From a virus (taxonomy: Duplodnaviria; Heunggongvirae; Uroviricota; Caudoviricetes), in the IMG/VR virus record IMGVR_UViG_3300021387_000529, positions 90,811 through 154,810 of that record: a stretch of DNA of 64,000 nt. The stretch is one strand, 5' to 3'. A program made the position numbers and the translations under genes. Positions 1-64,000 of the stretch are shown one piece after another. The notes below the pieces were generated by a model. The model saw nothing but the letters and a program-made list of their open reading frames with translations, had not been told where the DNA came from and made no database searches. How positions within the stretch are numbered: the stretch's first letter is position 1; each line of letters begins with the position of its first letter.

Positions 1-435
1 TATGACGCAAATGTAAAAGACTTTATTGCGAATATCAAACGTCTTTTAGTTGAAAATCACTATCCACGCTTAGTTCAAACTTTGTATGAAAATCACAAAA
101 AGACTAATGAAGAACTAGCACAAGAACTTGAAAATGGCGAAAAAGTTGACTCTTTGACGCAATATTGTGTAAAGAAAACAGGTGAAAGATTGTATCGTAT
201 CGACAAAGTTTTACCTTGGAAAAATATTGCAATTATCGTTCTTGAGCAAAGTTCTGTTCCTGGTGACAATGTCGGAACAGTTCTAAAATATTCATATCAA
301 AAGTCTTTGGTTTTATACCTGAAAAATTACCGCACTGGAGTTTTCAAAAATATTGACGAAGCTTCTGATGACTTCTTCAACAACAGTCTTTTAGTTTCTG
401 AAATTACTGTTAATCCTAATAATAAAGAGGACTAA
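1..435 (+). CDS. Hypothetical protein, 5' truncated by the window edge
   Basis: Frame is open from base 1 to TAA at 433-435. Confidence 0.7.
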   Translation, partial: YDANVKDFIANIKRLLVENHYPRLVQTLYENHKKTNEELAQELENGEKVDSLTQYCVKKTGERLYRIDKVLPWKNIAIIVLEQSSVPGDNVGTVLKYSYQKSLVLYLKNYRTGVFKNIDEASDDFFNNSLLVSEITVNPNNKED

Positions 436-436
436 A

Positions 437-838
437 ATGGAAACCATTATTTCTTTTATATTTTTTGTTATTATTGGGATTTCATGCTTTTTAATTTTGA
501 GAAAACAATCAAAACTTGAAGACATGCTCAAAAAGCTCACAGTTGCTGGTGAAGAAATCTTCAACGATAATGAGTTGAATACAGTTTTCATTCAAAAAGC
601 TTTGGACACTTTATCTGAAGCCGGGTATGAACCTGATATTAGTGTTGATGAAAATGGCCAACGTTGGATTACAGCTAAAGTTGCTGAAAACACAAATGTA
701 AACACAATCAAACTTTCAAAAGAATTATTTCAGTCTAAAAACTTTGGCCCGATTGAGAAGATTTTGAAAAATGAAATCAATGAAGTTTTGCCTTCATTTG
801 TAGAAAAAATTAAAGGAGAACAAAATGCTAAAAATTAA
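437..838 (+). CDS. Hypothetical protein with N-terminal transmembrane helix
   Basis: GAGG RBS; hydrophobic IISFIFFVIIGISCFLIL. Confidence 0.75.
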   Translation: METIISFIFFVIIGISCFLILRKQSKLEDMLKKLTVAGEEIFNDNELNTVFIQKALDTLSEAGYEPDISVDENGQRWITAKVAENTNVNTIKLSKELFQSKNFGPIEKILKNEINEVLPSFVEKIKGEQNAKN

Positions 839-1478
839 GAGTGTCACATATGACATAATGGACCATGGTCCTGCAATTGCACACCCAGTTATCACAATTG
901 ACTTTGAGCCTGTTGAGTCTTATGACGGAGATCTTTTTGAAGACTTGAAGAAAAAGATTACTGAAGCCAAACTTGATGATGTTTATGCTGAAGCAATCAA
1001 CTACAAACAGATTGTTTATTTCTTGTTTAAAGGCCGCATTTTCCAGAAAGAAAATATTCCAGTTTATCAAGACTTGTTTGATAAAATTTCACGTGAAGCT
1101 GCGAACATGCAGAAGCCTCTTTTGGAGTCACATACAATCACTGTCAACCAGATGAAGCCACCATTTTTCATGTGGGAAGGTTTGCCACAAGACTTCACTG
1201 GGATAGAAAGCGCATACAATGACTTCAATGTTCCATATGCAATTCTTGACGGAAGTTCAGAATACTCACCAATTGCTCTTCAGCAGATTATGAACCACCC
1301 TTATGGAACTGTTTTCATCGAATGGAACAGCAAAGCAAAAGAGCTTTACAAAGAAATTGAAGAGACTTTCCATGGTCTTAAGAGCTTCTTGATTGCAAGA
1401 GCTGGTTATGACTATAATGAAGCTAAGAAGTTTGCACTTGAAAATAAATGCTGCTTGTATATGAAAAATAATTATTAA
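825..1478 (+). CDS. Hypothetical protein
   Basis: AGGAG RBS, 217 aa, followed by a terminator. Confidence 0.75.
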   Translation: MLKIKSVTYDIMDHGPAIAHPVITIDFEPVESYDGDLFEDLKKKITEAKLDDVYAEAINYKQIVYFLFKGRIFQKENIPVYQDLFDKISREAANMQKPLLESHTITVNQMKPPFFMWEGLPQDFTGIESAYNDFNVPYAILDGSSEYSPIALQQIMNHPYGTVFIEWNSKAKELYKEIEETFHGLKSFLIARAGYDYNEAKKFALENKCCLYMKNNY

Positions 1479-1484
1479 AAAAAT

Positions 1485-1511
1485 AAAGGGACGCTTAAGC
1501 GTCCCTTTTTT
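1485..1511. terminator. Bidirectional rho-independent terminator
   Basis: AAAGGGACGC-TTAA-GCGTCCCTTTTTT between convergent genes. Confidence 0.8.
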
Positions 1512-1526
1512 ATGCTCTTTTATACG

Positions 1527-2471
1527 TTAGTTTGCATAAGAGTTTGGATCATTTGTCCATCTAAGTGAGAATACTTCACCTTGTGCAATACCGTATGGAT
1601 TGTCAATTGAGCAATTTTCTACTGTCATGTTCAAACCAACATTTGAAGGTCTAACTGAAACAGAGAATTCCCACTGTCTGTCAGCAGGCTGAGAAACTGC
1701 TGGGTCAGGAATAAATGTAATTACGCCTTCACCTGTAGACTCATCAATAGTCTTTGACTGCATTACAAAGTAATACTCACCAATGTTAGAAGCAACAAGA
1801 ACAAGACGGCCTGGGTACATAGAATATTCATCAAATGTGAGGTCGAATGTCCAACCACGATAAGAGTCAATGTAGCGACCATTTCTGATTTCAGGATTGA
1901 ACTCATATTTAGCATAGTAAGAAACTAATGTTGAGTATGGGTCGTAAACATCAATTGTTGACTGGAGTGACTTAGAAACAAGCTGACCACCATTGTCAGG
2001 GTCACCTTTATACCAACCAACAAATCTCCAACCAAATGGCTCAAATGCTGTGAAGATTACGTCTGTTCCGTTCTGAACTTCACTATGAACTGGAGTTGCA
2101 TAAGCACCTGAGTCAATGGCTCCAGATGGAGTAATGAATGTGTTGAAACCAACATTGTGAACTGGAACTGAAACAGCAACCATGCCTTTTACATATTTGA
2201 TAGTTGTTGGCTCTTGTGAGTCTTGACCAAATACGCCAGGCATTGTGAGGATTTTTGCAGCTTCTTTGATTGAGTTTGCTACAACTGAAACAGGATAGTC
2301 TCCCTCATCTGTTGAGAAATAACCTGTATACTGATTTAAAGTTCTAACTTCCTGGCCGCGTGGACGTCTACGTGCCATATCAATATCACGCATTGTTACG
2401 TCAACTTTTCCGTCACCGTTAACGTCCCAACCTGCAGGATTGTAAGAACCTGGAATGAATTGTGGTCCCAT
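1527..2471 (-). CDS. Putative virion/surface protein with a dockerin-like Ca-binding loop and an InlB B-repeat-like segment
   Basis: Motifs DVNGDGKVD and GWRFVGWYKG; start moved to ATG 2471 behind AGGAG. Confidence 0.55.
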   Translation of the reverse strand: MGPQFIPGSYNPAGWDVNGDGKVDVTMRDIDMARRRPRGQEVRTLNQYTGYFSTDEGDYPVSVVANSIKEAAKILTMPGVFGQDSQEPTTIKYVKGMVAVSVPVHNVGFNTFITPSGAIDSGAYATPVHSEVQNGTDVIFTAFEPFGWRFVGWYKGDPDNGGQLVSKSLQSTIDVYDPYSTLVSYYAKYEFNPEIRNGRYIDSYRGWTFDLTFDEYSMYPGRLVLVASNIGEYYFVMQSKTIDESTGEGVITFIPDPAVSQPADRQWEFSVSVRPSNVGLNMTVENCSIDNPYGIAQGEVFSLRWTNDPNSYAN

Positions 2472-2525
2472 ATTAAAATCTCCTATAGATATTAAAATAG
2501 TCGCTATATTCAAAAAGACAAAAGT

Positions 2526-2575
2526 TTATTGTAAAATTACCTTTTATTAGATTTCTTATTGTAAATTTACCTTTT
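2526..2575. repeat. Two 20-bp direct repeats with palindromic core (operator-like)
   Basis: TTATTGTAAAWTTACCTTTT at 2526 and 2556. Confidence 0.7.
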
Positions 2576-2606
2576 TTCGATGCCTACTAAATAATTACTA
2601 AATATT

Positions 2607-2882
2607 ATGAAACAAAGGAGACTACGAAGTGAAATTATTGACCTGAATACTGGCCAAAAATATCACAATGAAACAGAAGCTGCTGATGCAACTGGAGTTT
2701 CTCGCTATTTGATACACAAGAGCATTGAGAAACATAAGATTTGTAAAGGTGTTGCTTTTGCGGCATATTATTATGGAATTGACATTGAATTCATGAAAAA
2801 TATGTACAATGTTGATATTAGAAAGAAAAGAGACTTCGAAGCTGAAGTGAAAAATAGAAAGGAGAAAAAATTGAATGGCTGA
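2607..2882 (+). CDS. Small NUMOD1-like HTH DNA-binding protein
   Basis: IIDLNTGQKYHNETEAADATGVSRYLIHKSI pattern. Confidence 0.55.
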   Translation: MKQRRLRSEIIDLNTGQKYHNETEAADATGVSRYLIHKSIEKHKICKGVAFAAYYYGIDIEFMKNMYNVDIRKKRDFEAEVKNRKEKKLNG

Positions 2883-3987
2883 TGAATACTCACCAATAGC
2901 GCTCAACCCAAATATGGTTGAAAAAATGAATGAAGCAAATACTACTCTTAATGAGGTTAAAAATGCACCTCCAGGATATGTAAATATTAAATTATCAACA
3001 CGTGGAAAAGTTGGAGCACCAGAAAGCTTTTGGATTCGTAACTTTATTCCTGAAGATTTAGCAGTTCTTGCAACTACACCTGAAAATGACATGCCAATCA
3101 AAGTTGTTGAAATTCTTGATAGCATGGTTTGGAATCCAGACCCAAATAACATAATTTCTGTTAAAAACTTCCATGAGAAAGAAGTTATTGAGACATTGCT
3201 CGATATTTATGAAATCTTCTATACTTCTGTTTTTCCTGACCAAACGTGGGTTCCAACTGAAGAAGATGTTGCATTCCTTGAAAAGCAGTATGGTGGAAAA
3301 GACTCTGATGCTTTCCGTAAACAAATGAAAGCTCTTGAGAACGGAGATTGGAAGCCTAAATTTGACCTTGATATTTCAAAGCTTGACTATTATGAAATTC
3401 CAGATGATTTCAAAACATCAGTTCGTGTTAAAAAACGCATCGCTGGTGAAGATGTCTCTATTAAATTTTCACTTCCAAAATATGGTGACTTCGTTACATT
3501 GAAATTTTTCATCGATGAAATGTACAAGAAAGAAGATAGCCGCTACAGACGTATCGGTGAAATTATCAAGTTCCGTGAAGATGCAAAAGAACGCATTAGA
3601 CAAGGTGAAAATGTAAACTTAGCAGGAATTCCAGATGTTCCACAAAATGAGTATGATGAATATAAGAAATATGAGCAGGAAAAAGTAATCTTCACAATGA
3701 CTGCAACAAAAGCTCTCTATATTGAAGAGTTTCAAGGTGTTTCTTATGTTGGCAAATCTCTTGCTGAGAAGTTGGAAGTTGCCCGTGATCCTCGTATTAC
3801 ATATACATTATTCCAGCAAGCTCAGAAGTTGTTTGACACATTAAAATTCGGCTATAAAGAGGAAATTACTGTTTTCGACCCGATTATGCAAAAAGTCGTT
3901 ACCAGAAACTATACATTTCAACTCTCTGATTTACTTCAAGCCATTTCAAATCCAAGAGATATTGAGGCTGATCTATCTTTTGAGTGA
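2875..3987 (+). CDS. Phage protein, possibly baseplate hub/tail assembly related
   Basis: 370 aa, AGGAG RBS; function is a weak guess. Confidence 0.45.
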   Translation: MADEYSPIALNPNMVEKMNEANTTLNEVKNAPPGYVNIKLSTRGKVGAPESFWIRNFIPEDLAVLATTPENDMPIKVVEILDSMVWNPDPNNIISVKNFHEKEVIETLLDIYEIFYTSVFPDQTWVPTEEDVAFLEKQYGGKDSDAFRKQMKALENGDWKPKFDLDISKLDYYEIPDDFKTSVRVKKRIAGEDVSIKFSLPKYGDFVTLKFFIDEMYKKEDSRYRRIGEIIKFREDAKERIRQGENVNLAGIPDVPQNEYDEYKKYEQEKVIFTMTATKALYIEEFQGVSYVGKSLAEKLEVARDPRITYTLFQQAQKLFDTLKFGYKEEITVFDPIMQKVVTRNYTFQLSDLLQAISNPRDIEADLSFE

Positions 3988-4219
3988 GGATACGGGCTTC
4001 ACATTTGATGAGCTTTTTCACATGAGAATGGACTACTTGATGATGTTGAAAGATGTCAAAGACCAAATCATTGAAGAGCGCAACAAAGCTCAAGAAGAAG
4101 CTGAAGCTAAACAGTCTGGAGCAGGAACTAAACTTTCAAGTAATTCATTCAGTGCTTCATCGATTAAGTCTTTGGCTTCTAAGTATGGCGTTTCGATGCC
4201 TTCAGGTTTACATCTATAA
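3962..4219 (+). CDS. Small phage protein, possible tail/baseplate assembly chaperone
   Basis: GFTFDELFHMRMDYL followed by a charged helix; start uncertain. Confidence 0.4.
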   Translation: MRLIYLLSEDTGFTFDELFHMRMDYLMMLKDVKDQIIEERNKAQEEAEAKQSGAGTKLSSNSFSASSIKSLASKYGVSMPSGLHL

Positions 4220-4244
4220 AAATTATTAAAAGGTTCAATTATTT

Positions 4245-4283
4245 TTGAACCTTTTTTTATTTTCTCATATATTATGTACGTAA
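4245..4283 (+). promoter_or_regulatory. Repeated sigma70-type phage promoter
   Basis: TTGAAC-N17-TATATT-AT-N3-CGTAA; one of 11 copies. Confidence 0.8.
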
Positions 4284-4311
4284 ATCGACAATAAAAACAG
4301 GAGATACACAG

Positions 4312-5361
4312 ATGATAAACCAGGTAGAACAATCACAGGTTGAAAACAATGTTGGAAAATCACAGAGCTTCTCAATTGCTCAGAACATGAACATTCTCGA
4401 CATTCTTTCAAACAAGATGTATGAGCAGCCGATTGAAGCTATTGTTCGAGAGGTTTACAGTAACGCAATTGATGCGAACATCGAAGGTAAAACTTCTGGC
4501 AAAATTGATGTTGTCCTTCCGACTGAACAAAATCCTGTCTTCAGGGTAACAGACCATGGAATTGGTATGACTGATGAAAAAGTCAGAAAGGTTTACTGTG
4601 AGTATGGTAACTCAACTAAAGGTGACGACAACTCACAGATTGGTGGTTTTGGAATTGGTTGTAAAACACCTTTCGCTTACACTGACCAGTTCACTGTAAC
4701 AACTTCTAAGAATGGAAAGAAAAACTCATATGTTGCCTTCAAAGGTGACACTGGCTATGAGCTCGTTCCTGCTTCAAGTTCAGACTGCAATGAAAGCGGA
4801 ACTACAGTTGAAGTTCCAGTAAAACCTGAAGACATGGAAGACTTTATCGTAGCTGCTGTTAAAGTTTTCTTCTTCGCAAAAGAATTCCCGAATATGGATG
4901 AAGTTTCACTTGAAGCTTTTAAGTCATGGGTTCAAAGATGCCTTTTCCTTGAAAATAAAGATGAAGCAATGAAAGTCTATATGATTGAGCGTGTCAGAAT
5001 ACAGAATGGCTCATCATATTTCAAGAAGCTTCAGTTTGGAAACAATCTTCTTGCTGAAATTGGTGGTGTTGCATACGGTATTGACAGCAATGTTCTGAAA
5101 AATAACTTCTTCTCAGGAACAATTGTAATGCACATTCCTGTTGGTGAGGTTTCAGTTCAGGCATCTCGTGAAAAACTGAACTACAACAAAGACACAATTG
5201 CAAAGCTGAAGAAATACTTCTTGGAGTCACTCAGAAAGTTTGAAAAAGAGGTTGATGACATTCTTGAAGACAAGTCACTCAACTACATTGAAAAACACAA
5301 CTTCTGCAGACTCATCAATATTGGGCATTATGAAGATGCTGTAGACTTCTGCTGCAGATAA
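4312..5361 (+). CDS. rIIA: rIIA-like protein with GHKL (HSP90-like) ATPase domain, short form
   Basis: AIVREVYSNAIDA, DHGIGM, STKGD..QIGGFGIGCK, SGTTVEVPV, SREKL. Confidence 0.75.
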   Translation: MINQVEQSQVENNVGKSQSFSIAQNMNILDILSNKMYEQPIEAIVREVYSNAIDANIEGKTSGKIDVVLPTEQNPVFRVTDHGIGMTDEKVRKVYCEYGNSTKGDDNSQIGGFGIGCKTPFAYTDQFTVTTSKNGKKNSYVAFKGDTGYELVPASSSDCNESGTTVEVPVKPEDMEDFIVAAVKVFFFAKEFPNMDEVSLEAFKSWVQRCLFLENKDEAMKVYMIERVRIQNGSSYFKKLQFGNNLLAEIGGVAYGIDSNVLKNNFFSGTIVMHIPVGEVSVQASREKLNYNKDTIAKLKKYFLESLRKFEKEVDDILEDKSLNYIEKHNFCRLINIGHYEDAVDFCCR

Positions 5362-5400
5362 CGAAATAAAAGCTGGTTGCCATATGTTAATCTATTTTAT

Positions 5401-5610
5401 ATGGCAAACCAGATTTTAATAAAAACAAACGAGAAGGGCGAAAAAGAAATAAACATTAAACTTGAAAAAACAATTGATGCTTTCGACTTTCGCCGCGTGC
5501 TTGAATTGGTTCGAAACTCATGTGTAAACTTTGAAGCAGGAACTTATACTTTTAGCTATAATTTAAAAAACAGTGATTTAAATATTGACTCTTACACAGG
5601 AGCATATTGA
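5401..5610 (+). CDS. Hypothetical protein
   Basis: ORF from ATG 5401. Confidence 0.55.
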   Translation: MANQILIKTNEKGEKEINIKLEKTIDAFDFRRVLELVRNSCVNFEAGTYTFSYNLKNSDLNIDSYTGAY

Positions 5611-5993
5611 TGGCTGACACAAAAACTAATGATGAGCGTACAAAGACAATCACCATTCTTGGTGAAGAGTGGCTCATTATTTACAAAAAAGATGACCCTG
5701 CATTTGAGCATGCATTAGGTTATACAGTTGATGTTGACAGGACAATTATTGTTCAAGACATTGATGAAAACTTTGATGAAACAAATGCTGAGTTTAATGT
5801 TGTTCAGCAACATGCCAACCTCAAACGTGTTTTGAGGCATGAGATTGTACATGCATTTTTGATGGAAAGCGGTCTTGATGAAGACTCACACACTTATGAG
5901 AATGGTTGGGCCACAAATGAAGAGATGGTTGACTGGTTTGCGCGTCAAGCACCAAAAATCTATAAAGTTTACAAAGAACTTAAAATCATATAA
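5610..5993 (+). CDS. Phage protein with HExxH metallopeptidase-like motif
   Basis: VLRHEIVHAFLMESGL, NEEMVDWFA. Confidence 0.65.
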   Translation: MADTKTNDERTKTITILGEEWLIIYKKDDPAFEHALGYTVDVDRTIIVQDIDENFDETNAEFNVVQQHANLKRVLRHEIVHAFLMESGLDEDSHTYENGWATNEEMVDWFARQAPKIYKVYKELKII

Positions 5994-6009
5994 TCTTGGG
6001 GGTTGTGTT

Positions 6010-6480
6010 ATGCAGAGCAATGAAGAACTTCTCAACATTGAGTTTGAGAAATATTGGAATGTCGTAAAAAATGAAATTCCAACCAACAGCATTAAAGAAA
6101 TCGCAAAAATGTTTTTCATGCAGGGGCATGTTTGTAATGTTCCAGCTAGCAAAGAACTTTCAAAGAAAGAGTTCGAAGATTTCTGTTTCATGTCATTTGT
6201 TAAGGATTGTATTGAGCATCCTGAAGATATGGTAAACCAAACTGAGCAAACCGACTTTGTTGAAGTTACAGCGCCTTGTGGCGAGAAAGAAAAATGTGTT
6301 GCTTTCCCAGACCGCTGTGAAGATGCTGGCTGTGAAGCTCCAGGCGTATGCCGTCGTTACATCAATATCTCTAAACTTTGTGGAGTTGAGGATGCAGTTG
6401 TAGTAAATCGAAAAGACATTCTTTCTAAAAAAGAAATTGATGCACTTGCTGAAGCGCTTGCAAAAGCTCGAGGTGAATAA
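6010..6480 (+). CDS. Hypothetical Cys-containing protein
   Basis: ORF from ATG 6010. Confidence 0.6.
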   Translation: MQSNEELLNIEFEKYWNVVKNEIPTNSIKEIAKMFFMQGHVCNVPASKELSKKEFEDFCFMSFVKDCIEHPEDMVNQTEQTDFVEVTAPCGEKEKCVAFPDRCEDAGCEAPGVCRRYINISKLCGVEDAVVVNRKDILSKKEIDALAEALAKARGE

Positions 6481-6481
6481 A

Positions 6482-7252
6482 ATGAAATTTGATAACCAGA
6501 TAATTTATGGCGCTATTCTTGGTGATATTGCCGGCTCAACTTTGGAAAATAAGTTTCCAGACAAAACTGAGCCTTTCCGTGAAATGGTTAAAAAAGGACA
6601 TTTTACAGATGACACAGTTTTGACAATTGCTGTCCTTGATGCCCTCAAACATAAAAGAAAAATGGATGAAGCTTTCAAAGATTGGGGCTCACGCTATTTT
6701 AATGCTGGTTTTTCAACAAACTTCAAAGAAAACATAATCTATCCAGAAGTTCCAAAGACTGGTGAATGCCATAGCAATTCAAATGGCGCTTTGATGATGC
6801 TTTCGCCTTTTATTGCAGCTCATAAAAATGACAATGACTACAGGCAGCTTATTGACCGAATGCATGAAGCAGTTAAAGTTACACATAACTGCACTGAATG
6901 TAATGAACTTGCATATGAGCTTATTCAACTCGCACGAGGTCAAGCTTATGGTTTTGCTTATGCATGCAGTATGCGGTATGCTAGTATTGGAGTTTATGAA
7001 GAAATGCTCAAAACACGAAAGTTTGACATTTCAGCATATGGAACTATGCGCGAAGCAATTATCATAAGGTTTATTTCAAAAAGTTTTGGTGAAGCAATTG
7101 AAAAATCTCTCATTCTTGGCGGTGACACTGACACTCGAACTTGTTTGGTTGGCATGTTGGCGGCTGGAGCATGGGGAATTGATGAAGAAGATATTGAGCT
7201 CGTTCGTGATAAAATTCCTGGAGAAATGTTAAAAATTATTGAACTTCCTTAA
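6482..7252 (+). CDS. ADP-ribosylglycohydrolase (DraG/ARH family)
   Basis: GAILGDIAGS, FTDDT, SNGALM, THN, GGDTDTR. Confidence 0.9.
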   Translation: MKFDNQIIYGAILGDIAGSTLENKFPDKTEPFREMVKKGHFTDDTVLTIAVLDALKHKRKMDEAFKDWGSRYFNAGFSTNFKENIIYPEVPKTGECHSNSNGALMMLSPFIAAHKNDNDYRQLIDRMHEAVKVTHNCTECNELAYELIQLARGQAYGFAYACSMRYASIGVYEEMLKTRKFDISAYGTMREAIIIRFISKSFGEAIEKSLILGGDTDTRTCLVGMLAAGAWGIDEEDIELVRDKIPGEMLKIIELP

Positions 7253-7277
7253 AACTTTTCATATATTATTTCCGTAA
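7239..7277 (+). promoter_or_regulatory. Repeated sigma70-type phage promoter
   Basis: TTGAAC-N17-TATATT...CGTAA. Confidence 0.8.
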
Positions 7278-7287
7278 AGAGGTGAAT

Positions 7288-8109
7288 ATGAACTTGATTG
7301 AACTTTCAAAAGCACATAACTGGGGTCTTCCAACTGTTTGTCCAAAATGTGGTGGAGCTCTGGTTCTTTCAGAAAATCATAAACAGCTTTATTGTGGAAA
7401 CACAAACTGCAAATCTTACATCAGTGGTCGTTTGACGAAGTTTACCAACACTCTTGAAATCAAAGAGTTTGGAACAGCCACTGTTGAAAAAATCGCTGAA
7501 AAATTTGATAGTGTCAGCTGCATTTACAAAGATGATGTTTATGACTACCTCAAAACTCTTGATGGTTATGGTGAGCGCTCAATCGCTAAAATGCGAAAAG
7601 AAGTTGCTGCTCACAATGAAATGACTCTTGCAAAGTTTATCGCAGCTTTCAATATTGAAGACATTGGTGAAAAAGTTGCTCAGAAAATTATCGACAATGT
7701 TGCAGCCACAAGTCTTGAAGACCTGACTATTGCTGATGCTTCAAAATACATTGGTGATGGTGTAAAAGAAAAAACTGCTCAAAAACTTCGTGATGGCCTT
7801 GATGCTCTCAAAGATGACATGAAAGAAGTTTTGAAGTATGTCAAAATTGTTGGTGTTGAAGAACCAGTTCAGGGTAATCTCGGTGGTAAGTCATTCTGTT
7901 TCACTGGAGCTGCTTCTCGCCCACGTAAAGAACTTCAGCAGATGGTAAAAGATAATGGTGGTATTGTATTCGATTCTTGTAAAAAAGGTCTTGACTACCT
8001 CGTTCTTGCTGACCCGAACTCAACTTCTACGAAAGCTGTAAAAGCTCGCAAAGATGGCGTAAATCTCATCAGTGAAGAAGACTTCGTAAAAATGTGTGGA
8101 GGAAACTAA
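7288..8109 (+). CDS. ligA: NAD-dependent DNA ligase C-terminal part (Zn finger, HhH, BRCT), no adenylation domain
   Basis: PTVCPKCG..YCGNTNC; HhH repeats (DGYGERS, EDIGEKVA); BRCT LGGKSFCFTG..KARKDGVNLISEEDF. Confidence 0.85.
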   Translation: MNLIELSKAHNWGLPTVCPKCGGALVLSENHKQLYCGNTNCKSYISGRLTKFTNTLEIKEFGTATVEKIAEKFDSVSCIYKDDVYDYLKTLDGYGERSIAKMRKEVAAHNEMTLAKFIAAFNIEDIGEKVAQKIIDNVAATSLEDLTIADASKYIGDGVKEKTAQKLRDGLDALKDDMKEVLKYVKIVGVEEPVQGNLGGKSFCFTGAASRPRKELQQMVKDNGGIVFDSCKKGLDYLVLADPNSTSTKAVKARKDGVNLISEEDFVKMCGGN

Positions 8110-8112
8110 AAG

Positions 8113-8334
8113 ATGACACGAAACAATACAAATTTTCCAATTCGACCTTTGCGGAATAATTATGGTATTTCTGCAATTGTTGCTCCGGTCATCTATCTTG
8201 TTATATGTGCATTGAGTTCTGGAACACCAAATGATAAGTTTTCTACTTTCATCATGACGACTGGAGTTGTTGAGCTCTTCTTTTGGTTCATGTTTAATTT
8301 CTTTGGTGACTGGAGTAAGAAAAATGGACATTGA
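8113..8334 (+). CDS. Small membrane protein
   Basis: Two hydrophobic segments. Confidence 0.55.
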   Translation: MTRNNTNFPIRPLRNNYGISAIVAPVIYLVICALSSGTPNDKFSTFIMTTGVVELFFWFMFNFFGDWSKKNGH

Positions 8335-8659
8335 TTGGGGAGATATTCTAAACGAAAAAGAAGAGCATGAAAAGCTTCTTGCAGATTGCGAAAAAGCTGT
8401 TAGAAATGAGCCTGAACTTGAACACGATATGGTTGTGCGAAAGACTTGGGCAGAATATGCAAAAGACATCAACAGAATGCGTGCTCAACTTCGTTACATG
8501 AAAAAGTCTGTTGGCTACCGTGGTGGTTGTTATTCACCATATGAAAATCAAAGAGACATCATTGACTGCGAAAAAGAAATCAAACGGCTGTGCAAACTTC
8601 GAGACACTGCTAAAGCGATGGAAAAAGCATCTGGCAATAAAATGGGAGAGATGAAATAA
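8324..8659 (+). CDS. Hypothetical protein
   Basis: GGAG RBS before ATG 8324. Confidence 0.6.
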   Translation: MDIDWGDILNEKEEHEKLLADCEKAVRNEPELEHDMVVRKTWAEYAKDINRMRAQLRYMKKSVGYRGGCYSPYENQRDIIDCEKEIKRLCKLRDTAKAMEKASGNKMGEMK

Positions 8660-8826
8660 TGAAATTTCCATTCAAAATCAGCACAAAGAAAAAGGAAGAT
8701 TGCAGTAAGCTTTTACTCTCAACGTTCAGCTTTATCGCAAATTCTTCTAGTGACGGTAAGCCACAAGAAGTTTCATTAGACATTGATGGAATGCCAAAAA
8801 CTTTTACTGTAAGAATAGTAAAATAA
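8659..8826 (+). CDS. Small hypothetical protein (55 aa, MKFPFKIS...)
   Basis: TAATG coupling, ends just before a terminator. Confidence 0.5.
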   Translation: MKFPFKISTKKKEDCSKLLLSTFSFIANSSSDGKPQEVSLDIDGMPKTFTVRIVK

Positions 8827-8830
8827 AAAA

Positions 8831-8851
8831 ATGGGAGCTTCAAGCTCCCAT
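8831..8851. terminator. Bidirectional terminator
   Basis: ATGGGAGCTT-C-AAGCTCCCAT between convergent genes. Confidence 0.75.
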
Positions 8852-8858
8852 AACTTTT

Positions 8859-9149
8859 TTACCATCTTTTTGTTTTTTGCAATAGGACAAAGAAATAGTC
8901 TAAACCATCTTCTTCTTCCACAGGTTTGAATGTTCCTAAAAGCCGCGATTCAGCAGTTTCTTTAAGCTGTCTTACAAGCTCATCAGAATACTTAATTTTC
9001 CTGTCTTCAGAATAATTGCTTGCAACATCCTTTGCAACTTTCAAGAGAACTTCTTCATTTTTAAGGTCTTTACGAGCAGCAACAATCACAACAGCAATGT
9101 TACCAACTTCATTAAAGAATTTGAATTTAAATAAATTAAACTCATTCAT
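8859..9149 (-). CDS. Hypothetical protein
   Basis: AAGGAG RBS, 96 aa. Confidence 0.65.
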   Translation of the reverse strand: MNEFNLFKFKFFNEVGNIAVVIVAARKDLKNEEVLLKVAKDVASNYSEDRKIKYSDELVRQLKETAESRLLGTFKPVEEEDGLDYFFVLLQKTKRW

Positions 9150-9203
9150 AGGCTGTTCTCCTTATCTATAAAAATAGATTAACACAATCAATATATTAGT
9201 AAA

Positions 9204-9227
9204 AAAGGGGACCAAACGGTCCCCTTT
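9204..9227 (-). terminator. Terminator downstream of flagellin
   Basis: AAAGGGGACC-N4-GGTCCCCTTT with T-run on the minus strand. Confidence 0.75.
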
Positions 9228-9279
9228 GACAATTTTTAATTTAAGCTATCTGATAGAAACCCACCCTCGAAACTATCAG

Positions 9280-10131
9280 CTACCGAAGTAAGGCCAAAAC
9301 ATTCTGTGACTGTGAGTTTGCATTTGCAAGCATTGCAGTTGCAGACTGCTGCAAAATCTGGTTTTTAGTGTATTCAACCATTGATTTTGCCATATCTTCA
9401 TCACGAATGATAGACTCAGAAGATGTAATATTTTCGGCTGCGACATCAATTCCTTTCTTAGCTGTTTCCATTCTGTTTTGTACAGCACCTAAATCAGCAC
9501 GTTGTTTGTTTACAGCTTTCAATGCTTCATCAATTGTTGCAATTGTTGAATTAGCTTCGTCTGCAGACGCAATTGAAATTGTGTTTCCTTCTTCGCCCTG
9601 AATACCAGTTAAACCAAGAGCTGAAGCAGTTGCTGATGCTACATTGATTGAAATATTCTGGTCAACATTTGCACCAATCTGGAAACTCATTGCAATACCA
9701 CCTTCTTTTGCAAAGCGGCCTGTAAGCATGTTCATACCATTGAATTGAGCTGAAGAAGCAATACGGTCAACTTCTGAAACAAGCTGTGATACTTCTACTT
9801 GAATCTGCATTCTGTCTTCATCTGTATACAAACCATTTGCTGACTGAACAGCAAGCTCACGAATACGCTGAAGAATATCACCAGTTTCTGCAAGATAACC
9901 TTCTGTTGTCTGAATAAATGAAACACCATTTTGCACATTTCTTGAAGCCTGATTAAGACCACGAATTTGTGAACGCATCTTTTCCGAAATGGCAAGACCC
10001 GCAGCATCATCACCAGCTTTATTGATTTTCTGTCCTGATGAAAGTTTTTCCATTGATGACTGAAGAGCATTTGTGTTCAAGTTTTCCATTCTTGAAGCGA
10101 AAATGCTGCTCATATTATGATTGATAATCAT
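9280..10131 (-). CDS. flaB: Flagellin, spirochete FlaB-type filament core protein
   Basis: [77 protein letters not shown]; 283 aa. Confidence 0.97.
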
Positions 10132-10178
10132 TAAATCCTTCCTTGGAATTTTTCTGACTTTCCATTGTCTATATTATA

Positions 10179-10206
10179 TTATCGGCATAATTTAGCATAA
10201 AGTTTA
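10179..10206 (-). promoter_or_regulatory. sigma28 (FliA) promoter of flaB
   Basis: Minus strand TAAA-N16-GCCGATAA. Confidence 0.8.
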
Positions 10207-10213
10207 ATGTTTT

Positions 10214-10378
10214 TTAAACTAATAAATCAATTTTACTTTGTGCCTCTTCTTGTGGAGTTTGGATGTTTTCGATAGCCTCAGTTGCGCGTTCTTCTGTACG
10301 TTCTTTTATAGCTTCCTGAGGCTTTCCTTCTAACTGTGAAGCCAAAGATTGTGGCTTTACAATAGCTGAAACTTCCAT
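10214..10378 (-). CDS. Small protein (54 aa, MEVSAIVK...KIDLLV)
   Basis: GAGGT RBS; open frame below the ORF-track cutoff. Confidence 0.55.
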   Translation of the reverse strand: MEVSAIVKPQSLASQLEGKPQEAIKERTEERATEAIENIQTPQEEAQSKIDLLV

Positions 10379-10403
10379 AAGCAATACCTCTAAATAAGAT
10401 TAA

Positions 10404-11024
10404 TTACATTCCAAATTTATCCAAAATTCTTTTTCCAAGATAATAAAGGAAATCACTATCGAGCCTTGACTTAAAGAGAGCATTAACAATTGTCTTTGCC
10501 ATTGTAGCATAAGCGCCATCTTGCTCAACTTCATTAAAAATACTAGTAAGATTTTTGCGAAGCTCATTCAATCGTTCTGTAGAGCAATTTCCTTCATTCA
10601 AAGTAGACTCATGCAATGGTGAGTTAAAAATATCATCAACAAGAGCCTCACCTTTTTTAGTAAGCTTATAGCTGTTTCTTTCGCTCATCGTTGTGTCAAG
10701 AAGGTCTGTTTTCTTCAATGCTGTAAAGAAATTGCTAAAATAGTTTGGTGGCAAACCAATGCCATCAAGAATTTCTCTACGTGTGCATCCTGGATGCTCA
10801 GCAATAAATTTCAAAGCTTTTGCGCCACGCATGTTTGGTTTCATGTTTGTAAAGTGGTATGCTTGTGTGGCCCAAGCTCCACCTAATGCAAGTTTACTAT
10901 CATTCGCACGAGAAAAATTTTTTGGATGTCCAATAGACTTTACTTTTCCATATTTTGCAACTGTTCCCCATTGTGTATAACCAACATTGTGATGTTCATC
11001 ATCATATAACTGTTCAGGTGTCAT
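10404..11024 (-). CDS. Hypothetical protein with winged-HTH-like segment
   Basis: LKFIAEHPGCTRREIL...YKLTKKGEAL; AGGAG RBS. Confidence 0.6.
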   Translation of the reverse strand: MTPEQLYDDEHHNVGYTQWGTVAKYGKVKSIGHPKNFSRANDSKLALGGAWATQAYHFTNMKPNMRGAKALKFIAEHPGCTRREILDGIGLPPNYFSNFFTALKKTDLLDTTMSERNSYKLTKKGEALVDDIFNSPLHESTLNEGNCSTERLNELRKNLTSIFNEVEQDGAYATMAKTIVNALFKSRLDSDFLYYLGKRILDKFGM

Positions 11025-11055
11025 TCTAATTTCTCCTATATGTATTTAAATTAGT

Positions 11056-11089
11056 AAAAGACACCTGAAAATAAACAGGTGTCTTTTTT
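11056..11089 (-). terminator. Terminator after clpP
   Basis: AAAAGACACCTG-N7-CAGGTGTCTTTT. Confidence 0.7.
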
Positions 11090-11091
11090 AA

Positions 11092-11847
11092 TTATTCTGC
11101 TGCGTCAGGAGTAACTGCAGGTTTATCTTCTACAGGCTTTGACTTATTATTTTTTGTCTTTTTTGTTGATTTCACAATTGTAGGCGCATTCTCAATTTTC
11201 TTGAATTCTTCGCTCATCAATTTCTGATATTTATCAACAATTTCATTCATTGCATCCTGTTTTGCCATAGCATCTGCCTGGAAATTGTTAAGACGCTGAA
11301 CTGTCTCTTCAGATGAGAACCAAAAGTCTTTGCCATCAAGACATTGTTGGATTTCAGCTTCAGTCAAGAAATTCTTATAAATTTCTCTAAATTGAGGTTC
11401 CCAAACTTTTTCGTCAAATTTAAGCTGTTCTTTCAATTCATTCCATTTTCCATAAGTCCAAGATGTCCAAGCATGTATCATAACACGACAATGAGGGAAA
11501 ACTTTCCAAGTGTCAGCAGCAAGCATAATCATAGTCGCAGCTGAAGCACACATTCCTTCAATCCAGAATTCAACATATGCATCTGACAAATGAAGCGCAT
11601 CAAAAATGTTCAATGCAACATTTACATCACCACCATAGCAATTGCAATGTACACGAATTGTATCATCAGCACGAGCGCTTGAAACTTCACGTAAAAAGTC
11701 AATATAGTCTTCAACTGAGTCAATTTCTTCAGTTAAGAAAAAGTCGACTAGTTTTCCTTTATCTGTCTCAGATACACGAAGAACATCATTTTTGACATAT
11801 TCTTCATCAGATTTCATCTTTTTACAATTGTTATGAATAATTCCCAC
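11092..11847 (-). CDS. clpP: ClpP-family serine protease
   Basis: NCYGGDV, GMCASAATMI (catalytic Ser), VMIHA (His), DFWFSSEE. Confidence 0.88.
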   Translation of the reverse strand: MGIIHNNCKKMKSDEEYVKNDVLRVSETDKGKLVDFFLTEEIDSVEDYIDFLREVSSARADDTIRVHCNCYGGDVNVALNIFDALHLSDAYVEFWIEGMCASAATMIMLAADTWKVFPHCRVMIHAWTSWTYGKWNELKEQLKFDEKVWEPQFREIYKNFLTEAEIQQCLDGKDFWFSSEETVQRLNNFQADAMAKQDAMNEIVDKYQKLMSEEFKKIENAPTIVKSTKKTKNNKSKPVEDKPAVTPDAAE

Positions 11848-11910
11848 TACTATTATCTCCTTTAGTGTATATATTATAATATATTAATATTGAGAATTTC
11901 AGTATGTCTC

Positions 11911-11984
11911 TATATTACTATAATTTAAAATCTATAGGGTTTTCAAGTTTACTTACCCTTTTAAAGATTATTTAAACAGGTAAG
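11911..11984. repeat. Copy 1 of a dispersed two-hairpin element (copy 2 at 42208-42282)
   Basis: Identical 29-nt and 33-nt blocks. Confidence 0.85.
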
Positions 11985-12413
11985 TAACCATGTTTTCAAT
12001 TCATCATAATTTTCTCTATTATATAAAAAATCATTTTTAGGACTATATTCAGTATTCCAATTTTGGAACATATTATTATAAATGCCTAATTTTTTAAGTA
12101 AATCAATTCTCTCATAATTTGTAAATTTTTCGTCAATGTAAATTTTTATGTATAAGTCTTTTTCAAAATTTATAAACTTATCTGAGTATGAATTCACAAT
12201 AATTATCTTATCATTATGTGATTTTTCTTGGTTCAAAATTGATGTAGCCATAAATTCATAATGTTTTTCAAAAGTTTTTCCATTTGACATTTTTATATTT
12301 TTATCGATGTCTTCATAATGAAATACATTTGGAAAATCTTTTAATAGCTGATTTGATAAAGTTGATTTACCACTTCCAGAAGGACCAATGATAATTAAAA
12401 ATCTTGTGTTCAT
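11961..12413 (-). CDS. P-loop nucleotide kinase-like protein
   Basis: IIIGPSGSGKSTL near the N terminus. Confidence 0.65.
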   Translation of the reverse strand: MNTRFLIIIGPSGSGKSTLSNQLLKDFPNVFHYEDIDKNIKMSNGKTFEKHYEFMATSILNQEKSHNDKIIIVNSYSDKFINFEKDLYIKIYIDEKFTNYERIDLLKKLGIYNNMFQNWNTEYSPKNDFLYNRENYDELKTWLLTCLNNL

Positions 12414-12431
12414 TGTTAATATAGTTATATT

Positions 12432-12995
12432 ATGGGAAGAAGCAAACCAGTCTTTTATGAAGACACTCCAGACGAATTATATACAGTTGAAAAAACATAC
12501 TCAGAAGCAGAAGAGACACTCATAAAATTTGTTGAGAAGAAAATTGCTCAAATGAATGAGTCTCTTTTATTCAATGGTGATGACACGCCTGGTTTTGGAA
12601 AATTAAATCAGGCTTTGATGGAATATGAAAGTGTCATGCTTGGTCTTTTGACGTTGCATCAAGAAGCTCGTTTTAAGGCATCAGTCGCTCAGGAAAAATA
12701 CGATAATTTTTATGCTGAGAAATTTATTGAAGTTAAGACACGTGATGCGACATTAAATCCAAAGAAAATGATGGCTGCAAAAGAAATTGAAATGGCTGTT
12801 CGTAAAGAGAACATGACACAGCTTGCAAAATTGAAAGCAGATGTCCTTGAAACTGAAAATGAATACAATTTTATCAACCATCTTGTTGAAAGTTGGAAAG
12901 GCTATCAGTTTATCCTTGGAACATTGTCACGCAATTCACAAGCTGAAGCAGCAGCAACTGGCGTAGCATATCAAAATCCTTATGATGGAAACTAA
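12432..12995 (+). CDS. Helical phage protein, possibly a UvsY-like recombination mediator
   Basis: Size and C-terminal pattern (AKEIEMAV...FINHLVESWKGYQFIL) loosely resemble T4 UvsY. Confidence 0.4.
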   Translation: MGRSKPVFYEDTPDELYTVEKTYSEAEETLIKFVEKKIAQMNESLLFNGDDTPGFGKLNQALMEYESVMLGLLTLHQEARFKASVAQEKYDNFYAEKFIEVKTRDATLNPKKMMAAKEIEMAVRKENMTQLAKLKADVLETENEYNFINHLVESWKGYQFILGTLSRNSQAEAAATGVAYQNPYDGN

Positions 12996-13003
12996 TAAAA
13001 TAT

Positions 13004-13813
13004 ATGTTAGTTCCAAATAGTTTTTTTAGCTCAGACTTAGCGCAAAAGTATTTTATGACAAATAATATGATTGCGCTCAAAATTACAAATGAATGCCCTT
13101 TAGCATGCGCACACTGTCGTGAAAATGCATCTATGGACAATAAAGGCGTTGTCTCAAAAGAAGTTATTGACACAGTCATAAAACAAATTGTTGATGGTGG
13201 CGATGCTGATAAATGGGTTGTTTGTTTACAAGGTGGTGACCCATTATTATATCCAGACATTTGTGAGTATGTAGTTAAAGAATGTCAAAAACATAACATT
13301 GCAACAAATGTTTATACATCTGGTTGGTGGTGGAAAGAACATAAAAAATATGTGCCAATGATTTTAAATTGGAAGCCAACAATTGTTACAATTTCTGTGA
13401 ATGATTGGACAATTGAAAAGAATAACTGCGGTTTACAATATGTTGATACGATTGCAGAATATTTTCAAAGTAATGACACACCTATTTTGTTATATTCAGA
13501 GGTAAATTTAGACGGCGCAAAGTGGGGCCAACAATGTAAGTATAAAACATGCACAATTGCATATGAACTTGCAAAAGTTGGTCGTGCAAAAAATCTCGTT
13601 GGAACATATAAAGCACAAGGTAAAATAGAACGATGGATGGATACGTCTATTTGTGTATTAAGTGGTTTTGAAATAGGGATTGATGGAACAATATATCCAA
13701 ATTGTTGTGCAGCTTCTGGTGGCCCATGCAGATTTGGAAATGTTCTAAATGGCGACAATGTTTCAAAATTACGTGAGATAAACAGACATTCTAAAAAATG
13801 TAATATCTCATAA
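13004..13813 (+). CDS. Radical SAM protein
   Basis: TNECPLACAHC, QGGDP, TSGWW, C-terminal Cys cluster. Confidence 0.88.
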   Translation: MLVPNSFFSSDLAQKYFMTNNMIALKITNECPLACAHCRENASMDNKGVVSKEVIDTVIKQIVDGGDADKWVVCLQGGDPLLYPDICEYVVKECQKHNIATNVYTSGWWWKEHKKYVPMILNWKPTIVTISVNDWTIEKNNCGLQYVDTIAEYFQSNDTPILLYSEVNLDGAKWGQQCKYKTCTIAYELAKVGRAKNLVGTYKAQGKIERWMDTSICVLSGFEIGIDGTIYPNCCAASGGPCRFGNVLNGDNVSKLREINRHSKKCNIS

Positions 13814-14734
13814 ATATAAGTCTGAATAGTCTAAATTAGAACAACTAAAATGCTTACTTGGAGCATATTGAAATTTTTTCACACCAGGTGGCAATTTGTC
13901 ATCACTGCAACAGTTGAAGTCTGGATGTTCATCACACCACCACTCATTTGGAAAAACGTGAAAATATTCAAAGTTTTTTCCACAAGTAGTCAAATCATAA
14001 TTTTTGTCAAATACTGACGCAAAATTACAACTTATTTTTGAGTCATGACAACAATCAAATCCAATATCTCCATTTGGTTTTATAGAACATGCTACTTTGT
14101 GGCAACTTCCATAGTTAATTCTTTCTACATTTTTATCTTTATCATAGTCTGCTCTTCCCATTTCAAGAATTCCATCTTCATGAACTCTTAAATTTGGATA
14201 TAGACTTTTTAGTCTTTCAACTTTCGGATTTCCAATGAAAGAGCATGGAACAATATGTGTGTCATTTTGGAATTCATCTATGATTGGAATTATGTCCCTA
14301 TCTACATCATTATCATGGTAATTATCAACTGATAAGAAAATTAAATATGGCTTTACATTTTCATGTATACGTTTTCTTATCTCAGGGTTTGAGCCCCACC
14401 AACCATTTGAAAAAAGACTGACATCAAAATTTAATTCATGAACTTTTTTCGCCAAATATTCACATTTATCTAATTCAAGTGTTGGCTCACCTCCATATAG
14501 ACAAACAACAGGTTTTATTTTAGTCTTCTTAAAATCTTTAAGTTTTTCGACAAATGCGTCAATTACTTTATAAGAAATATTCCAACTATCATCACATGTG
14601 TGTTGAGCAGAATATGAACAAATTGAACATGAATAATTGCATCTGATTGTCATTAAAACATAGAAACCATAGCCTTTAATTGAACGTGCAAAATGGTATC
14701 TATAAGCTTCCTGATTTTCTTCATAAGAAAACAT
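13808..14734 (-). CDS. Radical SAM protein
   Basis: TIRCNYSCSIC, YGGEP, SNGWWG, LSVDNYH. Confidence 0.88.
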   Translation of the reverse strand: MFSYEENQEAYRYHFARSIKGYGFYVLMTIRCNYSCSICSYSAQHTCDDSWNISYKVIDAFVEKLKDFKKTKIKPVVCLYGGEPTLELDKCEYLAKKVHELNFDVSLFSNGWWGSNPEIRKRIHENVKPYLIFLSVDNYHDNDVDRDIIPIIDEFQNDTHIVPCSFIGNPKVERLKSLYPNLRVHEDGILEMGRADYDKDKNVERINYGSCHKVACSIKPNGDIGFDCCHDSKISCNFASVFDKNYDLTTCGKNFEYFHVFPNEWWCDEHPDFNCCSDDKLPPGVKKFQYAPSKHFSCSNLDYSDLYL

Positions 14735-14757
14735 ATAAAATTAGTAACTAAATCAAT

Positions 14758-15654
14758 ATGATTAAATTTGACTTCAATGACTTGGCTGACCTTGCGATGA
14801 ATGACTATAATAGACTTACATTTGAAATTATTATCACAAAAAAGTGCAATAGTAATTGTCCTCATTGCTTTATGGAAGGAAGCCAAGATGGAGTTATTAC
14901 AAAAGATATAATTGATATTGCTCTTGAAAAATGTAAAAAATTGAAAGATGATAATTGGATTGAGTTATTCGGTGGTGAGCCTATGCTTGAGCCAGAACTA
15001 TGTGCGTATACTTCTCAAAAAGCACATGAGCTTGGATTGAAAGTTTCATTATACACAAATGGATATTGGGGCAATTCACAGAAATTGATGGAATATGTTT
15101 GTAATGAAATAAAACCAGACTTTATTTTGATGTCAATAGATGACTTCCATACAATTCCAGACAGTTCTATAATGAGTATCTTAGAATTTTTTAATAATGG
15201 CAATACACCAAAAATTGGAATTTCTGCAGTAAAAGACCATTGCTCTAAATTAGAGACAAAATTTTTGCCAGCTTTTCCAGACTTAAATGTGTATTATATA
15301 CGTCTTCATGAAGTTGGAAAAAGCGTAAAATATGAGAATAATGAAAAAGACTATTGTAGAATAGAAGGTTGGATTATTTGCCCAGACGGAGATGTCAGAA
15401 TGGCATGTGAAAAAGGATATAAAGCATGCCGAGCTGGAAATATAAAAACATTAGATATTGTTAAGGCATATGATACTATAAAAGACATGTTTTTAGCATT
15501 TATGAGTGGCACACATTTATATGATTTTTGTAATAAAAATACAATAAATATTTTTGACAAGTCAACATTGTTAAGAAAAGACATTAAAATAATGTCATTA
15601 GCAGAAATAACTGCAAAAAAGTCGAATCTTAGAAAAGCTGTACTTACTGATTAA
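14758..15654 (+). CDS. Radical SAM protein
   Basis: TKKCNSNCPHC, FGGEP, TNGYWG, MSIDDFH. Confidence 0.88.
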   Translation: MIKFDFNDLADLAMNDYNRLTFEIIITKKCNSNCPHCFMEGSQDGVITKDIIDIALEKCKKLKDDNWIELFGGEPMLEPELCAYTSQKAHELGLKVSLYTNGYWGNSQKLMEYVCNEIKPDFILMSIDDFHTIPDSSIMSILEFFNNGNTPKIGISAVKDHCSKLETKFLPAFPDLNVYYIRLHEVGKSVKYENNEKDYCRIEGWIICPDGDVRMACEKGYKACRAGNIKTLDIVKAYDTIKDMFLAFMSGTHLYDFCNKNTINIFDKSTLLRKDIKIMSLAEITAKKSNLRKAVLTD

Positions 15655-15729
15655 TATAAATAACTAGATAATTTATATTATGTGGGAGAATAAAGCTCAC
15701 CTTTAATGGTGAGCATTTTTATCTAAAAG

Positions 15730-16497
15730 ATGAGTAAAAAAGTTTATAGAATTTTAATTGCAAGTGTTGTAGGAATTTGGGTGTTAGTTGTTATTGCTTT
15801 AGCATCATGCATGCGTTTATCAGCAAAAGAAGCAAACTTAGCGAGACAGGAAAATGCAATATATGTTCCATTACCAGAAAGATACAGACTTGAGCATGAG
15901 CATTTGAAAACAACTGAAATGGCAGAATACGCATCAAAAATTGTAAATATTCGCGCTATTAGATGTGAAGATATAGAATTCACATTCGAAGATGCATATG
16001 ACATTTTATACAAAATCGCATTTTATTCTGACAAGTATGACTTGTCATTAGTTGATGGTTTAATTATAGTTCATGTTGAGAGTGACTTCAAAGCTGATGC
16101 ATATAATCGATGGGGAAAAGCATATGGACTATGCCAAGTTACTAAGCCTTGTTTAGAAGAATACAACTGGAAACATGGAACCGACTACACTCTTGAAGAC
16201 ATGTATGATGTTAGCCTTAATTTAGAGGTTGGCTTTTGGTATTACAATAGAATTTTAACAAACTATGACAACCGCTATAATTATATAACAACAACATCAG
16301 ATGATAAGAAAATACGTGATGCTTATATTGCATACAATATTGGCGTTACAGTTTTTGATAAAGTTGGACGAGATGGAAGAAATATGCTTCGCAATGGAAA
16401 ATTTCCAATGAACGCATATGGTTATAGAAAAGGTGAAACTTATAGGCCAGTTCTTCGCCTATATGAAGTTTTAGATGATTGGGATTACTATTCATGA
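15730..16497 (+). CDS. Lytic transglycosylase (SLT domain) with N-terminal membrane anchor
   Basis: IVHVESDF, AYGLCQV, NLEVGFWY, AYNIG. Confidence 0.85.
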   Translation: MSKKVYRILIASVVGIWVLVVIALASCMRLSAKEANLARQENAIYVPLPERYRLEHEHLKTTEMAEYASKIVNIRAIRCEDIEFTFEDAYDILYKIAFYSDKYDLSLVDGLIIVHVESDFKADAYNRWGKAYGLCQVTKPCLEEYNWKHGTDYTLEDMYDVSLNLEVGFWYYNRILTNYDNRYNYITTTSDDKKIRDAYIAYNIGVTVFDKVGRDGRNMLRNGKFPMNAYGYRKGETYRPVLRLYEVLDDWDYYS

Positions 16498-16946
16498 AAA
16501 AGCCTGACTTGACAGAAATTGTCTGTAAAATTACTGGTGAAAAAGCTTTAATGTTTGTATCACATTGGGCAACAGATGATGATGTTTATAATGTCTCTTT
16601 TGTAAAAGAAAAATACGCGCATATAGAAAAACTTCAAAAACTTGATACTTTAATTCTAGATGGCTGGAAATTACGTGATCTTTGTAAATGGGTTCTCAAT
16701 CTTAAAAAAGGCGAATGGGACTCAAATGACTTCTTTTCTTCTAAAGGCAGCTTAGTTCTCGAATGCAATTGCCATAATGAAATGCTCATCACATATTATG
16801 ACTATGAAAGCGACATTATATATTTTGAGATTTTTGACAATTATTGGCTAAAACGAAAATATCGTAAAAAGATTACATCTGAGTTTTCAATTTGTAGAGA
16901 GGACGCACAAAAATCATTTAAGCTTCTTTTGAACATTTTTAAATAG
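16494..16946 (+). CDS. Hypothetical protein
   Basis: ATGA coupling. Confidence 0.6.
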   Translation: MKKPDLTEIVCKITGEKALMFVSHWATDDDVYNVSFVKEKYAHIEKLQKLDTLILDGWKLRDLCKWVLNLKKGEWDSNDFFSSKGSLVLECNCHNEMLITYYDYESDIIYFEIFDNYWLKRKYRKKITSEFSICREDAQKSFKLLLNIFK

Positions 16947-16966
16947 TTTCATATATTATTTACGTA
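16929..16966 (+). promoter_or_regulatory. Repeated sigma70-type phage promoter (leaderless downstream gene)
   Basis: TTGAAC-N17-TATATT...CGTATG. Confidence 0.75.
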
Positions 16967-17355
16967 TGATAACAGCTGAAAAGAAAGCAGAATTATTGAA
17001 AAGAGCACGAAAAAATGGTTTCATAAAAGTTTCAGTAAAATATGAAAGGGATGTTTCAGGCGGAACAGCTAAAAGAAAGCTCAACGGTGAAGCAACCTTC
17101 ATTATCAAAAAATCTGATAAAATTGAGACTGTGTGCCGTGCACTTATCAAAAAGTTTAGAGCAAAATTTGGACCAGGCTGTATAATTTGGTTTAAGCAGA
17201 ATGATGTCAATATTGAGCCAGCTGTTGAAGGAGTAGACTATGAATTGGCAATCACGAGCAGAGCAAAACGCTTCAAAGCTCGCAATCCGAAGGTTAAAAA
17301 ACCGCAGACAAATTATGAAGTAGTTGCAAAAAAAATTGCCAAGGAGCAGGCATAA
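16966..17355 (+). CDS. Basic hypothetical protein
   Basis: 129 aa ORF. Confidence 0.65.
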   Translation: MITAEKKAELLKRARKNGFIKVSVKYERDVSGGTAKRKLNGEATFIIKKSDKIETVCRALIKKFRAKFGPGCIIWFKQNDVNIEPAVEGVDYELAITSRAKRFKARNPKVKKPQTNYEVVAKKIAKEQA

Positions 17356-17356
17356 A

Positions 17357-17731
17357 ATGTATTTCAGGAAAAAAAGAAAGACGCTGAAAGAACAGTTGCG
17401 AAATTATTATTCTGAAGAAGCTCGACAAAAACGTAAGCCCATGAAAGTGCCGTTTTATATTCTTATTGACGACACTGATGGAAAAGTAATGACATTCCAT
17501 AGTCAATTTTACAATCATTATGCGAATGACAAAGAATTCCATGCTCCTCGCAGAATGAAGTATATTGAAACAGCAATCAGGTTTAAGGATGAAGTTTCAG
17601 AAGCTGAAAAGAAATACAAAAACATCAAAATCGTTCGTGTTACGACAACGATAAAAGCAACTCTTGAAGCTGCGTCACAAGGTTTGTTGAAGCAGAACAG
17701 CATTCAGGAAATTTTTTGGGAGTTTAATTAA
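17357..17731 (+). CDS. Hypothetical protein
   Basis: AGGAG RBS, ATG 17357. Confidence 0.6.
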   Translation: MYFRKKRKTLKEQLRNYYSEEARQKRKPMKVPFYILIDDTDGKVMTFHSQFYNHYANDKEFHAPRRMKYIETAIRFKDEVSEAEKKYKNIKIVRVTTTIKATLEAASQGLLKQNSIQEIFWEFN

Positions 17732-17746
17732 TCTATCTATAATATT

Positions 17747-18130
17747 ATGGAAGAACTTAAGTTTTACGGTTGGACCGACTTTGACAATTACAACTATCCA
17801 GACTTTGAGAAAGAAAACTTTCCAAACTTGAGTATGAGCCAATTCATGGAATTAAGCGAAAAAATTCGCCGTGTAGTTGTTGACCATATCCGTGAGAAAG
17901 GAATTAAGTTTGAAGGTGGCTATCATCAAAATGGAGATGATGGTTGTCCTCTTGTTCAGGTTGGTAATAAAATTGTTCGTGAAACATGTTCTTTTAGATT
18001 TTGGGGTGGAATTATAGCAGATGCAGGTTATGGTGAGTCTTATATTGATTGGGCGTGGAGTGATGCAGAAGATCCAGTTTATCCGCATTGCGTTAAAGGA
18101 GAGAATATCATTGTTCGGGAAGACTTGTAA
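17747..18130 (+). CDS. Hypothetical phage protein
   Basis: 127 aa ORF. Confidence 0.65.
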   Translation: MEELKFYGWTDFDNYNYPDFEKENFPNLSMSQFMELSEKIRRVVVDHIREKGIKFEGGYHQNGDDGCPLVQVGNKIVRETCSFRFWGGIIADAGYGESYIDWAWSDAEDPVYPHCVKGENIIVREDL

Positions 18131-18137
18131 AAGAAGA

Positions 18138-18395
18138 ATGACAATCTTTGAGAGGATTACTAAAACTAACCTCTATCGTATTTATTGTCCAGAATGCTCT
18201 GTTAAAAATGATAAACCAACTGCGTCATTACATCATGTGTATGATAAAGTTTATAAGAAAGATAAATTTTATTTGAAGTGCAATAAATGTAAATTAGCAA
18301 CTCCAGCATATGAAAATGACAAAGAAATCTTTGAACATTGGGACTATTACTTCACTAAGAAAGAAGACAAGCTCTTTGATGATGATGAGGACTAA
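18138..18395 (+). CDS. Small zinc-ribbon protein
   Basis: CPEC...CNKC. Confidence 0.6.
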   Translation: MTIFERITKTNLYRIYCPECSVKNDKPTASLHHVYDKVYKKDKFYLKCNKCKLATPAYENDKEIFEHWDYYFTKKEDKLFDDDED

Positions 18396-18397
18396 CT

Positions 18398-19147
18398 ATG
18401 GAAGATGAGACAATTTTAGAAGCATCACTTGAAAAAATCAAAAACTCAGAAGGTTGGGCTCGTGCTGATGAAATTGCCTACCTTATCAAGGTGATTGACG
18501 AACATCCAGGTATTCTTAGAAGAGCTATGAAGCGCTATCCTTATTTGGAATTAAGGAATGTTTTCAGTGATGAATTGTGCTATCCAGAAGACTCTGAGGA
18601 ATATCTGAGAGCAAACCATTGGACTTCTTGGAATGACAGTGGCTGGGAATACATTTGGAAACGTCTTATGATTGAGACGATGATTGTATACGATAACATG
18701 CCTGATGGGGCAAAAGAGTCTTTCAGAATTCTTGATACTAAAGAAAAGTATGGCTCTTTACGTATTTCATTTAGTGGTTACAATGAAGAGCTCAATACGC
18801 TTGAAACAGAAGCATCATTGCTTTCACAAATAACTTGTTTGAATTGTGGAAAAGTTTCACATGACAGCAAAGGAAACGCTCTCATCTACACAACTCGCGG
18901 TTGGATTGTTCCATATTGCCGCAAATGTTTCGATAATGATTGGAGCAGATCTCAAAAGAATATGACAAAAAAAGAGAAGCACGAATTACGAGAGCATCGT
19001 GCTTTATGTAGAGAAGTCTATAAGCAGTTCAGAACAGAACATTGGTCGCGTGATGACCATCATTATACAATTTGGAAATATCAATATGGCTGGGTCTATC
19101 CAGTAAAAACAGTTCCAATTATTGATGATAACAAAAAGGAAAGCTAA
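18398..19147 (+). CDS. Phage protein with KEKYGSLR motif and CxxC pairs
   Basis: KEKYGSLR, CLNCG, CRKC. Confidence 0.65.
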   Translation: MEDETILEASLEKIKNSEGWARADEIAYLIKVIDEHPGILRRAMKRYPYLELRNVFSDELCYPEDSEEYLRANHWTSWNDSGWEYIWKRLMIETMIVYDNMPDGAKESFRILDTKEKYGSLRISFSGYNEELNTLETEASLLSQITCLNCGKVSHDSKGNALIYTTRGWIVPYCRKCFDNDWSRSQKNMTKKEKHELREHRALCREVYKQFRTEHWSRDDHHYTIWKYQYGWVYPVKTVPIIDDNKKES

Positions 19148-19149
19148 AA

Positions 19150-19626
19150 ATGAATGAAATTATCACTATTAAAGACGAGCCTTTTAGAAAAGGTTTTGCA
19201 ATCAAAATGTCAAATGCTCAGACTGCATCAGAGTATTTTTCATATTATTTGGAGAATGTTATTACAAATGTTGGAAAAGTAGTTGAGTTCCCAAAAGAAG
19301 ACCCTCGAACATTGGTCTATGTTGCTGAAGCTCGCGATTGTAAAGACCGGCTTGAAAATTTCAAAGGTCTCTTTTTTGACAACAAGATGGACGCTGAAGA
19401 CTTGATTGAACTTGTAAATGTCTACCAAAACTATGACGAAAAACTTTGTGGTCCATTCAAAGAAGGCTGCCGTTTCAATTTTGAAATTGTTGAAACTGAA
19501 GCTCAGGTTGATAAATACACAGATTTGAAAGAAGACTTCTTAGACAAAAACAACCATATGGATTTCAATGTCGACCAAGATTTAACGAAAGCTCTGATTG
19601 ATAAAGAAATGAAGGTTGAAGGCTAG
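19150..19626 (+). CDS. Hypothetical protein
   Basis: 158 aa, RBS. Confidence 0.65.
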   Translation: MNEIITIKDEPFRKGFAIKMSNAQTASEYFSYYLENVITNVGKVVEFPKEDPRTLVYVAEARDCKDRLENFKGLFFDNKMDAEDLIELVNVYQNYDEKLCGPFKEGCRFNFEIVETEAQVDKYTDLKEDFLDKNNHMDFNVDQDLTKALIDKEMKVEG

Positions 19627-19842
19627 ATGTTACGAGCATTAGTTGGATTTGTTTTAGGCTTTATCTCAGGCATGATGGTGATGGTCTCAATAATTGCATC
19701 ATCAGCACAAGTTAGAGCAATGACATTAATCTTTTCAGTAATAATGTTGCTGTTAAGTGTAACATTTGCACATTTACATCACAAACGAAAAAGAAATGAA
19801 TATTATAATAAATTTAAAGGTGGTAAAATATGGCGTACTTAG
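19627..19842 (+). CDS. Small two-TM membrane protein
   Basis: Two hydrophobic helices. Confidence 0.6.
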   Translation: MLRALVGFVLGFISGMMVMVSIIASSAQVRAMTLIFSVIMLLLSVTFAHLHHKRKRNEYYNKFKGGKIWRT

Positions 19843-20966
19843 TAGGTAAAACATCAATTGACATTATTGATGAAGATGCAATTGACATTCGTAAAAAATT
19901 GCCAATTGGTATTTACAAACTTCAAGTTGCACAAATGCGTGGTTTTTTCCTTGAGAAAGCAGAATACAAAACTGAGCATGGAAAAATTTATGGTAAAGCT
20001 GACAACATTGCTTCGCATATTGTTGAGGCATACAATCGAAGCAGCGACAATCTCGGAGTCTTGCTTTCAGGTGGAAAAGGCCTTGGTAAGTCATTGACAT
20101 CGCGTTTGGTTGTTGAAAAGTTGGCAAAAGACCACCCAATTATCATCATCGACCAATTTATCAATGGAATGTTTGACTTCTTGTCAGGTATTTCAGATGC
20201 AGTCTATCTTTTTGATGAATTTGAAAAAATTATGGCCGGAAACATCGACGGAAGTGACAACAACACAAAAGCAACGTCTAAACAGGACGCAATGCTTTCA
20301 TTCCTTGACGGAACAGCAGTTGGAAGCCATAACTTGTATCTTTTAACATGTAATGAAACTCGTAGCCTCAACGATTGTTTGATGAGCCGTCCAGGTCGTA
20401 TTCGCTATCATTATCGTTATGAAAGCTGCGATGCTGAAACAATCAAAAAATATTGTGCAGACAACCTTGACAGAAAAGAACTTGAAAAAGAGGTTATTGA
20501 AGGATTGCTCGCAACACGTTATGTTTCAATTGACATTGTTAAAGCTCTTGTTGATGAACTTAACGCATTCGATGTGTCAGTTGAAGAAGCGCTTGATTAT
20601 CTCAATATTGAAAGTGAAAGAATCAATATCATGGCAAAAATCACTTGGAGGATTGGTGATACTGAAAAGACTTACACAGAATATCCAGGAACTTTCATAC
20701 CAGGAAGCAGCTCATTCGACATCTATCTTGAAAGTGATGAAGTTGAAGACAAAAATAAAATGGAATTCTGCGCAAACTTGCATGTTGACATGTCTGGAAA
20801 GACTATTCCAATGTATGGCGCTGTTGATGTTACAGACTCAACATATATGGAATACCATTATGGTGATGAAGAGCCAGAAATTGTCAAAGTTGAGTTGAGC
20901 GACCGTGAAAATGCAAAATACGACAATTACAAAAAAATTAGCCGTGTAGACGGCTTAGACTTCTAA
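19830..20966 (+). CDS. AAA+ ATPase
   Basis: Walker A GGKGLGKS, Walker B LFDEFEK, SRPGRIRY. Confidence 0.9.
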   Translation: MAYLVGKTSIDIIDEDAIDIRKKLPIGIYKLQVAQMRGFFLEKAEYKTEHGKIYGKADNIASHIVEAYNRSSDNLGVLLSGGKGLGKSLTSRLVVEKLAKDHPIIIIDQFINGMFDFLSGISDAVYLFDEFEKIMAGNIDGSDNNTKATSKQDAMLSFLDGTAVGSHNLYLLTCNETRSLNDCLMSRPGRIRYHYRYESCDAETIKKYCADNLDRKELEKEVIEGLLATRYVSIDIVKALVDELNAFDVSVEEALDYLNIESERINIMAKITWRIGDTEKTYTEYPGTFIPGSSSFDIYLESDEVEDKNKMEFCANLHVDMSGKTIPMYGAVDVTDSTYMEYHYGDEEPEIVKVELSDRENAKYDNYKKISRVDGLDF

Positions 20967-20978
20967 AGGAGATTGAAG

Positions 20979-21416
20979 ATGGTATCTTACAAGATTTTTA
21001 TTTTTATCACAATGATTTTTATGCATATTCTTGAGGATTTCCATCTTCAAGGCTGCTTGGCGAATTTGAAGCAGAAAGATTGGTGGGAGAAAAATGTCGC
21101 TAACTTAAAAGACACAATTTATGCTCGTGACTATGCAGTTGCGCTAATTACCCACTCAATTGAAAATTCTATTTTTGTCATAATGCCAATTGTCATTGAT
21201 AATTTAATTTACATGTGCAAAAATGGAATAGACACAAATGCTTGGAAATTGTGGGCAATCTTTATTTTGCTCAATACAGCTTTTCATACATTTGTGGACA
21301 GCGCAAAATGCAATAAGAAAATAATCAATCTGGTTGTTGACCAAGTGCTTCATTTTGCTATGCTTATCATGATATTTGTTGTAAGTTGGAAGTATCTCGG
21401 CCTCTGGTTAATATAG
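20979..21416 (+). CDS. DUF3307-like membrane protein
   Basis: HILEDFHLQ, HTFVDSAKC, DQVLH. Confidence 0.75.
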   Translation: MVSYKIFIFITMIFMHILEDFHLQGCLANLKQKDWWEKNVANLKDTIYARDYAVALITHSIENSIFVIMPIVIDNLIYMCKNGIDTNAWKLWAIFILLNTAFHTFVDSAKCNKKIINLVVDQVLHFAMLIMIFVVSWKYLGLWLI

Positions 21417-21548
21417 TCTATAACTAATTTTTTAGAGGACAGCAAGATTCCACCTTGTTGAGGGAAGTTTTCATCGAGCTTCCCTCTAACTCTTTTATAC
21501 TAATTATTTTATAGTGCCGTGGAAAGCACTTAAAAGGAGAAAATATCG

Positions 21549-22349
21549 ATGAATTACAGACACATCTATATGTGTATAATTACACATGCAAAGACTTCTA
21601 ATCGTAAACGTGGTGATGGGAATTATTATGAAAAACATCACATCCTTCCAAGAAGTTTATTTCCAAATTGGATAACAAAAGAATCAAATACAGTCTTATT
21701 AACAGCTAGAGAGCATTTCTTCTGCCATCAACTTTTAACTAAAATTTATCCTTCATTTGAAATGGAAAAGGCTCTAAGCATATTTTGTAAATTTAAACAA
21801 GATAAAAGAGCTTTGACTTCAAGACAATATGAAATTTGTAGAAAAGCTGCACATAGAGCAAATTTATTATGGTGGTCTGATGACTCAAACAGAGAACGAA
21901 TGAGAAAAAATTTACATGAAGCTCTGAAAACTAGAAAAATTGTTTTTAGTGAAAAAACCAAGCAACAAATGAGTGAAAGAAGCTCCAAGAGTCGTTGGTA
22001 TAATAATGGAGAACGAGAAACTTTTTCAGTTAAATGTCCTGATGGGTTTATTCCAGGTAGATTAAAACTAACGAAAGAACAAAAACAGCATAAATTAGAA
22101 GCTCTAAGAAAAAACAGAGCAAATAGAACTGAAGAAGAAAAACAGTTGGAATTTGAAAGACGATCTTTAGCTAATAAAAAGCGGCCTAAAAAACAAAAGA
22201 AAAATATTAATATAAGAAAATATACACTTGACGAATGGAATAATATACAGAAAAAGGCTAAGCTAACAGCTTTTGAAACTGGAAAGTCTTATTCAGAGTG
22301 TATTAATTTAATTAAAAAGGAGGTATGCCCATGTCGAAAATATGTATAA
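21549..22349 (+). CDS. HNH homing endonuclease (free-standing)
   Basis: YYEKHHILPRS...NTVLLTAREHFFCHQLL; WYNNG..GFIPGR tail. Confidence 0.88.
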   Translation: MNYRHIYMCIITHAKTSNRKRGDGNYYEKHHILPRSLFPNWITKESNTVLLTAREHFFCHQLLTKIYPSFEMEKALSIFCKFKQDKRALTSRQYEICRKAAHRANLLWWSDDSNRERMRKNLHEALKTRKIVFSEKTKQQMSERSSKSRWYNNGERETFSVKCPDGFIPGRLKLTKEQKQHKLEALRKNRANRTEEEKQLEFERRSLANKKRPKKQKKNINIRKYTLDEWNNIQKKAKLTAFETGKSYSECINLIKKEVCPCRKYV

Positions 22350-23374
22350 TTCCTGATATTCATGGTTCTCATGAGTGGGAAAAAGCTAAAGATTTAAAAG
22401 CTGACTATTATGTATTTCTCGGCGATCTTTGACTCGTTGATGCATGGAACAATAAATGGCCAGACCAAGGTGAAAACATTGCTGCTTTTGCTGCTTGGGT
22501 TCGGGAAGACCCTGAACATCGTATTTGGCTTTTAGGAAATCATGACTGGAGCTATCTTTCACAATCAAGAAATGGCGGAAATTGCAGTGGCCATCAAAAT
22601 GGAAAAGCTGGCGAAATCCGTTCTCTTTTACTTGCAAATAAAGACTTGATTAAATTGGCTTGGGAATGTGATGGTTGGGTATTTTCACATGCTGGTTTTA
22701 CAAATCATGCTATTGGTTACATGAAGAAAGTTATGCACAATCTTTTTGAAGTGCATCCAAAAGCTGAGAAAACCAATTTTGAAAGTCAAGAAGAATATAA
22801 AGCTTATATGGACGAATTGTATAAAGACTTCAAAGAATGGGATGAGTCTGAATACAGTATTGGCCTATTGAATAAAACTTTTGCAGAAAGAATGGCTGAA
22901 TATCCAGAAAATGCACATAAGTGGCTCGCTTTTGATGAGAAACTTGATTGGGACGGATGCTTTTCTGGAAGTGGTGATGAAGTGTCACAGTTCTGTTTAT
23001 GGGTTCGTCCCCATTCATTACTTGAAGATGCAGCTTATCCAAAACAGGTAGTTGGACATACTGAATATTGTTTCTGGAATAAACCTGAAGTTTTGACAAA
23101 AGGTGAGAATGTAGCTATTCTTATGGATAGCCGCGATCATCACATCATGATGTTTGATACACAAGACGTGCCAAAAGGCAGAACTGAACTTGACTTCAAT
23201 CGTGCTATTAAACAACTTGATAAACAGGTTTGTAATTTGAAGTCTGTTTTTGGTATGTTCACAATGGGTGATGACACACTTTCAGACGAAGAAAAACATG
23301 CTAAAGTTTTGGAAGAGTTTCCAGAAAATGGTGAGTTTATCTGGAAAAGTTTTTTCAAAAGTGAGGAATTGTAA
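22331..23374 (+). pseudogene. Calcineurin-like metallophosphoesterase interrupted by a single in-frame TGA at 22430 (pseudogene or recoded)
   Basis: DIHG, GDL*LVD, GNHD, SHAG and VGHT all lie in one frame. Confidence 0.8.
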
Positions 23375-24078
23375 TGGCAACACTTAAAACTGACATTTTG
23401 AACAAATATATCAATGCTAAGAATGAAGCAAAACAAATGCAGAATTTATATCTTTTGCAAATATCTTCTGTTAAATGTTTAGCTCGTTATCAAAATCAAA
23501 GCCTCGAAACTCAGAAAGAATTCAAGCAATTTGAAGATTGCAAAACTGATGAAGAAGCTATTAAACGATGGGATGAAACAACTCCTCATACGCGTCGACT
23601 TCGTAGCATGAAAGCTGAGTCATGTCGTAAAGCCAAATATGCTGCTCGTGATGCTCAGAGAAAAATGGCGAAAGCATATGAAGAGCTCACTCATTATTAT
23701 GAAAAACGCCCAGTTTGGTTTGTAGCATCTGTTCGTGACCATGATGAGATTGTCCCAAAAATTGAAGGCAAAGAAGAGCTTGCAGGAACTGTTTATCACA
23801 ATCATGATAGCAGATGTTGGGGTTTCTTCTATGACCTTGAAACTGCAATGGAAGCAATCCGCAACAATGTGACTGATTTAAATGAAGCTGGTTACTATGC
23901 TTATGCCGTGATTGAGCCAAAGGAACAAGGTTTGTGTTGTGTTGAGCCTTCATGCCTTAACAGATGGTTTAAGGCAAAATATGGCACAGACAAAGATGGC
24001 AATAAAATATGCACAGGCTATGTTGACTGTGAAGAGCCTGAATGGGCAAAACAAATTGTAGGATGGACAATATCATGA
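23374..24078 (+). CDS. Hypothetical protein
   Basis: 234 aa, TAATG coupling. Confidence 0.7.
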   Translation: MATLKTDILNKYINAKNEAKQMQNLYLLQISSVKCLARYQNQSLETQKEFKQFEDCKTDEEAIKRWDETTPHTRRLRSMKAESCRKAKYAARDAQRKMAKAYEELTHYYEKRPVWFVASVRDHDEIVPKIEGKEELAGTVYHNHDSRCWGFFYDLETAMEAIRNNVTDLNEAGYYAYAVIEPKEQGLCCVEPSCLNRWFKAKYGTDKDGNKICTGYVDCEEPEWAKQIVGWTIS

Positions 24079-24608
24079 CACGAAAAGAAGCAAAAAAGTT
24101 TAAGAAAATTGCAGAACTTGTAAACAAAGTTTGGAAAGTTGAAGAAGCAAACTATGATGAAGACATCAAGTCTAAGGTTTATGGTGACTGGGATAAAACT
24201 GGTGAAGGTCATGTTCATGTTTCTTCAGACATCATAAACATTTGTTTCAAACAAGGTGGAATAGTTTTTTATTCTGACAATTGGAAAAACTCAAGAGGTG
24301 AGCAGATTGTTGGTATAGTTGGCTACATTCCTGAGCACAAATTGGAAGTTTGGTTTGGTTGGCAGAAACGCTATAAGAAATTTTGCTGGAGTACAATTGT
24401 TGGATATAGCGGTTGCCATAGCTACCATGATGCTATTGTTGATGCGTATCTCTATAAAGTTCAAGATGCTGTCCTCCATTACATTATTGAAAACTTTGAC
24501 TATGAAAAAGTTGCGCTCTCATTATGTGGAGTAATGTCTGAAATAAGAAGAAAAGAATTTGGCCTCAATATAGCTGGCGATTCATATTTCAATAAGAAAA
24601 AAGATTAA
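24075..24608 (+). CDS. Hypothetical protein
   Basis: ATGA coupling. Confidence 0.65.
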   Translation: MTRKEAKKFKKIAELVNKVWKVEEANYDEDIKSKVYGDWDKTGEGHVHVSSDIINICFKQGGIVFYSDNWKNSRGEQIVGIVGYIPEHKLEVWFGWQKRYKKFCWSTIVGYSGCHSYHDAIVDAYLYKVQDAVLHYIIENFDYEKVALSLCGVMSEIRRKEFGLNIAGDSYFNKKKD

Positions 24609-24615
24609 AAAATTT

Positions 24616-24654
24616 TTGAACTATCTCTTGGGTTTTCATATATTATATTCGTAA
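24616..24654 (+). promoter_or_regulatory. Repeated sigma70-type phage promoter
   Basis: TTGAAC-N17-TATATT...CGTAA. Confidence 0.8.
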
Positions 24655-24678
24655 ATCAAACTTAAGAGGTAGTTAACC

Positions 24679-25005
24679 ATGGCAAGAACAAAAGAAGAAA
24701 AGCTCGCTATTGCTGAAAAGAAGACATATTACACATACACTTACGACTATGTCCGCCACAATCCACAAACCGGAACATATCATGCATCATCAACAGTAAT
24801 CGCATCAAGCGACAAGGAAGCTGAAAAGCTTGCTCGCAAAAACTGCGACAATGTACTTTATGGCTCAAATGTTTTTGACCATATCGAAAAAAGAAGCGAT
24901 GCTTTGGTTCGTGATGTTGACTACATCCTCAAAGCTATTTCACGCCGTGACCGTTATGGTTACCCAACCGGTGTATATGACATTATTGCTCAGGAAATCT
25001 ATTAA
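24679..25005 (+). CDS. Hypothetical protein
   Basis: GAGGT RBS. Confidence 0.7.
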   Translation: MARTKEEKLAIAEKKTYYTYTYDYVRHNPQTGTYHASSTVIASSDKEAEKLARKNCDNVLYGSNVFDHIEKRSDALVRDVDYILKAISRRDRYGYPTGVYDIIAQEIY

Positions 25006-25017
25006 GGAGATAAACTA

Positions 25018-25185
25018 ATGGAACAGAAATCATTATTTGACGGAATACGCGATGGCAAGCCAATTCCAAATCAACCTATCGCAACAGTCGTTCTTCCACG
25101 AAGTCAAGTATCTGGCTTTAATCTTCCAATAGTTGAAGGACTTCCGCCTAAGAAAATTGAAAAGTTGTTATCTAACTCGATCTAA
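25018..25185 (+). CDS. Small hypothetical protein (55 aa)
   Basis: AAGGAG RBS, open frame. Confidence 0.55.
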   Translation: MEQKSLFDGIRDGKPIPNQPIATVVLPRSQVSGFNLPIVEGLPPKKIEKLLSNSI

Positions 25186-25203
25186 CATAACGGGAGCAAA
25201 ATA

Positions 25204-25632
25204 ATGAAAGTTAAGACTAAGGTAATTTACGTTGCGCACGACGGAAAGGAATTCGAAACAGAAGAAATGTGCAAAGTCTATGAAGCAAACAACACAATTC
25301 CTGGTTTGCGCAATGTCATCAACAATGAAGAATTGCATCGTAGAAATTCTGTGAGCCGCAAAAATCATCTTAAAAACTGCAAACTTCCTCAGCTTGAAAA
25401 AGACATCAAGCTTTATTCGAGTGAGATTGATAAAGCTCTGTTAAAAGGCGCATACAAACTTAAACCAAAAGAGATTATCAGAATCAGAAATTTGATGAAC
25501 AAACTTGAAGAAGCAAAGTCTTCACAGGCAGCTCACATCAGAGCTTTGCAGTCATGCAGAGAAGATATTCGCAATCGTCGTAAAACAATTCTCAAAATCC
25601 AGAACAAGATTAACGAGTTGGAGGGAAAGTAA
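25204..25632 (+). CDS. Hypothetical coiled-coil protein
   Basis: GGAG RBS; YVAHDGKEFETEEMC. Confidence 0.7.
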   Translation: MKVKTKVIYVAHDGKEFETEEMCKVYEANNTIPGLRNVINNEELHRRNSVSRKNHLKNCKLPQLEKDIKLYSSEIDKALLKGAYKLKPKEIIRIRNLMNKLEEAKSSQAAHIRALQSCREDIRNRRKTILKIQNKINELEGK

Positions 25633-25636
25633 AAAA

Positions 25637-25675
25637 TTGAACTTCTTGTAAAACTTCCATATATTATGTATGTAA
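25637..25675 (+). promoter_or_regulatory. Repeated sigma70-type phage promoter
   Basis: TTGAAC-N17-TATATT...TGTAA. Confidence 0.8.
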
Positions 25676-25699
25676 ATCAAACTTAAGAGAGGTCCTAAA

Positions 25700-25984
25700 A
25701 TGAAGAAGAGCGAAGCTTACGTTAATCTTTTAGCGAAAGAATTTGGCATTCCAGTTGAAACGGCTGAAGCTATCTATAAAGCCATCAACAAATTCGACTG
25801 GGAAGTTTTCTGCTCTTACATGGCGGATGACAGGGACCATCCTGAAGAGCGTAAAGCTGCCAGAAAAAAGCTGATTTCAATCAGAGAAAAATATGACACT
25901 GAGCTTTTCGATAAAATCGAAGCTTATATGTCAGACGATAATAATTACAGCATTCATCACATGGAGGAAGAAGTAGATGAGTAA
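25700..25984 (+). CDS. Hypothetical protein
   Basis: GAGGT RBS. Confidence 0.7.
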   Translation: MKKSEAYVNLLAKEFGIPVETAEAIYKAINKFDWEVFCSYMADDRDHPEERKAARKKLISIREKYDTELFDKIEAYMSDDNNYSIHHMEEEVDE

Positions 25985-26567
25985 AGCAGGCACAATTGTC
26001 ATTACAATTGCAGCAGTTGTTCTTGTAACACTTGCTGTTGTGGTTGGAGTGTTCACAACACAGAACACAGCACTTTCAAAAGAACAGGCGGTAACTGAGC
26101 AGCTTGATGTGATTGCAGTTTCTCAGAATGAGATGTTCAATTCACTTGAAGCTTTGGTTGCGTCGGTAAAAGACTACAAGAACTATGAGGGTGAAGCTCT
26201 CGAAAAGATTGTGGCCGCACGTGTTGGTGGAAATTCATCAGCAGCAATTTCTAAGAACAGCGAAACATTGGCAAAGGCAAATGAACAGGCGAAGATTTAT
26301 ATCAATGCAGTACATGAAGCTTATCCAGAACTTAAAGCAGCAGAACTATACAAAGAATATATGACAGCTGTACAGCGATACAATTCAAAAGTTGCGCAAA
26401 GTCATAAAGCATATGCACGAGCAAAAGCAGACTATCGAAGATGCACACGAGCTTGGCCTCGCCGCAATTTCCTCGAAATGGTTGGTTATGAAATCATCGA
26501 GTTTGAAGACCTCTATGATGGTTCATCAGTAAAACTTCCAAACCAGGGTAAACCTACAACACTTTAA
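25977..26567 (+). CDS. lemA: LemA family protein
   Basis: N-terminal TM, YEGEALEKIVAAR, EAYPELKA. Confidence 0.8.
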   Translation: MSKAGTIVITIAAVVLVTLAVVVGVFTTQNTALSKEQAVTEQLDVIAVSQNEMFNSLEALVASVKDYKNYEGEALEKIVAARVGGNSSAAISKNSETLAKANEQAKIYINAVHEAYPELKAAELYKEYMTAVQRYNSKVAQSHKAYARAKADYRRCTRAWPRRNFLEMVGYEIIEFEDLYDGSSVKLPNQGKPTTL

Positions 26568-26578
26568 GGAGACATAAA

Positions 26579-27409
26579 ATGAATAAACATCCGACTGTTT
26601 TGTTCTATCTTCCAGGTTATGGCGAAATTACAGCACGAGAACTGATTTTCGGAATTGGTATTCTCGCCATCTACATAATCTTGGGAATGTTCATTCACGG
26701 AAAGATTGTGACTTCGATTGACAAGCACAACTTGAAGTATATGAATGCCTACGTAATCCAAGACAATGACACATTCAAACAGGCCTACGAGACGGAACAG
26801 GGAGCGGATGTTTTCGCTTATGGAAAGCTCGAAGCTGTTGGATATGTAACTGCTGAAAGTTGGGTAAACCATTACAACAAAAATGAGAGCGGTATGAGAG
26901 CTGCTGTTAACCAGGCAAATGGCAAATACTCAGTCATCGGCATCGAGAAAGAACATTACACACGCCATACACGAATTGTGCATTATACAGTCAATGGAAA
27001 AACACATACACGTACTGAAGTCTATTACACATGGGACACTGTTTGGAACAATTGGCTCCATGTTGGAAAAACAAAGTTTGCAGGTATAGAATTTCCATAC
27101 GGCACATTCAAGTTCAATGGCTGCCATCAAGTTGGTTACAATCGTTCTGGAAGCGACAGATGGACAATTCGAGCTTATCCGCTTGAGTGTTCAGGAATTA
27201 CGTTCATAAACATCAACAACAAAGATGTTGGAACTGACAACGCAATCTATAATAAAAATAACACACCAGAAGACTTTGAAGCACTTCGTGAAGACATGCT
27301 TATGGGAAATGGCTGGTTAGTCTTCTTCTGGATAACATTCATCGTGGTTGGTATTGCTCTCATCTTCTTATGGGCAATGCTTGATAACAGTTGGCTCAAC
27401 GAATTGTAA
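26579..27409 (+). CDS. Membrane protein with N- and C-terminal TM helices, next to lemA
   Basis: Two TM segments; HYTRHTR...EVYYTWD. Confidence 0.7.
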   Translation: MNKHPTVLFYLPGYGEITARELIFGIGILAIYIILGMFIHGKIVTSIDKHNLKYMNAYVIQDNDTFKQAYETEQGADVFAYGKLEAVGYVTAESWVNHYNKNESGMRAAVNQANGKYSVIGIEKEHYTRHTRIVHYTVNGKTHTRTEVYYTWDTVWNNWLHVGKTKFAGIEFPYGTFKFNGCHQVGYNRSGSDRWTIRAYPLECSGITFININNKDVGTDNAIYNKNNTPEDFEALREDMLMGNGWLVFFWITFIVVGIALIFLWAMLDNSWLNEL

Positions 27410-27585
27410 TGGAAGGAGAAAAAGATGGAAATGTCAATGATTGAAAGAGCACGTGAAATTGCCGACTTGGCGAGCAGCGAGTATGCTTCAGACAAAGAGC
27501 TCGCTGTTCTCAGTGAGAAGTTTTTTGCCGACTTTGGTTGTCATTGGACAGAAATTCTTAATTAATCTTTTAAAAGGAGGTTATT

Positions 27586-28176
27586 ATGATACATCCAAAT
27601 GGTTCACTTTCTTTGTACCAACTCTCTAACATGCTCAAGTCAGATGAATATGTCATCTATTTTGAGCCAAATGACGAGCCAGAAGATTGGGATTGGAGAC
27701 ATAAAGGTTTTTGGCGTTCGCCAAATCGTGTCCAGCTTACGAATATCAATAAGCTTCTTTGGGCACTTGAAAGTGAGTACAACAAACAAGGTTCAATCAT
27801 TTATGACATGACAGAAAACTACTTCAAAAATCATCCATATGAAGGTGAAGAAGTTTCACATGTTGACACAACTTTCAATTGGCAATACAGTTCGCCATAC
27901 GGTAAGAAATACTGCTATAAGATTTGCCCATGCACCTATCTTGGTGAAGCTCCAAAACATATTCCACTTGAGATTGTATGCTATGATAACGGTTTCAAAG
28001 GAAGCTGCTTCCAGATTGGTTCTTGGAAACGTGACAAAGAAGGTTATGAATTCCATTCTTGTGGAAATCGCCTTTGGAAATACGTTGACGAAAAAGACAT
28101 TCCAGTCATTTGGAACATTTTGAAAGAAGTTGACGAGTTTCTTGCAAAAAAATTTATTGATGAAGGAGACGACTAA
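27586..28176 (+). CDS. Hypothetical protein
   Basis: AGGAGG RBS. Confidence 0.7.
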   Translation: MIHPNGSLSLYQLSNMLKSDEYVIYFEPNDEPEDWDWRHKGFWRSPNRVQLTNINKLLWALESEYNKQGSIIYDMTENYFKNHPYEGEEVSHVDTTFNWQYSSPYGKKYCYKICPCTYLGEAPKHIPLEIVCYDNGFKGSCFQIGSWKRDKEGYEFHSCGNRLWKYVDEKDIPVIWNILKEVDEFLAKKFIDEGDD

Positions 28177-28181
28177 CACAT

Positions 28182-28781
28182 ATGTTTTTCCATAAACAAA
28201 AGAAAATCATTAGAAAAGTAATGTACGTCATTACTGACTATGATGACAAAATTATCAAAAGCTTTGAAAGCGATACAGACCTTAAAGACTATGTTGATGC
28301 ACATTACACTCGCATTCGACAAAGAGACAACTTCGACTTTGCCAAAGATGAAATGTTCTTTTCGCATAAATACACATATGAGAATGACGAGCTTGTAAGC
28401 GACCGAAGCGTTTTTGGCGAAATGTTTGTTAAAGATGATTTTCTTAAATCGCATGGTTTTGTTGAAGTTGATGACTCAGAACTTTATAATTTTGCAAGAG
28501 ACTTTGGTTTCAGAACACTTCAAACAGGAAACTTTGGCTGCGCAGTTCATAAAGAAGACCTCGAAAAAGTCAAAAACATCGCTCAAGCTGATTACAAACC
28601 TTTTGTTTTGAAAGGAAGTGACTGGCCGTATTGGTTCAAGGTAGACGGTAAGCTTATTAAGAGCAGAACTTCTTCTTGGAAAAACCACATTTACACAATG
28701 TATGGTTACATCACTGAAGAATCTCTTGAGGAATATAATGGCCCAGATAAATGCAAGGAGCACGTAAATGATAGCCTATAG
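28182..28781 (+). CDS. Hypothetical protein
   Basis: 199 aa ORF. Confidence 0.7.
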   Translation: MFFHKQKKIIRKVMYVITDYDDKIIKSFESDTDLKDYVDAHYTRIRQRDNFDFAKDEMFFSHKYTYENDELVSDRSVFGEMFVKDDFLKSHGFVEVDDSELYNFARDFGFRTLQTGNFGCAVHKEDLEKVKNIAQADYKPFVLKGSDWPYWFKVDGKLIKSRTSSWKNHIYTMYGYITEESLEEYNGPDKCKEHVNDSL

Positions 28782-29061
28782 TCTTCTTAAAATTGTTGGT
28801 ATATCATTCGCTTACATTTTTTGTGCTGTTGCTTCTTTCTATTGTGGAATGTTCATAACCTATCTTATTCGTGATAAAGAATATTCTTTGTACAATTTCA
28901 AGAAATGGAAAGAAGACAATCCAACTGGCTGCATCTTTGAGGTGATGATTATATCACTTGTATGGCCAGTAACTGTTCCACTTACATTGGCTGTATTAGC
29001 TGTTTGGGGTTCAATCAAACTTTGCAGCTGGCCATTTCAAAAAATATTGTACAGGTTTTAA
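28768..29061 (+). CDS. Small membrane protein
   Basis: Two hydrophobic helices, AGGAG RBS. Confidence 0.65.
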   Translation: MIAYSLLKIVGISFAYIFCAVASFYCGMFITYLIRDKEYSLYNFKKWKEDNPTGCIFEVMIISLVWPVTVPLTLAVLAVWGSIKLCSWPFQKILYRF

Positions 29062-29062
29062 T

Positions 29063-29701
29063 ATGAAATCAAATTGGAACGCAAATAAGAATTATCTCAT
29101 GTACTCTGGAGCTGACTTTCTAGGTTTTGTTAAGCCAGTAGTTGGCTTACATGGTTTAGAATACATCGCATGGCTCGCAAAAGATGATCAAAGAACTTGT
29201 ATATTGCACAGAAATTCTCTTAAAGAATGCATTGATAAAGTTGAGAGCTTTTTCGCAATGCCAATCAGTGAGCAGCGTTTCATTTTTGAAGCAAGAAAGA
29301 AGGATGACACTAAAGTTGCGCATCTTCTTATTGGTGAGCCAAACTATGGCTGGATTAAAAGATATGACATTCAGCGATTTAGTCCAGATTACATAAGATG
29401 TGATGTGACATATGATAAAAGCATTATTGTTTGTGATGCATTTACAAAAGTTGTAGATGCTGTAGTACTTTGTCATAGGCTTAGACAGCTTGGTTTCAGC
29501 ATCTATGTTCATCATGTGTTCCGTCTTACATTTGATGAGAGCTTTAAGCCAGTGATTGACCCAGATGAATGGAAAAAAATCAACATGTTTCTTTTGAATG
29601 AATATGAAGCCGACAAAATCGACTATGAGCATATTTGTTGTGGAAAAGATGAATATTCATTCCATGATGCTGAAGAACTTTTATATGGAGAGTTAATCTA
29701 A
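29063..29701 (+). CDS. Hypothetical protein
   Basis: 212 aa ORF. Confidence 0.65.
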   Translation: MKSNWNANKNYLMYSGADFLGFVKPVVGLHGLEYIAWLAKDDQRTCILHRNSLKECIDKVESFFAMPISEQRFIFEARKKDDTKVAHLLIGEPNYGWIKRYDIQRFSPDYIRCDVTYDKSIIVCDAFTKVVDAVVLCHRLRQLGFSIYVHHVFRLTFDESFKPVIDPDEWKKINMFLLNEYEADKIDYEHICCGKDEYSFHDAEELLYGELI

Positions 29702-29706
29702 TCATT

Positions 29707-30348
29707 ATGGAAGTAGAAATGAAAGCGAAAATTTCCATGCAGCAGGTTTTTGACTTGTTAGATGGAAAGTTTGAAAAATTTAGAATCTCACGTGGTGGTG
29801 GCTGGCATGCTATCCACAAAGTTGATGCGTATTACTCATTCGGAGGAATTGCACCAAAAAAACCAAAAGACATTATTCGTGTCCGTTCTGAAGCTCTAGT
29901 TGACCCATCATATCCAGTTGAAGACATCGTTCGGCAGCATTACAATTTTAAGATTGATGAAAACTTCAAGAGTTTCCTCACTGTTAAAGCAAAAAACACA
30001 GAAGCAGATGGAACTGAAGTCAATGAAGAATATGAAGGCGAATTGAACATTGACGCAACTAACGCATTTTTGCGTGCTATGGAAGTCACCAATTTCAAAC
30101 AGTGGTTTAGAAAAGTTAAAACTTCAATTTCATTCTATGTTGAAGAAAATTCAACAAACAGAGAAATTCACTGTGAAATTGTTACAGTTAATGAGATTGG
30201 CCCATTCCTTGAAGTTGAATGTGTTATTGATGACCCGAACGCAGCAAAAGCAGCTTCATCAACAATCAAGAAGTTCTTTAAGACAGCTCTTGGAATAACT
30301 GACTTCGAAAAGAGAGATTGGCCAACAATTATTGAGCAAGGTTCATGA
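29707..30348 (+). CDS. CYTH-like (class IV adenylate cyclase/triphosphate tunnel) protein
   Basis: EVEMKAK, DAYY, IIRVR, LTVK, EEYE, IGPFLEVE. Confidence 0.75.
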   Translation: MEVEMKAKISMQQVFDLLDGKFEKFRISRGGGWHAIHKVDAYYSFGGIAPKKPKDIIRVRSEALVDPSYPVEDIVRQHYNFKIDENFKSFLTVKAKNTEADGTEVNEEYEGELNIDATNAFLRAMEVTNFKQWFRKVKTSISFYVEENSTNREIHCEIVTVNEIGPFLEVECVIDDPNAAKAASSTIKKFFKTALGITDFEKRDWPTIIEQGS

Positions 30349-30593
30349 TTATGAGAAGCGGACATACATTGCCTCGGCTCTATACAACATTTAGAGCTGA
30401 GATGTTCCAAGTTGGCGAGCATGACTTTATTACCATCTATGATGCGGATGATGAGGTTTTGTGCCGACTTGCGAAAGAAAAAGGAATATTCTTCTGGAAA
30501 TACCAGATAAAACATATTACAAAGCTTGAGCTCATAAATGAGATTTATGCTTATTTAAAAGAACAAGGAATTCGATATGCAAAAATTCGATAG
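30345..30593 (+). CDS. Hypothetical protein
   Basis: ATGA coupling. Confidence 0.6.
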   Translation: MIMRSGHTLPRLYTTFRAEMFQVGEHDFITIYDADDEVLCRLAKEKGIFFWKYQIKHITKLELINEIYAYLKEQGIRYAKIR

Positions 30594-30912
30594 TCAGATG
30601 ATTGACACCATATGCAAAAAATATCCAAGTGTTTTTGGTATGCAGCCAACAAGCTATATCAGTGAAATGGCATGCGAAATTGCATTTCTTGACTCTTTGG
30701 ATGAAGATTTCTATTGTAAGCATAAATGTAAAGACGTTTGTGAAATGATGGATAAAATTGAAGACATTGTCGAAGATGACTATAAAAAATTCTGTAATGG
30801 GCTTTTTGACAGTCATGTTTTCAATTGTGTCAACCAAGATGAATTCGCAGATTTCATGCGTGATAAGTTTGGCTGGCAATTCCATGAAGTAACAACACTT
30901 TATTTTTGGTAG
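30577..30912 (+). CDS. Hypothetical protein
   Basis: AAGGA RBS. Confidence 0.65.
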   Translation: MQKFDSQMIDTICKKYPSVFGMQPTSYISEMACEIAFLDSLDEDFYCKHKCKDVCEMMDKIEDIVEDDYKKFCNGLFDSHVFNCVNQDEFADFMRDKFGWQFHEVTTLYFW

Positions 30913-30924
30913 GAGATTAAAAAG

Positions 30925-31617
30925 ATGGATTGTGCTGTTGTATTCAACTCTAGTATTGTTTCTCTACATGAGTGTGGTGCAGATGTTAAACATTATCCTT
31001 ATGCAATTTACAAAGATTGTGATAATGAACTTCATTTTTGTACAGGCGAAACTATTGTAAGTGATTGGCATTTTATCGCTCGTTGTGACTCAAAAGAAAC
31101 TGCAATGCGGTACATGGATTGTCTTGAAAATAAGCCAGGTCCTTGGCACATTTATGAAGACTTAACTAAAAGTCCACATACAACATTTGCTATGGCTCAA
31201 CAAGTAGTTGATTGTATTTCGCAGTCTTGCTATATTTTACGTTTTATAGTTTTCGACTATGATGCAGCTAAGGAAATTGTGGACAGACTCAATACAAATA
31301 AGCGTGTATTTTATAATATTGTGTACGATAAATTAACTGTTTTCAAGTGGTTATCAGAGGGAAAAACTATTCTTCGAAGACTATGTCACCCTGGAATTTC
31401 AAACGAAGAAATGGGAAATGAAGGCTGGGAGACTTATGACCCAACAGAAGACTTATTCAGTGAAGACTTTGAATATATGAGAGAAGACGAGCTTTGGCCA
31501 GCAAAAAAGCATATTTCGTTCGATGCTAATTTTAAGACTAAGGAAGAGCTTGAAGAATTTCTTGAAAAAATTGAAGATGTTGCTGTACAAGGCACTGTAA
31601 ATGTTTTGAGGATTTAA
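30925..31617 (+). CDS. Hypothetical protein
   Basis: AGGAG RBS, 230 aa. Confidence 0.7.
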   Translation: MDCAVVFNSSIVSLHECGADVKHYPYAIYKDCDNELHFCTGETIVSDWHFIARCDSKETAMRYMDCLENKPGPWHIYEDLTKSPHTTFAMAQQVVDCISQSCYILRFIVFDYDAAKEIVDRLNTNKRVFYNIVYDKLTVFKWLSEGKTILRRLCHPGISNEEMGNEGWETYDPTEDLFSEDFEYMREDELWPAKKHISFDANFKTKEELEEFLEKIEDVAVQGTVNVLRI

Positions 31618-31695
31618 AAATGGCGCCCGTAATTTTTACATGCATTATGATTGCGATATTAATCTGTTTAATGACATGCTAAAGAGGTAGTTTTT

Positions 31696-31980
31696 ATGAA
31701 CTTTGAAGAATGGCTAGAAGCAAATGGATTGGAGACAGGAATAACTATGAGCCCATCCTCAATCATAACTCGAAAAGATGGTAAACCAGCTTGGAGTAAA
31801 AACGGACATGATTTCATTGCATATTCAGATAAGATGATTTATGAAGCTGGTCAGAAAAATGCCTTTACAAAAGAAGAGCTTTCAAGATTGTTGCTTCATC
31901 TTGGTCCAAGAAATATAGACCATCCAAACGAGCATGATAGTCTTGTTGACAAAATAAGAAACTTATTGGAGGAAAAATAA
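31696..31980 (+). CDS. Hypothetical protein
   Basis: GAGGT RBS. Confidence 0.65.
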   Translation: MNFEEWLEANGLETGITMSPSSIITRKDGKPAWSKNGHDFIAYSDKMIYEAGQKNAFTKEELSRLLLHLGPRNIDHPNEHDSLVDKIRNLLEEK

Positions 31981-31983
31981 ATT

Positions 31984-32187
31984 ATGGAATTTTATATTCG
32001 CAATACAAAATTGAATGAAATTCAGGAAGAGCCATTCAAGACAAAAGAAGATGCTGAGAAAACTATTGCTGAGTTGAAAGAAATGTTCGGTGACTATTTT
32101 GAGGTTACAACTGAAAAATATGTTGAGCCTGTAAAACCTGAAAGAAAAGAAATTTTCATTCCAAAATCTAAGAAAGAAGACGAATAA
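31984..32187 (+). CDS. Hypothetical protein
   Basis: GGAGG RBS. Confidence 0.65.
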   Translation: MEFYIRNTKLNEIQEEPFKTKEDAEKTIAELKEMFGDYFEVTTEKYVEPVKPERKEIFIPKSKKEDE

Positions 32188-32235
32188 AATAAAATATTCC
32201 ATTACTGCAATCTTGTAATTGCAAAGGAGAAAATT

Positions 32236-32928
32236 ATGACAGAAAGACACAGAAACTTCACTGGTAAGAGTGACTTTTTTGACTGGTGTAACATGCACAA
32301 TAGACCAGAAGAAGTCATTTCTAAAGCAAAAGTCTATCTTGGTGATGCAAAAATTGAGCTCAAAAAGCCAGAAGACTTAATTCCTTACTACACACATTTG
32401 GTTGCTTCAGCAGCTTGTAATGGGACATCACAAACAATCAATCTTACACGAAAATCATACATCAACATAGAAGAAGCTGAACATATTGGCAATCATGTTT
32501 ACGATGCAATTTATTGGTACAGAAAAGCAAAAAGAGAGAAAGTTCCATTTAACTATGCTTTTGCTCAACGCCAGAAAAACTTTTGGTGTCCAGAAAAACC
32601 TGTTATGGAGTCTATAATCGCAATCATCAATAAAAACCCAAACATTACAAAATTTCATCTTGATAGTGACTACAGAAAAGCACTCGACTTCATTACTGAG
32701 TATATAATTCCACATTATTTCTCTAAAGTTCATGATGCTATGCATACTCGACAGCGAGAAGAGTTTGTAAAATACGCTTCAGAAAATGGATATTGTGCAT
32801 TTTCTTGGAATTTTGAAACTGGTGAAGTTGGCTATCAAAATCAAGGTGAGTGGCATCCAGTTATTCGCGATATGTGTTTCGATATTGCTGACTATCATAA
32901 AATGGTGAAGGAAGGAAAAATATCATGA
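32236..32928 (+). CDS. Hypothetical protein
   Basis: AGGAG RBS, 230 aa. Confidence 0.7.
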   Translation: MTERHRNFTGKSDFFDWCNMHNRPEEVISKAKVYLGDAKIELKKPEDLIPYYTHLVASAACNGTSQTINLTRKSYINIEEAEHIGNHVYDAIYWYRKAKREKVPFNYAFAQRQKNFWCPEKPVMESIIAIINKNPNITKFHLDSDYRKALDFITEYIIPHYFSKVHDAMHTRQREEFVKYASENGYCAFSWNFETGEVGYQNQGEWHPVIRDMCFDIADYHKMVKEGKIS

Positions 32929-33269
32929 TTGGAATGGATTGGTGTTACGCTTGTGCAGAGCATTACTGTGAAAAAACAGTTGACAAACTTTTTGCATGGA
33001 TTTTAATCGACAACTTCAGAAGATTTCCAAACTACTACCTTGTTGAAGAAGCAAAAGATGGAAATAGTGCTACGTTGACAATTTTTTTGTCATATTTTAA
33101 TGAGCATCCAGTCGCTAAAATTATGCATGACAGTGAAAGGTATTGGTGGCTTGCTGAAATTTTCAGAAACAGTTTAGTTCTTTCTGGAAAAGGTGATGTT
33201 TCGATTGATGACATAACTTGTGATGTTGATGAAACTCAGGTTATCGTAAAATGGAAGAGAGGAAAATAA
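32925..33269 (+). CDS. Hypothetical protein
   Basis: ATGA coupling. Confidence 0.65.
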   Translation: MIGMDWCYACAEHYCEKTVDKLFAWILIDNFRRFPNYYLVEEAKDGNSATLTIFLSYFNEHPVAKIMHDSERYWWLAEIFRNSLVLSGKGDVSIDDITCDVDETQVIVKWKRGK

Positions 33270-33841
33270 TGATGGCATTCTTTGATGACTTAATGGCTAT
33301 TCCACTTAATGTTGCCGACTTCGAATATGTTCGTAAAACTGCTGATGATTTTAATTCTAATGTATCAGAAATGTTTAAAGACATCGATAAACTTTTAGTA
33401 AAGCAGAATAAACTACTTCGGTTATTGCTATGCTTGCGCAATCTCAATCTTTTATTTGCAAGCATTTGTTGTGGTTCTGCAATTGCTGTTTTTGCAACAC
33501 AGAGCATGGTTTGGCGCATTATCAATATCGTTTCTTGTCTTGTTGTTGTTGTATTTTTTATTATAATTGGATGCACTGACAGCAAACAAAAATCTGTTGA
33601 ATATAAACGTGAAAAACTTGAGTATGAAGTCAAACTTCTACAATTAAGAGCTTCACTTATTGTGGCTGAACGAAAAAACTATACATTGAACAATGTTTAT
33701 AGTGACGTGCATAAAGTTATTGACAAGCTTTGTGAAACTCCTGGAATTGAAGAGAAAATTAATCTTATAAAGAAAGAGCTTGGAATAGACTTCAGCTATC
33801 TTGACAAAGAAATTAAAGAAATGGAGGACCTTATAAAATGA
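33269..33841 (+). CDS. Two-TM membrane protein
   Basis: Central hydrophobic hairpin. Confidence 0.65.
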   Translation: MMAFFDDLMAIPLNVADFEYVRKTADDFNSNVSEMFKDIDKLLVKQNKLLRLLLCLRNLNLLFASICCGSAIAVFATQSMVWRIINIVSCLVVVVFFIIIGCTDSKQKSVEYKREKLEYEVKLLQLRASLIVAERKNYTLNNVYSDVHKVIDKLCETPGIEEKINLIKKELGIDFSYLDKEIKEMEDLIK

Positions 33842-34389
33842 TACTTGAAAACAGAATATGCAATCTTGAAGGTAAGGTTAAAAAACTCAGTGGAAGCGTT
33901 GAAGAACTCACTAAGCAGGTTCAAGAACTTGTAAGCCGCCTCTCTAAAGAAGAGACTACTGAGACTAAGGTAATAGACCTCCGTGAGATGATTTGTCGTA
34001 TTGTCATCGATGGGATTTATTCTTATTTTTACCAGGCTGTTTATCAAGACTTTGGCGGAAAAGGACACGACACAACTGAGCAAGCAATCTACAAAGCAAA
34101 TGACTTGATTGCACGAGTTGGAATTGTTTCAGTCCAAACAGAAAATTATGATAAAGCATTTATCTATGCTTTAAATCCATATCTTTTAATAGACTATGAT
34201 AAAGGCAAACTTTGGGATTTTCTGTGTGACCGTGTAAAGAACTACCATTATCATATGCTTCTTGCAATTGGAGTATATAAATTTGGCGATGGCGATGAAG
34301 ATGATTTCTATGGAAAATACATGAATATTCTTGCAAGAGAATACTGCGAAAAACAAGATGAAAAACTCCGACAGTTAGAGGACTCATAA
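33838..34389 (+). CDS. Hypothetical protein with N-terminal coiled coil
   Basis: GGAGG RBS. Confidence 0.7.
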   Translation: MILENRICNLEGKVKKLSGSVEELTKQVQELVSRLSKEETTETKVIDLREMICRIVIDGIYSYFYQAVYQDFGGKGHDTTEQAIYKANDLIARVGIVSVQTENYDKAFIYALNPYLLIDYDKGKLWDFLCDRVKNYHYHMLLAIGVYKFGDGDEDDFYGKYMNILAREYCEKQDEKLRQLEDS

Positions 34390-35660
34390 TGAAAGCAAAT
34401 GTTTTTTATATTGATGATAATAAAATAATCTTTAATTTTAGCGCCGACAGAAAAATCTTACGACAACATGTTTTTACTAAAATTGATGGTGGAAAAAAAT
34501 ACGCAATTATTGTCAATTATTGTTCTGCAACTAAAGAGTATCATGTTTTCGCTAGGCTGAATGACGGCGTAAGATTTCATACGCTTTGGTCTTGGGACGT
34601 TCCTTATGTCTGCAATAGGCAACAATATGAATTTCGTTATGACATTAAAAAAGGAATTCAACCTATTATTGAAGCTTATGATATTGATGCTGCTGTTGAA
34701 ACACAAAAAAGAAATACAACTGAGATTTCAGTTGATGGTGGTCATCTTAAAATTACGATTTTCATGAGTCCAAAAAATGCTAAGTATGTATATACAGACA
34801 TTAAGAGACACCACTATGTTTCACCAATGTATTGGGACCGCTGGATTGACTGGTTTGACTGTAAATGCAAAGCATGTGAAGGAAAAGAACATCATTCTTG
34901 GCTCAGCAATCCAGATATAGGCTATGTTCGAAATCCAATAACTGGTGGAAATATAAGTTTCAGAACATTTATCTATCGTGACAGCGCTTATACACCAATT
35001 GATGACAATGAATACGAAACTTTAGTATTCTACAATCGTGACGAATATCAAAGAGATGTTTTAGACTATTATTATCCAGAGCTTGAGTATTGTAAATGGT
35101 ACAGCAGGAAAGAACTTAATGTTAAAATTAAGAACAATCCAAAATGGGCTGATATGTATGTTGGTACAGACACATTTGACTCTCTTTGGAATGCTCAAAA
35201 GATGTATCGTTTCGTAAATGGCAATCTTCGTGGAAAGGTCTATAAAGAAGGTGAGATTTCTGAAGAAGATAAAAAACTCATGACAGAAAGCACAATGTCT
35301 GAAAAAGTTGTGACATTGGCATATAAGCAATATGAGAAAACTTACATGCCATTTGATGAACTTTGGAAAACTTCTGTTCCACAAGAAGATATTGATGAAA
35401 ACGCAAATGCATTTGGTGGAGCTTGGAGGCATATTCATAACAAGAAAAATGTTTTGCAAAAAGATGATGCTTATCAGTTTGAGAAAAATGACTTTGAAAA
35501 AGTTGTGACACTCGGTTATCATCGAACACAAGTTGATGATGCAATTGAGTGCCCAGTTTGCCGTGACTTATATGATATTATGAGAAGCGGTTATGAAATG
35601 GTTCCTTGGTACAAGCGTCTTATTGTGCCATATTATAGATGGAAATATAGGGATAAGTAA
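34389..35660 (+). CDS. Hypothetical protein
   Basis: 423 aa ORF. Confidence 0.75.
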   Translation: MKANVFYIDDNKIIFNFSADRKILRQHVFTKIDGGKKYAIIVNYCSATKEYHVFARLNDGVRFHTLWSWDVPYVCNRQQYEFRYDIKKGIQPIIEAYDIDAAVETQKRNTTEISVDGGHLKITIFMSPKNAKYVYTDIKRHHYVSPMYWDRWIDWFDCKCKACEGKEHHSWLSNPDIGYVRNPITGGNISFRTFIYRDSAYTPIDDNEYETLVFYNRDEYQRDVLDYYYPELEYCKWYSRKELNVKIKNNPKWADMYVGTDTFDSLWNAQKMYRFVNGNLRGKVYKEGEISEEDKKLMTESTMSEKVVTLAYKQYEKTYMPFDELWKTSVPQEDIDENANAFGGAWRHIHNKKNVLQKDDAYQFEKNDFEKVVTLGYHRTQVDDAIECPVCRDLYDIMRSGYEMVPWYKRLIVPYYRWKYRDK

Positions 35661-35662
35661 AA

Positions 35663-36013
35663 ATGGCTATAATGACTGAAGAAGGCGATATTCGAGCGCG
35701 TCAAGCTTATATTTCATCATTTGAAGACTTAGAGATGCGAAAAGTCGCTATCAATGGATTTGAACATGGTTTTACGCAAGCCCGAAAATCTTATAAATGG
35801 ATTTTTAATGATGACTTTACTATTGGCTATTATGAGCCGATTGAGAGACATGGCTTCGATACATTTTTGATACGAAAAGTTTCAGAACAAAAATGGGCAG
35901 TCATTGTGATGTTTGAAGCTAATCAATATCATTATGAAGTTGTTCATGGAATGGATAAAGCTATGAAAACTTTGGTTAATTTATTTAATGAGGTTAGGAA
36001 GATAAATGGATGA
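35663..36013 (+). CDS. Hypothetical protein
   Basis: 116 aa ORF in an operon. Confidence 0.65.
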   Translation: MAIMTEEGDIRARQAYISSFEDLEMRKVAINGFEHGFTQARKSYKWIFNDDFTIGYYEPIERHGFDTFLIRKVSEQKWAVIVMFEANQYHYEVVHGMDKAMKTLVNLFNEVRKING

Positions 36014-36209
36014 TAAACAGCTTACAGTTGCAGACTTGTGCTCACAATTGCAGTCTATTGCGCATGAAGGTTACGCTATTCATGCAATTGAGCTTTTAGT
36101 TGAATGCGATAAATGTTCTTCAGACTTAACGTTAGACAATCCTCGATTAGAAATTTTGAAGTCTGAGAATAATCATTCTGTAAAACTATTATTTAGGAAT
36201 AAGGACTAA
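36006..36209 (+). CDS. Hypothetical protein
   Basis: 67 aa, AGGA RBS. Confidence 0.55.
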   Translation: MDDKQLTVADLCSQLQSIAHEGYAIHAIELLVECDKCSSDLTLDNPRLEILKSENNHSVKLLFRNKD

Positions 36210-36216
36210 ATTTAAA

Positions 36217-37095
36217 ATGAAACATCCTTTACGCGAAATAAAAAGAGTAATTTCTCAGTGGATAGAACGCAGATATTGGTATGATTTTCGTGCTTATAAA
36301 ACTTTTTGGTTCAATGATGAAACTAATAAATATGAAGAACGAAAAGACCGTGGCTATGAAAAGTTGAATATCACTTGGGACGGCGAAAACGATATTCTTG
36401 GTATAATGCTTATGAAAATTGAGCACATGTACCATAATCTTAAACATTATGGTGTTCAATGTGACTTCTATCTTGACTCACATAATGTTATCAAATACGG
36501 AAATGAAAAAGACATCAATTGGGCATTCCATGCAGTTATGAATGATAATGACCCATTCAAAGAAGAGAATAAAAAAGATTGGCTTCTTGGACAATTTAAT
36601 TATCTGAATGAAGATGGCTCAAAAGAAAGCCGTTTCATCTATGGCTGGGATAATAATGAGCATTCATTAAAAGTTGTCATGAAATGGGTCGCAAAAGGCT
36701 GCTTTAAATGTTATACATATGATGCAGACGGAAATGAAGTTGAATTTCATGGTGATGTAGTTTCTACTTTTGGAAAAGGCATTGTTGAGAATGTATATTC
36801 TATCACAGTTCCAGTTACAGAATATAAAGATTTGAGTGATGCGCTCAAACCTCATGTTCGTGGAAACAGAAGAACTTTGACCCAGCTTTTACATCTTCGC
36901 CATCTTGTAAAAAGATTGTACTGTTTGGAAGATACAGATGACAAATATTTTAACATGTGGAAAGACATTCAAGATAAAGACTTACAGTATGAGAAAATGA
37001 TTGAAGCTGAAAAACTTTATGAAAGTGACAGAAGAAAGCTTTATCTTGAAATTGCTGAATTTATGGCAGAACATGGTAGAGGCTGGTGGGATTAA
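36217..37095 (+). CDS. Hypothetical phage protein
   Basis: 292 aa, ends with GWWD. Confidence 0.75.
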   Translation: MKHPLREIKRVISQWIERRYWYDFRAYKTFWFNDETNKYEERKDRGYEKLNITWDGENDILGIMLMKIEHMYHNLKHYGVQCDFYLDSHNVIKYGNEKDINWAFHAVMNDNDPFKEENKKDWLLGQFNYLNEDGSKESRFIYGWDNNEHSLKVVMKWVAKGCFKCYTYDADGNEVEFHGDVVSTFGKGIVENVYSITVPVTEYKDLSDALKPHVRGNRRTLTQLLHLRHLVKRLYCLEDTDDKYFNMWKDIQDKDLQYEKMIEAEKLYESDRRKLYLEIAEFMAEHGRGWWD

Positions 37096-37100
37096 AATTT

Positions 37101-37139
37101 TTGAACTTTATATCACTTCTTCATATATTATATATGTAA
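37101..37139 (+). promoter_or_regulatory. Repeated sigma70-type phage promoter
   Basis: TTGAAC-N17-TATATT...TGTAA. Confidence 0.8.
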
Positions 37140-37151
37140 CGAGGTGATTGA

Positions 37152-37487
37152 ATGTCAAAATACAAGTTTACTTGGCAAAAAGAAGAAGACGTTAATGACT
37201 ACAAAGCTTGGGCAGAATGTATGAATTTTCATGTTGATGAAATCATCAGCGAAAATCCAAAAGCTTTGTTTTGGGCAACAATCCGATGTATTAAAGACGT
37301 TTATCAAATCACCTGCATCACACTTTATGACAAGGTAAACAAAGTTGCTTACACTTGTTTCAGCGAAAATGACAGAACTGTTGGCTCTGATGATTGCCAT
37401 GCTTTTGAGCATTGGTGCTTCCGACAGTTCGACAGACTTTGCGACAAACTTGGCTACAAACCTGAAACGCTTGAGTTTGTGGAATAA
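37152..37487 (+). CDS. Hypothetical protein
   Basis: GAGGTG RBS; own promoter and terminator. Confidence 0.75.
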   Translation: MSKYKFTWQKEEDVNDYKAWAECMNFHVDEIISENPKALFWATIRCIKDVYQITCITLYDKVNKVAYTCFSENDRTVGSDDCHAFEHWCFRQFDRLCDKLGYKPETLEFVE

Positions 37488-37507
37488 AAATTTTTACCTC
37501 TTACACT

Positions 37508-37533
37508 GGCCTGGAGAAATCCAGGCCTTTTTT
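37508..37533 (+). terminator. Rho-independent terminator
   Basis: GGCCTGGA-GAAA-TCCAGGCC-TTTTTT. Confidence 0.85.
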
Positions 37534-37551
37534 GTTAATATTATATAATAT

Positions 37552-38349
37552 ATGGATAAAAAACCTGAAGACATGGATGTAGATGAGCTTATGGCGCTCA
37601 TCAGTAAACTTGATAAAGAATTTGATGAAAATGGCGCAAGCTGGAGTAATGAAGAACGCAACAAACGTTTTGAAGAATTGAGCAGACTTGATAAGATTCT
37701 TGACTCAAAGTATGATAGTCTTGCTGAAAAAGTTATCGCTGAACGTGAAGCAAAAGAAGCCGACTATCAGAAAATCGACTTTAGTGATGGTCTTCATCTT
37801 GAGCTCATCAAACACGTTCTCGAAACTGGAGAAAGACTATATACGCAAAACTTTAGGTATGCAGCTTGGATGCAGCTTATTCCTTCTAAATGGTTTGAAG
37901 ACGTAGAAGGTGGTGACAATGAAGCAGTTCTCAATTTCTATAATAAAGTTATGGATGAGCTCTTCGAATTTTTTGAGCATCTCTGCAACTTTCAAGAAGA
38001 CGTTGGTGAGCATTTCCCTGTGAAAGAAATCAAACTTTTCTTAAATGGATATGGAACATTTATTCTTGGAAAAGCTGATGGACAAGGAACAGATTTCTAC
38101 ATCGAGAAAGACAATGACCACAATTTCAGAATGGTTTTGAATTGGGAAGAAGCTCTTAAATACGCGAAAATGAGCTCTTTCGAGCAGGCAAAAGAATATG
38201 CTAGTATGCTTTACAATATGATTGGCGATTGCTCTTTTATACGAAAGCATTGGGATAAATTAATGTTCTGTTTAGGACAATGTACAACAGCTGGTTTGTG
38301 CTTTCAGGCCAGAATAAATAAAGATAATTATAAAGAGGTGCTATCATGA
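37552..38349 (+). CDS. Hypothetical protein
   Basis: 265 aa ORF. Confidence 0.7.
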   Translation: MDKKPEDMDVDELMALISKLDKEFDENGASWSNEERNKRFEELSRLDKILDSKYDSLAEKVIAEREAKEADYQKIDFSDGLHLELIKHVLETGERLYTQNFRYAAWMQLIPSKWFEDVEGGDNEAVLNFYNKVMDELFEFFEHLCNFQEDVGEHFPVKEIKLFLNGYGTFILGKADGQGTDFYIEKDNDHNFRMVLNWEEALKYAKMSSFEQAKEYASMLYNMIGDCSFIRKHWDKLMFCLGQCTTAGLCFQARINKDNYKEVLS

Positions 38350-38612
38350 AACTTGAAGACGTAAAAATTAAAGGTTATCATTTTGACCCAGAAACTCAGG
38401 ATAAACTTGGTTCTTTCTATTTCATTTCTGATGACTGTGAAGATGATTGGGTTCGTGTTTCTCCAATCTCAAACATGAAGTCAATGTATGTTGTCACAGT
38501 TGTCAGAGGTTGTGAAGACTCTACTATGTATGTAACATCAATTGATGGTGAGCATGAACTCAACTTGAAAAACTTTGAAACATGGATTAACAAGGAGGTA
38601 AAAGCAGCATGA
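38346..38612 (+). CDS. Hypothetical protein
   Basis: GAGGTG RBS. Confidence 0.65.
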   Translation: MKLEDVKIKGYHFDPETQDKLGSFYFISDDCEDDWVRVSPISNMKSMYVVTVVRGCEDSTMYVTSIDGEHELNLKNFETWINKEVKAA

Positions 38613-39349
38613 CAGTAACAGAACTTCGTAATATTGTAAACTACCTCAAAGACAACAAATACAAATTTTGGAGCGGCGATAAAGATGGCTTTCATGAAAT
38701 GGAAACAATTCGCTTTCCAGCACATATTGAGTTAATGTCAAAGTTTGCAGCTGGAAAAAGTTTCGACCTTAATGAAAAAGAATGCGAATATTTACATGAT
38801 GTTATTCCTGAAAGCTATTCAGACTATGTTCATTATCGTGGCAATTTCTACATCATTGACTATGGTATTGGAAAAGCTGGACATGTTGAAAAAGAACAGA
38901 TTGATAAAAATGTAAAAATTTTCGATTTCAGCCATACAGAACTTGAGACTTTGGCAATTTCAGCTGCAACTGCTGCCAATCTTCTTACACAGGCTCTTGA
39001 GAGATATGAAAGAAACAGTGTTTATGATGAGTTCAATTACAGCATTATAAAAGAGCTTGAAAGACCAAATAGTGCATACAGTAAATATTATTCTCTTTCT
39101 GCTGAGCAGGAAAAGTCTGTCAACGAATGGAAACATATTCACAATAAGAAGTATCACAAAAAAGGTTTTGGCTACCAAGGTGCTTCTCCAGTTTCCAATT
39201 TCGAAGTGCGGTTTGGCGCATGTTCAATTGGTGATTGGGCAAACTGTGTATGCTTAAATTGTTTGAAGAAAGCTGAAGAAGAAACTGATGCGAAAAAGAA
39301 AGACAAGATTAAAAAGGCAGCTTCATTTGAGATTTTCAACAATATGTAG
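38609..39349 (+). CDS. Hypothetical protein
   Basis: AGGAGG RBS. Confidence 0.7.
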   Translation: MTVTELRNIVNYLKDNKYKFWSGDKDGFHEMETIRFPAHIELMSKFAAGKSFDLNEKECEYLHDVIPESYSDYVHYRGNFYIIDYGIGKAGHVEKEQIDKNVKIFDFSHTELETLAISAATAANLLTQALERYERNSVYDEFNYSIIKELERPNSAYSKYYSLSAEQEKSVNEWKHIHNKKYHKKGFGYQGASPVSNFEVRFGACSIGDWANCVCLNCLKKAEEETDAKKKDKIKKAASFEIFNNM

Positions 39350-39363
39350 TCACTAATTATTAT

Positions 39364-39555
39364 GTGAGAAAGCAGTTCAAAGATGAGGGAAATTTAGAGC
39401 CTCCTGTCACAGAGATGTGCGACGTCTGCGGAAAGGATTGTGAGATGCCTATTCCGCGGTTTTATTTTCTTGCTCAAAATGGAATAGTCTATGTTGTTCG
39501 TCATCATTTGAACTGCAATCCATATGATGCTTTAAGAAGGATTGGTGTATGTTGA
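39364..39555 (+). CDS. Small hypothetical protein (CxxC)
   Basis: 63 aa ORF after an ACTAATT motif. Confidence 0.45.
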   Translation: MRKQFKDEGNLEPPVTEMCDVCGKDCEMPIPRFYFLAQNGIVYVVRHHLNCNPYDALRRIGVC

Positions 39556-39705
39556 ATTGGGAATTGTACAAAAGAGATGGAGATACTGGAATTGAACTTT
39601 GGAAAACTCCAACAAAGTTTTTAGTTTGTCAAAAATATTTATTTAAATTTAAATTCAGAAACACACTTCAAGAAGCCATGGAACTTTATAGAGGGGTTAC
39701 AAGAG

Positions 39706-40038
39706 GTGGGAAAGAGCTTTAAGAAAGTAATTGCATTTGGTAAGTCTACACGTGGTGGGCAAGCACGCCATAACAAAACTTGGGGAGATTGGTTAGCTGA
39801 AAAAGCACGAAAAGAAAATAAGCCAATTATACGCCAGCATCATCGTCATTTTCTTCAAACTTATGAAGATTACATAGATTATGTATTAAATCATATGTTT
39901 ATTGAGACGCCATACAATGACATGTATGACAGAAGACGATATGAAAATTATAAAAAGTTTTTAAATGGTCGAGAGGAGACGCCATCTCTTATTGAAGAAT
40001 TTGCAAAAATGCTCTTCAATAAGGACAGGTCTAAATAA
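39706..40038 (+). CDS. Hypothetical basic protein
   Basis: 110 aa, GTG start. Confidence 0.6.
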   Translation: MGKSFKKVIAFGKSTRGGQARHNKTWGDWLAEKARKENKPIIRQHHRHFLQTYEDYIDYVLNHMFIETPYNDMYDRRRYENYKKFLNGREETPSLIEEFAKMLFNKDRSK

Positions 40039-40053
40039 AAAATAACAATAGCA

Positions 40054-40677
40054 TTATGGATTGTTATCTTTTTTATACATTCTTGAAGGCACGAAGTTTG
40101 CTCCAGTATTATTATGTGGACAATGAACAAATTTGACAGTTGGTTCTTCATATGTAAACCTCGGGTCACAGAAATAGCTCGTGTTGAAAGATGATGTATT
40201 TCCATCAAATGAAACTTTCTTGTCAGGAATAACCAAAGAAATTGGATTGTCAGCAAAATAATTTCCCATTATTTGATAATTTAAGCTTTCCAAGTTCATG
40301 CATAAACTCCAAACAAGATTATGCTCATTTAGAGTCTTAATGATTTCAAGTTTTTTAGAAAATGGCGGATTAGACAACACTAAGTCTACATTTCCAATTG
40401 TCTTAATTCTTTCGAAAAAGTCACCATTTTCTTCTGAGATATGTGAATGTATCAGTTTAATATTTGTTCCAAACTTTTCTTTTAGAGCATAGACAAATTC
40501 AGACTCTTCAGTATCAAATGGACACCAAACTCGAGGTACAGGTTTGGTTGGGTTCCAGTTTGAATATAGCTTATCAATATAGCTTTCAACAAATGGCATT
40601 ATGACATCAACCAAAACTTTTGGTGTGTATAATTCGTCATTATCTCTTTTCATCGCTTTATTTAATGATGTTGGCAT
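40054..40677 (-). CDS. Phage adenine-specific methyltransferase-like protein
   Basis: DELYTPK, VWCPFDTEESEFV, GDFF, SNPPFSKK. Confidence 0.75.
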   Translation of the reverse strand: MPTSLNKAMKRDNDELYTPKVLVDVIMPFVESYIDKLYSNWNPTKPVPRVWCPFDTEESEFVYALKEKFGTNIKLIHSHISEENGDFFERIKTIGNVDLVLSNPPFSKKLEIIKTLNEHNLVWSLCMNLESLNYQIMGNYFADNPISLVIPDKKVSFDGNTSSFNTSYFCDPRFTYEEPTVKFVHCPHNNTGANFVPSRMYKKDNNP

Positions 40678-40690
40678 GAAGATTTAGTTT

Positions 40691-40721
40691 AAAGAAAAGA
40701 AAGGGACTCCGAAGAGTCCCT
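40691..40721 (-). terminator. Terminator with UUCG loop
   Basis: Minus strand AGGGACTC-TTCG-GAGTCCCT-TTCTTTT. Confidence 0.75.
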
Positions 40722-40815
40722 GTGAGTGTTTCGTCTCTTTGGGAAACACACAAACCCGAACATCCACGGCAAAAAATAAAACCGCCGCTTCAAAAAGACC
40801 ATGATTGTGGTCTCA

Positions 40816-40965
40816 TTATCTTTTAACAAACAACTTAAAACATGCAACTCCGACAATATTTCCAAGAGCGTTTCCAACAAGCGCATATGTTAACATTGGA
40901 CTTACTCGAAAAAGAGCTATTCCAACAAGAACTTCAACTGCAAGAACTGCCAAAGCTTTTCGCAT
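40816..40965 (-). CDS. Small hydrophobic protein (49 aa, MRKALAVLAVEVLVG...)
   Basis: GAGG RBS and its own repeated promoter. Confidence 0.6.
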   Translation of the reverse strand: MRKALAVLAVEVLVGIALFRVSPMLTYALVGNALGNIVGVACFKLFVKR

Positions 40966-40991
40966 GTTCGTTTCCTCTCATTTAGTATGAT

Positions 40992-41030
40992 TTACGAATA
41001 TAATATATGAGACTAATGGCAATTATTCAA
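40992..41030 (-). promoter_or_regulatory. Repeated sigma70-type phage promoter
   Basis: Minus strand TTGAAT-N17-TATATT...CGTAA. Confidence 0.8.
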
Positions 41031-41108
41031 AAAATAGTATAAAACCTATAAAAATTCCTATGAAAAAACCAATAAAGTTTACAAGAATTGAGATGACTTT
41101 AGCCTTCA

Positions 41109-41804
41109 TCAGAAGTGCCCAAACCTACAGAAAATTTTAATGTCACCATGCTCAAATTTAATATTCTTGTAAATGTCTTTATTGTTATAGCCGAAGTCTT
41201 TTGGAACTGAACGAACAACATCTTGAACAACTTGTGTATCTTCTTCACTTACAGGTTCTTCAAAATTAAAATATATGCAATCGCCTTCATAATAATGATG
41301 AATGATTTTTGGACCTTTTGCAATCTTATTATACAAGTATTCCCAAGTCTTTCCAAGCTTTTCAAGGAAATATGCATCACCATCTTCAGCTTGGCGATAG
41401 TCTGTTCGCATCAACTCATTTTGTTTGTGCCATGAGATTGCTGTTACTTTTCCATCTTGTGTAAGCGCAACTTTTAGATAAATATATTTTTTCTTTCCAT
41501 CTGGAAGTGGAACTGTTACAGAGAAAAGATAGAGCTCTTCATTTGGGTTGTTTCTGTTTTCAAGAACTGCAACCATATTTTTTGGCTGCAAAAATTTTTC
41601 AATAATCAATTTTGAAGTTTGTTCATTTATATGTTCTTCATGCATAAAGTCGAGATTTTTATCTCTGTTCAAAATCTTAAACTTATATCTTTTAATAGAG
41701 TCTTTAATACAATCAACAACTGCGCATGCTTCTTCATATGAATGATGACGAATTGGATTTACTTTAGTCTCTATTAAAATGCTTTCGAATAGTTGGCTGT
41801 ACAT
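41109..41804 (-). CDS. Protein with MqsR/RelE-like RNase domain (tentative)
   Basis: RDKNLDF...ELYLFS...YIYLKV...AISWH pattern. Confidence 0.5.
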   Translation of the reverse strand: MYSQLFESILIETKVNPIRHHSYEEACAVVDCIKDSIKRYKFKILNRDKNLDFMHEEHINEQTSKLIIEKFLQPKNMVAVLENRNNPNEELYLFSVTVPLPDGKKKYIYLKVALTQDGKVTAISWHKQNELMRTDYRQAEDGDAYFLEKLGKTWEYLYNKIAKGPKIIHHYYEGDCIYFNFEEPVSEEDTQVVQDVVRSVPKDFGYNNKDIYKNIKFEHGDIKIFCRFGHF

Positions 41805-41821
41805 TATAAATATTTAGTAAA

Positions 41822-41850
41822 AAAGGGAGCGTTTAGCTCCCTTTATTTTT
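41822..41850 (-). terminator. Terminator
   Basis: AAAGGGAGC-GTTTA-GCTCCCTTT. Confidence 0.7.
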
Positions 41851-42158
41851 TACTTTGTAGTTTCTTCTGTAATTGCTGTTGTTACCTTACCCTTCAATTT
41901 TTCAATAGCAGCTTTGAACAATTTCAAAACGAAATTGTAAGAAGTCTGTGTCAAACCAACAACACCAATTGTATTCATTACAATTTTAATTGGGTCGATT
42001 TTGAAAGCAATTCCATAAGCTACTGGAACTACTACAGCAAGACCAAGTGAAATTCCACTTGAAACACGTTTGTCAACATTTTCAGGAAGATAGTTTTTGA
42101 TTACTTCCATCAAACCAACTACTACAACAGAAATAAAACCAATGATTACATAGTCCAT
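41850..42158 (-). CDS. Holin-like small membrane protein
   Basis: About three hydrophobic helices with a charged C terminus. Confidence 0.55.
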   Translation of the reverse strand: MDYVIIGFISVVVVGLMEVIKNYLPENVDKRVSSGISLGLAVVVPVAYGIAFKIDPIKIVMNTIGVVGLTQTSYNFVLKLFKAAIEKLKGKVTTAITEETTK

Positions 42159-42207
42159 GTTTTTGATTTCTCCTATTAATGAATTTAGTGATTTTTAAAT
42201 TTCCCTA

Positions 42208-42282
42208 TATATTACTATAATTTAAAATCTATAGGGAAGTGTGGAACTGCTTACCCTTTTAAAGATTATTTAAACAGGTAAG
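42208..42282. repeat. Copy 2 of the dispersed two-hairpin element
   Basis: Shares blocks with 11911-11984. Confidence 0.85.
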
Positions 42283-42290
42283 CAAAAAGA

Positions 42291-42932
42291 TTAAATATTT
42301 TTATAAAGATTTTCATCTCCATATCCACAATGGTATTTCGCACAGCCATTGAAAATTACATCCTTTATAGCTTTTGAATTACTGTACTTAGCTTCACCAA
42401 CATGAACAACAATAGGTGAATTAGAATACCACCAAGGCAAATTTGGAACTAAGTCACTTCCATTTTCGAAGTTTTTAGAGTCATCTGTCATGTACTGGCG
42501 AATTGCACATGTTCCACGAGAGTCTTTAGCAACTCGAGGTGCGCCCCATGTAATGCATAAAACCTTCTTCTTGAAGTGCCAACCAATGTCTTCAACAGCT
42601 AACAAAGCCATAGCTCCACCAAGAGAATGGCCGAGAATAGTAAACTCATCGCCTTCTTGATAAAGCTCATAGCATTTATCCAAAACTTCATCACGACAAG
42701 AATAGTATGCCTTCTTAAAACCTGCATGGGCTTCCCAATCAGCTCCATCATAAGCAGCAACTTTTGACTGGAAAAAACATAAGTCTATCAAAGCGTCTTT
42801 GAAAGAATGTGTGCCTTCAAAGCGAACATATATTCTCTTTTCATTATTCATGCGCCATACTGCCCAATCAGCATCAGTTTCCTTTACCTTTATGTAATAT
42901 GGCTCATCTTTATATAATTTTGCGTAGTCCAT
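42291..42932 (-). CDS. Class 3 lipase (alpha/beta hydrolase)
   Basis: FEGTHS, AHAGF, GHSLGGA, TWGAPRV, DLVPNLP. Confidence 0.9.
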   Translation of the reverse strand: MDYAKLYKDEPYYIKVKETDADWAVWRMNNEKRIYVRFEGTHSFKDALIDLCFFQSKVAAYDGADWEAHAGFKKAYYSCRDEVLDKCYELYQEGDEFTILGHSLGGAMALLAVEDIGWHFKKKVLCITWGAPRVAKDSRGTCAIRQYMTDDSKNFENGSDLVPNLPWWYSNSPIVVHVGEAKYSNSKAIKDVIFNGCAKYHCGYGDENLYKNI

Positions 42933-42933
42933 T

Positions 42934-43221
42934 TTATTTGCCTTCTTCCTCTTCTTGAGCTTCAGCTTTATCGCTTTTTCTTTTTGGCTCAAATCCTTGC
43001 AAAGCTTTTGTTGTTGTTATAAATCCAGTAAGAATGCCAAGAAGCATTGCAACTGAACCATAAAAGCTGCTGTCAAGTGGTTTTCCAAGAAAATGGCCAA
43101 CAATTCCTGTAATAATTGTGATGAGGATTATCACAATGTCAAATTTGACAATAGACGCAAAGGCCCATCTTGTTGATGAGATTGAAGACTTGTCATCTGA
43201 AATTTCTCTGATTGTAACCAT
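42934..43221 (-). CDS. Two-TM holin-like protein
   Basis: SSTRW motif then two TM helices; AAGGAG RBS. Confidence 0.55.
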   Translation of the reverse strand: MVTIREISDDKSSISSTRWAFASIVKFDIVIILITIITGIVGHFLGKPLDSSFYGSVAMLLGILTGFITTTKALQGFEPKRKSDKAEAQEEEEGK

Positions 43222-43278
43222 ATATTTGTTCTCCTTATATAATTTAGTTTTTCGAATTAATATAATATTTATCGAATT

Positions 43279-43788
43279 ATGGACTTGACAAAAATAGGAA
43301 TAATTATTTTCGGTATATTTATAGCTTGGACTTTTTGTGGAATGCCAATTATTACAGCCCACAAAGTGAAAATAAACTTCACTGACCCAGATAGCCCATT
43401 GGCAAAAAAGCTTAGAGCAAAACGAATAGACCTTGACTTAAAATTTAACATTTTCCATGGCCTTAATGGTGTTAAAGCATCTTTAGATGAATTGGTCGCA
43501 CATAAAAATTTTTATGATTATGTGATAAACCATTTGAGAATTACAGACGCATCAAAGCTTGTAATATGTGAGTCTTTACGTTCATTCAAAGAAGTTTCAA
43601 AATATATGAAGAAAGGCAGAAGCTTTTATGAATGGAAGTTTTTTACAAATGGAAATGATAAATTGAAGACACTTCATGCTTTGTTAGATGAGCATATAAA
43701 GTGGTTTAATGAACTATATGAGCTTGAAACTGAATTGAAGAAAATCCGTATAGGATATGAAGAAGCTACTCACGAAAAAGTTGATTAA
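43279..43788 (+). CDS. Hypothetical protein with N-terminal TM
   Basis: 169 aa ORF. Confidence 0.65.
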   Translation: MDLTKIGIIIFGIFIAWTFCGMPIITAHKVKINFTDPDSPLAKKLRAKRIDLDLKFNIFHGLNGVKASLDELVAHKNFYDYVINHLRITDASKLVICESLRSFKEVSKYMKKGRSFYEWKFFTNGNDKLKTLHALLDEHIKWFNELYELETELKKIRIGYEEATHEKVD

Positions 43789-43810
43789 TGTATAATATAA
43801 GGAATTAAAA

Positions 43811-44911
43811 ATGGAACAGGAAGAAGACAAGACAGAAATCAGTGTAGAGATTTTAATGCGTCTTCAAGTTATTAGAACTAAACCAACAAAAGACCAGATT
43901 TTAATTAAATGTCTGAATGAAGCACATAATGACCATCATGCTTCAATGTCAGTGTCACTTAAAAAAGGCGTTTGCTATTGTTTCACATGTGGTTATTCAA
44001 AACCACTTACATCAATCTATTATGAGAGAACTGGAACATCTATATACAAAGACCTTGGAATGAATAGGCCAACGCACCAGCTTGGTTTTACTCGTAGGCA
44101 TAAACCAGACTACATCACTTATGAGCAATTACCTTCAACAGACTTCACTTTCAAAGGACAATTGCATCCTGTTCGCAATTCAGAATATGCTATAAATTGG
44201 GCCAAATCTCGTGGCTTTACACCTGAATTTTGTGAATTGAATGGCATCAAATTTACATCAAACAGCTTGACATATCAGACTTCTGACCCGAATAACAAAA
44301 AAGAAATGTCGTTCTTCTATAATTGTGTCATTATTCCAGTTTTCGAGAAGAACAGGTTGATTTCTTTTGAAGCTCGTGATACACTTGGAAAAGAAGCTTG
44401 GAAGCAAAGAATGCTCGCAGCTAAAAAAGACGTTGATGAAAAAGAATACAAAAAAGTATTATATCCAAAACATACGTCTATCAACACACTTTTCCAATAT
44501 GAGAAATTGGACACAGATAAAACCTTATACATTACAGAAGGTTTAATGGATATGTTTTCATTGCGAACTAATCCAGCTTTTAAGAATAGCTCGTGCATGT
44601 TCCATTGTAATCCAACACAACGTCAAGTTTACTTGTTGAAGAAGTTTAAGGAAATTGTTTACATCGTAGATAATGATGTTCCAGGATGGCGAGCATGTTT
44701 GAAGTTGATGGATGCTATTCCAGGTAAGGTTAAGTTTTTACGGCCACCAGAAAGAAAAGGAATAAAAGACATCAATGACATTCTTCAAGGAAAAGACCCA
44801 TATATTAAGTCTGTTGATGACCTCATCAAGATGGGTTGGATGAAAAAGATTTCAGATGATAAAAGCGTTCTCAATCTTTTAATTGAAGAAAAAACAAAAG
44901 AATTGAAATAA
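43811..44911 (+). CDS. DNA primase (Zn finger + TOPRIM)
   Basis: C..H.D..ASM..CYCFTCG; ITEGLMD; VDND; KDIND. Confidence 0.85.
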   Translation: MEQEEDKTEISVEILMRLQVIRTKPTKDQILIKCLNEAHNDHHASMSVSLKKGVCYCFTCGYSKPLTSIYYERTGTSIYKDLGMNRPTHQLGFTRRHKPDYITYEQLPSTDFTFKGQLHPVRNSEYAINWAKSRGFTPEFCELNGIKFTSNSLTYQTSDPNNKKEMSFFYNCVIIPVFEKNRLISFEARDTLGKEAWKQRMLAAKKDVDEKEYKKVLYPKHTSINTLFQYEKLDTDKTLYITEGLMDMFSLRTNPAFKNSSCMFHCNPTQRQVYLLKKFKEIVYIVDNDVPGWRACLKLMDAIPGKVKFLRPPERKGIKDINDILQGKDPYIKSVDDLIKMGWMKKISDDKSVLNLLIEEKTKELK

Positions 44912-44914
44912 TTT

Positions 44915-44953
44915 TTGAATATTTTAAAAATTTTTCATATATTATAAACGTAA
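44915..44953 (+). promoter_or_regulatory. Repeated sigma70-type phage promoter
   Basis: TTGAAT-N17-TATATT...CGTAA. Confidence 0.8.
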
Positions 44954-44978
44954 CAAACAATCAAACAGCGAGGTTACG

Positions 44979-45197
44979 ATGCAAAAACCAACAACACCAG
45001 AAATTATCATCAACTGGGGAAATCAATCACCAGAAAATGAGAAAGAATGGAAAGTTTGGGTTGCTGATATGATACGGTATGCCGTTCATAATACAGATGA
45101 AATCGACAACATCGCTCGAGATATTTTTGATGAGGTTCATCACGTTGGTTATACCGAAGGTTATGACTCATGTGAATGTGAAGGCGAGGGACTATAA
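44979..45197 (+). CDS. Hypothetical protein
   Basis: GAGGT RBS. Confidence 0.65.
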   Translation: MQKPTTPEIIINWGNQSPENEKEWKVWVADMIRYAVHNTDEIDNIARDIFDEVHHVGYTEGYDSCECEGEGL

Positions 45198-45210
45198 GGA
45201 CTAAATCTAT

Positions 45211-45609
45211 ATGGCAAAATTAACACCTTATGGAAAAGTTCTTGTGATGATGAGTGTCATTGACGAAAACTTCGCAAGAGTTTTTCTTCAAGCGACACCA
45301 TTACGTGAAGCAGTTCAAGCATCTATTGACTTAGATGACTTCACAAATCGTATAAACCAACTTCAAAGATATTCAACTTCTGTATTCAACAGTATCTCAC
45401 GTGATGAAGATGTTGATTTGGAATTTTTACAAAAAGAAGTAAACTGGAGTATTCAACAGTGCGATAAGAACTTGAAGCTTCTTGTTCCAACTGAGAATAA
45501 AACAGATACATTGCAGGTAACAAACGCGAAAACAGTTTTGCGATTGTTGATGAATTACCGGCAGGTTTTGGCAGCAATGTTGAACCGTATTAAAGTTCTG
45601 ACTAAGTAA
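45211..45609 (+). CDS. Hypothetical protein
   Basis: AAGGA RBS. Confidence 0.65.
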   Translation: MAKLTPYGKVLVMMSVIDENFARVFLQATPLREAVQASIDLDDFTNRINQLQRYSTSVFNSISRDEDVDLEFLQKEVNWSIQQCDKNLKLLVPTENKTDTLQVTNAKTVLRLLMNYRQVLAAMLNRIKVLTK

Positions 45610-45629
45610 TTTAGAAGGAGAAACAAAAA

Positions 45630-45833
45630 ATGTTGAGAGCGTATTTGACATTTAACGAGAACATTGATGCTGAGTCTTTAGCTGGCGACTTGAATGAAAT
45701 TGGCTATGATGCTGAACGTGAAGGTGACCAAGTTGCTGTTAATCTATCAGACATAAGTGAAGCAAAAAACCTTTTGGAAGAAATTTACAACGAAGATGAG
45801 GACATCATGTCTGTCAATTTCGTACGCCCTTGA
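45630..45833 (+). CDS. Small acidic protein
   Basis: AGGAG RBS. Confidence 0.65.
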   Translation: MLRAYLTFNENIDAESLAGDLNEIGYDAEREGDQVAVNLSDISEAKNLLEEIYNEDEDIMSVNFVRP

Positions 45834-45869
45834 AAAGGAGAGAAAAACTCTAAAACAGGTTGAAATAAG

Positions 45870-45989
45870 AGAAAAGAGAGGTGGAGCTGCTACCTGTTGC
45901 TGAAGGCTCCCATCCAACAACTACATGTCCCCCAAGTTGTTGGACGCTCTAGAACTTTCGGTTATGTACCGTTCTAGAGTGGCTTTTCT
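45870..45989 (+). ncRNA. Candidate four-way-junction structured RNA
   Basis: Four complementary stems visible by eye. Confidence 0.45.
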
Positions 45990-46012
45990 AAAAGTTAAAG
46001 GAGAAAAACAAT

Positions 46013-46165
46013 ATGCCATATGCTTCGTATGTTGATGAAATGGAAGATTTGTTTGGGTCTCTTGGCGACGATGCCAACAGTATAAATGAAGATGCGTATT
46101 CTTCAGAAGATGAAGTATTTTTGCACTTCGATGCTGTTGAAGAACTTTTAGATGAGACATTGTAA
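46013..46165 (+). CDS. Very acidic 50-aa peptide
   Basis: AAGGAG RBS; MPYASYVDEMEDL... Confidence 0.6.
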   Translation: MPYASYVDEMEDLFGSLGDDANSINEDAYSSEDEVFLHFDAVEELLDETL

Positions 46166-46172
46166 TTTATTT

Positions 46173-46550
46173 GGGGCATTCCTGGTTTCGACAGCTAGGT
46201 GATGTATCAAATGGTTCATGCACAGTGGTTATGACACCCTAAAAGTCAACGTAAGTAAACGACGCTAACTGTTACGAAGATGTTCGCATGGCTGCTTAGT
46301 CAGACTATGTGAATGTTGTTGGAGCAAAAAGACCCCAACCGTCAACTATCACAGGTGTTGGTAGTAAGATAGATTGGCGACACAACCACCATCTTGGAAA
46401 TCGTAGATGCGGAGCGAGAGCATGTAACGATAACGACAAAACTTGGGCAGAAACCGGTAGCTATCCCGAATCGAAAACTAGCTTAAGCATGTATAGAAGA
46501 CTATTTGTGAAAGTCTAGTATGGACATCGGTTCAATTCCGATATGCTCCA
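46173..46550 (+). ncRNA. ssrA: tmRNA, tag (A)DANCYEDVRMAA
   Basis: 5' GGGGCAT pairs with 3' ATGCTCC-A including G3:U70; GGTTTCGAC; T-arm ATCGGTTCAATTCCGAT; tag ORF 46261-46299 after the TAAAC resume motif. Confidence 0.93.
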
Positions 46551-46559
46551 CTCTAAGAT

Positions 46560-46910
46560 AAACTGCAAAACTTGCTGTTAATCTTAAAAATGAGGTATTT
46601 GGTTGTTCAGCTTCCTCACCAAAATAAAACAACCTGGTGGAGATTGGAAACCGTAAATACGGCATCCAGTTAAAAGCGGTCGGTTCGCCGAATGAAAAAC
46701 TCGATGACTTTGCTTACAATTGTGACCAAGGTTAGAGGCTCAAAAGTTAAACGTCTTGACACCGCCAAGATTGATACTTGCGAAGTTTCGGTACTTGTGA
46801 AGATGCCAGCTTCAATGGCTGGTAAGTAATGCCCATAAGTAGTTTGGGTGAGGTTGAGCTTCGCGCAAGGCTCTCAATGGAAGTTACCAAAATTAAGTAA
46901 AGACTTCCAA
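46560..46910 (+). ncRNA. Candidate structured ncRNA downstream of tmRNA
   Basis: Non-coding, raised GC, series of hairpins. Confidence 0.4.
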
Positions 46911-47033
46911 ATTTTTTGTGAAAAACTTGTTGAAGTTATGTTAATCTATTCAATGTAACATCAACTAAATAATAAAATTAAGTTGCATTTTTGGAGGTGC
47001 TACTAATTATTTTATAAGGAGAATTCATTTTCT

Positions 47034-47159
47034 ATGAGACAAACAACAACTTTATGGTTGACATTGCAAAATCCTCAAACTACTCAGAATGAAGATAGAA
47101 GAAGTCTCAATACACCAGATTTGTATAATGAAGATGAATATTACAAGAAGCGTTGCTGA
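47034..47159 (+). CDS. Putative Thr-rich leader peptide (41 aa)
   Basis: AAGGAG upstream; MRQTTTLWLT...; stop region pairs with the terminator arm. Confidence 0.5.
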   Translation: MRQTTTLWLTLQNPQTTQNEDRRSLNTPDLYNEDEYYKKRC

Positions 47160-47196
47160 TAAGAAAAATTACAAAATAAAATGTAATAAAGTTCTT

Positions 47197-47228
47197 AAAA
47201 GCAACCGCAAAAAACGGTTGCTTTTTTT
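47197..47228 (+). terminator. Terminator (attenuator) before the tRNA array
   Basis: AAAAGCAACCG-CAAAAAA-CGGTTGC-TTTTTTT. Confidence 0.85.
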
Positions 47229-47261
47229 ATGCTCTTTGACAATTTAGAGATTGGAAAACTT

Positions 47262-47343
47262 CGGGGAATGGCGGAATTGGTATACGCAACTGTCTCAAAC
47301 ACAGTCGCCGCAAGGATTGAGAGTTCAAGTCTCTCTTCCCCGA
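47262..47343 (+). tRNA. tRNA-Leu(CAA)
   Basis: Cloverleaf with long variable arm. Confidence 0.9.
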
Positions 47344-47349
47344 TTATAG

Positions 47350-47480
47350 ATTGCTAATGCAGTTACTGAGAGTTCCTTCGTGAAATGGTAAACACATTAG
47401 ACTGAAAATCTGACGCCTTTTAGGCTTGTGGGTTCGACTCCCACAGGAAATAAAAACCTCTTGGTGTTTTTCTTAGCAAT
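47350..47480 (+). ncRNA. Y-RNA-like handle RNA 1 (tRNA-Phe(GAA)-like cargo)
   Basis: ATTGCTAA/TTAGCAAT, TGCAG, ACTGAGAG/CTCTTGGT, TTCCTTC; internal D, anticodon and T arms. Confidence 0.7.
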
Positions 47481-47486
47481 TTTTAT

Positions 47487-47560
47487 GCTACCTTAGCTCT
47501 TAACGGTAGAGCACATGACTTGTAATCTTGGGGTTGTGGGTTCGAATCCCTCAGGTAGCT
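47487..47560 (+). tRNA. tRNA-Thr(TGT)
   Basis: Cloverleaf. Confidence 0.9.
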
Positions 47561-47743
47561 TACAAAGAGTTAACATGCACTCTTCAAAAAAAGCTGCGGT
47601 GACTCCATACCGAAATATGGTTGGCGCATCCCAAAGTGCACTATGCGTCATAAAACGGGCGGTTAGTGAAGCAGAAACCGTATAAAAATAGCTATTCTGC
47701 TTTTCGTAGGGTTTTGCATGCTTAAAAATCTTACAACTTTCAT

Positions 47744-47817
47744 GGGGCTATGGTGGAGTTGGTTACCACGCCTGCCTGTCACGCAGGAGGTCGCGAGTTC
47801 GATTCTCGCTAGTCCCG
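47744..47817 (+). tRNA. tRNA-Asp(GTC)
   Basis: Cloverleaf. Confidence 0.92.
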
Positions 47818-47820
47818 AAT

Positions 47821-47954
47821 AAAAACCAAAAGCAGTTGCAAAGAGTTACTTCGCAAATCGGTAATGCATTTCACTGTTAATGAAAAATTGGCTGGTTCAA
47901 CTCCAGCAGTAAAAGCCTTAAATGGTTACCTCTTTGTTCTATTCTTTGGTTTTT
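47821..47954 (+). ncRNA. Y-RNA-like handle RNA 2 (tRNA-Asn(GTT)-like cargo)
   Basis: AAAAACCAAA/TTTGGTTTTT, AGCAG, GCAAAGAG/CTCTTTGT, TTACTTC. Confidence 0.7.
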
Positions 47955-47958
47955 TCTT

Positions 47959-48031
47959 TGGGCCGTCGTCAAGTGGTAAGACCCGGGAATTTGGATCCCG
48001 TATTCCGCAGGTTCGAATCCTGCCGGCCCAG
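47959..48031 (+). tRNA. tRNA-Gln(TTG)
   Basis: Cloverleaf, U1-A72. Confidence 0.9.
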
Positions 48032-48036
48032 CTATT

Positions 48037-48283
48037 AAAAAGTGGCACAGGAAAACGTCCTGTGTTAACACGATAGGCAGTGAGGTTAAGAAATAAGCCT
48101 TCTTAGGAGTTCAAGCGAAACTGCAGTCACTTGTTCAACCGACCTTGCTGTAGGACCCCGATGAGTTGCAAATCTAGGGGATAAGGTACACCCTGTTATT
48201 AGAAGTGAGCTTACGTAGCAAGAGTCTTCTCGAAAGCGTGATAGTGCGTGGCCACGCTGAAGAAACATCATGTGTCACTTTTT
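48037..48283 (+). ncRNA. Candidate ~245-nt structured ncRNA
   Basis: Ends pair: AAAAAGTGGCACA/TGTGTCACTTTTT. Confidence 0.45.
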
Positions 48284-48288
48284 ATTAT

Positions 48289-48360
48289 GGCCGCCTCGTC
48301 TAGTGGTTAGGACGCGAGGTTTTCATCCTTGTAACAGCAGTTCGATTCTGCTGGTGGCTA
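48289..48360 (+). tRNA. tRNA-Glu(TTC)
   Basis: Cloverleaf. Confidence 0.9.
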
Positions 48361-48366
48361 AAATAT

Positions 48367-48463
48367 AAAATGTTTTAATGCAGTGTTAAACGGTTACTTC
48401 TACTTTTCTTTTCAGGAAAAATATAGGATATACCAACCGTTTTCGTTTTTCTTAAAACATTTT
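48367..48463 (+). ncRNA. Y-RNA-like handle RNA 3 (minimal cargo)
   Basis: AAAATGTTTTAA/TTAAAACATTTT, TGCAG, AAACGG/CCGTTT, TTACTTC. Confidence 0.65.
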
Positions 48464-48469
48464 TTATAT

Positions 48470-48541
48470 GGTTCCGTCGGCTAACGGTTAGGCCATCTGG
48501 TTTTCATCCAGAGAACGAGTGTTCGACTCACTTCGGAACTA
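48470..48541 (+). tRNA. tRNA-Glu(TTC)
   Basis: Cloverleaf. Confidence 0.88.
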
Positions 48542-48728
48542 ACGCGCTCACCTGAACTTAGCACTAGGACGGTGAGAATAGTTGGTTATAGCTAAGTAAC
48601 GCGAACTATAGGTTGCAAAGTAAGCAGAGGTGAACGCCAAGCCAAATGCTCATGATGAATACCTGCTATAAGCTCGAAGGATGCTGCGGCAAGCCAGTGT
48701 TTAAGCTCGAAAGTTCATCAACTTTTTT

Positions 48729-48800
48729 CGGAATGTGGGCCAAAGGTTGGTCGCTAGTTTTGGGAACTAGATTATGATAGTTCGAGTCTATTCATTCCGA
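48729..48800 (+). tRNA. tRNA-Pro(TGG)
   Basis: Cloverleaf, CGG start. Confidence 0.82.
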
Positions 48801-48932
48801 CTTTGAAATCCGCAGTTGTTTATCCATGGTAAGGGCAGCTGAAAACTATATCAAGCTTTTAGTATTGGAGCGAAAGTTTGGCTAGAATGTCTTTGATATA
48901 GAGGTTAAGTATGGTCTTAGCCAACCCTATTT

Positions 48933-49016
48933 GGGATGTTATACCGTAAGTGGTAGCGGGGCAGACTGTAAATCTGTTGCCTTCGGGCTCGGGGAGTTCG
49001 ACTCTCTCACATCCCA
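48933..49016 (+). tRNA. tRNA-Tyr(GTA)
   Basis: Cloverleaf with long variable arm. Confidence 0.88.
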
Positions 49017-49019
49017 TCA

Positions 49020-49214
49020 CAGTTTCTTCATAGAGTACGGCGGCGTCAAGCATAGGCGCCCTAAGGTATCAACCAAATGCATGGCCGGAGAACGGAGCTT
49101 CGTGAGACAGCACATTTGCAAAATCGTACCTTTTATAAGCTGTCAGGTGCTTCATTGGAAGAAAGGACTGAGATTAAACGATAACTCAGCTCGGGGCCGT
49201 TGACGAAGAAACTG
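49020..49214 (+). ncRNA. Candidate ~195-nt structured ncRNA
   Basis: CAGTTTCTTC/GAAGAAACTG and ACGGC/GCCGT close the element. Confidence 0.45.
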
Positions 49215-49221
49215 CTTTTAT

Positions 49222-49306
49222 GCTACAGTCGCATAGCGGTTGATTGCGCCGGATTTGTAATCCGGAGGTGTAAAAGCCCACGGGGGTTCGAATCCCTCCT
49301 GTAGCT
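49222..49306 (+). tRNA. tRNA-Thr(TGT) with unusual long variable arm
   Basis: Cloverleaf; variable region AGGTGTAAAAGCCCAC. Confidence 0.85.
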
Positions 49307-49439
49307 TCGAGACGTAACACGATGGTGAGTAAGCGTTAGTCATGTGTTAAAACCATCAAAAATGGTTATGTTAAAGAGAAGTTTAGCAAAATCGTTAAGT
49401 GACCTCAATTTTCACGTGGTCGATTAGCATAACTTTTAT

Positions 49440-49513
49440 GGCCTATTAGCTCTAATGGTCAGAGCGGATCCCCGTTAAGGATACGGTTGCAGGTTCGAGT
49501 CCTGCATAGGCCG
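49440..49513 (+). tRNA. tRNA-Asn(GTT), C33 variant
   Basis: Cloverleaf; loop CCGTTAA. Confidence 0.85.
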
Positions 49514-49528
49514 CATACAATGTTTTAT

Positions 49529-49601
49529 GGGATGTTAGCTCTAGCGGTAGAGCGGAGGACTGTTAATCCTTAGGTCGCAGGTTCGAACCCTGCACATCCC
49601 G
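49529..49601 (+). tRNA. tRNA-Asn(GTT)
   Basis: Cloverleaf. Confidence 0.92.
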
Positions 49602-49732
49602 TCTTTTACCAACCTTCTTCTATGTTGGTTGGTCGGTGCTTAAACTACGATTACCGAAAGGTTAGAGTCCCACCACAAAGCCATGTTGGTTGTTGAGTTC
49701 ACGGCTATAAAATGCAACTCAACTTCTGTTTT

Positions 49733-49807
49733 GGTGCTGTAGTTCATCTGGATCAGAACAAATGACTTCTAATCATTAGGTAGGGGGTTCAAGTCCCTCC
49801 AGCATCA
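49733..49807 (+). tRNA. tRNA-Arg(TCT)
   Basis: Cloverleaf. Confidence 0.9.
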
Positions 49808-49835
49808 AAAAAAAATAAAAATATTTCAAAATTTT

Positions 49836-49874
49836 TTGAATATTTTTGAATTTCTTCATATATTATAATCGTAA
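49836..49874 (+). promoter_or_regulatory. Repeated sigma70-type phage promoter driving a non-coding region
   Basis: TTGAAT-N17-TATATT...CGTAA. Confidence 0.8.
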
Positions 49875-49876
49875 AT

Positions 49877-50410
49877 CAGCTGCTGATAACGATAAGCTGC
49901 TCGGTTAAATAAGTGAGGGAAAATATGACGTAGGTACGGTGAGTTATTCAACGCAAATAAGTCGTAACGGTGAGATGCTGAAAAGCTCACATCGGTAACA
50001 AAGAGACCATGATGAAATGGTTGGCCGGATTGGTTCACAATAAGGAAGTGTGGTTCACTTCACGAAAATGAGACCGAATCAATTAAAAGTTCTTCACTCT
50101 AAGCTTGAGCCGAAAGGTAGAAATAGCTACGAGAAAGGTTTTTGAAGAACTTCCAGCTGGTAGTAACAGCTGACTGTAAAGACAGAATTACGAACCATGT
50201 AGAAAATGTTGGATCCGTGAAGCTCACAAAGCTGGAGTAACGGCAAGGTTCAAGTCCTTGTTCTACATTGAGATGGGTTCTATACAGTGTCCCACCTGAA
50301 ATGACAAAAGACTGGAGTAACCCCTAGCTATGGGAAGGTTAAACTGGACCTGCAAATAGCAAAAAGGCATACGGGTAATTCCTTTCCCACTGGGTTCCTT
50401 ATACCTACAA
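49877..50410 (+). ncRNA. Candidate large (~530 nt) structured ncRNA with embedded tRNA-like module
   Basis: Own promoter, no ORF, long-range stems, T-arm/acceptor module at 50197-50268. Confidence 0.55.
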
Positions 50411-50417
50411 TTTTTTT

Positions 50418-50502
50418 GGGTTTGTCCGCTAATTGGCAAAGCCTGCAGTTAAAGCCTACAATGGAGAGCTGCAGAATGTGAGTTCGAGTCTCATCAAATC
50501 CA
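50418..50502 (+). ncRNA. tRNA-like RNA with ~20-nt anticodon loop
   Basis: Acceptor GGGTTTG/CAAATCC, D loop, T arm, CTGCAG stem with enlarged loop. Confidence 0.65.
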
Positions 50503-50700
50503 CTATTACAAAGTTCTGAGAGGCATCTTAGAAAATACTTTGTGAGAAACGATTCTTCATAAAAAGGTGAGATAACAGCCAGTAGGTGAATAATAATCAC
50601 CATCTCGTTGAGCGCCTGGCATACGAAACCGAAGAGTAAGGACGAAGGCCAAGACCTGAAACGGAGAACGAATAGACCCGAGGGTACGGGGTCTCTAAAG

Positions 50701-50900
50701 CGATGAGCTACCGAGTGTAAATGCGTAAAAAGAGAGTAGAGCTTGTAACTCGAAATCTGGGATATGGGAAAGTCCTCGCTGGAAGAAACAAACTGAAGCG
50801 GAAGTTGCTAGCCAAAAGTAAGTTTGCAGAAATCGGGAATACTAGGGTCCACCACGGTGGAAACATGGTTATGCTGAAGGTTCGACTCCTTCTCCATCGA
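50701..50900 (+). ncRNA. tRNA-like RNA with large internal insertion (tentative)
   Basis: T arm GAAGGTTCGACTCCTTC; CGATG/CATCG acceptor-like closure. Confidence 0.4.
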
Positions 50901-51021
50901 CTTCTGGGTGTTGATACTTGTGAGCTCGCGGGGTTCCTTTCACAAGTGTAGCCTGCCCCGCAAATATGAAGGACTGGGACTATTCGCGATTGTTCTGGTC
51001 TGGGGGAAACGCGTTCCCCAC

Positions 51022-51181
51022 TGCAGTGTAGTGTAAACGGTGCACAGGAGCTGCTAGTAAGTGACAATAGGGCCTGACAATAGTCTACGACCTGCTTTGA
51101 GCAGATGACGGGACGACGATAGGGCCTGACGATAACCGAACCACAGCTCCAGGAGCGAGGTTCAAATCCTTGTTACTGCAA
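51022..51181 (+). ncRNA. tRNA scaffold with ~90-nt insert in the anticodon loop carrying a duplicated motif
   Basis: TGCAGTG/TACTGCA, D arm, GGAGCTG/CAGCTCC, T arm. Confidence 0.7.
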
Positions 51182-51184
51182 TAA

Positions 51185-51364
51185 AAAAGCTACAAAGCAG
51201 AATGAGACAGTTACTTCAAAATCATGCTTTGGGTGCCGTGTGTTGTAGGTTCGAGTCCTACCAGCTCTCTATAAAGCCTATTAAGGTGTGAGAGATGTAG
51301 CTCAATGGTAGAGCAACGTAAAAAATTTCGAAACTATACTGTTTCGCTTATTCTTGTAGCTTTT
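51185..51364 (+). ncRNA. YrlA-like Y RNA (handle RNA 4, permuted T-acceptor-D module)
   Basis: Handle motif plus T arm GTAGGTTCGAGTCCTAC upstream of D arm GCTCAATGGTAGAGC. Confidence 0.8.
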
Positions 51365-51370
51365 GTTTTT

Positions 51371-51443
51371 GGGATATTGGTAAAATGGTGCATACGCCTG
51401 ACTGTCACTCAGGAGAGCGCGAGTTCAATTCTCGCATATCCCG
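51371..51443 (+). tRNA. tRNA-Asp(GTC)
   Basis: Cloverleaf. Confidence 0.88.
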
Positions 51444-51677
51444 TACGTTAAAGTTCCAGACCAATCACACGCAAAATCCAGAACTGAAACTGAGACGTAA
51501 AAAACGGTTGTAAAACAAGCATGTTAACCAGAGTTGGCCGTAATAATCAAACTCGAGCATGTGCTACCACGACAGGTTACGGTGATATTTGTGTGGTTCC
51601 GACGGAAAGTGCAGGTTGCAAATAATGAACCTGTCCCTGCACTTAGCTTTTTACTTTGAAAAACGGAGGCAAAACTT

Positions 51678-52175
51678 ATGAAAAATAAACCTTCTAAGTT
51701 TTATGTCTATTGGATAGAGTTCAAAATGAAAGATGGTTCTATTAAGAACAACACTTTCATATATGACTTCAAAAATAAACGTGTCGTAATTGACACTAAA
51801 AAAACAATTGGTAAGTTCTTCTATTTTGGAGACTGGGCAAACCTTTTAACTGGTAAACCACGACCAAATGTAACTTACAGAGGAAAGTTTGCACGCAGAA
51901 ATGCTAAAACATATGCTGAGTACATCCAGTATGAGTTGGAATATGATGCAAAGGGATTTCAGCAAAAAGTTGATGCTGGTCTGAAAGCAATTCCAGATGC
52001 TGTATCAGCTAAAGTACGGTTTGGCCGTGCAAATTCAAAATGTGTTCCATTCAAAAGTGATGTTCGAGAAATCGACCGTTACAGAATGAACAAAAAGACT
52101 AGGATTGGTTTTTGTAGCAATATATTGCGAGAAATTCCAAATCGTAGCCAAGTAACTTCGGCGCTATATAGTTAA
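51678..52175 (+). CDS. Basic hypothetical protein inside the RNA island
   Basis: GGAGG RBS, 165 aa. Confidence 0.7.
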   Translation: MKNKPSKFYVYWIEFKMKDGSIKNNTFIYDFKNKRVVIDTKKTIGKFFYFGDWANLLTGKPRPNVTYRGKFARRNAKTYAEYIQYELEYDAKGFQQKVDAGLKAIPDAVSAKVRFGRANSKCVPFKSDVREIDRYRMNKKTRIGFCSNILREIPNRSQVTSALYS

Positions 52176-52195
52176 TCTATATAACATATATTTTT

Positions 52196-52728
52196 GCCCT
52201 TCGCCATTTAGGGCCCCCAGAGAGTTGCGCAACTCGTTTGAATGGGAGTCTGGCGTATCCAAGCGGTGAATGGAGGGTGAATGTGCGTGTATTTTCGGAG
52301 ACGCCTTCACTTAGTAGTTCACTGGCAGAATGTCGAAATCGAGGTGATTATCATCCGAATGAATCCCTCATGCGCTTCTTGGAAAAAGGTTAAACCAGTA
52401 CAGTGCGGGTCATGCCGTGGAAGGGCGCTACTGCAATTATAAGTCTTACGGAATGAAGAGTTGGTAACTCTCGTAATCCTGCGCAAGCGTGTAAAAAGCG
52501 CCCCGAGATTCAGGTGAGAAACGGAAAAACTTCCAATGTAAGAGAGTGAGAGTGGTTACAACCTAGACTACACACTCAAGTAAGTTGCTGCTTATCAAGA
52601 TGAAAGTTAATATCTTGTTGGGAATTTGCAATCCTGTAAAAAGACTGGAGTATGAGGTCATTCCGAAAGAAACAGACAACGATGCACGTGAAACAACTGC
52701 GTAGCTAACACGTAAAATAAGACTGCGT
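52196..52728 (+). ncRNA. Candidate large structured ncRNA(s), two closed domains
   Basis: GCCCTTC/GAAGGGC; AGTCTTA/TAAGACT; CGGAATGA/TCATTCCG. Confidence 0.5.
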
Positions 52729-52732
52729 GCCA

Positions 52733-52806
52733 CGGGCAATAGACCAGTTGGTTAAGCCGCTTCGCCTGGGACGAAGAGATCGGGGGTTCGAATCCCTCTT
52801 GCCCGA
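52733..52806 (+). tRNA. tRNA-Pro(TGG), C33 variant
   Basis: Cloverleaf; loop CCTGGGA. Confidence 0.85.
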
Positions 52807-52878
52807 AAATCGAGAGAGTCGACTATCTCGAGAGTAGACTACATGTTTATTGTGTACAGGTATCATGCAGTTGAATAA

Positions 52879-52950
52879 TGGACTATAGTTTAGCTGGAAG
52901 AATGCTGGCCCTTAGTGCTGGAGGCGTAAGTTCGGATCTTACTAGTCCAT
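52879..52950 (+). tRNA. Atypical tRNA with TTA anticodon (pseudo-tRNA or ochre suppressor)
   Basis: TGGACTA/TAGTCCA; loop CCTTAGT; T loop TTCGGAT. Confidence 0.55.
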
Positions 52951-53001
52951 CTATATGGAGGAAATGCTTATGACTTATCATTAGGATAGGAGATTATCCA
53001 A

Positions 53002-53280
53002 ATGAGTAATAGTTATACAGAGTCCGCATTTTATCGTGAAAACATTCGTTACAGAAATCGTGGAACACGGAAAGGTAAAATTTTCAATCGTGTTTGGACA
53101 CGATACATGAAGCGAGCAGTTGTTTCGACTAACAATTGGTTGATTAACCAGAAAAAGTCGTATAGACGTCAAGAATTGAAAAGAATTGACATCAATTCTG
53201 ACGACGAATTGATTGAGGTAATCGAGGCCAATATTGCTGACACTTACAAAGATGTTGCACAATGGTATTGGTTCGATTAA
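53002..53280 (+). CDS. Hypothetical protein
   Basis: AGGAG RBS. Confidence 0.65.
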   Translation: MSNSYTESAFYRENIRYRNRGTRKGKIFNRVWTRYMKRAVVSTNNWLINQKKSYRRQELKRIDINSDDELIEVIEANIADTYKDVAQWYWFD

Positions 53281-53338
53281 TATAATTGTTGATTGGGCCT
53301 CTTGAACAGCTTTCGAAAGAGAGACAAGAGGTCATTAT

Positions 53339-53468
53339 AAAAAGCTTTATCAACGTTGGTTCGATTCCAACCGACTTCTCATCCGTGAGGGTACATGTAT
53401 GGCTTGCAGAAATTGAATGCAGGTAGAGGAGCCGTAGTTTAGTATGGCGAGAACCAGTAGAGTTTTTT
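53339..53468 (+). ncRNA. Second permuted tRNA mimic (YrlA-like topology, no handle motif)
   Basis: 12-bp closing stem; T arm GTTGGTTCGATTCCAAC precedes acceptor stem and D arm. Confidence 0.6.
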
Positions 53469-53473
53469 ATTAT

Positions 53474-53545
53474 GGTTCGTTAGAACAGTGGTTAGTTTGC
53501 AAGACTCTCAATCTTGAGACATGGGTTCGAATCCCTTACGAACTA
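53474..53545 (+). tRNA. tRNA-Glu(CTC)
   Basis: Cloverleaf. Confidence 0.85.
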
Positions 53546-53572
53546 GAAATCCATTTTTATACTAATTATTCT

Positions 53573-54190
53573 ATGGAAAGAATAAGGTATATTTATGAGA
53601 TTAAAAATTTGGTTAATGGAAAAACTTACATTGGCCAGCATACTTTGAGGGAAGGACGCACTTTTGAAACTGATGTTTATTATGGTTCTGGAGTTCTTAT
53701 AAATAGAGCTCAAAGAAAATACGGTTTAGAAAACTTTGAAAAAACGATTGTTATTTCAGGATTTTTTACTAAAGAGCAAATAAACCGTTTTGAAAGGTGC
53801 ATGATTAGGATTGAACGATTCTTAGGAAAAGCAGAATATAATATTGCTGACGGTGGTGAAGGTTGGAGTGAAGGCATGAGAGAAGCTCATAAAGCATCCA
53901 TGACACCAGAACACAATCAGAAAATATCAGAAGCCAATAAAGAGCGTTTAGCAAAAATGTCACCTGAAGAGCGTTCAAAAAAATGTTTTGGCGGTAAGCA
54001 TAATAGTTTTCTTGGACGTCATCATACAGATGAGTATAAAAAATACATGTCTGAACGAATGAAAGGAAATCTTATTGGTTCTAAGAACGGCTCTTTTGGA
54101 AAGAGATGGTGGACAAATGGAAAAGAAAATATAAAAGCTGAAGTTTGTCCTGAAGGTTTTAGGCCTGGAAGGACTTGTCGAACTAAATAA
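53573..54190 (+). CDS. GIY-YIG homing endonuclease with NUMOD3-like tail
   Basis: YIYEIKNLVNGKTYIGQH, YYGSG, YNIADGG, GRHHTDE; start moved to ATG 53573. Confidence 0.9.
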   Translation: MERIRYIYEIKNLVNGKTYIGQHTLREGRTFETDVYYGSGVLINRAQRKYGLENFEKTIVISGFFTKEQINRFERCMIRIERFLGKAEYNIADGGEGWSEGMREAHKASMTPEHNQKISEANKERLAKMSPEERSKKCFGGKHNSFLGRHHTDEYKKYMSERMKGNLIGSKNGSFGKRWWTNGKENIKAEVCPEGFRPGRTCRTK

Positions 54191-54196
54191 CTATAT

Positions 54197-54270
54197 AGGT
54201 GAGTGGCTACAATGGTACAGCAGCGGTCTCCAAAACCGCCATTTTGCAAGTTCGAGTCTTGCCTCGCCTA
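54197..54270 (+). tRNA. tRNA-Trp(CCA)
   Basis: Cloverleaf. Confidence 0.9.
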
Positions 54271-54278
54271 ATACACAT

Positions 54279-54355
54279 AGCAGGTTGAAGCACTGGTTGT
54301 GGCTTACGAGGCTCATAACCTCGACATCAGGGTGGTTCGATTCCACCACCTGCCA
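54279..54355 (+). tRNA. tRNA-Met(CAT), initiator-like
   Basis: Cloverleaf with 1:72 mismatch (A:C). Confidence 0.85.
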
Positions 54356-54356
54356 T

Positions 54357-54514
54357 AAAAACATAAAAAGCAGATGTTGCGGTTACTTCTATACAAATTA
54401 AGCAAATTTGGTCGCTCAATTAAAATAGGCTGACTGCGCATTATAATCGGGGCACAGAGCGCTGTGTGACTCAGCAAATCCCGTTTCCCGCGACGAGTAT
54501 TCTTTTATGTTTTT
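54357..54514 (+). ncRNA. Y-RNA-like handle RNA 5
   Basis: AAAAACATAAAA/TTTTATGTTTTT, AGCAG, GTTGCGG/CCGCGAC, TTACTTC, TATTC. Confidence 0.7.
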
Positions 54515-54520
54515 TCATAT

Positions 54521-54593
54521 TCTCCCGTAGCATAGTTGGTAGTGCATCGGACTCTGGATCCGTATCGGGTGCGTTCGAGTCGTACCGGGAGAA
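54521..54593 (+). tRNA. tRNA-Gln(CTG)
   Basis: Cloverleaf, U1-A72. Confidence 0.82.
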
Positions 54594-54782
54594 CTTAAAA
54601 GTAGATGCTGCGAAAGCGTGAAGTCAAGCGTTAGTAGTACCATAAAGCATAAAGTGAAATCTTTCAATGCGCTGAAATGCGAGGGTCTATTTTTCGAATA
54701 GAATAGGCTGCATTGGAGGAAAGTCTTCATGAATGACAAGTGGAGTCACAAGTTCTAGTTGGTTACTTGTCTAGAACACCAA

Positions 54783-54868
54783 CGGTCTGTGGTGCAACTG
54801 GCTGAGACACATCGCGCTTAGAACGCGACACATTAGAAACATTGAGAGTTCAAATCTCTCCGGGCCGA
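54783..54868 (+). tRNA. tRNA-Leu(TAG)
   Basis: Cloverleaf with long variable arm. Confidence 0.88.
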
Positions 54869-54891
54869 TTAATCTATAAATTATAAAATCC

Positions 54892-54980
54892 TACTTCTAA
54901 AAGCGGGATTAGCTGTTACTTCATTTTGAACTCATATCTCAAATAACAAGCTAAACAGCAATCAATTTTCTTTGGAGGTA
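54892..54980 (+). promoter_or_regulatory. Handle RNA 6 in the Ro60 leader, sequestering the Shine-Dalgarno sequence
   Basis: TACTTCTAAA pairs with TTTGGAGGTA; AGCGG, GCTG/CAGC, TTACTTC, TTTTC. Confidence 0.7.
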
Positions 54981-54986
54981 TTCTAT

Positions 54987-56648
54987 ATGTCAAGAATCTC
55001 AAAAGCTGCAAAAGCAGTTCGTGAGTCAGAGGTTTTGCGCTCTGACGAAATCGTTAAAAACTTCATGGGTGGCGACTCTTACAAGCTCGACCCACTTTCT
55101 ACACTTCGCGTCATCGCTGCATCTTCAATTTTTGGTGAAGCATCTTATTACAGAGACAACGTAAAAGACTCCAAAGTTGAGACAATAGACCTTGGTGCTC
55201 GTTTTGGCACAGACAGTGATGAACTCAACAAATGGCTCAAGTCTTTTAATGGCCAGTCAACTACAACTGTATTCACAAAAGCGATTGATGCTGCTTTGGA
55301 CTATGACTTCGAAGGAACTTTGAAGCTCGCAGTAGAACTTCGTAAGAACTACAATATGCGCCTCAATCCTCAGGTTATCATGGTTCGTGCATCAACAAAT
55401 GCAAAGCGTGCTGCTTTCACTGAGAAAAATCCAGGAAAATTCTTGGAGTATGAGTCACAGGTAATGTCACGCGCTGATGAGCCAATCACTCAGCTTGCCT
55501 ATTACATCGCAACTAACAAAGGCAAGAAAAAGATGCCAACAATCTTGAAGAAAGCGGTTGCTAAAAAGCTCAGCTCTCTTGATGCATTTGCAGTTAACAA
55601 ATATAAGAATGCTGAAATCGGTATGATTAACGCAGTTCGTTTGTCACACGCAAATTCTGCAGTTCTTGATGAGTTGATGAAAACTGGTTCAGTTAAAGTC
55701 GAGGAAAATTCTAAGACTTGGGAACAGTTGAAGTCTGAAGGAAAAACTTGGAAGGAAATCCTTTCAACAATCAAACTTGGACATATGGCACTTTTGCGCA
55801 ACCTTCGTAACATCTTCACAGAGATTGACGACACAGAACTTTGTAAAGAGGTTCTCGACCAGTTGAAGAAAGGCGTTGTTAAAGGCAAGCAGTTCCCATT
55901 CCGCTATTACAGCGCTTACAAGATGATTGAGCAGGCTGACAAGATGCATCACAGACCAATGGTTCTTGATGCTCTTGAAGAGTGTATCGACATCTCTATT
56001 GCAAATATGCCACACTTGAAAGGCAAAACAATGTGTTTGTCTGACAATTCAGGTTCTGCTTGGGGCACTGTTACAACTGAGTATGGTTCTGTACGTATTG
56101 CTGAGATTGACAACTTGTCATCAGTTATTACAGCTATGGCCTCAGATGAGGGATATGTCGGTAAGTTTGGTGACAAATTGATTGTAAAACCAGCATCAAA
56201 GAGAAATGGCGCACTTGCACAGACAAAAGAGCTTACACACAATAAATGTGATGATGTTGGTGGTGGAACTGAGGGTGGTATCTGGGAGTTCTTCAAGAAT
56301 GCTATCGACAACAAAGAGAAGTATGATAACATCATAATCTACAGTGATATGCAGGCTGGAACTGGTGGACTTTATGGTACAGATAAGCACATCTCAGAAT
56401 ATCGTAAACGTGGATATGACATCGGCTCACATGTAAATGTGTACAAACTTATCCAGGACTACCGTAAGAAAGTCAACCGTAAATGCAATGTAATGTGCGT
56501 ACAAACAGCAGGTTATGACAATATGGTTGTTCCACAGATGTCATATCGTACAGCACTTTGTACTGGTTGGACTGGAAAAGAAGCATCTTTCTTGGACGCT
56601 TATGCAAAAGAGTGGGATGCTGTTGAAAATAAGAACAACAAGCAGTAA
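54987..56648 (+). CDS. rsr: Ro60 / TROVE-domain RNA-binding protein with vWA domain
   Basis: ~553 aa; NFMGG.SY, LR..YNMRLNP, TWEQLKS, MALLRNLRN, QFPFRYYSAY, MIDAS DNSGS, IYSDMQ; start ATG 54987 after GGAGG. Confidence 0.92.
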   Translation: MSRISKAAKAVRESEVLRSDEIVKNFMGGDSYKLDPLSTLRVIAASSIFGEASYYRDNVKDSKVETIDLGARFGTDSDELNKWLKSFNGQSTTTVFTKAIDAALDYDFEGTLKLAVELRKNYNMRLNPQVIMVRASTNAKRAAFTEKNPGKFLEYESQVMSRADEPITQLAYYIATNKGKKKMPTILKKAVAKKLSSLDAFAVNKYKNAEIGMINAVRLSHANSAVLDELMKTGSVKVEENSKTWEQLKSEGKTWKEILSTIKLGHMALLRNLRNIFTEIDDTELCKEVLDQLKKGVVKGKQFPFRYYSAYKMIEQADKMHHRPMVLDALEECIDISIANMPHLKGKTMCLSDNSGSAWGTVTTEYGSVRIAEIDNLSSVITAMASDEGYVGKFGDKLIVKPASKRNGALAQTKELTHNKCDDVGGGTEGGIWEFFKNAIDNKEKYDNIIIYSDMQAGTGGLYGTDKHISEYRKRGYDIGSHVNVYKLIQDYRKKVNRKCNVMCVQTAGYDNMVVPQMSYRTALCTGWTGKEASFLDAYAKEWDAVENKNNKQ

Positions 56649-56815
56649 TTTACAATGGTGACAGTTTGCTACTGAGCAATGAGGCCATGCGTTACGGAAA
56701 TGGCCTCATAAAATTGCAAAAAGCTAAACTGCAGAGCATGCTATGGGAGTCGTAACCTCTCATTTCAGCCAACTGTTTAAGAGCGGTTTCACCTGCGTCA
56801 GGTTGGCAATTTTTT

Positions 56816-56897
56816 CGGTCAGTGGCGGAATTGGCATACGCATCTGATTTAAGCTCAGACGCCGTGAGGATTGAGAGTTCAAGTCTCTCCTGGCCGA
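56816..56897 (+). tRNA. tRNA-Leu(TAA)
   Basis: Cloverleaf with long variable arm. Confidence 0.9.
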
Positions 56898-56907
56898 CTA
56901 TATTCTT

Positions 56908-57183
56908 ATGATGAATGAAGAACTACTTAAAGACATTGTTGAAAGCAACTTAAGTGCAGATGCAAAAGTTGAGCTCATGAAGCTTCTTCTCAGAGATAAA
57001 GAAAAGATTGCTCAGCCTTATGAAGTAGTCTATCCTTATATTATTGAGAAAAGAATTACACCACAGGATTGGGACCCTTACAAAGTTACATGTGAAGAAA
57101 GCGGTGACTCTCTATGGTGGAAGCAACACATAGCAAATGCAGCTGCAGATTGTGTAACAAATAATCCTGTAGTCTATAACTAA
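56908..57183 (+). CDS. Hypothetical protein
   Basis: 91 aa ORF. Confidence 0.6.
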   Translation: MMNEELLKDIVESNLSADAKVELMKLLLRDKEKIAQPYEVVYPYIIEKRITPQDWDPYKVTCEESGDSLWWKQHIANAAADCVTNNPVVYN

Positions 57184-57192
57184 ATTTTTAAT

Positions 57193-57588
57193 GTGAGGCA
57201 CATGATGAAGACAAATGTTGCGCTATATAAATTTTTCTGCGCAATTGTGAAACATGGTTTTCTTCAATATTCTGAAGAAAACAGAAATGGCGAAACGCCT
57301 TGGATAATTCTATCTTCTCTTTTAGAAGAAGATGAGGTCGTCCGTTTCAGCAAAGAATACAGCGCAATTATTGACTTCGTTGACAAAAAACAATTTTTTA
57401 ATTTGCATAAAACATATTCACTTTCTGTACGGAATGCGGATTTAGATATTTTCTTCAAAGAACTGTTCGCATATTCGCGTCTTCATTGGAGAGCTGACAA
57501 ACCAATTCAGTTTTTCATATTTAAAGTGTTTATTTCTAAACTTTGGAAATTAAGAATGCGCCTTGCATTAAAAGTGAGGAAAGCATGA
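57193..57588 (+). CDS. Hypothetical protein
   Basis: 131 aa ORF; start may be a downstream ATG. Confidence 0.6.
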   Translation: MRHMMKTNVALYKFFCAIVKHGFLQYSEENRNGETPWIILSSLLEEDEVVRFSKEYSAIIDFVDKKQFFNLHKTYSLSVRNADLDIFFKELFAYSRLHWRADKPIQFFIFKVFISKLWKLRMRLALKVRKA

Positions 57589-57845
57589 TGAAACTAAAGT
57601 TTGTTAAAGCGTTGCTTGAAGTTTGTGAGACACCAGACGAAATCGATGAAGTTTTCGATATGGCTGGATACGATATGTTCACAGATAGATGTGCTCTCTT
57701 AATTGAAAGAGATTGTAAATATTTTGACTTACCAAAAGAGCCAGCCGCTCAGTATGAGGCTCTGAAAATAATGTACACAAATAGCAGCAGCCGTATGCAT
57801 CGAAAAATACAAAATGCAAAAGACATTATAAATGAAGCTTTATAG
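57585..57845 (+). CDS. Hypothetical protein
   Basis: GAGGA RBS, ATGA coupling. Confidence 0.65.
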   Translation: MMKLKFVKALLEVCETPDEIDEVFDMAGYDMFTDRCALLIERDCKYFDLPKEPAAQYEALKIMYTNSSSRMHRKIQNAKDIINEAL

Positions 57846-57860
57846 TGTTAATATATAATA

Positions 57861-58635
57861 ATAAAAAGAGTGATGGTTGTGCCAAGTGCTCAATCATTAA
57901 GAGGTCGATTTTTTCGATACTCTTTAGAGAATGGCCAGGGAGTCCTAACAGATGCTGGACGGCTTAATCATCTTGCTGAACGGTGGCAAGGCATTCTCTT
58001 AACGTTTTAGTTATTATCGTAAAATAACTTGGCGGTCGGGAGTGCTTCTGGCACTCGACTATTCGGCTTAGAGAATTAAAACCTAAGCAATTGAACAAGG
58101 AAAAGTTCTAAAAATCCGCGGATAACACAAGTTGGCGTGATATTCTTGTGGAACGGCCTATTGCATATTAGTTTCCGGTGGAAATCCGGCAGCGAGCAAG
58201 TATGAAGGCATAGGGGCAACGAGATAATGAGAGTTCATTATCCAATCGAATTTAAGATTCGGATAAAGCTAAGGGTCTGCAGCTCTAGAAACCCAAAGCA
58301 TGAAAGCCCAACAACGGTTAGAGTCGGGCAACATTCCATTGACAGTACCCGCCGTAGTGTTATAAAAACCCACTAGGACGGAGGCATGTTGATAACGAAC
58401 AGATAAGATGGAACTCAACGACTCGGATAGTTTTACCAATAAGCTGCTTGTCTCCGAACACTAAGGGTAATATGATGTTGCGCTAGTCCCTCACGGTGGT
58501 GGACAGAAAAACTACGGAAACTTACATGTGGGCGATGAAGCCCACCTTCATTAAAAGGAACCTGGTTCGGTAATCTCAGTATCCATCTGAAAGCCTGTGT
58601 CGCGTAATGCTAGTCAGGAAAGTGCCACTTTTTAT
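57861..58635 (+). ncRNA. Candidate giant (~775 nt) ornate ncRNA (GOLLD/ROOL size class)
   Basis: No ORF, raised GC, more than ten hairpins, next to a tRNA array. Confidence 0.55.
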
Positions 58636-58680
58636 TTGTGGCCACCGAACTTGCTTTTATTTTTCAGACTAATTTTAATT

Positions 58681-59109
58681 ATGGGAAACTTATTTAGACT
58701 TTTTGAAAACGCAACTTCAGATGATATTGTTTATGTTCGTATAAATCAAAAAGGTGGCGACTACTTCATGCCTTGTGATGAATATGGTAACCCAACTGAA
58801 GATTTCGATTCACGAACAGCTGAGCTTGATAACGTTCTTGAAATTTTTGACTCTTATGGTGAGCCTCAGATGCTTTCACATAGAGGTGATCCAGAAAGTG
58901 GCCCATCTGAAAATGATATTTTCAACGATGGCGTTTATAAAATGTCTTTAGGCAACTTAAAAGCTGCTGTTGAAGAAAGTGGCATTGATACAGACTTCCT
59001 CGAAGTTGGAGATGGTCTATCAACAGCTTATGATGAAGGTGAGCCTTCACATGTTATTACTGACCAATATGACGACATCAATTCTTTGATTTGGGATGCT
59101 GATGAATAA
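58681..59109 (+). CDS. Acidic hypothetical protein
   Basis: ATG 58681 after an ACTAATT motif. Confidence 0.7.
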   Translation: MGNLFRLFENATSDDIVYVRINQKGGDYFMPCDEYGNPTEDFDSRTAELDNVLEIFDSYGEPQMLSHRGDPESGPSENDIFNDGVYKMSLGNLKAAVEESGIDTDFLEVGDGLSTAYDEGEPSHVITDQYDDINSLIWDADE

Positions 59110-59306
59110 AAAATAAAAGGTGTGTTCTGACCTAGCTTGGATTGGCGAGATGGGAAATCTAAGCGCTAAGAACTAAAGAGAAAAGATAAGAGGTAGTTAC
59201 TAAAAGTATGCGATAATTATCGAGGACCTCCGGAGCTGTTTTTTACACTTCGCAAGAGGGCAACTGCATTACGATTGCCCATTAAAGATGCATCTCATCA
59301 TCGGGC

Positions 59307-59336
59307 AATGCCACCTTTTTGGTGGCATTTTTTTTT
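59307..59336 (+). terminator. Rho-independent terminator
   Basis: AATGCCACC-TTTTT-GGTGGCATT-T-run. Confidence 0.85.
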
Positions 59337-59373
59337 GAATTTTTCTGCCTTTCCTCATATATTATACATGTAA
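59335..59373 (+). promoter_or_regulatory. Repeated sigma70-type phage promoter
   Basis: TTGAAT-N17-TATATT...TGTAA. Confidence 0.8.
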
Positions 59374-59384
59374 AGAGGTAAACG

Positions 59385-59906
59385 ATGCTCAAAGAAAAAG
59401 ACTTCCTTGTTAAATTAGCGAATGAAATCAAACTCGAATATCCGCAACTCACAGTGAATGTAGACTATGGTGAGTTCAAATACAGCACAATCACAATCAA
59501 AGGTGAAGGTGTAAATGAAGAGTCTGAGTTCTTTGACTTTAAGCTTCCTGAAGGACTTCGTTTCCTCATTGAGACACAAGCTGATGAAAATGGTTTCGAG
59601 ATTGACTCACTTCGTGGCGTAAGCCAAGCTGAGCTTCGTGATGAATGGCTCAAGAAAAATCCATGCCCAATTAAGCCTGAAGCTCCGAAAGTTGATAAAA
59701 GAACAAAAGCTGGCAAAATTGCCGCAACAGAATATGAAATTGAGCTTGAACAGTTCAAACTCAATCTTGACAAATGGCGAAAATTCCGTGATGAAAATCA
59801 GCCTAAGCCTTATGCTCGTGGAGTTGCGGTTGTTGGTTTTGCTGAGAAAGGACACGCTGAAGAAGTGATGAATTTCTATCGAGACACAAAATATTGGGGA
59901 GACTAA
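59385..59906 (+). CDS. Hypothetical protein
   Basis: GAGGT RBS. Confidence 0.7.
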   Translation: MLKEKDFLVKLANEIKLEYPQLTVNVDYGEFKYSTITIKGEGVNEESEFFDFKLPEGLRFLIETQADENGFEIDSLRGVSQAELRDEWLKKNPCPIKPEAPKVDKRTKAGKIAATEYEIELEQFKLNLDKWRKFRDENQPKPYARGVAVVGFAEKGHAEEVMNFYRDTKYWGD

Positions 59907-59908
59907 TC

Positions 59909-60088
59909 ATGAAATACTATGATGTCAAGTTCGTATGTGCATTTGCAAGAAACACACGCCACATTTATGCAAAGTCTTCAAGCGATGCATTAATCTCATG
60001 TATGAATAATCTTTCAAACATGTATGGTGATGGCGTTCATACAATTCCAGCATCATATGTCGTTAAAGTTTCAGAAAATCAGGAGTAA
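59909..60088 (+). CDS. Small hypothetical protein
   Basis: GGAG RBS. Confidence 0.55.
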   Translation: MKYYDVKFVCAFARNTRHIYAKSSSDALISCMNNLSNMYGDGVHTIPASYVVKVSENQE

Positions 60089-60090
60089 GC

Positions 60091-61041
60091 ATGTCTTATT
60101 ATTATTTTAATACATCAAAAATCATTGACAGGGCCACAGAACGGAACAAAACACAGAAATATGTCCGGCTCTTTTTCAAAGTTCCAATGAGAACTGTTCG
60201 TTACTATAAAGATAAGACTATATATGGCCATTTCACAAAAGCAAGAATTGAATGGGAACTAAAAGAGTCTTATGAAGACTATGTAAAATCACCAACATTT
60301 TCGCTTAAAGACGACAACTATCAGAAACATTTGCTGCGGCCAGAAGACAAGGAAGTTCTTTTCACAGATGACGAGAAAAATTTCCATAAGTTCTGTGAAG
60401 ACAACCATCTGGAATTCGATATTTTTCCAACTGGCTCTAACTATGAAAAGGAAAATTATTTCTATAACAACATGCATAAAGTTCGCAGCCGCGGTGAAGT
60501 TGTAATGCTCAACTTCTTCAATGCTCTAGCTTCAGAGTATGATGATGTTCTTTTTTCAGATAATGAAATATACTGTTCTTGGAACTCTAATTTTGAAAAT
60601 CTCCAGTTTGAGTTCCTCTTGTATATTCCTGAATGGGGTGAAAAGACACCAACTGAAATTCAGAAGCTTTTAGCAGCTGAGTTTGACAAATACAACCTCT
60701 TCAAAATCCTTGAAGACTTATACAGATGCCCACTTCCTGCGATTGAGATTACAATTAAAAACGCTGCTGTTCGAAAGACTACAATTGCAAAATGTGACTT
60801 CTCAAAGCCATTGAAAGACCAGTACGGTGTTGACATTGAAAAAGACGATGTTGTTATCTATCCTCATGGTGGTGACCATAATTTCTACGGATGTAAATTC
60901 GGTACTGTTGTAGAATGGGGTGACTCAATGGTTGTACTAAAAAGTGGAACAAAAAGACGCCATGATAAAATGGTTGTTGTTAGCTCTAGCAACAAGAACA
61001 AGAAACTTGGGTGGGAGTTGGATGGAAAGAAAGATGATTAA
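60091..61041 (+). CDS. Hypothetical protein
   Basis: AGGAG RBS, 316 aa. Confidence 0.75.
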   Translation: MSYYYFNTSKIIDRATERNKTQKYVRLFFKVPMRTVRYYKDKTIYGHFTKARIEWELKESYEDYVKSPTFSLKDDNYQKHLLRPEDKEVLFTDDEKNFHKFCEDNHLEFDIFPTGSNYEKENYFYNNMHKVRSRGEVVMLNFFNALASEYDDVLFSDNEIYCSWNSNFENLQFEFLLYIPEWGEKTPTEIQKLLAAEFDKYNLFKILEDLYRCPLPAIEITIKNAAVRKTTIAKCDFSKPLKDQYGVDIEKDDVVIYPHGGDHNFYGCKFGTVVEWGDSMVVLKSGTKRRHDKMVVVSSSNKNKKLGWELDGKKDD

Positions 61042-61405
61042 CAGTATTGATGACTTAAAGGTTGGCACGATTTTCAGATGTTCTTGGAATGGAATGGCTG
61101 ACTATTATCAACTTCTTGCTAAAACTCCAAAGTCGGTTAAGTTGATTGAGATCGATTGGGAAACTTGCGCTGCTCCAGAAGGTGAAAAAAATGATGACCC
61201 AACCTATCGTTGGACACGCATCAAACGTGATGAAAATGGAAAAGCTATCCCATATGTTGATTCTTTCACAGGAAAGACAAATGTATGTATTAAGCGAATT
61301 ATTAATCTACCTAAAGGTGGCGTAACATTTAAGTCACCAAATTATTCTGGTGATGCTCATGTTAGTATTGCCACAAATGACTATATGCAAATGTATTGGG
61401 GTTGA
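61034..61405 (+). CDS. Hypothetical phage protein
   Basis: LKVGTIFRCSW...DYYQLL. Confidence 0.65.
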   Translation: MINSIDDLKVGTIFRCSWNGMADYYQLLAKTPKSVKLIEIDWETCAAPEGEKNDDPTYRWTRIKRDENGKAIPYVDSFTGKTNVCIKRIINLPKGGVTFKSPNYSGDAHVSIATNDYMQMYWG

Positions 61406-61409
61406 TATA

Positions 61410-61811
61410 ATGAGCAAAACAAAAGTAAATAAACTTGTTCGTGATAAAATACCAAATATCCTTATCAAAGAAGGAAAAGCTTTTAAAGCATCTCATGTTC
61501 AGTTTAATGGCTCTTTCAGAAAAGAGCTTGCCAGAAAACTTGTTGAAGAAGCAGGCGAAACTTTGGAATGTGTTAATTGGTTTGACCATTTAAGCGAAGT
61601 TGAGCCAATGAGCGATAGTGAATGTGACCATCACATTGCTCGAATTACTGAAGAAATGGGTGACTTGCTTGAAGCGTTCATCACACTTGCAAAGTCGTAT
61701 AATATCTCAACTAACCAACTCTTTGATGCTGTGGCAGCGAAACGCGCACGATTTGGAAAATATGATGATGGTATTTTTCTTGAATGGGTAGAGGATAAAA
61801 AAGAAAAATAA
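61410..61811 (+). CDS. MazG-like nucleotide pyrophosphohydrolase (phosphoribosyl-ATP pyrophosphohydrolase-like)
   Basis: NKLVRDKIP, KLVEEAGE, EEMGDLLE, KRARFG. Confidence 0.85.
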   Translation: MSKTKVNKLVRDKIPNILIKEGKAFKASHVQFNGSFRKELARKLVEEAGETLECVNWFDHLSEVEPMSDSECDHHIARITEEMGDLLEAFITLAKSYNISTNQLFDAVAAKRARFGKYDDGIFLEWVEDKKEK

Positions 61812-61817
61812 AAAAAA

Positions 61818-61837
61818 ATGGGACCATATGGTCCCAT
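61818..61837. terminator. Bidirectional terminator
   Basis: ATGGGACC-ATAT-GGTCCCAT between convergent genes. Confidence 0.75.
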
Positions 61838-61849
61838 CATTATCATTTT

Positions 61850-62587
61850 TTAAATCGAGTCATAAGCTTCTTTTACATCATGCTCAAACTCTTCAATTGA
61901 AACACCAGCCCATTTTCCTTCAAGATTTGCCATGTTGTAAAGTTCAAATTTGTATTTTCCAGTGTTGTAATTCACTTTCAAGTCAAGATAAGCATCTTTA
62001 TCTTTAAACCAAATTGTCCATTCACCTTTTGCAAGCTCTTTCTCAATCTCGCCAACAAATTCAAGGTCGCGAAGAACAGTTGTGAGTTCACCTTCACTAG
62101 CAAGAATATTGTGTGAAACTTTAAATTCTTTCAAAGGCTCCATGTCTTTAACTGCAGCAACAGCGGCTTCAAGTCTTTTACGAACAATATCTGAAGACTC
62201 ACTGAGAACAACTTTTCCATCTTTAATGTTTCCAGCAACTTGTGCAGTTTTAATAAGGTCTGTCAAGTCGTGCTCAAACTCTTCAGTTGTATGACTTTCC
62301 CAATAGCTGCCTTCGCCAGCAAGAGCTGAACCCAAGAAGATTGTTGTTTCAGGCTCAGTTCCAACAGACCTTCTATATATTGTTGCTAAGATGTCATCAT
62401 CGTATTTCGAGCCTTCAAGGCCAATTTCAAAAATAGAGTCTGGACCTGCACCATGTGTAGGATGAACTCTAATATGACGCATTGTGAGTCCGAAATCATA
62501 TTTAAGAACATTTATAAAACATTCTTTTATTTCTCCATCACTAATACGGTCATTCTCTAAATTTTGGCGTGTTTCATTTAATACCAT
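61850..62587 (-). CDS. Hypothetical protein with two similar halves
   Basis: EEFEHD occurs twice. Confidence 0.7.
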   Translation of the reverse strand: MVLNETRQNLENDRISDGEIKECFINVLKYDFGLTMRHIRVHPTHGAGPDSIFEIGLEGSKYDDDILATIYRRSVGTEPETTIFLGSALAGEGSYWESHTTEEFEHDLTDLIKTAQVAGNIKDGKVVLSESSDIVRKRLEAAVAAVKDMEPLKEFKVSHNILASEGELTTVLRDLEFVGEIEKELAKGEWTIWFKDKDAYLDLKVNYNTGKYKFELYNMANLEGKWAGVSIEEFEHDVKEAYDSI

Positions 62588-63333
62588 TATTTTCTTCCTT
62601 TTAGAATTGACTCGAACAATGTGCTTTCTTTCAAGCCTACATCATAGAAGTCTCTACCATCATCTCTGTTACCTTCTTCATAGTCGTATGCATTCATATA
62701 GAATCCACCCATACCGTTAGAAGTATCAGTGTCACAGCTTTGATGCATGAGCTCTTCCCAGTCTTTTTCTGCAAGGTCTGGTCCAGCTGCAGCTTGCTCA
62801 TTTCTCCATGCAATTGGATAGTCTTTTGCAGGTGCGTCTGGGTCGTCCAAAGCGTCCCAACCTTCAAGCTCACGTGAGTCAGCTGCATAGTCTAGTTCAG
62901 ATGGATGATAACGATGTTTTCCAATTGGTCTGCCTGTCAATTCTCCAGTATAAACATCTGTTATTGGCTCATCAGTTTCTTCACCATATCCAAGAAGGTC
63001 ATCATCGTCGTCAGCTTCACGAATACGTGATTCGCCTAAGAATTCTTTCTCTGAGTCTGACAAATCATTCTTATGAACTCTCTCGCTAAAGTTTTTCTGC
63101 ATAAGAGTTACAACTTTAGTAAGTCCAGCTTCCAAGTCGTCATTTCCAAGTTTTCTAAGAAGTGGAATATACTTTTTGTTAGACTTGAGCCAAGGTATAG
63201 CAACAAATTTCATAAGTGTTTCAATTGAGCTATCTGCGATTCTTTTTTGGTCGAAGTGCATGCTGTATGCGTATCTTGCTAGGCTCATTGGCATTGTGAT
63301 TGAGTCCAAAAAGCCTTCATTAAGTTTAGCCAT
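62587..63333 (-). CDS. Acidic hypothetical protein (possible internal head protein)
   Basis: GAGGAG RBS; LNE/LKE/LFE motifs. Confidence 0.7.
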   Translation of the reverse strand: MAKLNEGFLDSITMPMSLARYAYSMHFDQKRIADSSIETLMKFVAIPWLKSNKKYIPLLRKLGNDDLEAGLTKVVTLMQKNFSERVHKNDLSDSEKEFLGESRIREADDDDDLLGYGEETDEPITDVYTGELTGRPIGKHRYHPSELDYAADSRELEGWDALDDPDAPAKDYPIAWRNEQAAAGPDLAEKDWEELMHQSCDTDTSNGMGGFYMNAYDYEEGNRDDGRDFYDVGLKESTLFESILKGRK

Positions 63334-63370
63334 TTTTTTTCTCCTCTAATAAAAAAATTAGTAGAAACTT

Positions 63371-63409
63371 TTAAACTTATTACATTAATCTCATATATTA
63401 TGTACGTAA
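63371..63409 (+). promoter_or_regulatory. Repeated sigma70-type phage promoter
   Basis: TTAAAC-N17-TATATT...CGTAA. Confidence 0.75.
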
Positions 63410-63419
63410 AGAGGTACAT

Positions 63420-63620
63420 ATGACTAAGAACGAACAGACCGTTTTTGAAGATATTCTTGAAAAACTTGGTTTTGGAATTAACGACGTTGATGACGGAAAA
63501 TATACCATTACACACCCTGAAACAATCCATCAGTCTGTAATTCAGACAAAAGGTTACAACTTGCGCTATTCAGTTCGAGCACTTACAAACTCAGAAATTT
63601 ACAAGGAGATTTGCCTTTAA
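63420..63620 (+). CDS. Small hypothetical protein
   Basis: GAGGT RBS. Confidence 0.65.
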   Translation: MTKNEQTVFEDILEKLGFGINDVDDGKYTITHPETIHQSVIQTKGYNLRYSVRALTNSEIYKEICL

Positions 63621-63621
63621 T

Positions 63622-64000
63622 ATGAAAATAAAAGAAATCTTAAAACAGAACGTTTTATACCCAATTGAAGAGGCTGGTTTCAAAGCTTACTTCGTTGGTG
63701 GATGCGTTCGTGATGCTATCATCGGAATTGAGCCTCACGACTATGATATTTGCACAGATGCAACTCCAGAAGACTTGCACAAAATCTTCAAGAAATTCAG
63801 CAATGTTTCTGACAACAGCGAGCCGTTCGGTGTCACAATGCCATTGGTTGAAATGAACAATGGCCATCTTGAAGAAGTTGAGATTGCAACTCTGCGAAAA
63901 GACATCACTAAAGGCCGCCACCCAAAAATTGAGTTTACAAAGAGCGTTGCAGAAGATGCTTCACGTCGTGACTTCACAATAAATGCAATTTTTGAAGATG
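63622..64000 (+). CDS. cca: CCA-adding tRNA nucleotidyltransferase / poly(A) polymerase family, 3' truncated
   Basis: AYFVGGCVRDA, HDYDICTDATP, EIATLRKD, EDASRRDFTINAI; not in the ORF track because it runs off the window. Confidence 0.92.
   Translation, partial: MKIKEILKQNVLYPIEEAGFKAYFVGGCVRDAIIGIEPHDYDICTDATPEDLHKIFKKFSNVSDNSEPFGVTMPLVEMNNGHLEEVEIATLRKDITKGRHPKIEFTKSVAEDASRRDFTINAIFED

What the first reader, a model, noticed from the sequence alone, without database searches (positions are those of the whole stretch)
50418..51181. Natural tRNA scaffolds displaying inserts in place of the anticodon
Seen: 51022-51181 has intact acceptor, D and T arms, but its anticodon stem (GGAGCTG/CAGCTCC) encloses about 90 nt containing GACRATAGGGCCTGACRATA twice (51063, 51115). 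50418-50502 has a ~20-nt anticodon loop. 50701-50900 is a weaker case with a larger insert. The first two inserts are too short for group I introns. Inference: tRNA-stabilised aptamer, sponge or guide RNAs (like engineered tRNA scaffolds), or protein-spliced introns needing an RNA ligase.
Basis: partly seen in the sequence, partly recalled or inferred. Interest (0 to 1): 0.75.

Follow-up and report, generated by a model that had tools for sequence, protein, structure and literature searches.

The report
Phage tRNA shells carrying twin loop-E
A giant gut phage keeps, among its tRNA genes, tRNA-shaped RNAs that cannot read codons; one carries a conserved rod made of two copies of the 5S ribosomal RNA 'loop E' motif, and the same rod occurs in many other phages with or without the tRNA shell, so the shell looks like a natural carrier for a binding module of unknown target.

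Summary
51022-51181 is a tRNA frame whose anticodon arm is a long rod. The 'repeated 20-mer' is the two strands of one hairpin: two symmetric 7x7 loops of bacterial 5S-rRNA loop-E type, six base pairs apart. I found 17 distinct copies in uncultured phages, 9 inside this tRNA frame and 8 as bare hairpins, mostly among tRNA genes. Helices covary, loops stay fixed, and the central A/G pair is kept in 34 of 34 loops. 50418-50502 is a separate conserved family: full tRNA elbow, alanine mark G3-U70 in all 7 members, and a conserved 18-nt loop in place of an anticodon. 50701-50900 is unresolved. Intron, guide and pseudogene readings are not supported. Best reading: stable non-decoding RNAs cut out by tRNA-processing enzymes, with the rod acting as a two-fold symmetric docking or decoy site for a host factor. 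The ligand is unknown (bL25 disfavoured, not excluded), and expression is untested.

The parts
51022..51181 (+). Element E: tRNA-like frame (acceptor, D arm, T arm) with a 90-nt rod in place of the anticodon loop
   Evidence: homologs
51047..51053 (+). 5' strand of the 7-bp stem at the anticodon-stem position (pairs with 51144-51150); 5 of 7 pairs change on both sides among homologs
51054..51060 (+). 5' strand of a bulged-G (sarcin-ricin-type, AGUA with GAA at 51137-51143) internal loop; only partly kept in distant members
   Evidence: motif assignment from own knowledge
51063..51082 (+). 5' half of the twin loop-E module: heptamer, 6-nt helix strand, heptamer
51083..51114 (+). Apical hairpin of the rod; length 6-38 nt among homologs, so not the conserved part
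51115..51134 (+). 3' half of the twin loop-E module; pairs back on 51063-51082
50418..50502 (+). Element B: tRNA-like RNA with alanine acceptor identity (G1-C72, G2-C71, G3-U70, A73) and no usable anticodon
50449..50468 (+). Conserved loop of element B (U-G closing pair, 5x3 purine-rich loop, two C-G pairs, 6-nt cap)
50701..50900 (+). Element C: T arm plus imperfect acceptor around about 165 nt; unresolved
50198..50268 (+).

Best explanation
These are stable, non-decoding phage RNAs made as part of the tRNA-cluster transcript. SHOWN: element E is a tRNA frame holding a rod whose conserved core is two symmetric 7x7 loops of bacterial 5S loop-E sequence type around a 6-bp helix. The same core occurs in other phages as a bare hairpin, in several cases only 5-40 nt from a tRNA gene. 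Element B is a separate family with alanine identity. INFERRED: RNase P and 3'-trimming enzymes (plus the phage's own CCA-adding-type enzyme) release and stabilise the RNA through its own tRNA frame, or through the neighbouring tRNAs when there is no frame. The two loops fold as loop E (rigid, closed by non-canonical pairs, A-rich shallow groove), and their fixed, near two-fold arrangement forms one binding platform. PROPOSED: that platform binds and ties up a host RNA-binding factor, most simply a two-fold symmetric protein, during infection. Element B is probably charged with alanine and acts as a charged-tRNA decoy or handle whose loop binds a partner.
For: Structure E: 97.8% of cells paired, 11 pairs changed on both sides, 1/500 shuffles. 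Seventeen distinct modules, 9 framed and 8 frameless. All six central-helix positions show three to six pair types. The helix and the tRNA context were not in the search pattern, yet 8 of 10 distinct hits in tRNA-bearing loci pair at 5-6 of 6 positions, while among hits without tRNAs only L173 does. The centre of each loop is one A plus one G in 34/34 loops, flipped in the window's lineage, although the patterns allowed either purine on at least one side. Real bacterial 5S rRNAs carry the same loops: GACAAUA with GAAGAUA equals the single loop of L097, and GACGAUA with GAAAAUA equals the inner loop of L022. In L174 the module fills the gap between two tRNAs, 5 and 7 nt away. Acceptor stems of E differ completely between lineages but stay paired: shape, not charging identity, is kept. 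B: 100% paired, 13 double changes, 0/500; G3-U70 in 7/7 B types and 10/10 tRNA-Ala but only 3 of 268 other tRNA calls. Phage encodes a CCA-adding-type enzyme.
Against: No ligand identified, and no protein other than homing-endonuclease-like ORFs recurs beside the module in unrelated phages. The heptamers and the 6-nt spacing were built into the collection patterns, so their constancy is partly ascertained; other spacings were tested only in fetched loci (none found). Six framed sequences in the covariation count fall into two lineages, so the shuffle test overstates independence. Two tRNA-cluster hits (L158, L168) have a poorly paired central helix. The 3D fold is inferred, not modelled.
Confidence: 0.6

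Rival explanations
1. The rod is a 5S rRNA mimic that sponges ribosomal protein bL25 (Ctc), two copies per RNA, to alter ribosome assembly or stress signalling.
For: Loop E is the bL25 site on 5S rRNA (PMC4408793). The loops match real 5S loop-E sequences. The phage has no bL25 gene of its own.
Against: All five bacteria found with this C-containing loop-E variant in their 5S rRNA gave no bL25 match, three of them on single 2.6-2.9 Mb contigs, so this looks like the variant used where bL25 is absent. The host's own 5S loop E and bL25 could not be examined.
Confidence: 0.15
2. The loops are RNA-RNA docking surfaces: the rod packs on a ribosomal helix or on copies of itself or other phage RNAs, with no protein needed.
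For: In the ribosome, loop E contacts 23S helix 38 through a symmetric A-patch (PMC2831300), a contact independent of bL25. The adenines are invariant. Other single loop-E hairpins occur in the same clusters.
Against: No partner helix identified; a bare 50-nt hairpin suffices in some phages.
Confidence: 0.13
3. The inserts are protein-spliced introns and the mature products are tRNAs.
For: The phage encodes an RNA-ligase-family protein. Unexplained tRNA introns are reported in Lak phages (PMC6784885). In B a 13-nt cut would leave a 7-nt loop with U33.
Against: In E, positions 32-33 are UG or CC and no cut restores U33. The module exists outside tRNAs. In B the would-be anticodon is AAA or AAG on an alanine-marked body. 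No bulge-helix-bulge or group I core, no RtcB match in the genome, and no insert-less allele in any locus searched.
Confidence: 0.05
4. The 20-mer is a guide or antisense sequence (bridge-RNA- or TIGR-like dual-loop guide).
For: Two internal loops in one hairpin next to tRNAs resemble stem-loop guide units noted elsewhere in this scan.
Against: Loops are constant across unrelated phages and vary only as loop E does; the variable bases are paired. No further match in the phage genome. No cognate nuclease gene recurs beside it. Host genome not available for a target search.
Confidence: 0.03
5. Decayed tRNA pseudogenes with a local duplication.
For: D loop of E has lost G18-G19 in one allele; element C shows no folding signal.
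Against: Compensatory changes in every arm of E and B and conserved loops across lineages about 70% identical. Remains possible for C only.
Confidence: 0.02

Closest known systems
Engineered tRNA scaffolds (Ponchon and Dardel; PMC3753655)
   Same: Acceptor, D and T arms kept, anticodon stem-loop replaced by a hairpin cargo, for processing and protection.
   Different: Natural; the cargo is a conserved twin loop-E module that also occurs unframed.
Bacterial 5S rRNA loop E (RF00001; bL25 site, PMC4408793)
   Same: Symmetric 7x7 loop with the same letters as real 5S loops.
   Different: Two loops in tandem 6 bp apart; none of the rest of 5S rRNA; no RF00001 match.
YrlA / bacterial and phage Y RNAs (RF02553; PMC4201824)
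   Same: tRNA mimic in a phage that encodes Ro60/TROVE; functional stem at the anticodon-arm position.
   Different: E and B are not circularly permuted and lack the repeated Ro-type handle; a complete phage with the module gave no match to this TROVE protein.
tRNA-like domain of tmRNA (RF00023)
   Same: Element B has the same alanine identity set and no anticodon.
   Different: B keeps a D stem and a full anticodon-length arm, has no reading frame, and the phage has a separate full tmRNA at 46173-46553.
T4 RNA C and RNA D
   Same: Small RNAs of unknown role from a phage tRNA region (PMC3014915).
   Different: No sequence match found in cultured phages; structures not compared.
allo-tRNAs (Mukai et al., PMC5389517)
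   Same: Irregular tRNAs, some with G3-U70, some possibly non-coding.
   Different: allo-tRNAs keep a 7-nt anticodon loop and have 8/4 or 9/3 branches; B is 7/5 without a decoding loop.
'Enigmatic' tRNA introns of Lak megaphages (PMC6784885)
   Same: Conserved inserts in phage tRNA genes.
   Different: There, alleles with and without the insert exist; here none was found and the module is portable.

Membership tests
Decoding tRNA (RF00005) | Acceptor stem, D arm and T arm | tested here: met
   E and B; C only partly
Decoding tRNA (RF00005) | 7-nt anticodon loop with U33 | tested here: not met
   E 90-nt insert, B 18-20-nt loop in all homologs
Bacterial loop E motif | Symmetric 7x7 loop R-A-N-R-R-U-A between helices, with central G/A pair | tested here: met
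   34/34 loops; identical to natural 5S loops
Bacterial loop E motif | Non-canonical pairing and Mg2+-dependent closed fold | not testable with these tools
   Needs probing, NMR or a structure
Bacterial loop E motif | Binds bL25 | tested here: inconclusive
   Only indirect: variant found in five genomes without a bL25 match
5S rRNA (RF00001) | Three-way junction, loops A-D, family score | tested here: not met
   No match at E up to 5
YrlA Y RNA (RF02553) | Permuted order T arm, closed acceptor, D arm | tested here: not met
   E and B have normal order; the weak YrlA match lies next door at 51217-51349
YrlA Y RNA (RF02553) | Encoded near Ro60 | tested here: met
   TROVE gene 54987-56648; not general for the module
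tmRNA | Alanine identity G3-U70, A73 | tested here: met
   B: G3-U70 7/7, A73 6/7; not met by E
tmRNA | mRNA-like domain, stemless D loop | tested here: not met
   B is 81-86 nt with a D stem
Group I intron in tRNA | Catalytic core and sufficient length | tested here: not met
   No Rfam intron match; inserts 13-90 nt; C not excluded by length alone
Protein-spliced tRNA intron | Excision restores a conserved anticodon loop; insert-less allele or BHB motif | tested here: not met
Bridge RNA / stem-loop TIGR guide | Variable loops with targets and a linked nuclease | tested here: not met

The most novel reading that the evidence does not exclude
Many unrelated phages make a portable twin 5S-loop-E RNA, delivered either inside a tRNA shell or cut out from between tRNAs, that mimics a ribosomal surface to trap a host ribosome-associated or ribosome-sensing defence factor: a new class of phage RNA decoy.
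Probability: 0.25. Interest if true: 0.85.

Novelty: new variant of a known kind. Interest (0 to 1): 0.58.

Why it matters
Phage tRNA clusters hold many unannotated RNAs whose jobs are unknown. Here one cargo is small (about 50 nt), recognisable as a textbook ribosomal motif doubled, and shared by phages with otherwise different neighbourhoods. Its presence both with and without a tRNA shell is direct comparative evidence that phages use the tRNA fold as a carrier, as engineers do. The module can be synthesised and used as bait, so the question 'what do these RNAs bind?' becomes directly testable. The alanine-marked element adds a well-supported family to the anticodon-less tRNA mimics.

Tried and rejected
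Rfam at gathering and E-value thresholds: only tRNA, tmRNA and a weak YrlA match; nothing on the module. Cultured-phage BLAST: nothing beyond T-arm words. GTDB scan with a narrow module pattern: no hit. The one 'bacterial' hit for B lies on a 306-kb contig in a Fimenecus bin that shares the phage flagellin and gene set, so it is probably a mis-binned phage. Half-site scan gave mostly chance hits, and 13-nt tandem repeats gave false positives. No phage bL25, RtcB or T4-type Rnl1 match (the last had no positive control). CsrA-site reading of the B loop rejected: the ANGGA register is not kept. Kink-turn readings of B and of the apical loop of E rejected by register. No Treponema genome could be reached to read the host 5S loop E or bL25. 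The Leontis and Westhof 1998 paper was not held, so loop-E pair geometry rests on own knowledge. Literature searches found no description of the module; the 10,006 candidate viral RNAs of PMC10690425 could not be compared by sequence.

Full report
Setting. The window lies in a complete 300,878-bp phage genome with terminal repeats. The finding sits in a tRNA cluster (46-57 kb) with a tmRNA, about 24 tRNA calls and a Ro60/TROVE gene. The phage carries a flagellin gene at 9283-10131. Many 250-400-kb contigs carry close relatives, and one relative also carries FlaA, the spirochaete sheath protein. I therefore infer a spirochaete (Treponema-like) host; this is not shown directly. The genome encodes a CCA-adding-type nucleotidyltransferase and an RNA-ligase-family protein. 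No match was found for bL25 or RtcB.

Observation check. Element E (51022-51181) has the arms, the 7-bp stem and the 90-nt insert as described. The 20-mer occurs twice, far above chance, and nowhere else in the genome. Folding shows that the two copies pair with each other: the six central bases form a helix and the four heptamers form two symmetric 7x7 internal loops (insert z = -3.8). Element B (50418-50502) is a cloverleaf with an 18-20-nt loop. Element C (50701-50900) has a good T arm and a 6/7 acceptor but no folding signal (z = +0.53) and no distant relative. I leave C unresolved.

Element E is conserved and modular. Pattern scans found framed homologs in IMG/VR and metagenomes. Among six framed sequences, 97.8% of cells pair and 11 of 31 pairs change on both sides; these sequences form two lineages, so the shuffle figure is optimistic. 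The acceptor stem is replaced wholesale yet stays paired, and the D stem is constant. A covariance model added a framed single-loop version (L097) and frameless versions. In all, 17 distinct twin-loop modules were collected: nine in the tRNA frame (window, L002, L001, L078, L082, L083, L157, L169, L175) and eight as bare hairpins (L022, L043, L092, L093, L159, L166, L174, L173), all but L173 in tRNA clusters. In L174 the module lies 5 nt from one tRNA and 7 nt from the next; in L166 it starts 5 nt after a tRNA. The apical part varies from 6 to 38 nt. The heptamers and the spacing were part of my patterns, so their constancy is partly built in. Three things were not: pairing of the six central bases (three to six pair types per position), tRNA context (8 of 10 distinct hits in tRNA-bearing loci pair at 5-6 of 6 positions; among hits without tRNAs only L173 does), and the centre of each loop, which is always one A and one G (34/34), with the inner loop flipped in the window's lineage.

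The loops are of 5S loop-E type. Bacterial loop E is a symmetric, highly structured loop of non-canonical pairs and is the bL25 site (PMC4408793); it also packs on 23S helix 38 through an A-patch (PMC2831300). From own knowledge its pattern is sheared G-A, reverse-Hoogsteen A-U, a variable pair, a central G-A, and the mirror image. To test the match on data I searched 401 bacterial genomes at the loop-E position of 5S rRNA. Most hits were chance, but true multi-copy 5S genes appeared in five genomes. One has GACGAUA opposite GAAAAUA, the inner loop of L022. Another has GACAAUA opposite GAAGAUA, the loop of L097. So the phage loops are natural loop-E sequences. None of the five genomes gave a bL25 match, while 8 of 14 controls did. 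This weakens the obvious idea of a bL25 sponge but does not exclude it, since the host could not be checked. In 15 of 17 modules the two loops are arranged head to head, giving a near two-fold site, which is why I favour a symmetric ligand (inference).

Element B is a second family. Homologs occur in six further sequence types and score 71-104 bits against at most 41 for ordinary tRNAs. All stems pair in all six aligned sequences, with 13 double changes. G1-C72, G2-C71 and G3-U70 never change while the rest of the acceptor covaries; A73 is present in 6 of 7. As a control, G3-U70 is in 10/10 tRNA-Ala and in 3 of 268 other tRNA calls of these phages (a fourth was a B member). G3-U70 is the main alanyl-tRNA synthetase mark (PMC5389517). 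The loop sequence is nearly constant, lacks U33 in the canonical register, and its would-be anticodon is AAA or AAG. I read B as a probably alanine-charged RNA that does not decode. Charging is untested.

Mechanism. Shown: architecture, covariation, portability of the module, loop-E sequence identity, alanine mark. Inferred: release from the tRNA-cluster transcript by RNase P and 3' trimming, through the RNA's own frame or through flanking tRNAs; loop-E fold; stability. Proposed: the rod binds and ties up a host factor (0.6 for the whole reading). Rivals are bL25 sponge (0.15), RNA-RNA docking (0.13), intron (0.05), guide (0.03) and pseudogene (0.02). No protein other than homing-endonuclease-like ORFs recurs beside the module in unrelated phages, which points to a host or RNA partner.

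Comparison and novelty. It works like an engineered tRNA scaffold (PMC3753655) and belongs with natural tRNA mimics such as YrlA (PMC4201824), the tmRNA tRNA-like domain and T4 RNA C/D, but fails membership of each named family (see table). Earlier unchecked notes of this scan describe anticodon-less leucine-type frames with variable inserts and alanine-marked mimics in other phages, so the general class is not new to the scan. No note, Rfam family or paper that I could find describes the twin loop-E module. Verdict: real, selected, new variant of a known kind; ligand and expression unknown; interest 0.58.

Noticed in passing
window 9283-10131 (-): Intact spirochaete-type flagellin gene; shared by many 250-400-kb phage-like contigs, one with FlaA nearby.
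   Followed up: partly
window 51185-51349 and 53340-53460: Permuted YrlA-like tRNA domains (T arm before D arm); a handle ending GTTACTTC recurs at 47845, 48393, 51210, 54382, 54915, near the TROVE gene.
   Followed up: partly
window 50198-50268: Fourth tRNA-like element: acceptor plus T arm around a 39-nt non-tRNA middle. A short motif ending CTGGAGTA recurs at about 50232, 50310 and 52643; the middle copy is deleted in a close relative.
   Followed up: partly
window 49222-49306: tRNA with anticodon UGU (Thr) and a long variable arm, nearly identical in distant relatives L092, L159, L161, L162, L172.
   Followed up: partly
window 52879-52951: tRNA-like gene with anticodon UUA (ochre) and a degenerate T loop; TAA is the main stop codon of the genome, so probably not a working suppressor.
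   Followed up: no
window 57850-58650: About 800 nt without ORFs, structured-looking, partly conserved in L119, L124, L125, no Rfam match: candidate large non-coding RNA.
   Followed up: no
window 49850-50200: Non-coding stretch after a promoter-like site, partly conserved in L001 (71%) and L124/L125.
   Followed up: no
window 50915-50945: Possible H-type pseudoknot right after element C (two crossing 6-7-bp stems read by eye); no Rfam match.
   Followed up: no
L121:3270 (+), L121:14917 (-), L087:11908 (-): Single loop-E hairpins of the E. coli-like G-rich type in tRNA clusters of related phages.
   Followed up: no
L093 (JAZNWZ010000130.1): A 306-kb contig binned as Candidatus Fimenecus looks like a jumbo phage of this family.
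   Followed up: partly
window 53595-54190: GIY-YIG homing-endonuclease-like ORF between tRNA-Glu and tRNA-Trp, absent at that place in close relative L002.
   Followed up: no

What the first reader, a model, noticed from the sequence alone, without database searches (positions are those of the whole stretch)
54892..54989. Ro60 mRNA leader carries the same handle and hides its own Shine-Dalgarno: autogenous control
Seen: the outer stem TACTTCTAAA/TTTGGAGGTA (10 bp, two G:U) buries GGAGG 8 nt upstream of ATG 54987, with AGCGG, TTACTTC and TTTTC in the family positions. Inference: free Ro binds its own leader and represses translation until the five other RNAs titrate it, matching protein to RNA supply. 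The placement independently suggests that Ro is the ligand of the motif.
Basis: partly seen in the sequence, partly recalled or inferred. Interest (0 to 1): 0.85.

Follow-up and report, generated by a model that had tools for sequence, protein, structure and literature searches.

The report
Y-RNA stem fused to Ro's ribosome site
In a 300-kb rumen phage, the leader of the Ro60 gene is a stripped-down copy of the phage's own Y-RNA stem, and one strand of that stem is the gene's ribosome-binding site; Ro may therefore shut off its own translation when it has no Y RNAs left to bind, but this has not been tested.

Summary
It is the sixth and last copy of one RNA family in the 300,878-bp genome.

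A covariance model built without any leader copy finds it at 33.9 bits (E 2e-5). Across 55 relatives, all 19 stem pairs covary. The family has the stem-loop-stem architecture of YrlA-type bacterial Y RNAs, so Ro is the likely ligand by homology. Ro binding was not tested, and the six copies in this window lack the canonical CGAA motif.

The arrangement with the ribosome site inside the stem recurs in three Ro lineages (100/97%, 77% and 68-69% protein identity). In all three the stem halves are conserved and the cargo between them is scrambled. It is absent from about 50 other Ro leaders, including two lineages nested in the same clade.

The five other copies are cut out by flanking tRNAs. This one has no 3'-end signal and stays attached to the Ro reading frame.

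Autogenous translational repression is my best reading (about 0.45). The rivals are an ordinary short Y RNA gene that merely abuts Ro, and a processing or stabiliser element.

The parts
54783..54868 (+). tRNA-Leu(UAG) directly upstream. Its 3' processing would set the 5' end of a read-through Ro transcript. A tRNA-Leu holds the same position in lineages B and C.
   Evidence: ARAGORN and Rfam tRNA, 43.9 bits; upstream sequences of L016, L021, L022 and L220
54869..54891 (+). 23-nt A/T-rich spacer containing ATCTATAAA, which resembles a -10 box. AAUCC (54887-54891) can pair with GGAUU (54906-54910) as a competing hairpin.
   Evidence: Sequence. The same ATCTATAAT-type motif precedes the handle in L016 and the stand-alone handles of L018/L020. 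The centroid and ensemble folds show the alternative hairpin. The sigma-70 scan called no promoter here.
54892..54901 (+). Outer stem, 5' strand (TACTTCTAAA). This is the anti-Shine-Dalgarno strand.
   Evidence: Across lineages A/B/C, 7 pairs are invariant, 2 change on one side but stay paired, and 1 terminal pair is lost in C.
54902..54906 (+). 5' internal-loop core AGCGG. The family consensus is [A/U]GC[A/G]G, at the position of the AUGC / GNCGAA region of YrlA.
   Evidence: Family listings; Rfam YrlA alignment spanning a whole handle in L011
54907..54915 (+). Inner stem, 5' strand (GATTAGCTG, with A54911 bulged).
   Evidence: Pairs with 54956-54963. Two pairs show compensatory changes among lineages A/B/C. 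All 8 inner pairs covary across the family.
54916..54922 (+). Conserved junction TTACTTC. UUAC corresponds to the YUAY of YrlA.
   Evidence: Invariant in the leader alignment and nearly invariant in the family; PMC4201824 Fig. 2 legend
54923..54955 (+). Short cargo or module with a small hairpin (UUUGA/UCAAA). It has no tRNA-like domain and is hypervariable.
   Evidence: The only differences from L002 and L009 in the whole leader lie here, at 54951-54952. It cannot be aligned between lineages A, B and C, nor within C, where it is 21, 34 or 36 nt.
54956..54963 (+). Inner stem, 3' strand (CAGCAATC).
54964..54970 (+). 3' internal-loop core AATTTTC. The family consensus is (U/A)AU(A/U)(U/C)C.
54971..54980 (+). 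Outer stem, 3' strand (TTTGGAGGTA). It contains the Shine-Dalgarno GGAGG at 54974-54978.
   Evidence: Among about 60 distinct handles, only those before Ro in lineages A/B/C hold an SD inside the stem.
54987..56648 (+). Ro60/TROVE gene, 553 aa. It has a TROVE domain and a vWA-type DxSxS motif (D353-N-S-G-S357).
   Evidence: Pfam TROVE 43.9 bits against a cut-off of 23. PDB chains 9l5y/9kop, titled 'TROVE domain-containing protein', match at E 1.2e-16. D353, N354, S355, G356 and S357 are invariant in 14 relatives.
47345..47485 (+). Family copy 1, with cargo called tRNA-Phe. It is flanked by tRNA-Leu and tRNA-Thr.
   Evidence: 33.9 bits
47821..47954 (+). Family copy 2, with cargo called tRNA-Asn. 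It is flanked by tRNA-Asp and tRNA-Gln.
   Evidence: 46 bits
48367..48463 (+). Family copy 3, short cargo. It is flanked by two tRNA-Glu genes.
   Evidence: 68 bits; this copy was in the model's seed
51185..51364 (+). Family copy 4. Its cargo is a permuted YrlA-type tRNA-like domain. tRNA-Asp follows.
   Evidence: Rfam YrlA 38 bits against a gathering score of 69; model R1 52 bits
54357..54514 (+). Family copy 5, with long cargo. It is flanked by tRNA-Met and tRNA-Gln.
   Evidence: Descriptor scan. cmsearch with default filters did not list it.

Best explanation
The Ro mRNA begins with a cargo-less Y-RNA stem, and the 3' strand of that stem's outer helix is the gene's ribosome-binding site.

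The five other Y-like RNAs of the phage share the same stem and are released from the tRNA array by tRNA processing. The sixth has no tRNA or terminator after it, so it stays joined to the Ro reading frame.

Proposed mechanism (inferred): Ro that is not occupied by the five trans Y RNAs binds the stem in its own leader. This clamps the otherwise marginal outer helix and keeps the 30S subunit off GGAGG. When the Y RNAs, or damaged RNAs, soak up Ro, the helix breathes or refolds and Ro is translated. This would be autogenous translational repression by mimicry of the protein's normal RNA partner.

Shown here:
- the structure;
- its family membership;
- the match of the family to the YrlA stem architecture;
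- the tight Ro-handle linkage;
- retention of the layout in three lineages.

Inferred:
- that Ro binds this copy;
- that binding represses translation;
- that the other copies compete.
For: 1. A leave-out covariance model hits 54892-54980 at 33.9 bits, E 2e-5. The genome holds exactly six copies against 0.2 expected.

2. The family structure is real. In 55 matches, 90.3% of cells are paired against 56% in shuffles and 36-44% in slid controls, and 19 of 19 pairs change on both sides. That alignment was fitted to the model.

3. The handle is a Y-RNA stem. The Rfam YrlA model spans a whole handle in L011: outer stem, AUGC loop, second stem, CUA. YrlA-type tRNA-like cargo sits in copy 4 and in relatives. 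Relatives carry CGAA or UGAA at the stem-loop junction, the motif held to contact Ro (PMC4201824, PMC12135203).

4. Linkage to Ro. Model hits occur only next to Ro in four whole phage records, and there are none in a record without Ro. Fifty-nine hits lie beside Ro on MAG contigs, all on the Ro strand.

5. SD-in-stem recurs in lineages A (window, L002, L009), B (L016/17, 77% Ro identity) and C (L021, L022, L160, L220; 68-69%), with 5-6 nt between stem and ATG. The anti-SD strand keeps pairing through U-to-C and A-to-G changes, and the inner stem shows two compensatory pairs.

6. Within lineage C both handle halves (30 + 24 nt) are 100% identical, while the cargo is 21, 34 or 36 nt of unalignable sequence and the Ro DNA is 96% identical. 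Selection therefore acts on the handle, not on a cargo.

7. Copies 1-5 are followed by a tRNA within 1-6 nt. Copy 6 is followed only by the ATG.

8. Only Ro genes have an SD inside a handle, among about 60 distinct handles.

9. In context, the leader outer stems have ensemble probabilities of 0.0-0.45, against a median near 0.85 for trans copies. This fits a helix that needs a ligand to close.
Against: - No binding or expression data exist.
- The six copies in this window lack the canonical CGAA. They carry UAAU, AAAA, CAAA or UAAA before GC[A/G]G.
- The layout is missing from most Ro leaders. L018-L020 and L023 lie inside the same 98/98-supported clade but have a stand-alone handle with a terminator, or none. 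L024, L221-223, L306 and 37 MAG loci have the SD outside the stem, with gaps of 18-484 nt. The layout is therefore dispensable.
- The outer stem shows no double-sided covariation, because the SD strand is fixed by its other job.
- A 10-bp helix over an SD is common in this genome: 10% of genes.
- Folding gives the stem low probability in lineages B and C and finds other partners for the SD.
- RNA contigs from two studies start at 54908. If that is a real end, it would remove the anti-SD strand.
Confidence: 0.45

Rival explanations
1. It is simply the sixth Y RNA gene, a short 'YrlB-like' hairpin form that lies last in the array and abuts Ro. It acts in trans like the others. The overlap with the SD is a by-product of a compact genome and at most damps Ro translation constitutively.
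For: - Short-cargo handles of the same size (75-97 nt) are common stand-alone RNAs in relatives and in this window (copy 3).
- Bacterial Y RNAs are often encoded just upstream of rsr, and can be made as precursors shared with other Y RNAs and with tRNA. Each studied species also has a short hairpin-type Y RNA (PMC4201824).
- In most relatives a handle RNA sits 18-330 nt before Ro, with the SD outside it.
- An SD-covering helix is not rare here.
Against: - No tRNA, U-run or terminator exists between the stem and the ATG to make a 3' end. A cut there would leave the mRNA without its SD.
- The spacing of 5-6 nt and the anti-SD complementarity are kept in three lineages, while the cargo, the part a trans Y RNA would use, is scrambled.
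- If Ro binds this copy at all, the overlap makes an effect on translation hard to avoid.
Confidence: 0.27
2. It is a processing and stability element. The handle is cut in its 5' loop, or trimmed by a 5' exonuclease up to the inner helix. This removes the anti-SD strand and leaves the Ro mRNA with a protective 5' hairpin and a free SD. In this reading the stem delays translation until the tRNA/Y-RNA precursor has been processed.
For: - Metatranscriptome contigs from two studies (X11 record 6 and X17 record 14) both begin at 54908, with no unaligned overhang (record position 1 lies at 54908). That position is one base inside the inner stem. The tool rates this kind of coincidence a weak hint.
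- The element lies in a long tRNA/Y-RNA array that must be processed.
- In the MFE fold the inner stem plus cargo hairpin forms a nested helix that would lie at the 5' end of such an RNA.
Against: - The data are contigs, not reads. They cannot show ends reliably, no DNA run was laid beside them, and a graph break or an RT stop would look the same.
- Nothing explains why a Y-RNA stem with all its conserved loops would be needed for that job.
- The other five copies show no such break; one RNA contig runs through copies 1-3 (record 17).
Confidence: 0.15
3. It is a decayed, non-functional copy. A former Y RNA lost its cargo, and its position next to the SD has no consequence.
For: - The cargo is minimal and unconstrained.
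- The model score is at the low end of the family: 33.9 bits against up to 80.
- The layout has been lost in sister lineages.
Against: All conserved family positions and both stems are intact in three lineages separated by up to 32% Ro protein divergence. Within lineage C the handle halves are identical while the neighbouring cargo has turned over completely.
Confidence: 0.08

Closest known systems
YrlA / YrlB bacterial Y RNAs (Rfam RF02553; Chen et al. 2014, PMC4201824)
   Same: - Stem, asymmetric internal loop, second stem, then YUAY, then cargo.
- Encoded next to, and on the same strand as, the Ro gene.
- Made together with tRNAs.
- Coexistence of tRNA-like and short hairpin forms.
- The Rfam model aligns over a whole handle in a relative.
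   Different: - Scores of 38-40 bits lie far under the gathering score of 69, and the leader itself gives no Rfam hit.
- GNCGAAN0-1G is replaced by YGA[A/U]GC[A/G]G in relatives and by YAA[A/U]GC[A/G]G in this genome.
- Some cargos are tRNAs in normal, not permuted, order.
- The leader copy has no tRNA-like domain and carries the SD of the Ro gene in its stem. I found no report of that.
Thermus phage phiLo phiRo60 with Yrl1 and Yrl2 (Hu et al. 2025, PMC12135203; PDB 9l5y/9kop, entries titled only 'TROVE domain-containing protein', which I take to be this phiRo60)
   Same: A phage Ro homologue with Y-like RNAs in the non-coding region upstream of its gene. The RNAs have a 5'-3' stem flanking a bulge.
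   Different: Those RNAs carry CGAA, were shown to bind the protein, and are described as separate RNAs. The sections read do not mention any overlap with the ribosome-binding site. The protein match here covers residues 112-377 only.
Autogenous translational operators that mimic the protein's main RNA ligand: E. coli thrS operator/tRNA-Thr, ribosomal proteins S8, S15, L1 and L20, T4 gp32 and RegA, and the MS2 coat-protein hairpin (from my own knowledge of these systems); Hfq (abstract of PMC6348989 seen)
   Same: A copy of the protein's cognate RNA structure is placed over the translation initiation region of its own mRNA, so that surplus protein blocks the ribosome and the true ligand competes.
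   Different: Neither binding nor repression is shown here. In this case the operator is a full paralogue of the ligand RNA's stem rather than a partial mimic. The trait is limited to one subclade.
SD-sequestering leader hairpins, such as fourU/ROSE RNA thermometers and anti-SD stems (from my own knowledge)
   Same: A U-rich strand pairs with the SD through A-U and G:U pairs, forming a marginally stable helix.
   Different: The helix here is the closing stem of a conserved two-stem protein-binding RNA, about 70 nt away in sequence. It is not a local hairpin, and nothing points to temperature control in a gut phage.

Membership tests
Phage Ro-linked 'handle' RNA family (this scan; model R1) | Outer stem of 6-14 bp closing the element | tested here: met
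   10 bp, 54892-54901 with 54971-54980
Phage Ro-linked 'handle' RNA family (this scan; model R1) | Conserved loops and junction: [A/U]GC[A/G]G on the 5' side, UUACUUC after the inner stem, (U/A)AU(A/U)(U/C)C on the 3' side | tested here: met
   AGCGG 54902-06 and TTACTTC 54916-22 fit. The 3' loop is AATTTTC 54964-70, a variant also seen in copies 1 and 3.
Phage Ro-linked 'handle' RNA family (this scan; model R1) | Significant score to a covariance model that was not trained on the element | tested here: met
   33.9 bits, E 2.2e-5, model positions 1-87 of 87. Leaders of lineages B and C score 34.6 and 41-46 bits.
Phage Ro-linked 'handle' RNA family (this scan; model R1) | Lies near, and on the strand of, a TROVE gene | tested here: met
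   It ends 6 nt before the Ro ATG. All hits are on the Ro strand.
YrlA (Rfam RF02553) | Score at or above the gathering threshold (69 bits) | tested here: not met
   No Rfam hit over 54892-54980, even at E up to 10. Copy 4 scores 38 bits and relatives 38-40 bits.
YrlA (Rfam RF02553) | GNCGAAN0-1G (CGAA) motif near the 5' end | tested here: not met
   The leader has UCUAAAAGCGG. Relatives have CGAAGCAG or UGAAGCAG.
YrlA (Rfam RF02553) | tRNA-like domain (T arm, D arm) | tested here: not met
   The cargo is 33 nt with one small hairpin. The domain is present in copy 4.
YrlA (Rfam RF02553) | Bound by Ro/Rsr in vivo | not testable with these tools
   Needs RIP, CLIP or EMSA.
Autogenous translational operator | The operator overlaps the SD or start codon | tested here: met
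   GGAGG 54974-78 lies inside the outer stem's 3' strand.
Autogenous translational operator | The operator resembles the protein's primary RNA ligand | tested here: met
   It belongs to the same family as the five trans RNAs. That Ro binds that family is inferred from linkage and the YrlA-like architecture.
Autogenous translational operator | The protein binds the operator and represses translation, and the ligand relieves it | not testable with these tools
   Needs EMSA, toeprinting and reporter assays.
Autogenous translational operator | Conserved among orthologous genes | tested here: inconclusive
   Kept in three lineages (Ro identity 68-100%). Absent in L018-20, L023, L024, L221-223, L306, L003-L014 and 37 MAG loci.
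Ro60 / TROVE protein (the gene product) | TROVE domain above the Pfam cut-off | tested here: met
   43.9 bits against 23; PDB TROVE protein at E 1.2e-16
Ro60 / TROVE protein (the gene product) | C-terminal vWA domain with a MIDAS DxSxS motif | tested here: inconclusive
   D353-N-S-G-S357 is invariant in 14 relatives. No domain model or fold was run on it.

The most novel reading that the evidence does not exclude
Ro60 controls its own synthesis. A cargo-less Y-RNA stem built into the Ro mRNA, with the Shine-Dalgarno as one strand, acts as an operator that free Ro closes and that the phage's five Y RNAs (or damaged RNAs) open by titrating Ro. This would be the first autoregulatory circuit described for the Ro/Y RNA system. 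It would also be a natural read-out of Ro occupancy.
Probability: 0.45. Interest if true: 0.75.

Novelty: new variant of a known kind. Interest (0 to 1): 0.62.

Why it matters
How Ro60 levels are matched to Y RNA levels is not known in any organism. In the papers I could search I found no report of Ro acting on its own mRNA.

Here the gene layout itself suggests a simple circuit that can be tested with a gel shift, a toeprint and a reporter fusion. The three natural lineages, with the same handle but different cargo, serve as built-in controls.

The work also shows that a large family of Y-RNA-like genes lies beside Ro in rumen and gut phages and on Firmicutes-binned contigs. Rfam's YrlA threshold misses these: they score 38-40 bits against a gathering score of 69. 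They carry a variant of the presumed Ro-binding motif.

If the leader does bind Ro, it defines a minimal Ro-binding RNA of about 55 conserved nucleotides. That would be useful for structural work.

Tried and rejected
The stricter pattern returned, in viral contigs, only records of lineage A already in hand plus chance matches; the metagenome scan returned more of lineages A and C (C including a new contig, L160) plus chance matches.

2. Peptide-seeded scans of viral contigs with the lineage B and C proteins added no new lineage.

3. The pattern GAAGCAG..GTTACTTC..ATTCTC found one chance hit, in a record with neither Ro nor any model hit.

4. The sigma-70 and terminator scan of 53300-57300 found fewer promoter-like sites than shuffles did, and none before the handle. 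The -10-like ATCTATAAA is therefore an eye observation only.

5. The alternative inner pairing TTAGCTTGTT/AACAAGCTAA was rejected, because L002 and L009 differ there without compensation.

6. The in-frame TTG at 54972 was rejected as the start, because relatives begin at MS(R/K).

7. Metatranscriptome contigs cover the Ro gene at low depth. Being contigs, they cannot show expression level, strand or ends. The gap in cover over 54812-54907 is not evidence.

8. cmsearch with default filters did not list copy 5. I did not rerun it with filters off.

9. The nine neighbouring ORFs scanned gave no Pfam match that would name an alternative ligand for the handle. The only match above noise was a weak GIY-YIG one.
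Full report
**Setting**

The window is part of a 300,878-bp IMG/VR virus record with direct terminal repeats; window = C1:90811-154810. Runs that hold the sequence are bovine, sheep and other gut metagenomes.

Window 46-57 kb is a tRNA array with 24 tRNA calls and a tmRNA. It ends at an ORF at 54987-56648. The ORF's product (553 aa) passes the Pfam TROVE cut-off (43.9 bits against 23). It matches solved chains titled 'TROVE domain-containing protein' (9l5y/9kop, E 1.2e-16). It also carries an invariant DxSxS motif. It is therefore a Ro60 homologue.

**The observation**

- TACTTCTAAA (54892-54901) pairs with TTTGGAGGTA (54971-54980) over 10 bp, with two G:U pairs.
- GGAGG (54974-54978) lies 8 nt before ATG 54987.
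- AGCGG, TTACTTC and TTTTC are in place.

RNAfold gives this architecture as the minimum-free-energy structure (-27.6 kcal/mol, z -2.66).

The stem alone is not remarkable. In this A/T-rich genome a G:U-tolerant helix of 10 bp or more over the SD occurs at 10% of 141 SD-bearing genes and in 5.5% of shuffled controls. The context is what counts.

A descriptor for the whole architecture finds exactly six elements in 300 kb, on both strands searched. The descriptor is: outer stem, WGCRG, spacer, TTMCTTC, then T[A/C/T]TT[C/T] followed by the outer stem's 3' strand; the inner stem was not required. All six are on the + strand between 47345 and 54980. Shuffles give 0.2.

A covariance model built from 14 relatives, excluding every leader copy, finds 54892-54980 end to end at 33.9 bits, E 2e-5.

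**The family**

The same elements lie beside Ro in nearly every relative fetched.
- There are 55 model hits in 23 sources, all on the Ro strand.
- There are 59 more beside Ro genes on contigs binned with Ruminococcus, Oscillospiraceae, Lachnospiraceae, Acetatifactor and other MAGs.
- Both stems covary strongly: 90.3% of cells are paired against 56% in shuffles and 36-44% in slid controls, and 19 of 19 pairs change on both sides. That alignment was fitted to the model.
- In four whole phage records of 134-295 kb the model hits only within 0.2-8 kb of Ro. A record without Ro has no hit.

**What the handle is**

Rfam's YrlA model gives sub-threshold hits (38-40 bits against a gathering score of 69) inside several handles. 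In L011 it spans the whole element. There its outer stem, AUGC loop, second stem and CUA lie on the handle's outer stem, [A/U]GC[A/G]G loop, inner stem and UUA.

Chen et al. describe the same parts in YrlA: a GNCGAAN0-1G motif near the 5' end, thought to contact Rsr, and a conserved YUAY before the tRNA-like domain (PMC4201824). Hu et al. used the CGAA motif to find two Ro-binding RNAs upstream of a phage Ro gene (PMC12135203).

Relatives of this family have CGAAGCAG or UGAAGCAG at that junction. The six copies of this window have YAA[A/U]GC[A/G]G.

The handle is therefore a divergent Y-RNA stem. By homology and linkage Ro is its likely ligand, but the canonical motif is not met here and binding is untested.

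**How copy 6 differs from copies 1-5**

Copies 1-5 are followed by a tRNA within 1-6 nt, and four of them abut a called tRNA on the 5' side. Ordinary tRNA processing would therefore release them. This matches the known co-transcription of bacterial Y RNAs with tRNA (PMC4201824).

Copy 6 has a 23-nt spacer after tRNA-Leu. It has no tRNA, U-run or terminator before the ATG 6 nt downstream. Its cargo is 33 nt with no tRNA-like domain.

Among about 60 distinct handles, only those before Ro have an SD inside the stem. One other, in L023, merely abuts the SD of a 166-aa ORF.

**Conservation of the SD-in-stem layout**

I fetched leaders of Ro genes over a range of divergence. The layout occurs in three lineages:
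- A: window, L002, L009, L181, L185.
- B: L016/L017, 77% Ro identity.
- C: L021, L022, L160, L220, 68-69% identity.

In all three a tRNA-Leu precedes the handle and the stem ends 5-6 nt before the ATG.

In the alignment of the eight leaders:
- seven outer pairs never vary;
- two change on one side and stay paired (A-U to G-U, U-G to C-G);
- one terminal pair is lost in C;
- two inner-stem pairs change on both sides.

Within lineage C the 30-nt 5' half and the 24-nt 3' half are identical in three genomes whose Ro DNA is 96% identical. The cargo between them is 21, 34 or 36 nt of unalignable sequence. In lineage A the only two variable leader positions (54951-54952) are also in the cargo. Selection thus holds the handle and the SD pairing, not a cargo.

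**Limits of that conservation**

On a Ro protein tree, A+B, L018/L020, L023 and C form a clade with 98/98 support, and the SD-in-stem state lies on both sides of its first split. The trait is therefore either ancestral with one or two losses, or gained twice.
- L018-L020 (71-72% identity) have a stand-alone handle with a -10-like box and a terminator-like hairpin 225 nt upstream.
- L221-L223 have a handle followed by a terminator-like hairpin.
- L024 has the SD 7 nt beyond the stem.
- L306, L004, L005, L007 and others have no handle in the leader.
- 37 MAG loci have gaps of 18-484 nt.

The layout is a clade-specific, dispensable variant.

**Thermodynamics and RNA data**

With flanks included, the outer stem has an ensemble probability of 0.2-0.45 in A, about 0.15-0.2 in B and under 0.1 in C. 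The median for trans copies is near 0.85, and the duplex energies are similar.

The competitors are:
- AAUCC/GGAUU in lineages A and B;
- CUGCUU/AAGCAG in lineage C;
- UUUGGA with UCUAAA in the first codons (codons 2-3 in lineage B, 5-7 in lineage C).

This fits a helix that needs a protein to stay shut. It equally means the naked RNA may not hide its SD through the handle.

Metatranscriptome contigs cover the Ro region. Contigs from two studies both start at 54908, one base inside the inner stem. The tool rates this a weak hint of an RNA end. If real, that RNA species lacks the anti-SD strand.

**Verdict**

The inference that Ro is the ligand is supported indirectly.

Autogenous repression is the most economical reading of a Ro-type stem fused to Ro's own ribosome site, and I give it about 0.45. 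The rivals:
- An ordinary short Y RNA that happens to abut the gene: 0.27. Even then, any Ro binding would touch translation.
- A processing or stabiliser element: 0.15.
- A decaying copy: 0.08.

I found no report of Ro autoregulation or of a Y RNA overlapping the rsr ribosome site. I rate the finding a new variant of a known kind: a Y RNA stem used as a leader.

Noticed in passing
window 51678-52175; L023 567-1067; L016 2-502; L017 86-583: An ORF of about 165 aa with no Pfam match recurs near Ro/handle arrays. I compared only the window and L023 copies: 39% identity over 66 aa. The L016 and L017 ORFs are grouped by size and position only. In L023 the ORF's SD abuts a handle (472-556).
   Followed up: partly
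window about 51608-51665; L017 1-70: A conserved GC-rich hairpin followed by a U-run (GTGCAGG...CCTGTCCCTGCAC TTAGCTTTTT) lies just upstream of that 165-aa ORF in both genomes. It could be a terminator or a leader element.
   Followed up: no
window 47371-47452 and 47844-47917: The cargos of handles 1 and 2 are called tRNA-Phe(GAA) and tRNA-Asn(GUU) by ARAGORN and Rfam (48.4 and 44.5 bits). These are tRNA-shaped modules in normal order nested in a Y-RNA stem. The conserved UUACUUC supplies the 5' acceptor strand. This differs from the permuted YrlA domain of handle 4.
   Followed up: partly
window 54908: RNA-library contigs from two separate studies both begin at this base, inside the leader handle. 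A third begins at 54960. This may be a processing site, an RT stop or an assembly break.
   Followed up: partly
window 52879-52951: A tRNA with anticodon UUA (reads UAA; ARAGORN 'tRNA-Stop', Rfam tRNA 47 bits). It looks like a suppressor tRNA in the array.
   Followed up: no
window 53444-54190: An ORF with weak GIY-YIG SegE and NUMOD3 matches overlaps the tRNA-Glu(CUC) call at 53473-53546. It is probably a homing-endonuclease gene whose true start lies after the tRNA.
   Followed up: no
L018-L020 (Ro 71-72% identical): In these loci Ro sits beside a beta-CASP/RNase J-like metallo-beta-lactamase, an AstE/AspA-like protein, DUF1848 and a CCA-adding/poly(A) polymerase with an HD domain. This is an RNA-processing neighbourhood.
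   Followed up: no
L226-L305 (genome contigs): Eighty Ro relatives (50-61% identity) lie on contigs binned mainly with Ruminococcus, Oscillospiraceae, Lachnospiraceae and Acetatifactor MAGs, and a few with Synergistaceae or Spirochaetes.
   Followed up: no
window 44911-44954, 49832-49875, 59331-59374: Three copies of a 44-nt A/T-rich repeat ending ...TTCATATATTATAA.CGTAA. It is promoter-like, and one copy stands at the end of the first tRNA block.
   Followed up: no
window 23800-23878: A weak model R1 hit (16.8 bits, E 0.3) whose 5' core AGCAGATGTTGGGGTTTCTTC resembles that of handle 5. It is probably chance, and I did not check whether it lies in a gene.
   Followed up: no
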